Shown: piece after piece, positions 1-64,000 of the stretch
Layout of the letters: every line of letters begins with the position of its first letter
Numbering within the stretch: position 1 is the stretch's first letter
Origin: Menidia menidia
Taxonomy: Eukaryota
Assembly (NCBI GenBank): GCA_048628825.1
Contig: CM109626.1
Coordinates: 17,021,077-17,085,076 of the forward strand
Direction: 5' to 3'
Length of the DNA stretch: 64,000 bases
Translations under genes and position numbers: made by a program
The notes under the pieces: model-generated
The model's database searches: none
The model's input: the letters and a program-made list of their open reading frames with translations, nothing else
What the model was told of the DNA's origin: nothing

Positions 1-3000
1 AGTAAAACTGCTGTTTCTTTGAAAAATGGAGAGGGTGAAATATGTCCAACCACTTTTTAATAACCCTAAAATGATGTCATTATGTGTGTTTTTTACTGAT
101 TTTCTAAACAAATGAACATGTTCCACATTTTTGTCGTGATGCAGGGTTTTCTTTTGTTTGGAAAAGAAGAAGCAGAACTCTGAATGCACCTGTTTGGGTT
201 CTGCATTCTTCTCCTGATCGTTTTTCTCAGCAGGTTGTTCCCTCTCTGAGCTGGTTTCTTCTGCACTGGGATCTGGACTCGGGTCTCTACTGGCCTTGAA
301 AAAATAAAAATATAAAGTCACCAAAGCAGCCGATTCCGTGATTTCTACCAGCCAACGAGAAAGAAAGATGAGTGTTTCCCACCCAGAGGCAGAGCCTCCG
401 TTCCTTGGTATGGGAACCAATTACACTTACCCGTTTACTATAAGGCTGTACATTTTTAAACCAAAATCCTGTGTGAAGCAGGAAAAAGCATCTCAAATGC
501 AGGACAGCAGCCCATGAGGGCCAGAGCTTGAGGTCCCAGATTGAAAGAAATTCTACTTTTGCTCGAGTCAAATTATTGAGAAAAAGAAAAATAGGTGTTA
601 GGAGATTTTAAGGATGCTTGAAGTTTCTTTTTAAAAGGAAAAAAAAACATTTCAGTTGTTTCTTCCTAAATTAGACTTCAATGGATCAACACTCAGTAAT
701 CCTCTCTTTTACATTATGTGTATAAATAAATCTTCCCTGATCTTGAACCAGGATCGTGGTGGTTTATTCAGTTACTATGAGAATAAAGTTTTTAACTACA
801 TCACACAAGAGCCAGCTTTGTCCCAATATCTGACATAAGATCGATGACAGCTGAACAACTCAACTATCTCACTGAGCTGTGATTTAAACTCAAATGGGAC
901 TTGTGATGGCTTTTTGCGATCAGGAGTTATGAGCAGGAGCAGTGACCTCCACCATCCCCATGAAGCCGTCAGTCTTTTGAGCAGAAACACCAAACCCAGA
1001 CGCTGCTTCATACCTTTGGTGACGACTTAAACTGCAACCCTTTCATTAATCCTGTCAGACCGCCCTGCCAACCAGTCACATGTCAGAAACCAGAGGACAA
1101 CGGTGGAAAAACACACATGAGCGCACACACTCACACAGACATACCGGTTTGTTGCTTGGAGCTTGTTTGGCTGCAGCGTCATCAGTTTTCTCCTCAACAT
1201 CAGAAGTGGGGATCATGTAGCTCTGGAAGAATGAAGACAGAGGCCAGAAAAACAGGTTGTGAAACACTGTACGTACATGAAGCTGCACACAGCTGAAGTG
1301 AGTCACTAACAGCGGCTGTTGCACACCGCATGTGTGAATGCACAGTTATGTTACATGGCACTGCACACCCACTCATACACCTGTTCAAAGCCAAAAACCT
1401 GTTCTGATTTTGAACTGTGCGATCACACAGAGCAGAAATCCTGAATGCAGAGTGTGAAAGGGCTGTTCAGGGCAGTGAGGCCAGCTCCTCAGTGAGGAAG
1501 TCATCAACTGGCTTTCTAAAAAGGTTTTTGATTACACTGTCACCTAATTGACAAAACAGGGCGTGTGCATAAAGCTGGAATAGATGTTGTAGGACAGAAA
1601 AATTACATCCTGCGAGAGATGAGATATAAAAAGAAAAAGAAAAAACTCAGTATATTTAAAAATTAGCTTTTTACAGCAGTCATGTCGACAGCAGATCTAC
1701 AGCATTCCTTAGATTCTTCAACACTATTGAATACCAACATTGTACCATTGTCAGATTTGTGCAGAAGTTCAACTTTTTTAAGAGATCAATTCAAACTCAA
1801 TCCGGTGTGTAAAAGCAGGGGGGGACATCGGTCCTCAAATATACAGTGTGACTAAAACACTGATGAACCTTATGTTTGGAAAGCTGCCTGCTGTTTCCCC
1901 GTCACAGATTCAGTGTCACGCAGACGTGAAAGCGTGGGAGGTTTAGGCGCTCTGCTTACTGTAAAGGTTGGCATCTTCTCTTTTGGGTTTCGCCGGAAGA
2001 TTCCAGTGAGGACGGAGGGATTATTCTACAGTAAAGCACATGGAAAGGCGGGGTAAGGCATCACATGTTCAGGAATCAGCTCAGAGCCTCCTGTTTACAG
2101 TAGCAGCTTTAAAATACCTGTTTAAAATCTGTTTCATCTACAGCAGCTTCACTGGAGCTCTGAGAGGGAAGGGGAAGTTATTTAATCAGCAGCTTAGGAT
2201 CACAGGTGAGGTGTGGGTGGACCTTCTCTGCGTTACCTTTGTGGGATCAGATGGGACCCTCCTGTGCTGGCTCTGTCTGGTTGTGGCATTTAGTTCCTGT
2301 ATGAACATTTGATGCAAATAAGAAAAGATCAATGGAACCGGGAGACATGAAACCTGGAGGAGCTCTAGGAGGCTACTGAGTCATGCCCAATTTTTAAGCC
2401 TGTATACTAAACTGTGCTGTACCTTTTGTGCGCGTCTGGGTGGAACGACAGGAGTTTCAGACTGTTTCGCTTCGGTTTCTCCATTTTTCTGAGGACATCA
2501 AGACAATAGCCGCTCTGATTTTACTGTTAAGTAAAGTGTGTCAAACCTATATAATTACAATGAAAAACCACTCAAACACATCCAGGATTGCACAATCAGC
2601 CAGAGCTTAATGGAGCGAATACCTGGTCGCTTGAGGCGGCTGCTCTTTTCAGTCTGTGCTGGGTGTGACTCAGTTCCTGCACAGAAGACACAACTCTGCT
2701 CTGAGTCCAGTCAAATGCTGAAGTATTTGTAAGAAAGTCCATTTTCATCACATTAGATTAGAGAAAGCTGAATGAAACATGTTCAAAATATTTAAAAAAA
2801 AGATGCCATGCAGATTTTGATGAATCAGACTGGAAAGCACTGACTTATTTTTACTGGGTTAAAGAATAACTGATTTATCTCATGTTATGAAAAAACATTG
2901 AGATAACATTAAGGTAATAGAGGGCTGCCGACTTGTGACCTGGAGACGGACAAATGTTTGGGGAGGACTTACAGCATCGGTGGGCCGACGAGGCACCACA

Positions 3001-3835
3001 GGAACGGGGCTCTCAGCTCTCTCTGGCTCATTTGCTTTTGCCTGAAAACAGAGTTTAAACCTTCTGTAAGGGTCAGGACAAACACTTGAGAGAGCAAATA
3101 CATTTGTCTGTTTTTAAGAAAAGGTCTGAGTTTATTGCACTACCTCAGAAGGCTTTGGAGGAGGTTTAGGCTGAAAACACAAAGGATAAAACAGCATTAG
3201 TACCAGTTTTAAATCACTTTGCCTTAGAACTTTCAATTATTCCTACAAAATTAGCATTTATTCAAGGTGAAAAAAACAAACATAAAACAATTGGTTGTTG
3301 ACAGGAACCCCTTTACACATACTGGGAATGCAGAACACAGCAGATAGAGATGGATATCAGCTTTCCATCAGCAACCAGAACCAGTCTGTTAAGCTGAGTC
3401 AGTTCAGATTCGGTCAAACATACAGAGCGTCGTTTGTCATGTCCCACGTTTGTGTTACGGTGAGTCATCGGCCCGTTAACTGAGGCAAAGCTTCTGTTAA
3501 TCCGGTGGCTTTGACATCCATTCAGCACATTTTATGTTGTCAAACCAGGAGGCGTGAACCATGTGCTTGTATGAGCACAGAGACACAAACAGCTGCAGGT
3601 GATGAGACTCATCATATAGCTGTACACCAGCTTTTTACTCATCTTTTTAGAACGAAACAGTGTTCTTACATCAGAGCCTTAACTTTTCATCAATTAAATC
3701 CTGCACACCTGTTTGTTTTTTTTCATCGTGTTCCATGTTTTTATTGTTTTTTTGTGAAAGTTATATTCTCACCGGTTTTGGCTTCCTTTTGACCTCTGGC
3801 TTCATCATACAGGCCTCCATCACTCCTGCAGGAGA
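1..3835 (-). CDS. 3' part of an unidentified proline- and lysine-rich multi-exon gene (partial, runs off window start). Candidate exons: 1-290 (open to the window edge), ~1144-1222, ~2975-3050, ~3140-3175, ~3785-3835
   Basis: Minus-strand exons have ag acceptors and gtaagt/gtatgt/gtgaga donors. They encode SYMIPTSDVEEKTDDAAAKQAPSNKP, AKANEPERAESPVPVVPRRPTDA, PKPPPKPSE and VMEACMMKPEVKRKPKP. The open frame from 290 down to base 1 encodes ASRDPSPDPSAEETSSEREQPAEKNDQEKNAEPKQVHSEF... I could not assign a family. Confidence 0.3.
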
Positions 3836-4564
3836 GATACACAATTACCTAAAGATGAAAAGAAACAGTTTTAGGTTCATAATTGAAGCAATGGAACCTG
3901 CAACCTTTAATTTCTCTTTAAGTGACCAAAAAACAAAAATGTTGACAATTTGATATTTTCCCCCCCTCTGCTCCACATTGTCCAACGTTTTCTTGGTCAC
4001 TTGTTTCTTCAGTTTTGAGCCGTTTGGCTTTGTTTTTCTTCTTTTCCTTAACCAAAATGTACTGTCAAAGTCAAATTTTGTGTTTTGTTCGCTGGATGGT
4101 CTGTTCATAGTTATAGTTTCTACATGAAACGATCTTCGCTTTCAGGTGGACCACAGTTAGGAGGAGCTTTCAAACTATCCGGTCCATTTAAAGCTGCCTA
4201 CGCAGCTCTGATGTGGAAAATTGCAGCTTGGTTCACTTGCAGGTGAGCGCTGGTGCCGTTTGGTTCAGACCAGACCTCCTTTGATGAGTGCTGCCTCAAC
4301 ATTTGGGAAAGTGCATCTGTTCGGTGGTCATCCAGCGAACCAGGGATGTGGTGATGAGCAATAACTCGGGGTAACCATAGCAACACGTTGCATTTTCTCG
4401 TACTGTGCTGCATTTGTCTCTTGGACAGTGACACATCTGTAAAGCTCAGTGATATCCCTAATGGGCAACTTTCTCCAAAAAAAGTAATCGACTTGGAGCT
4501 CCACTCTTTGCTTTGGCTGTAAACACGTCTGCAGATGGGAATGGCCAATCATTGAGCTGGATTT

Positions 4565-5113
4565 TTACCTTCCTAAGGCTTTTTCCCCTTCCTCTTTTTG
4601 GGGCAGTGCTGCCACGAACAAGCGACTGGAGCTGTGCAACGTTGTCTGGGTGGTTTGAACCACATTGTGAAAGGAAACGGGAAGCAAAGGTGCCAAATAA
4701 GGTTTTCGCACCTTATTGATCTTGTGAATTTTTGCCACCAAGTGAGCAAAGTTGTTATGAGTAAATGCCAAAAATATAAGACAATAATATGATTTTGTGG
4801 CCAAAAATTTTTGGCAATGATTTGAATCTGGTTTAAAGAAATGATTCATGATGAAGTAGCTGAGGTACTTCCCCTTTTCATTGTCCCAAAAAGGAGAAAC
4901 CCTCGAGAGTATATAGTAATATAAACTATCAGGAAGCTTTTTGTCTCTTAAAATGAGCCACAGCTTTGTGTCTACGTCAGATACGTTCAGCAGAGGAGTC
5001 GACCTACTCCTCAATTGAAATGAGCCATCCTGAATAGGAATGGCCGCCATTTTTTCAGGTATAAACACAGAGGTGGGGGTCAAGTTATGACACGAATTCA
5101 GTCCCTGAATCAA
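4565..5113 (-). other. 182-aa minus-strand ORF of unknown origin, possibly a decayed transposon-derived ORF or pseudogene; there is an adjacent 116-aa minus ORF at 4198-4548
   Basis: It is a long ORF in an otherwise AT-rich intergenic stretch. It has no splice-consistent partners and no recognisable domain. Confidence 0.15.
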
Positions 5114-5144
5114 TTCATCCGGGTAAACATTGACAAAAGCTGTG

Positions 5145-5166
5145 TTTGTTTGTTTGTTTGTTTGTT
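5145..5166. repeat. (TTTG)n microsatellite
   Basis: tgtttgtttgtttgtttgtttg read directly. Confidence 0.8.
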
Positions 5167-8100
5167 TTCCTTTGACTGAGAAGTCACAACATTAACATAC
5201 TCATCTTACACTAACCTTACTTCGAGGGACATTAAAGCAGGTTAAAAAAAACAATTTACTACATTTACGTTCACTGAATTTATAATGTTTATGTGTAAAA
5301 AGTGATATTCTGCCGTTTATCGTTCCCCATAAGATATACGCTTAAAAATACAATGCCAACCGAGTCTACAATGCTATAATTGGAAATAATAGTTTTTGGG
5401 TCATTTTTACAGTTAGAATTCTCCGAGCTTTACGCTAAATTATATGTTAAAAAAAAAAAACAAATAAAAAAATAAAGCAGCTAGCAGGCGAACATCTAAA
5501 AACACTAAACCCACGCCCGTGTTGAATGTGAACTGATGTTAATCTGTTAATTTTAGCATCCAAACGACAAAAATCACCCGTCGTTGGTGTCGGACGGAGA
5601 CGTTTCACCTACCGGAGTTTTGCAGACGCCGGGCGGACAGCTCTCATCCAACTTTCAGCCTAACAGGAAACCCGCGGCCCGTTCACGGTCAGGAGATTCC
5701 CAGGAGTTTTTAAACTTCACCACACCCGTACCACAACGTCTGCACTCATGAGGCGTTCAGGACGCCGCTAAAGATCGGACATTCCAACTTCACTTTCAGC
5801 GCAGTAACAATATCCAATGCACATTTGATACGTTTTTTTTGCAGTGTAAAATCAAAGCAATATGATTCATGATATTTGTGAACGTGTACTTTTTCTATTT
5901 GGTGTTATCACTGAATCGTTACCTAATTTCAAATGTTTAAAATTGATATAGAAATGGGATATTCATCCTCAAATAAAAACAGATGTATTACCATTTGCAG
6001 CAATATAGTATTTATTCATTTATTTTATAAGGACTTGGCACAAAATAAAATATGCCAAGCTTATGTTTTGATATTCAAATTATTATTATTTAAATATTCC
6101 TTGAGGAATGATACATCTTTTAAGCAATTTTTTTATAAACATATTACTGAGTGGGATCATAAAGACGTGTGAGCCTGTTTTTTATCAGGAAAAGTAAAAA
6201 AAAATTCAATATACTTAGTTTCTTTGTTTACCACTCAAATGAAATGCAAACACTTTTGTGGTCAGAGCAATTTGCAATACTATTGTTACTTACATTTGAC
6301 CTTAAAACCCCAAAAAGAGGAATGGGTCTTGATATAAACAAATGTAAAAAAAGAAATAACCATGTTTTGTGCGGAAAATAAAGATGACATCACACATGCA
6401 CTCCACCTGTGTCAACCTCTTGGGTAAACGACCCGTCCACGTCAGCTTCCCACGTTACTCGGATTGTTTACCTCCATCCTATTATTTCCGACACCACCCA
6501 AAGCTCACATCACTTCACCAGTTGAACAAAGCATCCTAAACAAATCCAAACACGCCCTGAAAGCTTCCGAGCTGCAAACTGGTCTTCATAAAACTACCTG
6601 TTGCGTCAGGAAATGACCTCAGGGGCGTTTAACTGGTCAGACAATGGCTCCAGTTTCAGATGGAAAAGATAGAAGGTCTGAAAGCTAACTCACCTGGGAG
6701 GGAAGGGCGGTGCCACCCAGAAGGTTTTCTGTGTCTGCAGGTGACTGATGCCACATCAGAATCACGAGTGTCACAAGAGTCAGACGATTAACATCCAAGG
6801 AAGCCCAAAATATGATGAGGGCGGCTAGAAAAACAGTAGATAGATTGACCAAGAAAGACGGAGTGGAAAATCCCCGTCTGCAGGTGTGTGCTGAACATGA
6901 GAGAGGACACCCAGGAGATCATGTGTAGATGTATAAATAAGTTAAAAAACATTGGGGTTTTTTCCCAATTGAATTAAAAGGTTAATTACAGATGACACAA
7001 GATAATAATTCCAACATGAATTTGACAGTGTTTTTTATTGTTGTACGCATCCAAGCAATTTCTTTAATTTTATCCCAAAATTTGACAGCTGAAATGGCAA
7101 ATGTTGAAAATGATTCCTCATTTCCCCCCCCCTACAACAATTAATGCTACCATAAAAACAAAATAAGAGTATCTAATAGTCTCCAGCAGGTTTGTCTTGG
7201 GTGTGAAATTCATCATTAAAGCTCCCAAAATTGTGATGTGTAAAGTGAGCCTCACCTGCATCTTGGGGCTCATGTGGACCTTACCTCACTAACCTAGTCA
7301 GAAAAACAGCTAAAGAAGGGGGGGGAAAAAAGCCTCTGACCTCTGAACTCTTTATCTGAGCGTCCGTGGGAAGCAAGCTCAGTGCATAAAGAGCCTCCCC
7401 ACCACCCACAGGGCTATAAAAGATGCCTTACTGCCCCAGGACTCCTTCAGATGTTCCCATGCCACACCCTGACCGGTCCGAGCTCAGTGTGAGGGCAGGT
7501 ACTCATAATATTTTGGCTGGCGAGTGGACCAAAGCCTCAGGAATCCTAACGGCGGAAACATCAATCCAGATGGTCCTTTACCTGGTGTCCTTCACAAAAC
7601 GCACAGACGAAGATGACAAAATGGGGCTTCATTTAACATTTATTTACACGTTTAAATTGCACATAAAAAGTTTCCCTGACTGATCAAATCCAGCCAGAAG
7701 AGGAAAAACAAAACAATAAATAGGAGTTAGCTTCAATCAGAGCCCAGAACAGCTGACCCAATCGGAGCACAGCAGCCTAACGGTCTGATGAAGCAAAAGA
7801 GATGTAACACAGACAATAAATGTCCAGAAGTGTATTTGATCAGCATCTGAGACAGCCTGAGGCCCCCAGGTTTCCTTCACCTGATGACCCCAGGGTGCCA
7901 TTACAGACTCAGACAGTCGCGTTTAGTTTTCGGTCAAATAAAAATAGAATTTTAAAAAAGACAGACACACAAAAATAGGGTTAAAAACAGGACCGATGAC
8001 CAAATGCTGTCAGTTCAGCGCACCAATGCTAGCAGCACATTTAATCAGCGTATAATCAAACGAAAAAACACATTATCTTCATCAAAGGATTGGCGGATCT

Positions 8101-8706
8101 GGTTAGTTTGTGCATAATGTATTGCCTTTGGCCCAATAGCTGTTTTAAACATTATTCAGGACATTTGTTGAGTATAAACAGCTCTTAGTTTACAATGAGT
8201 GTGAGACCAGAATCAAACTTAATAAAAAAGCTTTGTCCACAGACTGGTGGAGTACTTGTCCCACTTTGGCCTTTTGAGGGGCTCTTTTTGTACGATCTGA
8301 GTTCATTCAGATCATCTGAGGCCGTCTCGCTTGATCTGAACAAGCAACCTGAAAAGCAGCTCAGCAGCACGCTGCCCCTTTCAGGACGCCCTGTTCTTCA
8401 GTTAGTCAGAAAATATTTACTGCATCATCTCATTTTACCATATTGGTCCGTCTAACTCTAACGAAGCCTCTGTTACCCATTTACTGAAAACATCTCCACA
8501 AGAGAAGTAGTTAAAATAAAACAGCTCTGTTTACACCACAAATCTCAGTTCCAGTTATTGTGGCGCACATGGGCTGAAGTCGGTTCCCTGACAGACAGCT
8601 GGCAGAGGCCGACTTCTGCCCGGTGGGGACTGGAAATGCCCCGGACAGTTTTAGTTTTAATAAAACCCCAAGAGAAGCCGTCTGGCCTTGAGAAGCTAGT
8701 TGGGGC

Positions 8707-10533
8707 TCACACGTATTCTCTGCTCTCCATGTCTTTCTTGATGGCTTTTTTAATGCGGTCGATTTCGTCTTCGTCTGAACTGTCGTACTTGTCGTATTTC
8801 TCTTTGGTGCTTTCGTCGCCGGCCGTTTTTTCGTCGCCGGCCGTGTTTTCGCCGGCGTGCTCGGGCGTGGTGGACTGCAGCTCCTCCCGGATGCCGTTCA
8901 GCTCCACCAGGCCGTCGTGCAGCTGCGTGGCCACCTCCCGGATTTTGGCGGCGAACTCCGACTTTGCCCCCTTCTTGAGCTCTTTGGAGTCTTTGGCCAC
9001 AAAGTAGATGTCCATGCCCACGAAGAGGCCGGTTAGCACGCCGGTGGCCATGCTGGCGATCTGGACGGCGCGCGCCGCCGTGCTGCCCGCCACGTTGGCG
9101 ATCTGCACCACGCGCATGATCTCGTTGGCGTTGATGAGGATGGCCTTCCCGGCCATGGCGCCGTCCTCGTAGAAGCTGCTGGTGAGGGCGGGGAAGTCGC
9201 GATTGTAGGCGTGCTTTTTCATCTTGATGAGGTCGAACCGGCGCAGGTTCTCGATCCCCTGCTTGATGAACTTCAGGCCCTTGTTCAGGTCCACCATCTT
9301 CTCCTGGTAGTCCTCCACGATCTTCTCCACCTTCTTGCGGTCCATGGAGTTGTTGACCTGGTTGGAGATGCCGGCGCCGGCCGACGTCAGGCCCCCGGCG
9401 GTGGCCACGCCCAGGCCCACCGCCGTCACGATCAGAGAGGTTCCCATGGTGACGGGGGCCAGGGCCAGGCCGGCGATGGTGGCCACGCCCCCGATGGCGC
9501 TGGTGGAGCCGCCGGTGATCTGAGCGATCTTGGTCTTTTTGTTGAACTTGTCCAGGGCGTCGGCGATGCCGTTGAGGTCGATGACGTGCTGCCACAGGCT
9601 CTCCGCCCGCTCCGAGAACAGCTTGTTGAAGACGCGGATGCCCTTCTGCACTTTCTCTGCCGTCACCGCGAAGGCCCTGAAACGAGGGAGGACAGATCAG
9701 ACCTGTTTCACCAGAGGGTAGCAGAAAAGTTCTGCAAATCTAAACAAATATGAATCTCTAGAGGTGCAACAAATGTAGCAATATTTCTACATTTATGTTC
9801 ACTTACTTGGCTTCTTCTTTTTCTGTCATGTCGTCAACTTGAGGCGTGTCCTCCCATCCTGCCAAGGTAAATATTGAATAATATTTGAATTATTGTTCAT
9901 CTGTAAGAGGGCCAAAGCATGTGGACGTGAGATCAAGAGGCCCATGTTGAGACTTGGGCACCTGGCTAGTTCACAGACTGCCAACAGTGAGGCCAACCTC
10001 TGACCTGCAGCCCAAAGAGGTGCCAGAGTCCGATTAGAACGGCCAACACAATAATGTAAGAAAATCGTTTAAAATGTTGTTTTTAAACAGTATATTATGG
10101 AAATTACCTTTTTAAAACGGTTCTCTATTGTCTAAAACTGTCTGCAGGATGATTTCCACTCATGACTTAAGCATCCACACACTGGGATACCAACAATGGT
10201 TGGTACCAACACACTTTAGCTCATACAGATTAGTGTACACAGGTGAAAACGACTGGAAGGCCTCTTGCCTCTGAACATAGAGGGAAAAAAAGGCTAAACA
10301 AACCTTCCACCGTGTTCCACCAGTCCATGAGATCCTCCACATCCTGAGAAAGAAAAGAAGTTGGATTTGATGGAGGTTTTCATGGTTGCTATCCACAGAA
10401 ATAAAGCCGGATTCTGTTTTAAGGCAAGTTGGCATACTTTGTTTCAGAGACTGACCTGGCTGTTTTCAGGCTGTGAGGGTTCAACACGGAAGTCCTCCAG
10501 TTGGTCAAAGAGAGACCTGCTGGCACCTTCACT
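8707..10533 (-). CDS. Apolipoprotein L (ApoL) family gene. Exons (minus strand): 10456-10533, 10304-10343, 9807-9858, and 8707-9676 (terminal exon with stop at 8707-8709). The 5' end is not found.
   Basis: The 319-aa terminal ORF contains the ApoL hallmark region ...AQITGGSTSAIGGVATIAGLALAPVTMGTSLIVTAVGLGVATAGGLTSAG... The flanking helices (KVQKGIRVFNKLF..., DRKKVEKIVEDYQEKMVDLNKGLKFIKQGIENLRRFD) parallel human APOL1. Upstream, the acceptor tttcag sits at 9677-9682. Exon 9807-9858 has a gtaagt donor, and exons 10304-10343 and 10456-10533 join in frame. Together they give ...SEGASRSLFDQLEDFRVEPSQPENSQ|DVEDLMDWWNTVE|GWEDTPQVDDMTEKEEAK|AFAVTAEKVQKG... Confidence 0.8.
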
Positions 10534-11859
10534 CTAAGAAACAGTGTAAAAAAACAAGTCAGACAAAGGGAAACGCATCGAGTGCGAGAATCTAAATAAA
10601 GATAACGAGGTGATTTTGTTTCCTCAGTTTCACTTTTTATAAAGTTTCTGTAACATAAAAAAAGGAGGAAGTGTAAAAGGGATTAGTTTTTTCAGAAGCA
10701 AAAAAAAGAAGAAAGGAAAACACAATGAGGCAGAAAAACAAGTCTGGGCACATGTGTGACATGTGTGACACAAGTTATCTGCCATGGTTAGGGCGAGTAC
10801 CAGCACAGATCACTGTGAGTGGGCGGGTTTCAGGACAAAAACAGAGCAAAACAGAAAATCACACAACAAAAGCTTCTGTCTGGAGCTGAGGGGCCTTCAG
10901 GGTGTGACCTGAGATAGACCACAATGAGAGCGGTTTCAACAGTCTGGTGGAGGAAAAACCCCGACAGGCCAGGAGAGGAGAGATTAAGATGGGCTTTTGC
11001 GGTGCGTTTAATTTCCCCACCTCTGCTGTGTTGCCTTCAGGGCCGCCTTCAGCATCGCCTGGTGTGCGCTTTTGAACGACTTTAGCCTGAAAGCAGGGAC
11101 GACAAAAACACACAAAGTTAAACACAGCTAGCTTTACTACTGCGGTAAATAACAGGAGAGGGGTTATGTATCCCATTGGAAAGACGAAAGACAAATAGTG
11201 GACAGACCAGCCCGAGGCTGCCCTACAACAGCAGACAAAGAAACAAGACAATATGAGGGATTTTAAAGGAACATTAGACAGAGGCTTCTTTGGGAGTTAC
11301 TTGTCAGTACACTTCAGAAAATTCATAAACATCTCCCACGCCACGGAGGAACATTCCCAAAGTAATAATGGGTGTCTATAAAAAAAAAAAAAAGTTAATC
11401 TTGTTATTTCCTCTAAAGACAGATAAAAGGAGCCAAAACCAGTTTTACTGCATCAGATCGAATAACCTGTCTGTTTGTCTTCCCTAACTTTTTTTCTTTG
11501 GGCATGACTTTGCTTCTAGATTATTTTCCCCCCTTGCTTTGGCTTAAGGTACTTTTTGGACAAACCCCCGCTTTCTTATTATGAACAACCTAAAGCTCAA
11601 TTGCCTTGTATCAGTCAGAGGAAGAAGAACATTCAGGTTTTACCAAAGGACACCGAAAAAACTAAAATTCATGTCTGCTCATTTACATGTAGACATTTGG
11701 TTCACAACGAAGCACAACTGCATGTGTCTGCTTATTTTTATATTTCTGTGGGAGCGGTTGAGTTATTCTCAGAGGGATTATACAAATTGTCTCCTCAAAT
11801 TCCCATCTGAGCAAAAACACACAGGACACGAACATGTTTCCACCTGCCACATTCCTTAA

Positions 11860-14800
11860 ATTTTACCTTGACCCGAGGCATGAAAGGATTGTGCCTCTTT
11901 GGTTTCTTGACGTTTGTCTAAAATAAAAAAAAACAGGATTGTAGTGTTATCATGATGAAATAACTCCTTTTGCAGCTATTACAGTTAAATCAGCATTTAT
12001 TCTGGACAGCAGCGAACACACAAAACACACAATGCGCAAAAAGGGAACCGGCAAACCTCAGTTTTGTCCTTTCCCTCTTCTTCTGTCGCTCCCTCTTTGG
12101 ATGAAGACTCCTCTTCATCTTTAAGTTCCTCATCATCAGATGCAGTCTAGCATTAATAACACAGTAAGAACAAGGAAATGGAGATGTGAGTGTCTAAAAT
12201 AGGATAAACAATAATTTTCTGTAATGAATAATACACAGTATAGAAAAACCCACTTAAAAAGCAGCCAGGCTGTCACGTACCTTCTTAGCAGCATGAGGCA
12301 TGAATGGATTATGATGTTTGTGCTTTTTCATCTTTGTCTACAATCAAAATAAAAATAAAAAGCACAGTGATGATGTGTTAAATAACACAAGAAGCAAAAA
12401 CCTGAAGATCTATATTTAATTCCAGCTGTTCCAGACATATGTAATTTCATGGAACACCTGAGCTAGAAACAGTTCCCTTATTTTTTTTTCTACAGAAAAT
12501 ATGAGCTTGATAAACCCCCTGTTCCATATGTCAGCCACAAAAGGTGTGACAAAAGAGTAGAACTTTGAACAGAATATAAAAACTGTGTATGGAGTGATTA
12601 AATGACCCGGTGACTAATAAAAAGAAAGGAGCTCCATAGAAACGCCCTCTGACAATACCCTTAGGGTGTCGCATATCTTTTGCATGACTTTAGCATGAAA
12701 GGGCTGATAAGGAAGAAGGAACTGAAAACGTAAGGTTTGAATTGAACAAGAGATAAAAGTATCCTGAGCTTGTTTTTCATTAAGGGTTTGTTACACACAA
12801 CAATGGCCTAAACGCAGAGGAAATCTATCCCAAACTCACACAAAACAAAGTGAAAACACCTCTCTGCAGTATAAAGGTTTTTTTTCTCCATCTCAAATCA
12901 GTGAACTCTAAAACCAGTCTGTTGGACCGGCACACTCACCCGTTTACTCTCCTGAGGATCCTCGTCATCATTTTTGGTTACAGCAGATTCATCTTTGGTG
13001 CCTTCATCTTCCGACTGGCACTATAGGCATTTGAAGGCATCATATCATAATTTGTTTGCCCAAGTTAGACAAAATATTCAGTATTAAGAGCAGGATTCTG
13101 CTATTTCAGGCTAAACACTGCTATGTATGCTAATAACATAGACAATGCGTCAAAACATTCAGATTGTTTTACTCTAAAGGAAGAGAGCTAATATTTATCA
13201 GCCAACAGTGTGAGGCTTGTCAGCAACAACAGGAGTTTCTGAAGGTTTTCCTCTTTCCTTTTCGTCCTTGTGGACACAGCTAAACAAAGACATAGCTCGA
13301 CTCATTTCCTCCAAAATCGATCTCTGAGCTACATAAATATCCCAACAGCCTGAGTATCACTCTGTCTGTGTGAAGTCTACCTTTTCCTCCGTTTGTCTAG
13401 GCTTTAGTTTGCTGGGAGGGGACGTCGACTTCATCTCCTGGAACACAGCAGAACGCAGACATGAGAAGCAGAAGTCAGATGACTTTCATTAAAAACACGT
13501 GGCTCCGCTGTACACAAACCTCTTTGGTTGGTCTGGGTGGGACTTTTGGTGTTTCATGTCTTGGCTTCCTTTCCGGCGGCATCAAATTACTTTTGACCTG
13601 GCAATGTCAAAAACACAGACGGACTCAGTGAACCAGAGCAGGAGACGGAGATCAGCGAGCAGGAAGGAGATGAGGAAGACGTGGTTTAAGACATGGAGGA
13701 GGAGGAGCTTCAGGAAATAGTGCATTTTTCTCCGTTCATAATAAGCTTTCAGTGTGTGTGCGTGTGTGTGTGTTGGGTCACCGTTGAGTTATGTGTGAAG
13801 TCATAAATAGACATACCGGCTCAGACTTCTCCAGTTGCTTTCCATTCTCCTCGAGTGTCTCTGTGTCATCAGCGTCATTCTGAAAAATGGACAGGAAATA
13901 TTCCCTCTTAAAGAGTACCAACTGAAAACAGATGAGTTGATCAGTGTCTGAAACACCACATTAGCCAACAGTTTAAATTTCCCGGTAGCAAAGTCAGATT
14001 TGAAATGGTATGAAATTCACGTCAGTCTCCATTAAAAATGTTCTGTTTCTGTTAAGCTGCGAATGAGCCACTGACCTACCGACAAGTCAAACAGCTGTGC
14101 AATCCTCCACATGTTCAGCAGAGTTTAAAAGGCAACACAAAAACACATCAACCACCGTCACCTCTATAATAATGCTGCCACCACTACCCCTGCTTTGATT
14201 ATGCCTGTAATCCCACCACCACCCACATATTCAGAAAGTTACTTTATGTGTAGAGCGGAATGGGTTCAGTTTGGACATAGCTTCAGCCATTGCATTCTAG
14301 GGAGAAAATAGCATCAGAAAAAAAAAATGTTGAGGGGTTAAATTAATACCCGTTTACAGCAGCTATGACAGCTATCAGAGCTGACAGCTACTCTAAGACT
14401 TCTGCTCAGTGTTGTGCTAAAAAAAATGCAGACAGAAACAAGATTTGAAAAAAAATTATAATAAAACTCACCTGTTTGTGGCTTGATGGCTTTTCATTGC
14501 TTGTATCCTCGTCCTCTAATCCTGTCTGCTTCTCTTGCTGTGTAAACACGACAGATTTCGTCAAGATATAACATCTTTTTTTCTTTTATTTATGCAATTT
14601 CATTTAGTCAGGAATTATCAAAAGATTATTCTCATCTTCCTTACTCTGTGAGCAGCTCGGAATGGATTGAGTTTTGTCATCGCGCCAGCCAGTTTACTCT
14701 GAATATAAGACAAAAAAAAAAAAAAAATCTGAAATAAGGTAAAGAGTAAAGACAGCAATGCTTTCTGAACCCCGACTGACCTGTTTGTGACCAGGCTGGT

Positions 14801-17800
14801 TGTCTCCATCTGCAGTCTGCTCATCATTCGTGTTGGAGCTCTTCTTTTTTTTATGTAGAGTAAAACATTAAAACCAACTGTTCATCATTACGCTACAGTT
14901 ACACTTAAATTCAGGCTAGCAGGATAACATGACCTCACCTGTTTATCAGTGTAAAAAGTGCTCTTCATTACTGCACTCACACCATTCTGTAAAGAGAAAA
15001 AACAAAATAAAAAAGCTACTTTAAAGAACAGAATGTTCTGGCGTAAACACTAAACACAGCTCACAACAGCAGCTTCTGCCTAAACATCACGACAAACATG
15101 TGACCATGTGGATCTGATATTCACATGGACCAATAAAGAGATTCGGCTTTTTGGGTGTGCCAACCAACCTGTTTGGCTTTGGGTATCTGTGCTGCAGAGC
15201 TGTTCTCGTTTGAGTCTCCAGAGTTCTCTGCCTTTTCCTTCTCCTGTTGTAAACCCAAGCCGGTCAGCAAACGTGACGACACTTGCATTATGCATGCGGG
15301 AAGAGCAATTCATGAGAATCTAACCTGAGATGATGAGCTGAAAGGATTCTTTAGGAGCTTTGCTGCCACTCCACCCTGAGAGACGAATCAGAGCGGGGAA
15401 AGGTCAAAACTTGACATTATTAACAAACATCTGTATAATCCAAGATCATGTGTACAAAAATAAATATGTGAACAAAGAGAGATTATGTTAAAGATAAAGT
15501 CTTACCTTTGAAGGCTTCTCTGTTAGATTCTCACTGTTGGCAGAATGTTCATCATCCACAGATAAGTCATCCTACAGCAGAAGAAAGTGCACAAAGTCTT
15601 ATTGTAAGATAAAAGTGAAGGAAAACATTGAGTGTTTTGTCTAAAATCCCCTTTTATGAAACGCCTCTGACATAAAGCTGCTGGATATTGGCGAGCAACT
15701 TCAGAAGTGGAAGACATCTGTGACCTTAATACCTGTCGAGGGAAATATGAGCTGAATTCTCTTAGTACAAGATGACAAAATATTAGTTTTTTTAAGAAGA
15801 ATTTTTTTTTTTTTTTAAAGAATGGGACAAAAAATATGTTCACATATAAACTAAATAGATGAACTAAACTTTTGATGTGATTATCTGTGAAAATGTAAGC
15901 TTTTAAAATTCATCTGATCATTATATCCCCAGTTACATACACTACAGGTCATACATGCATTTTCTGACTGTTTTCAACCAAAACTATCAATCACTGCCTT
16001 TTTCAAACACTTTACCTGAGACTGAGATTTGGCACCTTTCCTCTTGAACATGCCACCGAAGCGTCCTCCTTTTTCCTGAGAAATGAACTCAGAATTAGCA
16101 ACATTTTCAGTACCTGGTTCCTGTTTGCTGGCTAAAGATGGAGGCTGAATTCTCACCTTTTTCGGGTTGTCTGAGAGGCTGTCGCTGCTGCCTGAGAGCT
16201 CCTTGTCTGCTGACAAATCCTCCTGAAGGAGGACAAAAGACTGCTGTTTACTGTCATTTCCATCATGACTGAAGAGCAAAGCTGCGACGGAGGTCAACAG
16301 GCTTACCTGGGATTGTGCCTTCGCTCCAAAGAGCTTTGGGGACTTTTTAAACATACCACTGAGCATCCCACCAGACTCCTGTGGCGGACAAGTCACATCA
16401 CAGTTAGAGGTTGAGAACTTATGGGCGCACACCTATAAAAATGGCTAAACCATGTTTATCTGACATAAAAAGATCTTGCTTGTAATTGTGTTAGCAGACT
16501 TTACCAATACTACCTTGTTATTTGAAAGGTCATCTTTGCTTCCTGAGAGCTCGCTCTGAGCCGACAAATCCTCCTGAGGGTCATAAAACATATTTATCAA
16601 ACAACACATTTCAACCAAACCTGTTGGAGGCAAACAAAAAGAGGAGCTAAACAAATACCTGAGACGGCGCCTTTGCTCCACTGGGTTTTGGGGACTTTTT
16701 AAACATACCGCTGAACATTCCTCCCGGCTCCTTGAGGAGGAAAAGCCCCACAGAAGTCTTGTAAGCGGAAGCACACGTTGTGTTTTACACTAAAAACCAC
16801 AGGCTGTGTTTGGACCCGCAGTCAGAGGGACAGGCAGGGATTCAGCGGCACACGTGTGCCAGCGCACATGAAACAGCTGATTCGTGCAGGTTTGTGCTCA
16901 CTCTAGCTAACAGGCACATAAAAAAAAAACTGTCCACTCAGCGACCAGAGCAGCGGAGGCCGAGGCCATGACGGTCCTCTCACTGAGCAACACGGGCCTC
17001 ATACACAAATGTCATTCGTCAGATGCAAACTTTCCACAGAAATCCTCCTTAGAGTTCCTCCTCCCACTGATGCACTGTGGTTTCATTGATTATCAGGGAA
17101 AAAAGGATGTTGAAAACAAAGACTTCTTGGTCAACACGACCCCTTAAGGGTGACTCACCTTTGTGTTGTCAGACAGACTGTCGTTGCTGGCTGAGAGCTC
17201 CAAAAGGTCCTGAAGCACAAACAGAAAAGGTCGAGTGAGCAAACATTAAATCGTTTATTAAACAGCTGATGCTGTGAGCTGTATCTCTCAGCAGGTCCCA
17301 CTGGGAGGATGCAGGACAGAGGAGGACGTTTCACCTGGGAGGGCCGGCGCACATGTCCCGGTCGAGGGGATCGTTTCAGTATCCCACCAAAGATGCTTGA
17401 CTTGTCCTCCAGAGAAAAGCACAGAACGCAGTTCGATTTCACAACAAAATTACACACGTAAACAAAACAAACACACATAACAGAGAGGACAGAGGACTCA
17501 CTTTTGACGCTTTGTTGTCTGTTAAGCTGTCGCTACTGGCGGACAGTTCAGGATTTAGAGACGGCGCGTTTGCCTGTCGGCACAACAAAGATTTCATGTT
17601 GTAATGAAACAGTTTTACTATTAGAGGCAAACAGTATCTAAATAAATTAATCACATTTATTTGAAAAAAAAAGGTTTTGTTTGTTTGTGAAAAGCAAGCT
17701 GACACACACACACACACATTGAGAAGCATTTTTATACAGCAGAACACAACAGCAGGTCCTCACTGATTCATATTTAGACAAGAATTTAATTAAATTAATT

Positions 17801-19570
17801 CAAATTAATTAATTTAATCATAAATGGTTATTAAAAAAAACTCAAACTACAGCCTTGTAAAGCTGTTTTATTTTTCTCTGTTACTTTTGCAGTCTTTCAT
17901 AAATAAATGGTAGTTTTGGAGAGAGTCCGGTCAGTTAACTACAAACCTGTGGCTCATCCTCTGGGGAAGATTTGTTTGTCTTCTTAAACATCCCTTTCAG
18001 CACTCCTCCTTTGTCCTGGAGGATTAACAACGTCACACTCTGATTTGATCAGACGTTAATCAGAAATAATGCAGTGTTATGCTGCTCACCCTGCTGGGGT
18101 TTGCTTCAGCCAAGCTGTCGTCTCCATTTGAAAGATCTCCGTTTACAGAGAAATTGTCCTGCGGAGGCAACGCAAAGCTTGTGTCAATTGATGGAGAATA
18201 TGATTTTATAGGGTTTGTGCCCATTTATGGAAGTGTACAGAAGACAATAAAAATAAACAATGAGATAAATGATAAATAAGTGAGACTAGTACGCTGTGTG
18301 AAGTTTGTAGGTCAAGGGGAAATCAAAAAGGTAAAAGGACAGAAATATGGAAAAATGAACCTGTGCTTTGAGAGATGGTTCTGAATTTTTGGAAGACTTC
18401 TTGAAAATCCCACCAAATAAAGCCGTCTTTTGCTGAATGAAAAGAAAAAAAGAATAACACTCCAATTATTAACATGAAATTAGAAAAAAAAACACTTCGG
18501 TGATGTGATAGCCTATGGCTTACTGGTGTGTGCTGAATATAAAGATGACATGATATATTTTCCAGCTCACATCACGGAGCTCGTCCTCATGTCCAATTTC
18601 AAGTCCATACTTGAAGCTGGTTTCATGTCTGATCTTGACGACTTGATCGTGTTCATTTAGAATGACCTTATATTTATAGCTCAGAGCAAAAATAACTGTG
18701 CGGCCTCTTTGAAAAATCCTTTGAAAGATCACAAACATACTAATGATTCCTGATTTTTTTTTTACCTCAGACAATATGGAAGTGTCAGCATTTTGTCAGC
18801 ATTATACAGTTAAATAATCATTTTTACTTCTCCTATTTGTAGGTAATTTTCTAGTCGCTGAAAAGCGAGATGTGATTTAGGAGTCAGACATGATTTCTAA
18901 AGTCAGTTTGTGAACCTTTGTCCTTTATACAGACCATCCCTTTTAGACTAGCAAAGACTGGATAGAATAGCATAACGACAACAACAAAAAGGTGGCATCA
19001 AATGGTCAAAAACAGGTTTAAAACCATTCAAATAAGGCAAAAATGGTCTAAGACCACCATATGGGCCGCAGAATAAGCATGAACTCGCATATTAGATTCA
19101 AGTTATCACAAAATTTGCAGTTTCAGTACCAATATGAGACACAAAACTACCAAAAACAAGGTAAAATAAGTCAAAACAAGAGGCCCCAAGTCATGTACAA
19201 GCGGCAAGAAATTTAAAAAAACTACAGCCAAAATCAGATTATTCTAACTATCTTCTGGATTGCCTTGTTATGTAAGCACAACCTCACAGTGTAACGCAGC
19301 GTTTTAGCCCCCAGCAGCGTTAAATCCACTCTGGGTGACAATACACCTGTAAGTATGGAGCCATGGTGACTCACAATAACACACGTCCCCGATTACAGCC
19401 CATAGCTGCAGTTTAAAGGGATAATCCGCTGTGTTTGAGGGGGGAAAATGTGGAATTAAGACGCCTCTGCTCTGTCACTCAAGGGGTGGACCAAAGCGGC
19501 TATTAACCGACTTCAGGATAAAAACAAACGAGAAAACACTAAAATGTTAGCTGAAGTTACTCACAGCAAC
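11860..19570 (-). CDS. Unidentified gene made of tandemly duplicated small exons. The 5' half (16020-18420) alternates basic exons (GGMLSGMFKKSPKLFGAKAQSQ, GGRFGGMFKRKGAKSQSQ, EPGGMFSGMFKKSPKP, EDKSSIFGGILKRSPRP, DKGGVLKGMFKKTNKSSPE, ALFGGIFKKSSKNSEP) with Ser/Asp-rich acidic exons (QEDLSADKELSGSSDSLSDN, QEDLSAQSELSGSKDDLSNN, DLLELSASNDSLSDNTK, NPELSASSDSLTDNK). The 3' half (11860-15400) has NPF-containing basic exons (TNVKKPKRHNPFMPRVK, TKMKKHKHHNPFMPHAAKK, QSKLAGAMTKLNPFRAAHR, QGGVAAKLLKNPFSSSSQ) and Asp/Glu-rich exons. The first coding exon is at ~19565-19610 (DRYDNLDLECDGDGGSVA).
   Basis: Each unit has a cag acceptor and a gt donor. Many exons begin with Q and end with ...KQ, so they are phase-symmetric. 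At least 6 basic/acidic unit pairs and at least 4 NPF units were read from the reverse complement. Because the exons are symmetric, the number of units could vary between individuals. Confidence 0.45.
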
Positions 19571-19779
19571 GCTTCCTCCATCTCCATCACACTCCAAATC
19601 CAGGTTGTCGTATCGATCCTGTCAAAACAGCCATTTTATAGATTAAAAGATGTTTAAAAACACCAATAATCCCATTTTTCACCGACTAACGTGCATCTTG
19701 TCGAACGTTAGCCGTTCGTTTTCAAATCTGACCGTTAACTCACCATTCGGCCGGCTGCTCTCTGACGTTTAACGTAGTT

Positions 19780-20130
19780 TTTCAGCCTTTCGAGGAGAGA
19801 TACAAACGTTTCAGGGCTGAATAAGAGTTCTCCCCGTGTTGACCCCGTCGGTTATTTTCACTCTTGTCCGTGTAGTTTGAGGTTGTCCCTCCTCTGAAAA
19901 TAAATAAATAAATAAATATAAACGTTTTAAAAAGGACACAGACTTGAGGTCGGAGCTCGCACGCAAATCCTGTTTTTGACGTGAGGCTGGCGGTATGAAA
20001 AACCAGCTCGTCCCGTTCTCTCTCGTTCACCTGCGCGCGGAGGTCCAGGTGGGGGCGTGTTGGTCTCACCTGGAAGCTGAGGATCACTTCACTGCTCCGT
20101 TCAAGTGCCACTCGGAAACCCAAACTCCCT
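19780..20130 (-). promoter_or_regulatory. Putative promoter and 5'-UTR exon region of the repeat-exon gene
   Basis: There is a locally CpG-containing stretch (cgcgcgcaggtgaacgagagagaacggg) upstream of the first coding exon, and no other gene lies nearby. This is an inference. Confidence 0.2.
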
Positions 20131-21495
20131 TGTTGCCATTGAGAAGAGGCGTTCAGTACTCTGGTCCATAAGACACGCGTGTTTGATACGTACTATTACG
20201 TATGCATTATTTGTATATTTTTATTCTTATAATTAGCATTTACCAAAGCGTAAAATAATTATTCAATATTTTGACATTTTCTATCCAAAGAGTGGTCAAA
20301 ACAGAATTGATGAAATAGTTGAGGGACTTTTGAAATATAATTTTCCACTCTTTGAAAAACTTTAATCATAAAATGAAACTTTTCAGTAAAATGAAAGGTT
20401 AGGAATATTACCATAGTAAAAATTATTGTCTTGACCGGACAGATTTCTTTCTGTTGCCTTTGTTAAACACACTGTTTCAGTCATAAGAGATAAAACTCTA
20501 GTGAAACACCGTCTGTTCTTTTAATGAAAACTTATACCTGAAGAGAGAAGTACACTCTCTGTCAGTTTACAAACTTAAAAGATCAGGACATTACTTAATT
20601 ATATATTAGTTTTACAAGGTTAAAATCAGGTAAATGCAACTTTGGAATCTGATCATATCTGAGCTAAAAAACAGAGGTGTTGCTTAAAATTTCTTGATTC
20701 AATATACCCAAAACCTAACTTCCTGGAACCAAAAACCAGAAGTAATTGTTTTCTATTTGATCTTATCAGTCTGGCACAGTTGAGATTTTAGGTTTCCATC
20801 TACATTTATTGAATTCCTGCCAGTGTTTCAGTCAGGCTGAGGTCTGGACTCAGTGAATGAGAGTTGACCAATTCTTATGGCTGCATAACCAGCCAAAATT
20901 ATCGGCCTCCTCCGTTATGATGACAGCTGGCATGAGGTGTTAATCTTTCACATGCTAACTTAAAGTTTATCGTTTGAAATGTAGCTCTTGGGTAGCTCTA
21001 ATGTCCCTCATATCACCATAAGATCCAGTACTTTCTTTTATCATAGACAAAGTTTTTTTTGTACCTCTGTATTAAATTTTTATCAAGCAGAAATATACAA
21101 GACAAAAAGTGTGAGAATATACAAAGTGAAGCAAGAGAGTTTTAACCAAATTTATTGGGAAAAGGACAGGGGAAAGAAATCATTCATTCCTCTCTCTGAT
21201 TTTTTGCCATTTCATGCTTGAAAAATTTTAAAAAAAATAATATTGCACGATATTTGAAGTGTACATTACTTTGAACACTTTCTGAATCAAACATTTCACA
21301 TAACCTAAAATAAGGCCACCTGTAAACACAAAAATCCTCGTAAATCTGGGCCCCGGATTCCCTTTTAAACACATTATTGCTTTTAATAAATGAAAAAAAA
21401 AACAATAAAACAAAAACTATCTCATACAATCGTTGGTACATGCAATGATAATGAGGTACATTTCCATTCAGGCTATAGGGTGTAATATAGGAAGG

Positions 21496-24400
21496 GCTAC
21501 TGTTTCCAGCAGAGGAAGTAAAGCTTCCCCTGTCCATCAACACAAACCAGCTCTGTGGGTTTTAGTGGGTTCACCTCCAGAATCTGAACTGGGCCTCCGC
21601 ACACATACATTCCCAGCTAAAAGAGACAGAGAAAGAAAGGTGTTCACCAAATAAAGACAAATCAACCCATCCCTAGATTAAAGAATTACCCAGTTGATGT
21701 TCTGTGGCCGTAATTTGTTTTTTTTTTTAAAAAGATATGAAAAGCATTTCTGTGGTACTCAATTTAAAACCCATCTGTTCCTATGCAGGACAAAACATTT
21801 CAGTATAGATCACAGATATGGGCAAGTCATTTTAAATTCCTTGGGAACTATTTTCAACTGCAGGTTGATACACATTTGTTAATCCACTGTCTCTTTCTGG
21901 CATTTGCACTGTTTGCTTGGAGAAAACATTATTTAGTCCAATCATTATAAAAGAGAATTCAGGCTCAGACGATCAAATGCATCCATCTAATGAAGAAAAG
22001 CGTCAGGTTTACCTGTTTCTTGGTATTTCTGTCCCACAGCTTCACGGTGCGGTCGTAGGAGGCGGAGATGATGGTGCTTTCTGTGAGTCTCAGCTCGCTG
22101 ATTCTGTCAGTGTGAGCCTGACGACAAAACATCAATGTAAACACCTCAGACAGTACAATTTATTTTTTCTACATCCTGCTAGGATATTGCAGCCACTTTC
22201 TGGTAAATAATGTAGATGAGTTGAGCTCTTTGGACACTTTCTGTTATTTTGTTATTACATAGAATTACTTATTCGGTTAAATATCAGCAGACAATATTCT
22301 GGGCTCTTACAGGTTTTCTTTTGCTCCATGAGGAGATGTCTGGATCCTGATTGAACCACATGTTTCCGTCCATGTCTCCACACACCACAAAGTCTGAAAC
22401 ACACCATCAGCTTAAACAGTGCACACACGATTGATTCATCAATTAAGTTGCTTTTAAAGCCGATATCAGCCGACTATATGAGGGATTGCTGCTGTTTTTA
22501 TTATTCTGAGGAAATTTGACCAATACAACTCAAATTCAAAATAACATGCAGTTGGCTCCAGATGTGATTTGTACCTTTGTCCAAAGTTACAGCTGTTATA
22601 AAGCTTCTGTTCTGCTCGTCCTCTCCGCACTTCATGGTCACTCTGCTGAAAGCTGAATAGATGCTAGTTTCTCTGCCTAATGCAAACTGAAAAGAGAGTT
22701 CAGTTTAATAAACGGCAGTTATCTCTCAATAAAAACCCTCAAGATACTAAATTGTAATTAAATCGACGAAAAACAACTAATCAAAGCCTTTTAACAGATT
22801 AAACCTCTTTGCCTGCCTTGTTTGTAAATTACAGACTTTGTCATCAGATTTAGGTTTGTCTGCTTTGAATTAGTTCTAATATTTGTTGTATCAAGTCAAG
22901 TAGATTAATCCATGAGAAAAAACAATGATGTAGAATAAATATGTCTGAAAATAGTTTTTAAATGGAAACTATCAAAAGGATTTCACCTTTAAAAAATAAA
23001 TACGTAAATAAATAAATCAGCCACAACATTTCTGTCCTCCACTGACCATGTCCCTTTAAAAAGCTTAACAATGTATATCATTCTTATTTATAAACTACGA
23101 TTAAAGCATCACGTGTTGAAAGCCAAACACAAAGTAAAATGCTATTTTACAGCCCTGTACATTGCTGCTTCCTAATCTAGCATACAATTTGGTTCTACAT
23201 TTCATTTATACGAAAAGTCTTGATATTTTCTGTTATCTCGAATATCGTGGCTCTTGTGTGGGTGTAACGCAGCACTGAAAAGACGAGGGTCAACCTCACC
23301 ATGAAGCCGACGTGGATGTCGTTGTCTGAATTCCCCACCAGCCACACGCTCTTCTCGTCATTACTGATCACCCCTCGAATTACCACCTCATTTTCCCAGC
23401 TGAAAACAAGGGAAACATTACATCACAAAACTGGAAATTACTCGCTCTGCTCTGAGATCTGGGGCTCATTTTCAGCTGATTAATTCCATGCCGTAACCTT
23501 AACGAAACATGTCGGTTTTGACAGTGAAAAGTCTGAGCTGAGCATGCTAAGCCGATGAGCAGAGGGCTCCATAACTGACTGTGGTAACGACAAAGCTAAA
23601 AACTTACTCAGAGTTTGAATCTTGCCAACTGCTCTCCTCGTCATAAGTCTTGATAAGATAAAGTGCTCCAACGTCGCTCAAGCCGATCAGCAGCGAGCAG
23701 TAGAAGAGGCGCACCATTGAGTACTTCACCGAGTAAGAGATGATCTTCACCAGACTGGAGGCACAGACACAACAGAGAAACACACTGCCAATCCATCCCT
23801 CATAACAGCCACTTGAGTTCGACCCCTCTGTGCCCATCTTAAGACCCTCCCGTGTAAGGTGTCGGGAGTTTGGGACAGCCAAAGATGAGGATTTAATGCA
23901 GATTAAGTGCCTCTTCAGACCTGCGTCTATGGAGGACGTTGATTTCCTTCCTCTTATCTCGTCTAGATGCATTTCAGGAATCGAGTCATCATTCAAAATA
24001 CTTGTCTTTGAAGCATTACGAATGAGCAGGTAGAAATAATACTAACAACCCTTTTGAGGTAAGTTATTTTCTCTAAATAAATGAAAGGCAAATATCCATT
24101 TTATAGTTCAAACCACTGAACAAGAAGGCAGCGTGCCGGTGGTGATCCTAAATCAAGACTGAATAGAGCGAATAAGTTTAGATGTTCGGACTCTTTAAGA
24201 TGACACACTGAAAACCTCCACAGTGAGTAAAAGTACGTTTACCTGGCTCTGCTGTGTTGCCTGTTCCAGACCAGCTTCCACACATCGACCACCATGCTGT
24301 TCATGTAGCTGACGGCGAACTGACCGCCAGGCATGGGGCAGACTGCTAGGATGGGGCCGGCCGATGCCTGAACGACAGACACAGATTTGTGGCCCGTCCA

Positions 24401-38390: not shown

Positions 38391-41300
38391 TCTTCAGCTA
38401 ACCTTTAACTCACCAGCAACTTCAGCTTTTTTTAATGACCATTTTTCATGGGTGAAAAAAGGGGAAATAACAATCCTTAAACAAAGCTCCTGTGTGAGTG
38501 TCAATAATTTCTGGAATTCATAAAGAGATACTAAAGTATTTTATCACAAAACAGATTTTAAGCTCCCAGGGAACAGCTGGAATACCAATGTTGACACATT
38601 AGTATCATCCTCATTGTTGGCACGCTGAAGAGGCCTCAAGCTGAGGATGCTCAGTTGAACACTCAAGGCTCGGTTTTTGCTCTAAAGATTGTTTTTTTTT
38701 AAATAAGTGTGGGAACCCGCAGCAGGGGCTTTGGCGAATGAGTAAATACACAGCTTGTACAAACGGGCACAAGTTGAAACGTTTATGGTGAGAAACGAAA
38801 CTGATTGTGTGATGGAAAAACAAGCCAACATGGTCAGAGCTGGAAAGTGGCACAACAGAGACAGGTAGCAGACAATAAGTAGGACACTGCGCTTCAGTTC
38901 GTGGTGGCTTCAGATCTCCACTGACAAACTACTTTTCACCTTTAAATTCACTGATGGTTCAACGCTGTTTAACAGGGGGCTTATTCAATTAAAAAAACAT
39001 TACTTGAAATCGTGAACCAGCTTTGATCAATAACTGTTTAAACAGTAAAGCATATTTCAACCATTTGTTAGAAATAAAACTGGTGATTATGTACTTGCTT
39101 GTGTGTGTACAGTGAACATCAGCCCACTTGAGTCAGCAGGACTCTGTGTGACACTTACTTCCTACCAAGAATGGCCATAACATGTTCGGCAGGTTCCTTA
39201 ATGTGAAGCTTCTCAATCAGCTTCTTCATGCTGAATTCCCTCTGCTTTTTGTCCACCACCGTCGCCTTGCTTTCCACCTGCAGCTGCACACAGACACACT
39301 TTTACTGAGCCTAAAACAGCAGCGGCTGAAGGGTTCTGACTAAAAAAGAACATTATTCTTCATGTTTTTTCAGTTATACGGCAGGATTTGACAAATTCTT
39401 TTCAATAAACGTCCAAGGAAATGGTCATCTAATAGTGACACGGCTTTTAAAAACCACCAAAATGCTCATTCACTGAAAGTAAGTGAAACAACTTACAAAC
39501 TTCTTCAGAATGGAGGCGTCGGATCGGAGCAGGGTCGCCCACTGTTTCAGCTGCTCTTCACTCGGTTTCTAGAAATCATAAATATCGACGAACAAAAGAA
39601 CCGAGCCATCAGCGGATGTGTGACCCATGGATGACTGATCACAGTTAGAAGAGCTGGTGTGATGGAGGCTGTACCTTTCTTTTAGGCTTCTTGCTGTGTT
39701 TGCAGCGGTGTTTGCGTGTGTTATATTTGGCCAGCTGATACTCGCTGAACTGCTTGAACTTGTCAGCCATTGCTTTCTTGATGCACATGGGCAGAGAGCG
39801 GCTGAAACACTGGAGAAAAATAAATCAACAATGTTGTGAAAGCAGAACTTGAACACATAGACGGTCACACTGTACAACAGATGCTCGCAAAGACTTACTG
39901 TACTGTAGATTCTGACCACTTCCAGCCAGTCAGAGGGCAGCTGCACGGCAGCGCAGAAGAACCGGCGCACATGAGGCTTGGTTAGAGGCAGATTGGCAGC
40001 CAGGGCCAATAAGAAGTTTGCAGTGATGCGAATGTTTAACTCCTGTCTGGTGTAAAGTGCCACCTGTGTCGGAAACAAGTAACAAACAACATATATAATA
40101 TGCTGACCAAATGTCAAGTCTTTACTTTGTCCTTTTGTGCTTTATTTTTCTGCTTTGCTGACAGGCCAGCAAAGATCAATGAGTCTGTGTTCATGGAAAA
40201 AGATTATATCGCTAAAATGTGAAAATAAAAAAAAACGTCTCATTTATTTGAATCAGGTGTGATGGAAGAGGGAAACTTGGAAAGCATGCTGGGCAGTGTG
40301 CCTGAGAGAACCAGGGTAGGGAAACACTGGTCCAGACATGATGGGAGAGGGTGATGAAGACGCCCTGTCCCCACAGAACATGCTACAAACACACCTTGAG
40401 AAGAAACTGTGGATCAGAGTCAGAAATGTCCTTGGCCAGGCCTATGATGGTGGTCCAGACACTGTCTTCTGAGTCCCACTCCTCTTGGCCAGGAGCTTTG
40501 CTCTGATGGACCAGGGAGCAGCACACGGCATTTAGCAGATTATACTGAAGGACAGACAGGCAGAAAATCGAGGAGTGAGATCTCTGATCAGCTCACAGGA
40601 ACATGACGCTAAAACCGCACTGACAATTTTATAAGGAAAACTGTAAAAAAACCTTTTTATCTTTTAGCTCCTCCTCCGATTTTTTATTTCCTCTATCAAT
40701 TCCGGCAAATTCATTTTGTCTGACAAACACTGCATTTTCAAGGTCCTGGTTGCTCATTTCCATGTCCAGGACGGGCAGCTCCATAGCTGTCCCGGCATCG
40801 GCCGCCGCCTCCCCCATCTCATCACCAGGCGAACCGTCATGTTCATCAGATTGCTGCCAATGTATTTAAAGTCATATTAAAACATTAGCAGACATGTCAA
40901 TAACATCAAAGATAATGCTAAAAAAACGACAGTCATAGCAGTTGAGCTTATTTGATTTAACAAAATTCTCATGTACCACACTGGTTCCTTCATGAGAAGA
41001 CATCGTGTCTTCAGATACTTCCTTTTTGTCTTCATCCCCTCCATCATCCTGCTTCTGTAATCCTCCCAGACCAGGATGCAGTACCGAGGGAGGGTTAGCA
41101 AGGCAGCTGAGCTGACCACTGCTGCCCAGAGATGTGGACAGCATAGCATTTTTGGTGACAGAAGAGGTCAAAGGAAAGGAAAGAGCAGGTAAATCAGTGA
41201 GAAGCTTATTCTCGGTGCTGAGGAGGGGTGAGGTGAGGAAAGCTGCAGAGGAGGAGGTGGAGAGGAGGGAGGAGGAGGTGGAGGACAGTCTGGAGGGCTG

Positions 41301-41506
41301 TAGAGATGCACAAGATGGAGACTGCCCTGCAAAGTTTTTTATCGAAGAGCAAGATTGAGCCATCGTCACGGAGTGCTGAGCTAAAATCTTATTCTCCAGA
41401 ATTGGAGAAGAAAAGTTGGAGGACAAGCTGCTCCCGTAGGAGGCTGGCTGCTGCTGCTCGGCTTGGACCGGGTTGGCCTGCCGCAAAGCCAGTGCCCTCA
41501 TCTGCA
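21496..41506 (-). CDS. tep1: Telomerase/vault-associated protein 1 (TEP1) gene, more than 30 exons. Read 5'->3' on the minus strand: first coding exon ~40872-41506 (MRALALRQANPVQAEQQQ..., Ser/Leu-rich N-terminal repeats); TROVE domain exons 39569-40117, 38115-38387, 37581-37904 and ~36900-37100; the TROVE C-terminal/vWA-like exon 35979-36743 with a Glu-rich tract; exons 34772-35029 and 34297-34584 (DUF4062); NACHT exons 33017-33541, 32484-32708, 31984-32268 and others to ~30300; WD40 exons 22027-29620; last exon 21496-21616 (stop TAG at 21496-21498)
   Basis: There are direct collinear matches to human TEP1. MAMLRNLRNMITEGISETHHRKILSRL...SRQFPFRFLAAY aligns with FMAMLRNLCNLLRVGISSRHHELILQRL..SRQFPFRFLNAH. 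AANLPLTKPHVRRFFCAAVQLPSDWLEVVRIY aligns with [83 protein letters not shown] aligns with [73 protein letters not shown] aligns with [22 protein letters not shown]. There is a Walker-A-like [14 protein letters not shown]. WD40 motifs include GHKGGVTCLAFSPDGAQLLSGGKDK, SASYDRTVKLWD and ASEDGTVRLWK. The C-terminus ...GQGKLYFLCWKQ* matches human ...VQGNVYFLNWE. Confidence 0.9.
33017..33541 (-). CDS. tep1: tep1 exon segment encoding the NACHT NTPase P-loop region
   Basis: The 174-aa ORF contains [22 protein letters not shown]...[14 protein letters not shown]. Confidence 0.85.
   Translation of the reverse strand: [174 protein letters not shown]
35979..36743 (-). CDS. tep1: tep1 exon with an in-frame low-complexity Glu-rich insertion of roughly 80 residues, encoded by a (GAG)n expansion
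   Basis: The continuous 254-aa ORF reads ...LDHYRRALETAVQISCRYNVPPMPGKTIVLL...EEDKEEKEGEQEEEQEEDEEQEKEQ(E)n...GRSGRGKRKKVEDL...FLTPQLMEVGALLALMIG... Both flanks align to the human TEP1 region YRQALETAVNLSVKHSLPLLPGRTVLVYL...PLNYALLLIGMMI. Human TEP1 has no acidic tract there. Confidence 0.8.
   Translation of the reverse strand: MLSCVCVSQRKFTVELLDHYRRALETAVQISCRYNVPPMPGKTIVLLSSYMESKKPWSKKQDFCLPPDPEQKEEDKEEKEGEQEEEQEEDEEQEKEQEKEQEEQEEEEEEEEEEEEEEEEEEEEEEEEEEEEQQEEEEKEEEQEGRSGRGKRKKVEDLDKLTPSVSAGLFFRFDENTVDDESLLTFLTPQLMEVGALLALMIGSSAEDCQLCLFSYSNCAEVELKSDVLLENVRSVVKQAEVRMPLFQGVHLGI
36308..36500. repeat. (CTC)n/(GAG)n trinucleotide repeat, about 60 units with a pure core at ~36344-36432, lying within the tep1 coding exon
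   Basis: cctcctcctcct... read directly, with a few CTG/CTT interruptions. Confidence 0.9.
38356..38387. repeat. (CA)16 microsatellite in a tep1 intron
   Basis: acacacac... read directly. Confidence 0.85.
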
Positions 41507-41540
41507 AGAAGAAGCAAATGAAAGCATCAGAGCTCCTTCT

Positions 41541-41594
41541 GTCTAACGCAGGGCTGTCTAACGCAGGGCTGTCTAACGCAGGGCTGTCTAACTC
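41541..41594. repeat. 15-bp tandem repeat (unit gtctaacgcagggct, about 3.6 copies) just 5' of the first tep1 coding exon. On the minus strand it reads DSPAL x3.
   Basis: ctaacgcagggctgtctaacgcagggctgtctaacgcagggctgtctaac read directly. It lies in frame within the 323-aa minus ORF 40872-41843, which begins with a TTG, but it is upstream of the acceptor/ATG at ~41506. Confidence 0.7.
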
Positions 41595-42899
41595 CGGTTT
41601 TAGAGGTTTCCCTGGTTCGACACCTCTGATTCTGATGGAGTGGATCAGTTCAAAGGCTCTGTTCAAGCCTGATAATGGCGTGCTGACATGAATTGGGTGT
41701 GCTGAAGCAGGGAAACTTCTAAAACCGGCAGGACAGCGGCCCTCCAGCGCAGACTTTGGACTGCCCTGCCCTAATACTGGGTATGAAAGGAAGGTAGGGC
41801 AGCTTTCCACACACTTCCGGGTCCTGACAATTGTTGCACTCAAGATAAGGCTAGGTACGTTTTAGGTGATTAAAGTAACTATTTCCTGACGTTATATTCC
41901 TCCTAATAAACTCTGTGTGTAATTATCAGACTCTTCCCTAAATTGAGCAAGCACTGACCCAGGTGAAGAGACTTCCTTATTCCTCTCTAATCTAATAACT
42001 CCTGTAATGACGAGTTTTCATACGCCTTCTTGTTAGCTTTGAGAACCCACGTCAGTCGCTGAAAACTCACCGTAAAACCCACAGTTTAAGTTCCCCGATC
42101 AGACAGACTGCCTCTGAACAGACATGTTCAGATGAGAGATGTTTCCCAGCTGTGTTTTCGTCGTTTCAGCATCTGTTTGGCTTTCTTGCAAACGTCACCC
42201 CCCCTTCTTCTTCTTCGTCTTCTTGAATTTCCGGCAGACTGCACACAGAGCTGTATTGCTGCAGTCCTCCAATAGTGCAAGACCAGAATATGCCAAGAAC
42301 TTAAGGACGGCCCCTTTAATTGTTGATTTGTTTAGGTTTTAATTTGAGTTTGAGTGAAATGATGAACAACCTGTTTTGAATGTATATGTGAACAAATTCC
42401 TTCTTTGAGCCTCATATTTACAACACTCCAGTAATACATGCCCAACAGACTCAGGTTCCCAGCATTGATCACACAGCTCATCTTTATGTTTGCCGATTTG
42501 CTGAAGAACTTGGCAAAGCCACGATGACCAAGTTTGAGTCTTGTGAGAATGACTTGCTCGTTACGATCCCAAAATCTCCCACCAAAGGTCTGCCAACTCT
42601 CTCTTTTAGCTTTTTGAATCGCCTTCTCTCAAACACAAGACTCTCAATAGGGTTTTTCCTCAACTTCTTAAACACCTTATTGTGTGCATTTACTGCATCA
42701 CTACCGTCCTGATTGCACCAAAGGACTGTCTAATTCTTCCTTTGCTTTGTCGACCTCCTCTATCCCAGCTGACAAATGCTTCAACAGACAGCTGCCAGAC
42801 TTTTCGGTTGACCACAGGGCGCTGCTGATTGGTCAGTTTAGTTCCGTCTGATTTTACCGTAATAACTGACGGACGTGAGTTTTTCTGAAACTCATGCTT

Positions 42900-43354
42900 A
42901 TATATTTTATGACAACAATAATGTGTAAAAAAAAAAAAAAAAACAACCATGAAGGGGCCAAACTTCCAAAGTTGTAAAAAGAAAAGTGTGCTATGCGCAC
43001 TTTTCAGTTTTTAAAACGAACGTGATGACGTTACCATAAGTTTTCTGCGTGCGGCTCATAGAGGAAGCGAAAGTGCTCTATTTCCGCTGCAGCAGCGACA
43101 AAACGAGCACGTCAAAAATAAAAGAAAATGTGGACGGCGAGGGCAAAGTGAGGCCGGACAAAGAGACGTCGACCGACAAGCCGTTCCCTTCCTGAGGCAT
43201 CGTTACCAGGCAACTGTTTTTGTTCGACGTTCGCCGCCGAGTACTCGACGGTTGAAGGGTCGCTTCAGAGGTGAACGCGTCCCCCCTTTTGTTGGTTGCT
43301 CGTTTGAGGAAGCAACAACTCAGCTAGTCCGCCGAATTAGCCATCCCGCTAGAG
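42900..43354. promoter_or_regulatory. CpG-island bidirectional promoter region between tep1 (minus) and the znrf-like gene (plus)
   Basis: There is high CpG density across 43000-43900 (cgtcgaccgacaagccgttccc..., ccgccgagtactcgacgg...). tep1 coding exons end at ~41506 on the minus strand, and the znrf-like ATG is at 43355 on the plus strand. I cannot map transcription start sites (TSS). Confidence 0.45.
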
Positions 43355-46300
43355 ATGGGGACTAGAGCAAGTCGACTACAGGAGGACCCGGTTCCCTCTC
43401 CTTTCGGGAAGGATGGCACAAAGCGGGACTCCTATCGGCGGCCTCGCTGTGCCAGGCCCACCAGTCTGGTCGTCGACTTTTCTGTTAGTTTCGAGGACAC
43501 GGAGGCCAACCGGAGCCGGTCGGAGGAGGGCAGTGACTCGGACATGGGCCAGCACGGAGCCAGCGCCGACGGCAGTCCCTCCGACCACCCGGGCATCTCC
43601 TCCAGCGTCACCCAGCCCCCCCCCTCGGACGATAACAACAGCGAGGGGAAACCCGAGGACGAGGGCAGTGCCACCCCGGAGGCTCCCGCCGGCGCAGAAC
43701 ACCAACCCGGGGAGGAGACAGGCCGCACGCCCCACCGCACTTTTTCCGAGAGGCTCCCCGGGAATCGGCACTCTTCCGCCCGCAGCGTTGGCGCAAGGTC
43801 GGCCCGGGTCCGCGGCACCCACCAGCGGCCGGTGTCAGAGGCTTGGATCGGCCTGTATCGTGTCAACAACCGACACGGCAGTAAGTATTTTTGCATCCAC
43901 TATCTGTGGCTCCAATGTGCGTCATTTTCATTTTTAGTGACGCATAAATAAATCAGATCTAAATATATGTTTTGTCCTTCAGGACACTTTTTTTTTTTAA
44001 ACCGTTAATGACCATGCGCAGCAGGCACGCCACATTATTTGTGTCGACTTGTCAGTATGAGTCAAAATGTCTCAGGTAACACTGAAATATGATTAAGTTA
44101 GTTACTTAGAATTCGTGTTGCGATAAGACTTCAATTTCCAGTAAAATCAGGGGGTTGTCAGACGAGTCACACAGGGGTTATTTGATTAAAAATATAGCTT
44201 AAATCCAAACATGAATTACTCAAAAGAAGCCTTTATGGCCAATATAAACGTCGTCTTCATTACAATATGGCTCCATCAAACCCTAAATCAACCCATTCTG
44301 AAATTAAAATGGATTATTTGTGGAATTTACATTCCTGAACAGATAATCTCTTTTCCTGTGCTTGCATGCTGACTAAAATCCTCAGAGACCCCATTGTCTG
44401 CAGCCGAGCCGTGGCGTAAAACTGGAAGTGGTGACATAGAACCTCTTTAATGTCACAAGGCCTGTTGACAGTGGCCGACGGTGATGGTCTTGCAGCATGC
44501 AAGGCGGAAAGCACGAAGTCGCTTCCCTCTGCGTTAAAGAGGGAACTTGTGAGAATGCACACTCTGTGCATGTTAGATAATCAGATACAGAGATGGCAGC
44601 GATGTGACATCAAACATGACATTTTGAGCCAAAACACTACAATGTGTGGGGTTTCCCAGGCCAGCCCTCTAGCAAGTGTAGGGAAGTGGGTCACAACCAG
44701 ACATGCCCGCTCGATGTTGGCAGCGGCACGGAGGAGGAGGCGGTGGGGGGGGGAATGTAGGGCAGCAAGGCATGTTTCTGCCTGGCTGTCACATCCAGGA
44801 ATGGCTCTTGTGGTGGCTATCCCCGAGGCCTGAGTCACTGTTTTCAGTGCCGCTTCCAGTCAGATGAAGCTATTTAAGGTCAGTTTGAGTAACGTCTTCC
44901 GCGCCGTCTCGTGGAGGAGACGGCATTTTCCGCCTGTCTGCCTGGCTTTTAGTCTTCCCCTCTGTCTGCGGTCAGTCTAATGTACATGTCCAAACATGGT
45001 ATGCGTGCTTGTTGTGGCGTGCACATCATCTATCGTGTATGTATCCGGGCTACAGCGTGGTAATCTCAGCTCTGTTGTGTCCCCGGCGTGGCAGATATCC
45101 GCTGTCCTTTCTGCTCAAAGCCTTTCCCGGGGGGTCGGATCGAGGATCACCTGTTGAGCTGCCTCACATCTCCTCCCCTACCTTACAATAGTAAGTATCG
45201 TATCACAAACGGCTCCCGACAGCTGTGTGTTTTGTAAGGCTGGTGCCCTGACAGTAGCTTTGTTTGTGTGTTTACAGCGGACGTGCTGAGTAAAGACACT
45301 GGGGAGTGCTCCATCTGTCTGGAGGACCTGGTGCAGGGGGAGACAATCGCCAGGCTGGCTTGCCTCTGCGTCTACCACAAGAGGTAACTAAGTTTAACGT
45401 GAGCGTTTCATGAAAAGCACAATGCAGGGTGGGTAGAGTTAAACCTGACTGCGGTGGGCAAATGTAGCTGCCTTTAACAGAGTGGAGAACATGTGGCGGC
45501 TGAGGTTTTTTTTTTATTGAGGAAGAAGCTGGTTTTGGACTTGACAAAGCAACAACCACATTTCTGAGCAATCTACTCGTGTTTCCTTTTTCCCACATAC
45601 TGATTATGTAAAGCTATCTCCTTCAGGATTGGATTCAGTTCATCTTAGAAGAATAGAATATGAAATCATTTGAAGCAAAGTTTATAATTGAAAAGAAATC
45701 CCCCTGTTTTTGCTGTTTGGTTTCCCTCAAGGCCTGTTACGCTTCCCAGAAAGAGCTTTTATGACTATAAAAACATCATTACATCTCAACCAGGCATGGT
45801 CACAGATCTATCGGGTTTGTCAGCAAATAACTGCTGGGCAGTCAGGACGTCCAGGAAAAACAAAATGACTCTGAAGTGCTGTAAGGACCACCGTTGTGCG
45901 TTTGCTAGATTCGGTCCATTTGCCGCAGAAAACCTTGACATTTTAAGAGCGTGCTGTAATGTTCAGCTCTGGCTGAAGTCGGTTGTAGGCCAGGGCTCAT
46001 AGGTGGGGCTGTGCAGAATTCAGATTTTAGTCCGCCCAGTTGAGCCACTGCGATGTGGAGAAGAGCCTCAGAGGCAAAACCGTAAAACATCTGCAAACAA
46101 TCACACACAAGCTGTTTTTTGTTTTGGTTTAACAAGTAAATTCTCATCATAAAGGAGATCTGTCCATAGGTATTCATCAGATATATTGGGACATTTTTGC
46201 TTATGTTTCATGGGATTAGGAATCTACTATTTCCCTTGAACTACAGAGCAGTCACTTGATTACTTAAATGACCAAAATTATATAAAGGTTTAATATTCCC

Positions 46301-46828
46301 GAGTGAAGTGGGCGATTTATCTTCTTCATACATCTTTGTCTTTCATCTGTTTTTCTCTCAGAAACCTACATATCTGGCAATGGAAGAAGAGTTTTTTGTA
46401 AAAAAAAAAAAAAAATTGCATCTTTGTTTTCGAGCTGTTAGTCATTTCAGACCCGTTTCAGTCTTGGCTCCCACTCAGTCTCTGTTATAATTTAGAAATC
46501 AATGTGAACTTCCACAGTGCTTTTTTGGGATCTGCTCTGCGTGGAATCAGGATTTAAGGATAATTTCTGATAAGCATAGACACGGACCAAAGAAATAACA
46601 CCCTACCACTGTTTGGAAAGACCCCTAACAGTCCCCAGTTTTTACTCAATCGAATGATTGCATGAATTTTGTTTTTGCTCCTTCTGACTTGAACCTGTTC
46701 ATGTTCAGTTAACCACATGAACACGAGTCAAAGAGCCTGCCTCTCCTAAACCTGCCCTGTCTCCCTGCAGCTGCATTGATTCCTGGTCCAAAGTGAAGCC
46801 CTGCTGCCCCGAACACCCCTTTGATTGA
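43355..46828 (+). CDS. ZNRF family (ZNRF1/ZNRF2-like) RING-H2 E3 ubiquitin ligase, 4 coding exons: 43355-43880, 45095-45190, 45278-45383 and 46771-46828 (stop TGA at 46826-46828)
   Basis: Exon 1 starts MGTRASRLQED..., an N-myristoylation consensus MGxxxS as in ZNRF1/2, with a disordered Ser/Pro/Glu-rich region and a donor cacggca|gtaagt. Exon 2 (acceptor ggcag) to exon 4 give ...NIRCPFCSKPFPGGRIEDHLLSCLTSPPLPYNTDVLSKDTGECSICLEDLVQGETIARLACLCVYHKSCIDSWSKVKPCCPEHPFD*. This aligns with the human ZNRF1/2 zinc-finger and RING: FKCPICSKSV...MCLSKPRLSYNDDVLTKDAGECVICLEELLQGDTIARLPCLCIYHKSCIDSWFEVNRSCPEHP. Splice phases are consistent (1/1/2). Confidence 0.85.
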
Positions 46829-48689
46829 CTCGCAGGTCACATGTGTTCAGCCCGGTGACCAACTCGACTCAGGTATGCACGTCTCCTACTGCCCAGTTAG
46901 CTGATCATCATTTATATCAGCTGGTGCATTTAACCCTTTAACGCCTCCTGAATCACTTTGGAATCTCAGGTTTCTAGGACCTGCAGTGTGATCTTATCCA
47001 TAAAAAACAGTAACAGAGAATATTCCCTCTTTTGTGCATTTTTGTTTAAAAATATTGATTAAATATCATCTTTTTCAGGGGGCTTAAAAGGGTTGAATGT
47101 TGCAACATGATTCATGTGGTTCTTGCATTTTGGATGAGCTGATGTGTTCAGGATGAATAGGTTTTGGTTCCTAAATTAATATAAAAAGGGTTTTCAGGTT
47201 AATCAAAAGTCTGAAATAATCTGGAATAGTTTAGTTTTTATTGGAAACCATTCCTCATTCAGATTAAATCTGCAAGTACATGTTCAACTTCCAGCCAAAA
47301 GCTAAATAAGCTGCTTAAAGTGTTGTTGGCCTCCTCCACTATGTGACTGACTCCAGTATTAAGGAACCAAACCCAGTTAGCTCTGTGTCCTCTTCCCTCA
47401 AATGCTGGTAAATCTTTAATCCTCCCACTCATCTCTTGGGTCCTGTAATGATCTGCTTGTTCTTGTTTCACGCTAAAAAAAAAGGAAAAAAAGGCACATT
47501 TAAATGAGGGTTGAAACGGCATCTAACTCAGTGAAAACAAGCCGATTAAATTCTTTCCCACTGGCTCTCACTATTCCCAGAGCTGTGAGTTGCGTCTGTT
47601 TACGGCCTCCCACAGGACGTCCACGCTGGGCTGTGGAGAAAAATATTCTGATAAGCACGGCCTGCTCAGATAGTTAGCGGAGCTGGTTATTTTGGCTAAC
47701 CTGAGAGAGGCCAGGCAGTGAAAATGACGAGCCGCGTCTCTTTCAGCTAAAACTGCTGCCATCCGTTTCAGAGCCGCAGAAGGAGTTAAACTGGTGCTTC
47801 TGTAAAAAAGAGAAGAAAAACGAGAGCAGAGTGGGGCTGCGTGGGCACCTGGGTGCTTTGTTCTAACTGAAACCACAGCAGACTGAAAACCCAACACAGT
47901 TATGTGAGCTGATTGAATGCTTTCCCACTGAGGCCAGATGTTTGCCAGGCTCAAGTACAAAACATAATTAGAATCTTCTGTAGATCAGGAAGTCTTGGCT
48001 CCGCCCCCAAAACGCCACCCGGCGCCCCTTTGAGCTACAAACTAAAAGCAACAAAATTATGTCATGTTGAAAAATTCATAAATGCCCTCGAATTCAAGAC
48101 AATTACGATGCAGCTCAATGTCCTCTAATAGAATCTCAACTGATCCAATTCACATCACGGGAATTCCTAATGGAAATCGAATGAAACCAGTGGATTCATC
48201 AATATTGGTCTTTGATTTAGTCCTCGTGTTTTTGGGGTTTGTCCAAACTTTCAGTTGCATGAGAGAAAAATCCCCAAAACATCCAGTCTTTTCAAACTGA
48301 AGAACCAGTTGTTTTTTTTATAAATTGGGGTAAAAATGTTTTATTTTCATTTGCACATGTTGAACTAATGAAGTGACTTTTCTCCCATTTGAACAGCTTC
48401 ATTTCAGCCTTTTTTTTTTTACTAATTTGTCTAATATTCTGTCCATTTGTCACCTCTCTGTAGGAGACTACACTGAATCTGAACAAAATCCCAATAAAAA
48501 TGTGTAATTGAACAAAGAAAACTCCGCTGTCCCTCAAACGTCTGAGTGGAGAAGCAGCCGGACGCTGCGCCGCTCCTCGTGCCAAACCTCAACTCTCAAA
48601 TCCGGAGACTCCTGAAGAGCCGGCGCCCCCGTGGACTCCAAATAGCGGCGCTTCTAAATATTATCACCTCCAAACCGTGGAACCCGGTG

Positions 48690-49242
48690 GTGGGGGGGGG
48701 GGCTCCACCCTGACTGTGTACTTTCCCCCTTCTGAGCGGGATCACTCATCTTATCAAGTGTTTTGCAAAAAAAAGAGTTCAGTTCCTCGTCATACATGGG
48801 ATGAATGTTCCGCTGCCTCGCCCCCCCCCCCCCCAAAATGAACCCGCTTCACGCTTCTGTCTGAGCTGCCCAGAGGTGGAGGGACTGGGGGGGGGGGGGG
48901 GGGATTACTCTGTTGTTACTCTGCTTTCTGTGACCTGTGAGCAGTTTGGGGGCTGATGTGTTACTTTTTCCTGTTTCTTTATTTGGTCAGTTTCTCTGGG
49001 GGGGGGTTAGGGCTGAGTTTAAGAGTTTAATGTGCTGCTAATTGGTGAGTGATTAGGAAGGGGAGGGTTGGTAGGGCCGTGGTAGTGCCGCGTTGGCACC
49101 AACTTGAGCACTTTTGTCCATCAAGGCTGATTTGATTTTTCTTTTTTCGTTCTTTTTTACAAAAGCTGTGTGTGCGTGTGTGTGTGGCTTCGGATGATGA
49201 CCAGGGACTGACTATGTCCTGAGTGTGACTGTACCTTCAGTC

Positions 49243-49279
<37 letters not shown>

Positions 49280-49930
49280 TGTGTGTGTGTGTGTGTTTAC
49301 TGTGATTCGCCCACACGTCTGCCTGGTCCAGCGGGTCTTCAGCTTTGGTACCCTGAACGCACCGTGGCCGTTCGTCCCCCCCCCCCCCTCCTCCTCCTCC
49401 TCCTCCTCACACTCTGGGACTTTAGTCCGGATTAGATTTTTTTTCTTTCTTCCTTTCTTCTTTCTTTTATTTTTTGGGACAAGGCCCGGAGTGACAGTTT
49501 GGCCATCTGGTTGGATCCCGATCGGGGGGGGGGGGATTAGGGGCCGGATGGGCTGAGGGATGGATTTTGGGGCATGTTTACGCTGCGTGGCATCTGCCCC
49601 TCTCCACAACACTGGAGGCTACGGACGACCCATGCTAAATTATTACATAAGCCCCCCCCCCCCCACCCCCTTTTTTGTTTTGAAGTTTTGCTCTGCGATA
49701 TTATCACATTTTCTCCTGATTACTGCTAAACCTGCTAAATGGCTTTCTTTTGCCTTTCCGTGTGCGTGTTGATTGCCTTTGGTGGCGCTTTAGGGGCTGA
49801 GCCCCCCCCCCCCCCCCCCCAGACGGCATTCAGCTGACAAGCCCCTCCGTTTTCTTTTAGTTTTTGTTTTCTCGTCTGCTCTCTGGTGTTCTGCAGTCTG
49901 CGGTGCTACAACCTGCCCCCCCCCCCCCCT
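48690..49930. repeat. GC-rich region dense in long mononucleotide tracts that alternate between strands: (G)n at ~48690, ~48886 (about 22 nt), ~49000, ~49520 and ~49655-49670 (mixed C/A run), and (C)n at ~48826 (about 16 nt), ~49366, ~49807 (about 20 nt) and ~49918. It also contains a (GT)n at 49245-49296 and a (TCC)n at ~49379-49398.
   Basis: Read directly from the sequence. Several C-tract/G-tract pairs are 40-150 nt apart, for example C16 at 48826 and G22 at 48886, and could pair as long G:C-stem hairpins. Isolated G or C tracts are potential G-quadruplex or i-motif formers. Confidence 0.7.
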
Positions 49931-52207
49931 GCAAGAGGGCAGCCCTGTGCATGTTTCTCATATTATAGCTATATAGATATATATTGGAGAATAGACAAAA
50001 GATGCCAAAAGTCTGTCTGTGCATTGGGAGCATTGTGTGGGTGTGCAGAAGACGCGGTGCAATGATCATTAGGTGTTACATTTGTTGTGGTGATAAGTTA
50101 TGATGTTGTATACTTTGGCTGGGAGGGATGGGGTGTTTGTGTATGCCTGGGGGGTCAGTGGCGGTCGGGTTGTCAACAAAGAGGACCGGACAATCCGAAC
50201 CCCACACAACTCTGGATTCCCGTTTTGCTCCCTCTAAGCTGTGCGGTGCAATACCTCGATTTCTACCAGCTAGCTGAGCGCTCTGTAGACTAGCTCCTCG
50301 CCAACCACGGATGGTGTTTTTGTATACACGGCCCTCAACTATTAGTTTTTAATCTCATGGATTTGAGTCCGACGTATTGGATGATGTGTTCAAAGGATCA
50401 CCACAGCGATATCTGCGTCCCCAAGAAACGGACAATCTGCCTTCACTCTGGTGGAAAAGCAAATTGAATTTTATTTATTAAATTGTAAATATGTAATGCA
50501 ATTCAAGAAAATGGCTCGGTCCTTGTCTGTTCAATATACCGTTTCTAAGCTCTGATCTTTTGTATGTCTCAGAAACTGTTTTTATATGTATTTTTTACAA
50601 TAAATAAGTGTGAAAGATGTTTGGTCGTGTTTTTTAAGGCGTTCTCTTTGTTTTCTATGTGAAACAGCTGTATTTAGAGTTGAATTCTGCCACCGTTTAA
50701 ATGTTCAAACAGGAAAAACACTGTTTACAAATTATTATTATTTCAACGTAGTAATTATTAATTGATTTTTTTTTTTCCTGTTATTTCAAGGGAAAGTTTC
50801 TAATGTTTGAAACTTCTTTTGAAAGACTTTATTTTTCTTATTTCAATTCCTGGAGAAAGCGAATGGGCTTTCTCCAGGAAATCTTAATATCAAACCTTAA
50901 AAAAGATAACTCAATAAACCAAATAAGTCAATTATGGCAATAAGTTTAACTAGTTTACTTACAGGCAGTAAGTTTGATTAAATCTACGTCTCAAGTCCGG
51001 AGAATCAACAATTTTTCATTTTAATGCTGTTTGTGGCATGAAAGACCCTTTACAGAGAAGCAAAAACCACATTTCCAGCTGAATGACAGATTGGCTTTGC
51101 GAGGGGGGGGCATTCAGTTTCAGAACATGTCACAACCTCCACTCAGTAGCTGTAAAATACAGCCGAGGTTTAGACCGCACCAGACTGACCTTCTACCGTT
51201 TCCTCTTCAGAGTTTTCTGTCACCGCTGAAGAAAGCAGCACCATTTGGGGTTGTTTGCCTTTTTGTACCTGGAGACATTAGCAAAAAGTGGTCTGTGACA
51301 ATTCCCAACCAACAAATTAATCCAAATGATTTATATTTATGAGTCAGGCCTCTTACTCTTATGCTAAAATGTCGCTCTGTGTTTGGATTGAGGGCAAAAA
51401 ATCGGAGAAACCAAAAACCAGATGAGGAAACGGCAGCGGCTGGTTTACTTCTTATCAAAGATCTCAACATAGATTCAGTCTGTGTTGAGAGTCTGGAAAT
51501 TTTGAGGTGACTGCACATGAAGCAAAGCAGGAGTTTTCACCGGCGAGGCCTCGGACTGGAGCGTCTTTTCCTCCCTTCCAACAGGCAGGAAGTGAAACTC
51601 CAGCTCAAACTGGTAATTTGACGTCTTCAGTTCCTCCTCACAGAGCCCTGTGACCCGTCCACTCCAGTGCCACCGACAGCAAGAGGTAAGAGGATCTCTG
51701 CCTATGTTCATCAGAGAATTTAAAGAATTAAATCTTAAAGACAACCTGTCGGTTTGAACTTCTTTGCTCTTTTCTTCAGTTTTTAATATTTAAAGATGGG
51801 AAGGATGCTGTGATTTGCTGGTTTAAAGAACTAAATGAACTTAAGTGGTCTGTTAAAGGAGAAAAGTCTTTGGTGCTTTGTAACGCTGACATTAAAAGAA
51901 GCAGTTAGAGCCCATTTCTATGCTGTTTGGTGTGTTTCCAGTTGGGCACATCTGGACAGATGTGAGCGTTTCCTAAGCTGCTCTGCTTCTCCTGCTCACA
52001 GACGGCGTTTCCAAACCCTGTGAATTCTGCCCCTGTTCCCGTTGGTCACGCTGTCTCCCCGCTGGTTTTCCCACAGTTGCCCCCCCCCCCCCCTCCCTCC
52101 TCCGCATAAGTTTTACTTCCTTGTGTTCACTCCACAAAAAGGCAGCAAACCCAGACTAACCCGCTTCTGCTTTGTTTTTGTCTGTTTTAATCACCACGCC
52201 AGAAGCA

Positions 52208-53495
52208 ATGGACCGTTCCACCTCGCCCCCCCCCCCCATGCCCCCACGGGGAGCAGCAGCCTCCACCTTACTCCGCTGCCCCCCCGACGTGCCCCCTGTC
52301 CACCGGTGGGGCGGCCCACTCCCACCAGGCCAGCACTGGATACCAGTCTTTCCACGACATCCTCCCACAGGAGGCCTCAGAAACCACGCCGATCATTTCC
52401 TCCTCGTCCTTCGATGACAAATCAGTGAGGAGGGGGTTTGTCAGAAAGGTTTGTGCGCCCCCATTTCTGTCACCTAACTTCAGGAAAAGAGCGCGAATGA
52501 TAGAAGACTTTGGTCAGGTTAGTTTAAGTTTAGTTTCGATTGAATCCTTTAGATGTTAGAAGTTTTGGTACAAAACAGGAAACGGCCTTTCTTTTGTCCT
52601 CTAGTTGCTATAGTGTTACATTTTTCCCTTTTTACATGTTTTGCATTTAGGTTCTTTCCCTTTGGGAGCTGTCCAAACCTCACACCTGAGGTTTGGAGGT
52701 TTGTTTTCACTTTTCTGATACTTGAACTTAAAATTGGGATGCTTTAAACAGAACTGTCTCTTCTCATGCAGGTGTTTGGCCTCCTGACCCTCCAGCTGCT
52801 CTTCACCTTCAGCGTGGTGTGTGTGTTCACCTTCTCCAGCGTGGTCAAACAGGCCGTGCAGACCAGCCTCTGGGCTTACCTCAGCTCCTTCATCGTCTTC
52901 GCCGTGGTGGCCTTCTCCCTCAGCTGCTGCCCGTCCTTCAGCCGCCGTCACCCCTGGAACCTCCTGGGCCTGGTGGGTCACACACAGGAGCTTTAGTTAA
53001 AGATAAACTGAGTTTACTGTGAGTCGAGTAGACAAACTGCTGCCTGGGATCTTCTCCTTTGTGGAATAACACAATAACACAAAGTAATCAAATGCCATGG
53101 TGACATGTTTCCTGATCATTTAGAAGAGTTCAGAGGCACCTAATTTAGTTTTTAAAAGAAAAAAACCTGCTTAGCTGGCTGTTTGAGGTTTTTTCCTCCG
53201 TGATCTCAGGCTGTCGTCACCCTGAGTTTGTCCTACATGGTGGGGGCCGTCGCCTCCTTTCACGACACCACGGCCGTGGTCATCACCATGGCGGTGACGC
53301 TGGTCATTTCTGTGGCCATCATCGCCTTCTCCGCACAGGTATAATCCTCGTTGGTTTGATAATAATATCAAATTGGTGGAGTATTTTGTACCCCCATTTA
53401 AAAATGGGTTGTCCCTTTTTCATCAATAAACACAGAAAAAAAGGAAAAGAATAAAGTTATTAGAAGAAAGATGGAAATAGACTAAAAATATATAT

Positions 53496-53551
<56 letters not shown>

Positions 53552-54053
53552 AGTATGATGAGGGTGTGCTTAATTTAATTTAGTTTGAACTCTGAAGTGA
53601 GATCTCATGTTTTTGTGTCCAGACTCGTTATGATTTCACCATTTTTTACGGCGTCCTGTTGATCCTGGCTGTGGACTTCGTCATGTTCGGGTTCTTCTGC
53701 ACCTTCTACTACTCCCACGTCAGCGCCATCGCCTACGGGTGTCTGGGCGCTCTGCTCTATTCTCTGGTAAGTCACACAGACTTTCACATATGCAGCCAAG
53801 CGGTCGAATCCCGGGCGCCGTTTTTCTGTCACTGCCCGAGAGGTCATTAAGAGTCGATTTCACCAGAGAGAAAGCAGAAGCATCCCCTGCCTGTTCTTAA
53901 TCTCCCTCCCTGATTCAGTTCCTGATGGTGGACTGTCAGCTGATGATGGGCCTCATGAGCCACCGCCTGGATCCAGAGGAATACATCAGCGCTGCTCTGC
54001 GCATCTACCTGGACATAGTGCTCATCTTCCTCTACCTGCTGGGGAGGAGGTGA
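52208..54053 (+). CDS. Lifeguard/TMBIM family gene (grina/faim2-like, transmembrane BAX-inhibitor-motif protein), 5 coding exons: 52208-52448 (contains a frame disruption), ~52772-52972, 53210-53338, 53623-53766 and 53919-54053 (stop TGA at 54051-54053)
   Basis: Exons 2-5 give VFGLLTLQLLFTFSVVCVFTFSSVVKQAVQTSLWAYLSSFIVFAVVAFSLSCCPSFSRRHPWNLLGL|AVVTLSLSYMVGAVASFHDTTAVVITMAVTLVISVAIIAFSAQ|TRYDFTIFYGVLLILAVDFVMFGFFCTFYYSHVSAIAYGCLGALLYSL|FLMVDCQLMMGLMSHRLDPEEYISAALRIYLDIVLIFLYLLGRR*. This matches human GRINA/FAIM2 (…IRKVFLVLTLQL…RKHPWNLVAL…SLSYMVGMIASF…QTRYDFTSCMGVLLV…[24 protein letters not shown]). Exon 1 encodes a Pro-rich N-terminus with a PPPY motif and ends ...SSSSFDDKSVRRGFVRK|gt; compare FAIM2 SWDDQKVRRVFVRKV. 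All donors and acceptors are canonical. Confidence 0.85.
53497..53550. repeat. (GATA)13 microsatellite in an intron of the LFG-family gene
   Basis: agatagatagatag... read directly. Confidence 0.9.
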
Positions 54054-54757
54054 ACCTGCACATGTCCTTTTTTCGAACGTACAAACTAACTCTAAACTAA
54101 TTTCCCCCCATCCACCAATAAGTTTGATATTTCCAGAAGAAAAAGCCAAAGTGGAATAAAAGTTGCTAAATACAGTTTTTATTGATACAGTGACAAAGAA
54201 ACGGGAACTACATGTAGTGCAAAATTCTCTGCTGATCGTCATTTTATCCCCTGTAAACGTGAATGTGACACCAATACACAGGAGAAACACATAAATCCAT
54301 TACAGAGATACCAGAGGACTTCAGAAACCCAACAACAGGTCATTTCAAGCTTTATCTTCTTCTTCCATGAACCCTTCCACCTTCATAACCAGCAGAATCT
54401 GGACATTAGTCAGGATCCAGTTATTGACTGCTGTCATTACCGACGGCCATCAGACAGAAACAGGCAGCAGCTTTTAAAGTGTCCGTCGAGAGTCAGTCAA
54501 AGTAAAATGGGTCTGAGCAGGTCCCATTCTGAAGAGCTTTTTCACTTTAGCAGCCGTTACTCAGGTCAGCCCTCACTACAGGAGGTATTTTCAGAAATTC
54601 ACCAATTCATCTTGTACAGAAGGCATTTAAAATACTCGTTCAGAAAAAGGCAGCTTTAACAAACGTAGCTGGAGCATCAGCTCTGAGTGAGGAGAGCAGC
54701 GTGTTCAGCTCACCCCAGAATCCAGAGCACTGAGCGGACCCCCCCCCACCGCGCTGC

Positions 54758-57700
54758 TCACCACAGCGAGGAGAAGTTGAACCTGATCCTCAGCAGGTAG
54801 CGCATGCGGACCTGAGCCGGATTGTAAACGATGAACTCGTTGTAGAGGAGCGAGTAAGCGCCGGCTTTTCCGATTCCGGTTTTCACCCCGGGCCCCATCG
54901 GCACCACCGCACCGTCCCTGGGGAGGAGAGTCACAGACACATGTTTTACACCCCCTCTTGCTTTACCAAAAAACACTCATTTTTGTGATTTCAATTATCT
55001 GTAAATGCCTCCCTTACTTCATCAGTTCCATAAAATAAAAGAAAAGAAAACTGTGATAAAGAACAGCTGAACAGATTGTTTTTGTCGTGTATTCTCTGAC
55101 CATCAGCCAAAAGCAAAGCGCTTTACCTCCTTTGCCTCAGCGACGAAGAGGCTTCATCAACTACAAATGACCACCTTTGATTCTGCGTTTTGCCTAAAAA
55201 ACAGTCAAACGTGTCCCTCACCGAGCCATTAAGCCATCCACACCATCAGGTCTTATTAGTGGTCTTTTTCTTTTTTTTTAACTGCTCATTTACACACTCA
55301 TGAGCTCAGAGACATTTCCTGCAAAGTTATTTGCAACCTAGTTTTGAATCAAATTCTAAGAGTAATGCAATTAAACTATCAGATTATTGTGGCGGCTCAG
55401 GCTTTCTTTTCAAAGGGAGCTGCTGCCCGTTGTGTAACCGCAAGCATGATGTCATGATTTCAATCTGCAGAGGAGACGAGGCGCCGTGGGACAAACAGCA
55501 GAACAAATAAGGGCAGAGCGAGGTCGGCCCATCAGAGACGCTGAGTCACTGCACGCCAAACGTTTATCTGAGGGCCGTGAACCCCCATCAGGGAGGTTAG
55601 TGGGGGGTGTTGGTCACTCTGCATTAAACCAGAACACAGAGAGGGGAAGATGCCCCTCTTCTGGACCCCTCACAGCAGCCGGTGGCCGGATATTTAATCC
55701 CTAACAGGAACTGATGAACTTCAGCGTCAGACGGCGTAAAGATTTTTGTTGCGCAACCGTCAGACGCGCCTGAAGCGATATTTGACCCGAATGAAATCTG
55801 TGAAAGTCATAAGAGCCACTGACAGCGTGACGGAGTTCCTGGGGTCGGGTCCGCTCTGCCCCAGGCCCTTGGTGCTGTGTTTCCCGGCGGGCAGCCTTGC
55901 GGCCTCGTAGTCGGCGTCCAGCAGCTCGTTGCAGTCTCCCAGGGCGACCTGCAGACAAACGGCGCCGCGTCACACCCGCCGTCCGCACATCGGGGGGGCC
56001 TCGGGGCGCCCCCTACTGGCCGGCTTCAGCTCAGAGCTCAGAGTCCAGACTCACCTCGCACAGCAGCAGCAGTCCCACGCTGCTGCTCTGCGTGGCAAAG
56101 CAGTAGTTGGCGCTTTTTGATGACATGTCAGCAAAGTAGATGCCTTTACCGAACTGGCCGAGGAGGAAAAGGACAGGGAGGGCGGTCACGTTTCAGAGGA
56201 AAGGGTGGAAAAGTCGCGAGGCAAAGCAGAGCAAGGTTAAAAAAGGTAAAAAAATGAATATATAAATTCCCATTCCACGACACAAACAGTCAGAAGATGC
56301 GTGTGTACCATGTAACCCGTGGAAGGAGCCTCAGGAGGGGCCACTCTGAGGCCTTTGCTGAGGATGCCCACCCAGTTGGAGAGACGGGAGCCGTGCCACA
56401 GCAGAGTCCTGACCGAAGCACAAAGGGAGGATGGAATAAACGGCAGCAGGGCTGAGAGTCGGCATCCCAGACGGTGCAAACCAGAGCAGAGCTACTTACC
56501 TGTTCTGTAAGTCTGAGAGGAAGCTGCTGCTCTCCCCGTCTCGGTCCACCGAGAAGATGTCCAGCACGGCCATGGTGTAGTCGCGGTGAGTGGGAGCGTG
56601 AGTGGACTGCAGATACTTCTCTATCACCTTCACACAGAGAGGAGACGCGATGAGAGGCTGAATACATGACCACTGTAGCCGTAGTTACGGCTAAATTTAG
56701 AGGGGAAAACAGGAATAGGTGTAGGAATAAAAGCGAAACTATAAACCAGCTGGAGGAGTTGAGAGGTAATCATTCTACCCCCTGACTCACAAGTCTGCAT
56801 GAGATCTGTCCGTCTGATTCAGGAGTTCTCACTCAAAACACCAGAAAAGTCCAAAAATCTGAATGAGACTGACCTGATATTCGCTACTGCTGGAATCCAG
56901 GGGCTGCAGTTTGCACTGGAGGGAGCGGTATTGTCTGTCCAGAGGATGTTCATCCCCACCTGCACTGGACTGGACCATTTTCACTGCGATCCGGATGTCA
57001 CTTAAAGCCTTAAAGAGAAAACAGTGTCACAAAACACCAGGCTTAAAGGTTCCTGCTTAAAACCCTCCAGTTAATAAACAGAGAAAAGGTTTGTGGTCTC
57101 CCGTTGAGTGTTCATGACCAAATAACTGACCCATAATGTGGTCAAATTCGCAAAAAATCTTCAATATCGTAGTTTACCTCCAGCAAAGTGATTTTTTCCT
57201 TCAGCTCATCCTCCGTGCCGATGATGGGGGGAGTTCTTAACCTGGAGAATTACGCTGTTTAGTCCCATTGAAGTAAGCGTTATCAGGAAGAGCGCAGACG
57301 CTCAGCCGAATGCTTCCTACCCAAAGTCGTGTGGGATGCGGGTGTAGAACTGGTTGCACGCTTCCAGCAGCTGCTTATTGCTGCCCTTCCTCTTCAAGCA
57401 TTCCTCGATGGTCTTCAGAGCTTCATAGCCCGCTCGGATCTGCTCTGAGGTCAGCTTTCCTAAAGGGGAAATTGACAAAAGGTATCAGGAGCACGAATGG
57501 CCATCGGCCGGGGCTTCGGTTTTATGGGAAAGCCCCACGAACCCAGAGGAGCTTTTCGGGTGTCAAACTTCATCTCCAGCACACACTCCTCCATGGCCTT
57601 CAGGTCGCAGATGAGCTGGAGCAGAGACTGGACCTTGACGTCCAGCTTTGAGGTGTGCTTTGGGGTTGCTGCATCCACTGTGGTCTGGTTCTCCTCCTGG

Positions 57701-59922
57701 AGGGGAGGAAAAACACACTGAGGTGTCCCGCCATCCCGAAGCCCCGGGGGAGACCGGCTATCAAAGGCACCTTTTCGTTGGCGCTGTAATCCACGAACAC
57801 CATGTCGTACTTCCCAGCCACTTTCTTAAAACTGTCCCGGCTTTCCCACTCGTTCAGTGTCTTGTTCCGAAACCTGCAGCAAAGGCGTCAGAGTGTCAGT
57901 CAAAGGCCTCCACAGAGGGGCCTCCGCTCAGCGGGGGGGCAGGGTCTCACTTTTGTGTGAAGAAATCCTGGGCCTTCAGCAGGTCCCCTCCAAAGGCTGT
58001 CAGGCTGCTTTGGCCGACTTTGCCCACTGTGGAAATATCAGACGCATCGCTGAGAACATTTCCGGCTGATCAACCCAGTACAAAATGAGTAATGGGTGGG
58101 CGGTGAGGTCACCTCGGCCCCATCTCAGCCACACGCTGTAAGCCTTGGAGCTGTCGTCCTCCAACAGCTGGATCAGGTAGTATTTGTTGTTGTTGAACTG
58201 AAGGTTTGTCTGCAGAGTAAAAGTTACAAAGTGTCTCTTTTAAGCTAAAAAAACATTCATATTCAAACTAAAATAAAGCTTATCAAAGCCTAAAATGTGT
58301 CTTCAGTCCTCTCAGAGTAAACACCATGAAGATAAAAAACCTCCAGACTGTATTTTAAAGTGGGATAGAAATGGATTTAATCTGTGCTAAAACTCTTGCA
58401 TGGCTCTATTAATAAAAAAGCAGAAAAGACATTTCCAAGCTGGTGGTTTTACCTGGTTCAGCATCACATCATAGACATCTTTTCCTTCACAGTAGACATG
58501 AGCCTGAAAGAGAAACCAAAAGTTGTGTTGTATGACCACCGTCATGTAAAAATGTGCTGTTCATCGAACCTTTTAGGCCATCTCAACTTTTAGGCCATCT
58601 CAAACATCTTTAGGATTGAAACCCTGACAAAACACCCTTTTCCTTCATATTAGAAACATTTAATATGTATGAAAAGAGGTAAAAGAAAAGCAGGTATATT
58701 TTCTCTCCTAGTTGTTTGCCATTGGTTTGTGCTGAAAAATATGAAGTCACATTCAGACTTGAATCAACATACTTTCACCTTCTGTCTCTGAATAAGAAAG
58801 GATGGCTGTTAGTTGGTGCTCTACTCAAACCTTGAAACCACAATCACGACTACACAGCAGTTTTATGCACCTTTCCTAGTTTGGCTTTGCATTCAGGGTC
58901 CACCGGAGCTTTGCCCTTCATCACCACCGTCCTCACAACCTCTGCAAAGCAAAGACAGATCAGAAATATCAGAGTAAGAAACTCCTGTTTGGAATGTGGT
59001 TCAAAGGAAAGTGTTCCACAGTTACCTTCACTTTTTACGTCTCCTTCGGGCGTTTCTTCTGTTTTCCTCTGTGTCTGGCTTCGCCCTCTTCTCCTCTTGG
59101 CTGCTGGCGGCTCTTTTGTCTCCCCCTCGTCTTCCTCTTTGACTGGAACTGACGTTTGTTCTGGTGCAGCCTGGTCATCAGCTCCATTTAAACTCTCTGC
59201 ACACCACAGGAGAGCAGAAGAGTGACAGAGAAAATAAGTACTGTATATTTATACAAGCAGCAGAAAACCCGACAAGAATTTTGCCTAATTTAAAAATTAA
59301 GGACATCAAATTGGGTAAGAAATCCCACAAGAATCACAGCTAATAAGAGTAAAATGGAGTTATTAAAATCTTATTATCAGACAAAGACAGACTGACACTG
59401 TTGGGACAAAAGTAACACTCCATTTTTTTTCATCTGGCCACTATTAGGTTTTGTTTTGGGACACAGCATTTCCTCCTTGATATCAAGCACATTCTCAGTG
59501 GGGTTTAGTTCTCTCAGGACATTTTATGTTTAACCATCGTTCAGGCTGTAATGCCAGTACTTTAAGTAATTTTCCAGTGGCCTACTGATTTCCTCAGTTA
59601 AAACTGAGGTTGTGACTTCTTGTTGCCTCAGCCGAGTACAAAGGAAAACTCAGTACACACCTAGTTTTACAATCTGAGAGCGGATCTTCCTCTTGTACTT
59701 CGTCTGTGGATTAATCTGGACCATCTTCTTCAGGTCTACTTCATACACGATCCCTGGGCCCAGAGTCAGACGGACAGATGTCTGCCCAGAGGAGACGGCG
59801 GAGTCCAGCTGGGCACAGGCTGAGGGGGAGTACGGCTCCCACTGGCCTTCATCTCCTTTCCACTGCCACACTGAGCACAAACAGACGCAGCGAGGATGCT
59901 TAGAACTTATTATGTCACCCAT
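54758..59922 (-). CDS. parp2: Poly(ADP-ribose) polymerase 2 gene. Exons identified on the minus strand: 59660-59922 (ATG plus WWE domain), 59026-59196 (basic N-terminal region), ~58875-58950, ~58445-58500, ~58108-58210 and ~57940-58030 (WGR), ~57600-57830, ~57250-57680 (helical regulatory domain exons), ~56500-56631, 56309-56408, 56055-56153, 55824-55947, and 54758-54916 (catalytic domain; stop at 54758-54760)
   Basis: There are collinear matches to human PARP2. [16 protein letters not shown]|[17 protein letters not shown]|[32 protein letters not shown]|[12 protein letters not shown] matches [92 protein letters not shown] matches [52 protein letters not shown] matches [57 protein letters not shown]...[34 protein letters not shown]|[18 protein letters not shown]...|[42 protein letters not shown]|DGAVVPMGP...[32 protein letters not shown] matches human ...[34 protein letters not shown]...[29 protein letters not shown]. 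All splice junctions examined are canonical and in phase. Confidence 0.9.
59660..59922 (-). CDS. parp2: First coding exon of parp2, encoding a WWE domain. It starts with ATG in good Kozak context (cacaaATGG), has a donor ctag|gtgtgt in phase 1, and joins the basic N-terminal exon in frame.
   Basis: The translation is [87 protein letters not shown]. It fits the WWE consensus (W-x-W...dGxWxPYsp...LE.A...g...v.l.....Y.vDf..M.Q.N..Tg..R.irR) as seen in Deltex and RNF146. The next exon, 59026-59196, begins with 2 nt that complete a codon, so it requires a phase-1 upstream exon, and this exon provides one. Confidence 0.65.
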
Positions 59923-61049
59923 TTGTGTGGGAGCGATCCATAGATCTAACAACAAATACCTAAAACAGATTAATCACAATGCTTTTTTCCAGACACGTTA
60001 TGCTTATACACAACACAGATTAACAAACAAACAAAATAAGACATCTTAAATAGTTCCATTTTAATAAATTTGGTTTGTTTGGCTTGATTGACTTTGTAAC
60101 CTAATAGGTGTGTGCTGTTTTTCAGAGTTTTGATCTTTTCAGGCTTAAAATTGGAAGCTTTCTGAAATCCTAGTAATCTCTGACATTTTGATCGTTTCAG
60201 TAATAAATAAACAAATGATTTCTTAGAAGCTGGTCAAATTAACTAATGAACACAGCACAGAACAAATGCACATATCATAATATATTATCATAACAATCAC
60301 AATATATGAGTATATGTTATAATAAACAGAATTTGGCAGAAACTAAATCTAATAATTCAACAGGCCCACAGGTAGGCCTGCTGAATTGTTCTCGGGTGTC
60401 GTGCAAACCTTAACTTGTGAATAAAATGATGTCCGGACATGTCTGCTAACCGTTGTTACCATGTCCGGCGAAAAAGGAGCACCAACCTGTTTTCGTGGGA
60501 CCTTCTTCGTTTTCAGCGGTGCTCTGAATTTTATTTCTTGAGCTTCTGGTTCTCCTCATTTTTGCCTACAAAAATATTTAGCTACCAACTGAGTCAGAGG
60601 GACAAAAGTGACAACAAAAACACGGCGGGAAAGTTTATTTCCTGCTTTTTTCATTTCCAGGTCTGTGTCCACTAAAGATCGTATAACATGAAGATGATTC
60701 ATCCCAGTGTTTAAAAGAGACATTTTTTTCAGCACAGGCGTCTTAACCAAAACTAAGACTTTCAACAGTTAATGTTAACTCTAACACAATTACGTGTAAT
60801 GGTTAACAAAATTGTAAAGCATGATTGAAAGAGACAAACTATATGTTTAAACTTCATTTAGATAAAAACGACAGAGTGAACACTCTGTTTCCAAGTGACG
60901 GAACGAAACTTGTCAGATATTTTGTTCCGCTTTAGCTACTGGACGGAATTATTTTCATGAGGGATGCCTGCGCTTAGCGTGTTGCGTCAAGTTGTGGATG
61001 GAAAAAAATGAGTTTTAACTCATTTACACCCTGATTTGATGGTGTTGAC
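59923..61049. promoter_or_regulatory. Putative bidirectional promoter region between parp2 (minus) and mettl17 (plus)
   Basis: The two start codons face outward about 1.1 kb apart. The region contains a CpG-containing segment and a 10-bp perfect inverted repeat, gtccggacatg...catgtccggc, at 60431-60470. I cannot map the TSS. Confidence 0.35.
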
Positions 61050-64000
61050 ATGGCGTCAAGGAGCTACAGAGTCCGTGTTCTCTGCCAGCGGGCGGCTGGG
61101 GTGAAGATGATGTTCAGGGTGCGTACAGTTTGTGGGTGTTATTGAACGCAGCATCTTCACTGTGGAGGTCACATAGTCAGTGATTCTTTATAAATAACAG
61201 TCTGTTCTACTTTCTGACTTGTACCTTTATCAGTCTTTGCTGATCATTTCTCAATTGATTGACTTATCAACATGTAACAGTGTACCTTTTTATTATCACA
61301 AATTTTTATTCCGTATTTAATTGTAGTTTTTATTTTTTACTCCTCGTATTGTTGATTTATTTATGCATTTATAATTCATGTATTATTAATAATCTTCCCT
61401 GTTCTTTGTTATGTTCTTGATATGCAACTCCCTCTCCTGTCAATCTGTTTGTTTTCAGGGTTATAAAGTGTTGTAACTATGTTTCAACCTTTTGGCAATA
61501 AGGACATATAATAAGCAGTAGACCAAAGATCTTATAAACATTAGATTTTTTTTTATGTCCACCTTCAATTTGCCTTATACTTAGTTTTTTATGCTTTTTT
61601 TCCAGCCGTTATCATTAATACAACTTGGCTCATTTAAATGTCATTTTAGGGCATGAGTGTCATGGCTCACCCACGTCCCCAGACAGACTTCCTGAAAGGA
61701 GAATTGCACAGGAAGCACCCGGGTGTGACAAACCTGAAGACTCTGCGGCTACCGGAGGAACTCCAGATAGCCGCACAGTCCATCATTCACAGTAAGCTCT
61801 CTTATCCTCGACAGAATCTCTGATTTCTCTGATGTGGAATCTCACGCACCACGCTGCCTCTCGTCTGTTTCTCCGCCTGCAGGAGCGCAGGTGCCTCAGC
61901 TTCCCGAGCGCGTTCGCAAGCTCACGAACTTCCTGTGGAGCCGCAAGCGAGCAGTGGAGGATGTGGCACTGAGACAGAGGGCAGTGAGCCTGGAGAAGGA
62001 GCTGTGGGAGAAAGCCATGCAGAAGAGAGCAGGTGGGTGACGGACTGCTCCGGTGACACGGACAGGAGACAATGGTGCAGAAACTGGAGAAAAAAGAAAC
62101 GGGATTCCTTTTGCAGATATGGATGAGCAGCTGCTGGAGGACCGCATCAGGAAGAGGGTTTTCTCAGAACTGAAGAAAACAACATATCACTGGACTCGAT
62201 TGAAGTAGCACATTTTATTCATCGTACATTTGGCTCTTTTTACAATAGATTATTACCATTTTAAACGAGGGATATCTTATGCACCAAAGAAGCTTAGAAG
62301 TGAAACTCTCTGCTGTTGGATGTCGCAGGTGTAGCTCACCTGTCTGCGTTTCAGGTTCGACGAAGAATTGGGGGTTGTGTACATGGCAGCTCGGCTTGCT
62401 GGAGGCTATGCAGCAGTGAGGAGAGCCCTCAATGAGGTGATGAGCGATGGGGGGGGGGGAAGTCCAACCCCCGGACGTCTGCTTTCATCTGCCCTAAACC
62501 CACATTTCTGTCATTTCTTTTGCTTTCAGATAAAGAAGAGGGATCCCTCATTTGCTCCCCAGTCACTCCTGGATTTTGGCTCAGGACTCGGAACAGTTGC
62601 CTGGTCAGTTTGCAGATAAACACATCCTCCGTTAATGTGATCTGAGCCAGTAGTTGAGCTGGACTTTCTGTGAAACAGGGCGTCCCACTCATGCTGGGGC
62701 CACTCGTTGAAGGAGTTGGTGTGTGTGGACAGCTCTGGACCGATGAACATTTTAGCAGAACGACTCCTCCGAGGTGCACTCAGCCTGTTGTGTTGTTCTT
62801 TTTTTTTTCTTTCAAATGTAAAAGATACGGGATTTGATGAGAAAGTGACGGTTTGTGTGGACTCTGTTTCACAGGTGACGACGAGAGAGCCGAACCTCAC
62901 ATCAAGCAGGTTTATTTCAGACAGTTTCTGCCCGTCTCTCCAAAGGTTGGACCCTCGTTTTTTGTTTTTTTACCAAAGAAAAACTTCAAAATAATTTGAA
63001 TTATTATTTAAAAATAAAGAAGTAGATATATGTAAAAAGTAAAATCTTTACAAAGTATCTTTACAAAGTAAAATCCTTTGCTGTAGCTCTTCAATGTTCA
63101 TCCTATGTGTCTTTTAAAATGTCTGCTTCGTTAAATAAAGAGTGAAAAAAAAACCCTGAGCCCCAGTTTGTTCCCTCAGGTGCAGTTTGATCTGGTGGTC
63201 GCAGCTTTCACGCTGTCGGAGCTTCCCAACACCAAAGAACGAGAAGAGGCAGTGATCACTCTGTGGAGAAAGACGAGCTCTTACCTGGTCAGTCCAAACC
63301 ATCCTCTGAACACAGAAACAACATCTCTTAAAAATATCATGGTAGCATTTACCTGAGGCTTTTCATTGGTGTTTAATAATGTATTCAAATTTTTGTTCTT
63401 GAGATTTTGGTGGAAAACGGCACCAAGGAGGGTCATCAAATGCTGATGGAGGCCAGAGACACCGTACTCATGGTACCAGATTTAAGCCCATAAGAATAAC
63501 TGCCAAAATAGAGATGATGTTGTATAAAAATTGATCAAATTAAAATGGCTCCTCCTCCAGAAACCAGAGAAAACCGCCCACGACCCCAGACCAGCATCGG
63601 TTTTTGCTCCGGTAGGTTGAGCGTCTCAAAGCGAGTCGCGTCTCCGTGTTGTTGCTGCTCCTCATTTCAGCCCGCTTTTTTTCCAGTGCGCTCACGAGGT
63701 GATGTGTCCCAAACTGGCTCAAGAGTCCGTCACACCCTGCAACTTCCACCAGATGTACTTTCCCCTTCCGGGGCCCGGGGTAGGACACCGCTTTACGGAC
63801 TGAGGGGAAAGCCGGTCTGTCTGCTCCTCCCTCCAGCCGCAGATGTCATGTTTCTGCTTCCTTTCAGCACAAAGACCGTCAGACGGAGAAGTTCAGCTTC
63901 CTGATCCTGAGCCGGACGGCCCCGGCGGGGGTGGAGGCGGAGGGCGTGGCGTGGGGCCGGCTGATCGCGCCGGTGCTGCGCAGGGCGCGGCACGTCCACT
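61050..64000 (+). CDS. mettl17: METTL17 (Rsm22-family mitochondrial SAM-dependent methyltransferase), at least 12 coding exons: 61050-61118, 61650-61791, 61883-62032, 62117-62204, 62355-62436, 62530-62603, 62679-62773, 62874-62944, 63180-63287, 63404-63472, 63677-63769 and 63868 to beyond 64000 (the gene continues past the window end)
   Basis: Exon 1 encodes [23 protein letters not shown], an Arg-rich mitochondrial presequence, with a gtgcgt donor. Later exons match human METTL17. [32 protein letters not shown] matches [57 protein letters not shown] matches [35 protein letters not shown] and [22 protein letters not shown] match TTYHWQEL and [39 protein letters not shown] (SAM motif I) matches [64 protein letters not shown] matches [71 protein letters not shown] matches [21 protein letters not shown]. 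...[11 protein letters not shown]...[14 protein letters not shown] matches ...EEKFSMVILARG...RITQPVLKRPRHVH. Confidence 0.9.

Follow-up and report, generated by a model that had tools for sequence, protein, structure and literature searches.

The repetitive stretch at positions 11860-19570 of the window (the whole 64,000-nt stretch of Menidia menidia DNA analysed here) corresponds to exons 3-28, together with the 3' end of exon 2, in the M. menidia apolipoprotein L1 gene (teleost apol1). We place the probability of our best explanation at roughly 0.85, a joint figure for the identity of the gene, the origin of its repeats in old duplications and the mechanism proposed below for the tail. The gene itself is ordinary; its repeat exons encode a long disordered tail joined to an ApoL domain, the membrane-inserting, ion-channel-forming module of human APOL proteins. 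Although apol1 is already annotated, its repetitive tail appears to be unstudied, as we found no published description of it in the literature searched.

Gene identity and transcript support

When assembled by hand on the minus strand, apol1 runs through 33 exons from the ATG (19746-19744) to a stop at 8707 in a single reading frame, with canonical splice sites throughout (Table 1). The 983-aa product matches GenBank KAM9720006.1 ("apolipoprotein L1 isoform 2-T2 [Menidia menidia]") at 100% identity and contains the Pfam ApoL domain (PF05461) at aa 667-921 (E = 8e-36); a Pfam search of the product returned no family for the tail itself. Four further isoforms are annotated (the KAM9720005-KAM9720009 set), and an older, independent annotation of the gene exists for the species. 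The initial annotation had placed an unannotatable gene of no known family between apol and tep1 and had ended it at 11860 and 19570; the repeat exons are instead the 5' part of apol itself, and the coding span extends beyond both limits.

Table 1. Exons of M. menidia apol1 (positions in the window)
Exon	Position	Strand	Description
1 (coding part)	19744..19746	-	ATG is the final 3 nt before the gtgagt donor; 5' UTR upstream; product KAM9720006.1
2	19565..19618	-	54 nt; conserved acidic N-terminus, not hydrophobic: DRYDNLDLECDGDGGSVA
3	18361..18432	-	Basic unit 1: QKTALFGGIFKKSSKNSEPSLKAQ
4	18090..18158	-	Acidic unit 1: DNFSVNGDLSNGDDSLAEANPSR
5	17947..18015	-	Basic unit 2: DKGGVLKGMFKKTNKSSPEDEPQ
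6	17502..17573	-	Acidic unit 2: ANAPSLNPELSASSDSLTDNKASK
7	17335..17406	-	Basic unit 3: DKSSIFGGILKRSPRPGHVRRPSQ
8	17159..17209	-	Acidic unit 3: DLLELSASNDSLSDNTK
9	16659..16730	-	Basic unit 4: EPGGMFSGMFKKSPKPSGAKAPSQ; 81% DNA identity to exon 11
10	16514..16573	-	Acidic unit 4: EDLSAQSELSGSKDDLSNNK
11	16307..16378	-	Basic unit 5: ESGGMLSGMFKKSPKLFGAKAQSQ
12	16157..16222	-	Acidic unit 5: EDLSADKELSGSSDSLSDNPKK
13	16016..16075	-	Basic unit 6: EKGGRFGGMFKRKGAKSQSQ
14	15506..15571	-	Acidic unit 6: DDLSVDDEHSANSENLTEKPSK
15	15325..15375	-	NPF 1: GGVAAKLLKNPFSSSSQ
16	15169..15243	-	EKEKAENSGDSNENSSAAQIPKAKQ
17	14939..14986	-	NGVSAVMKSTFYTDKQ
18	14781..14843	-	Acidic: KSSNTNDEQTADGDNQPGHKQ
19	14645..14698	-	NPF 2: SKLAGAMTKLNPFRAAHR; KLNPFR conserved in at least 80% of sequences
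20	14472..14537	-	Acidic: QEKQTGLEDEDTSNEKPSSHKQ
21	14243..14296	-	NPF 3, cassette exon: NAMAEAMSKLNPFRSTHK
22	13817..13879	-	Acidic: NDADDTETLEENGKQLEKSEP
23	13520..13597	-	VKSNLMPPERKPRHETPKVPPRPTKE; conserved ETPxVPPRP
24	13381..13437	-	EMKSTSPPSKLKPRQTEEK
25	12940..13020	-	Acidic: CQSEDEGTKDESAVTKNDDEDPQESKR
26	12281..12337	-	NPF 4: TKMKKHKHHNPFMPHAAKK; 73% DNA identity to exon 28
27	12057..12146	-	Acidic, net -10: TASDDEELKDEEESSSKEGATEEEGKDKTE
28	11867..11917	-	NPF 5: TNVKKPKRHNPFMPRVK
29	11021..11086	-	Variable linker, beyond the limits first annotated: AKVVQKRTPGDAEGGPEGNTAE
30	10456..10533	-	SEGASRSLFDQLEDFRVEPSQPENSQ; first predicted helix starts here
31	10304..10343	-	40 nt, phase-0 start, conserved helix: DVEDLMDWWNTVE
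32	9807..9858	-	52 nt, phase-1 start: GWEDTPQVDDMTEKEEA
33	8707..9676	-	970 nt including stop; ApoL domain (Pfam PF05461), Gly/Ala-rich hydrophobic stretches, acidic C-terminal tail

Support for one spliced mRNA carrying both tail and ApoL domain comes from a 4,159-nt Logan contig of a related fish (SRR27393481), in which an unbroken 992-codon ORF, flanked by UTRs, passes over the orthologous exon junctions into the ApoL domain. The absence of introns from the contig makes an assembled transcript the simplest reading; the joining of the exons in Menidia itself is taken from the annotation of that species. With regard to exon usage, which the initial annotation had marked for checking, the annotated isoforms differ by the skipping of whole exons: exon 18 is absent from isoform T5, and exon 21 from isoform T4, CAG5896405.1 and Fundulus isoform X3. 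Isoforms T1 and T3-T5 have one additional Q at the exon 15/16 junction, and a tandem AAG/AAG acceptor at exon 18 gains or loses one Lys.

Exon architecture and origin of the repeats

Exons 2-30 are 29 micro-exons of 48-90 nt (mean 65), all phase 0-0, with AG/GT at every junction (acceptors: 19 CAG, 7 TAG, 2 AAG and 1 GAG), as expected from the chain of small phase-symmetric exons first described. Most do not begin with Q, and the initial Q first noted for many of them came from translating the intronic cag acceptor; 12 of the exons end with a CAG (Q) codon and 7 with AAG (K). The symmetry ends at exon 31, among the four further small exons (29-32) that follow exon 28 and precede the 970-nt last exon (9676-8707).

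Exons 3-14 form six successive pairs, in agreement with the estimate of at least six. In each, a basic exon with the core GGxFxGxFKK (net charge +1 to +5) precedes an acidic, Ser-rich one with the core ELSxSxDSLSDN (net -1 to -5). Five NPF tripeptides follow, in exons 15, 19, 21, 26 and 28, with Asp/Glu-rich exons between them; composition alone predicts 0.07, an enrichment of approximately 70-fold, and five or more occurred in 0 of 100,000 shuffles. The conserved motif of exon 23 matches the PxxPxR (and PxxxPR) SH3-ligand patterns. Fifteen of the 17 Phe residues of the tail fall within the basic-unit and NPF motifs. The tail is also rich in S-x-x-D/E sites, and its fraction of charged residues is 0.34 with a net charge near zero, the sign alternating exon by exon.

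Self-comparison of the DNA, as the initial annotation had advised, revealed repeats limited to the exons (61-86% identity, spacing 350-650 nt) with introns that could not be aligned, and Tandem Repeats Finder reported no array in the region; the duplications are therefore old and there is no recent tandem array. The tail thus arose through old duplications of phase-0 exon pairs. Since every micro-exon is phase-symmetric, units can duplicate, disappear or be skipped with the frame intact, which fits both the lineage differences in unit number and the cassette-exon isoforms. One decayed exon copy lies at 13266-13207.

Conservation across teleosts

Comparison with other teleosts, likewise proposed at the outset, identified more than 100 orthologues sharing the layout of tail plus ApoL domain, in eels, tarpon, herrings, salmonids and acanthomorphs. 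Among the 120 teleost matches listed, 113 are at least 880 aa; all carry PF05461 and most aligned over the whole query. Motif order, junction and ApoL domain are the same in teleost apol1 entries from GenBank/RefSeq (also in Amphiprion, Cololabis and Alosa), and the Menidia locus is that gene. The motif cores (F, G-G, K-K, N-P-F and P-P-R-P) are at least 80% conserved over the teleost radiation while the linkers vary quickly; the best-conserved tail exon is exon 28 (mean 0.83 identity to the Menidia residue, 113 sequences), and the junction exons 30-32 are highly conserved.

The number of units ranges from 3 to 12 for the basic-acidic pairs and from 2 to 8 for NPF, the exon 27+28 type having multiplied in Fundulus and Poecilia, and the shortest proteins, of about 440 aa, belong to cyprinids and the longest, of 1,278 aa, to Fundulus. 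Unit number thus varies between species, but the variation between individuals first predicted is not supported: the two Menidia annotations available have an equal exon complement and differ by substitutions and a 6-aa indel in the C-terminal tail, and in their models by one skipped exon and an insertion of 17 residues. In cyprinids, a Danio species among them, the tail has been lost almost entirely (proteins of about 440-490 aa); a single NPF unit, of the exon 28 type, is kept, plus the junction upstream of ApoL. It follows that the ApoL domain, whatever its core function, can perform it without the tail.

Relation to known genes and proteins

The next gene in the window (3820->1) is a paralogue in tandem with apol1 and belongs to the apold1a type; the names apold1a and apold1b are in use for teleost paralogues. 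Like apol1 it has the GGxFxGxFKK plus acidic-Ser exon module (9-13 units in paralogues of this type), a PxVPPRP motif and an ApoL domain, but it has no NPF, a different N-terminus (MEACMMKPEVKKKPKPPKPPPKP) and an ApoL domain about 40% identical to that of apol1, with a long C-terminal extension after it. To judge from consecutive locus tags, the two genes may also be neighbours in tarpon, moray eel and Oryzias javanicus. The Pfam ApoL domain is also shared with human APOL1-6 and APOLD1. Mammalian members of the family are short (approximately 280-430 aa) with short N-termini, APOL1 having a signal peptide, and we know of none described with a 600-residue repetitive NPF-bearing tail. A zebrafish locus called apol1 by its authors (NP_001025309.1) is reported to be 38% identical to human APOL1 (PMC4492502). 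Our use of "apol1" follows the annotation and does not imply one-to-one orthology with human APOL1, APOLD1 or NP_001025309.1.

Some known systems outside the family resemble the tail in part. Runs of short, phase-symmetric, duplicated exons encoding a disordered segment are found in titin PEVK-type arrays, where length is tuned by exon skipping and lineage-specific duplication; the likeness is one of architecture, with sequence, scale and function unrelated. The resemblance to MARCKS and AKAP12 effector domains claimed initially is loose. What stands is that Phe is joined to Lys-Lys-Ser (FKKS) within disordered sequence that contains Ser, but each basic unit (+1 to +5 per 20-24 residues, 1-2 Phe) is far weaker than the MARCKS effector domain (+13 in 25 residues), the product had no Pfam MARCKS or AKAP12 match at E <= 0.1, and residue 2 is Asp rather than the Gly needed for N-myristoylation. 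NPF tripeptides in a disordered segment are a known format for EH-domain ligands (PMC13282721), and several occur in this way in epsin, Rabenosyn-5, MICAL-L1, EHBP1 and synaptojanin-170. These proteins have no sequence homology to apol1, in which the NPF flanks are basic or neutral rather than acidic clusters and the motifs are joined to ApoL as opposed to ENTH, FYVE or CH domains. The loop of EHD2 itself (KPFRKLNPF) also contains KLNPF (PMC4398442).

Alternative explanations

It is highly improbable that the repeats form a new gene of their own, lying between apol and tep1 and encoding a disordered scaffold. The lack of a Pfam family for the tail would suit such a gene, and the introns of 780 nt and 487 nt before exons 29 and 30 visually part the repeats from the ApoL exon, but the frame is continuous from 19746 to 8707 across canonical splice sites, the product is that of the annotated apol1, the orthologues have both parts, the intron-free contig covers both and the intervening exons 30-32 are strongly conserved. 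Scarcely more credible is that the annotations are chimeras in which an upstream disordered-protein gene was wrongly fused to a short ApoL gene, given that (i) the Logan contig has both parts in one ORF with UTRs and (ii) NCBI Gnomon, Ensembl/UniProt and submitter annotations concur across many orders. The locus described for zebrafish apol1 measures 2.6 kb (PMC4492502), the databases include some fragments with ApoL alone and cyprinid proteins are short, all of which could be indicative of fusion; however, the cyprinid proteins retain the last NPF exon and the junction, which looks like loss rather than mis-fusion. That the product is secreted, as an acidic phosphoprotein like starmaker or dentin sialophosphoprotein, is also very doubtful. 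NCBI names for orthologues do include 'starmaker-like' and 'dentin sialophosphoprotein', and S-x-x-D/E sites are many, but the automatic names differ wildly between species (titin, piccolo, ATRX and others), which we read as composition-driven naming, no signal peptide is apparent by eye, and NPF and PxxPxR motifs operate in the cytosol.

We give next to no credence to the idea that the stretch is a satellite or transposon array without coding function, or a set of decayed pseudo-exons, in favor of which there is the repetitive look and the one decayed copy, and nothing else. A satellite array and stops in most units were what the initial annotation had set against its own reading; Tandem Repeats Finder reported no array, similarity is exon-limited, no exon of the chain contains a stop, the protein is conserved across teleosts and Rfam had no match to the region. 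An unlikely alternative that does deserve some weight is that the tail is chiefly a block polyampholyte, serving as a spacer or in condensate formation or self-association, to which the NPF and FKK motifs add little specific binding. Consistent with this idea are the charge fraction and alternation, the freedom of unit number to range from 3 to 12 and the fast-evolving linkers. Nevertheless, what is conserved at 80% or more is specific residues and not charge alone, nearly all aromatic residues lie within motifs, and short linear binding motifs typically show such a pattern.

Proposed function of the tail

The NPF-rich, repetitive and alternately charged region described at the outset, also said to be disordered, is borne out by the five NPF motifs, the exon charges and structure prediction. 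AlphaFold2 (40-sequence alignment) places residues 1-610 without secondary structure (mean pLDDT of 31-51 in 10-residue blocks), with helices starting at residue 612. This predicts that residues 1 to about 610 are intrinsically disordered, although the model as a whole is of low confidence (mean pLDDT 41) and supports disorder only indirectly. Being acidic and not hydrophobic, the N-terminus (MDRYDNLDLECDGDGG) shows no apparent signal peptide by eye, and we therefore assume a cytosolic tail.

We favor the possibility that this tail acts as a multivalent tether of the ApoL domain to membranes and to EH/SH3 endocytic proteins, our reasoning for membrane, EH and SH3 binding coming from the motif classes. 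The six Phe/Met-Lys-Lys motifs may bind acidic inner-leaflet lipids, weakly but multivalently, and the neighbouring Ser/Asp/Glu blocks, with their S-x-x-D/E sites, could oppose lipid binding once phosphorylated. EH domains bind NPF, and EHD1-4 favour acidic residues after it (PMC13282721); in apol1 the next residue is R, M or S, which leaves the EH partner uncertain. Through its conserved NPF and PxxPxR motifs the tail would recruit endocytic proteins with EH or SH3 domains, and in combination its motifs may position the ApoL domain on membranes that are endocytic or derived from the plasma membrane, or keep it there.

The flagged exons belong to apol1

From the minus strand between 20000 and 8400 we assembled a chain of 33 exons that encodes one continuous open reading frame of 983 residues (see table). 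The micro-exons noticed in the initial annotation and a downstream exon encoding an ApoL domain form part of one transcript and one reading frame. A Pfam scan of the product gave one domain, ApoL (PF05461, residues 667-921, E = 8e-36), which scored 124.4 bits (gathering cut-off 25.9) and covered profile positions 43-297 of 298; the gene is thus a member of the ApoL family, and it is already annotated. In a protein search 'apolipoprotein L1 isoform 3-T3 [Menidia menidia]' matched with identity and coverage of 100%, and by exact comparison the hand-assembled model is isoform 2-T2 (KAM9720006.1). The window is accordingly Atlantic silverside DNA. We put the probability that the feature is the annotated apol1 gene at about 0.97. 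The name "apolipoprotein L1" comes from automatic annotation, and teleost paralogues carry the names apold1a and apold1b.

The exons had been read as an unannotatable gene lying between apol and tep1. They are instead the 5' two-thirds of apol itself, and the product is identical to KAM9720006.1; the reading as a separate gene arose because the micro-exons were not joined to the downstream ApoL exon. The interval proposed for that gene was also too short, as the chain reaches past both of its ends. The feature is therefore real but is an ordinary, correctly annotated gene, and as a genomic object it has no novelty.

Support for the long gene model comes from other fishes. Among the best 120 protein matches, 113 were at least 880 aa long, the ApoL domain was present in all of the long ones and most aligned across the full query. 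These long matches represent many orders of teleosts and were annotated by several pipelines. In addition, a Logan contig of 4,159 nt (run SRR27393481) from a related fish contains an uninterrupted 992-codon open reading frame with UTRs on either side, and it aligns over the orthologous exon junctions and on into the ApoL domain. Since the contig is intron-free, it is most simply taken as an assembled transcript, which would point to a single spliced mRNA in that fish. The initial annotation had named a lack of spliced transcripts across these exons as grounds for rejecting its own reading; the contig and the isoforms of Fundulus and Menidia speak against such a lack. A PDB sequence search gave no match at E <= 1, and a search for contigs encoding the Menidia protein yielded no record.

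Features of the window discussed in the text (positions in the window)
Feature	Position	Strand	Remarks
apol1, ATG to stop	19746-8707	minus	33 exons
apol1 start codon	19746-19744	minus	final three bases of exon 1; gtgagt donor directly after
Interval first flagged	11860-19570	minus	exons 3-28 and last bases of exon 2
Exon 15/16 junction	15246-15243	minus	extra Gln in T1, T3-T5
Exon 18 acceptor	14843-14841	minus	tandem AAG/AAG
Decayed exon	13266-13207	minus	intron 24
Exon 31	10343-10304	minus	40 nt; phase symmetry broken
Additional segment in CAG5896405.1	10004-9953	minus	intron 31
Exon 32		minus	52 nt; phase symmetry broken
Exon 33	9676-8707	minus	970 nt; stop codon at end
C-terminal tail with substitutions	8707-8900	minus	2 substitutions
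apold1a-type paralogue (MEACMMKPEVKRKPKP...)	3820-1	minus	exon 1 3820-3773, more small exons 3170-190; runs off window start
tep1	about 41000-24000	minus	upstream of apol1; ORFs matching TROVE, DUF4062, STAND NTPase and TEP1 beta-propeller
tep1 exon	about 36260-36600	minus	very long poly-Glu run
WWE-domain ORF	59650-59955	minus	Pfam E = 5e-18; part of another gene

An array of phase-0 micro-exons

Each of exons 2-30 has phase 0-0 and a length of 48-90 nt (mean 65 nt), with an AG acceptor and a GT donor throughout and CAG in 19 of the 29 acceptors. The alternation of basic and acidic exons that had been described stands: exons 3-14 make up six consecutive basic-acidic pairs with the cores GGxFxGxFKK (net +1 to +5) and ELSxSxDSLSDN (net -1 to -5). 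So does the repetition of NPF exons with acidic exons between them, the tripeptide being found in exons 15, 19, 21, 26 and 28. The exons were also said to start with Q and end in KQ. For most of them the initial Q is the intronic CAG acceptor translated in error, and a Gln or Lys end does hold for many because the last codon before GT is CAG or AAG.

A satellite or other tandem DNA repeat is ruled out, as there are no head-to-tail copies that include spacers. Similarity between units at the DNA level (61-86% identity) is confined to exons and the introns do not align; Tandem Repeats Finder reported no array, only three tiny AT-rich repeats. Given this combination, the duplications are old. An Rfam scan of 8000-20500 gave no match. 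When extra, unused exons were sought by tblastn with richer orthologues, only one decayed copy was found, in intron 24. It corresponds to an exon that Odontesthes and Fundulus use (KDKKEKGKPSET..PVVPPRP). In Menidia it reads DEKERGKPSETPVVADKPHT, lies between an AG acceptor and a weak donor (gttggc), and is absent from all five annotated isoforms.

A small profile of the basic-acidic pair detected 6 units in Menidia and between 3 and 12 in the apol1 orthologues, in which NPF counts run from 2 to 8; the number of units clearly differs between species. The array is a clean example of phase-0 micro-exons with a unit number that changes between lineages and isoforms. Titin PEVK is likewise a phase-symmetric micro-exon array, and the likeness of apol1 to it is one of gene architecture.

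Isoforms and variation

The five annotated Menidia isoforms are 984, 983, 983, 966 and 963 aa long. Exon 21 is skipped in T4 and in an older, independent Menidia annotation (CAG5896405.1), exon 18 is skipped in T5, and the tandem acceptor of exon 18 accounts for one Lys gained or lost between isoforms. Only a non-AG acceptor could produce the extra Gln where exon 15 meets exon 16, so this Gln is probably a quirk of the annotation. CAG5896405.1 also inserts 17 residues (QRVASLLAVCELARCPR) between exons 31 and 32; this segment is missing from the five newer isoforms and may be a rare or spurious exon. Among the isoforms of Fundulus heteroclitus, the blocks that differ are 18, 86 and 176 residues long; the smallest is one exon, and the larger two span two and four ASDDE...NPF units, respectively.

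Between the two Menidia annotations there are 14 substitutions in the disordered tail (the exon-encoded N-terminal region); the C-terminal tail has 2 more, together with an indel of 6 residues (TAGDEK). These differences suggest high allelic diversity with exon number unchanged. It had been predicted that exon copy number varies between individuals; the two annotations compared have equal numbers of units.

Disorder, conservation and motif classes of the tail

We found no published description of the tail, and a literature search linking apolipoprotein L, NPF and the EH domain gave nothing relevant. In an AlphaFold2 model built from a 40-sequence alignment, which is poor overall (mean pLDDT 41), residues 1-610 lack secondary structure and have mean pLDDT values of 31-51 in 10-residue blocks. 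Within this region only residues 521-530 (the exon 26 NPF), 570-576 (the start of the exon 28 NPF) and 444 were not flagged as below 50. Helices begin at residue 612 and go on through the ApoL domain. The ApoL part has two Gly/Ala-rich hydrophobic stretches (residues about 716-765 and 855-886), and the model places helices over the second (861-889) and none over the first. Exon 31 encodes DVEDLMDWWNTVE, which hardly varies among teleosts. It matches a W-x-x-V core flanked by acidic residues, resembling an LC3-interacting motif, but is modelled as a helix where the folded part begins.

In a 113-sequence alignment the motif cores are at least 80% conserved and the linkers are variable, the usual signature of short linear motifs. 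The conserved cores are F-G-G and F-K-K, E-L-S-x-S-x-D-S-L, K-L-N-P-F-R, K-K-P-K-x-H-N-P-F-M-P-R, E-T-P-x-V-P-P-R-P and A-S-D-D-E-x-L-K. Of 17 Phe residues in the tail, 15 lie inside one of two motif types. NPF occurs five times in the 604-residue region against 0.07 expected from composition, a count not reached in any of 100,000 shuffles. In exons 19, 26 and 28 the N-P-F shows at least 80% conservation, with N575, P576 and F577 invariant in 40 sequences. By enrichment, predicted disorder and conservation the tail thus falls in the putative EH-ligand (NPF) class, and its likeness to NPF-rich endocytic adaptors is one of format only. Exon 23 carries ETPKVPPRP, which fits the class II SH3 pattern PxxPxR, has E-T-P and P-R-P largely conserved and recurs in the paralogues; we class it as a predicted SH3 ligand.

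The basic units had been likened to MARCKS and AKAP12. The MARCKS effector domain packs a charge of about +13 and five Phe into 25 residues and is accompanied by N-myristoylation. Each apol1 unit has a net charge of +1 to +5 and 1-2 Phe, residue 2 is Asp, and at E <= 0.1 Pfam found ApoL only in the product, with no MARCKS or AKAP12. With charge density, myristoylation and Pfam all failing, apol1 is not a relative of these proteins.

A proposed mechanism and its main rival

What is established for apol1 is a single gene whose product joins a disordered array of motifs to an ApoL domain at the C-terminus, and modularity at the level of exons. As to how the tail works, we offer a tentative scheme that as a whole (lipid, phosphorylation and EH/SH3 links) we rate at somewhat less than even odds. 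Human ApoL domains insert into membranes and form cation channels. The tail of apol1 is assumed to be cytosolic because the N-terminus is acidic rather than hydrophobic and no signal peptide is apparent. The six Phe/Met-Lys-Lys units could bind acidic lipids, each weakly and together multivalently, and phosphorylation of the neighbouring acidic Ser blocks by acidophilic kinases, should it occur, would counter this binding; the tail is 18% Ser plus Thr and has 26 S/T-x-x-D/E sites. The NPF and PxxPxR motifs may tie apol1 to the endocytic machinery. EH domains bind NPF, and EHD1-4 prefer acidic residues next after it (PMC13282721). No acidic residue directly follows any apol1 NPF, the flanks being SSS, RAA, RST, MPH and MPR. 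Because these flanks begin with R, M or S, EH domains of the Eps15/intersectin type would be likelier partners than those of the EHD type.

The tail has a fraction of charged residues of 0.34 and a net charge of about 0, which makes it a near-neutral polyampholyte, and the main rival for function is that it serves as a charge-block spacer or condensate driver with no specific partners. Against this stands the conservation of individual residues.

Paralogues and lineage history

An exhaustive representative search revealed two further teleost families of long ApoL-domain proteins; the whole protein was the query, and much of the list consists of ApoL-only matches. Family one starts with MEACMMKPEVKKKPKPPKPPPKP, is named apold1a in several species and has 9-13 of the same basic-acidic units and no NPF. 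By tblastn, the first exons of such an apold1a-type paralogue lie immediately downstream of apol1, likewise on the minus strand, and its small exons share the GGxFxGxFKK, acidic-Ser and PxVPPRP motifs with apol1. Consecutive locus tags suggest that in tarpon, moray eel and Oryzias javanicus, too, the two genes are neighbours. We found no literature on apold1a/apold1b. Family two (salmon, cod and eel; P0179, P0183, P0187, P0188, P0196 and others) comprises proteins of 1,000-1,450 aa in which the ApoL domain is again C-terminal but the long N-terminal region is a different one, with a conserved ...RRPSxxxLQNMLKKVSQSPF... and no basic-acidic units.

A tail of the apol1 type, NPF included, occurs in eels, tarpon, herrings, smelt, salmonids and acanthomorphs. 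Because of this spread from eels and tarpon to acanthomorphs, it most likely dates to the base of the teleosts, judging from the teleost sequences compared; gar, bowfin, bichir and sharks were not among the named matches. Shorter versions occur in characins and many catfishes. Cyprinid apol1 proteins are about 440-490 aa long (464 aa in Danio aesculapii, 465 aa in carp); all that they retain is the final NPF unit (KKKPKNPFMPQ) together with the junction and the ApoL domain. Danio rerio apol1 was not among the matches listed, which held only Danio aesculapii and other cyprinids. The zebrafish locus called apol1 is described in passages of two papers as being 2.6 kb and a form that 'lacks a secretory domain' (PMC4492502, PMC4854397), and those passages make no mention of an N-terminal repeat region. 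As cyprinid apol1 is short and has the last NPF unit only, this zebrafish work may describe a reduced fish form.

We regard it as possible, though rather unlikely, that the ancestral teleost ApoL proteins (apol1 and the tandem apold1a type) are endocytic or plasma-membrane scaffolds in which a modular tail positions a membrane-inserting ApoL module. The modules would be exon-encoded lipid-binding, phospho-switch, EH-ligand and SH3-ligand motifs, with valency tuned by exon duplication, loss and skipping. If D. rerio apol1 resembles that of D. aesculapii, the zebrafish model of APOL1 kidney disease would use an atypical, reduced form. What retains interest is an uncharacterised, deeply conserved tail of roughly 600 residues that extends from eels to percomorphs, is common to a tandem paralogue and is near-absent in cyprinids; it suggests a connection, open to testing, of ApoL domains with the EH/SH3 endocytic machinery.
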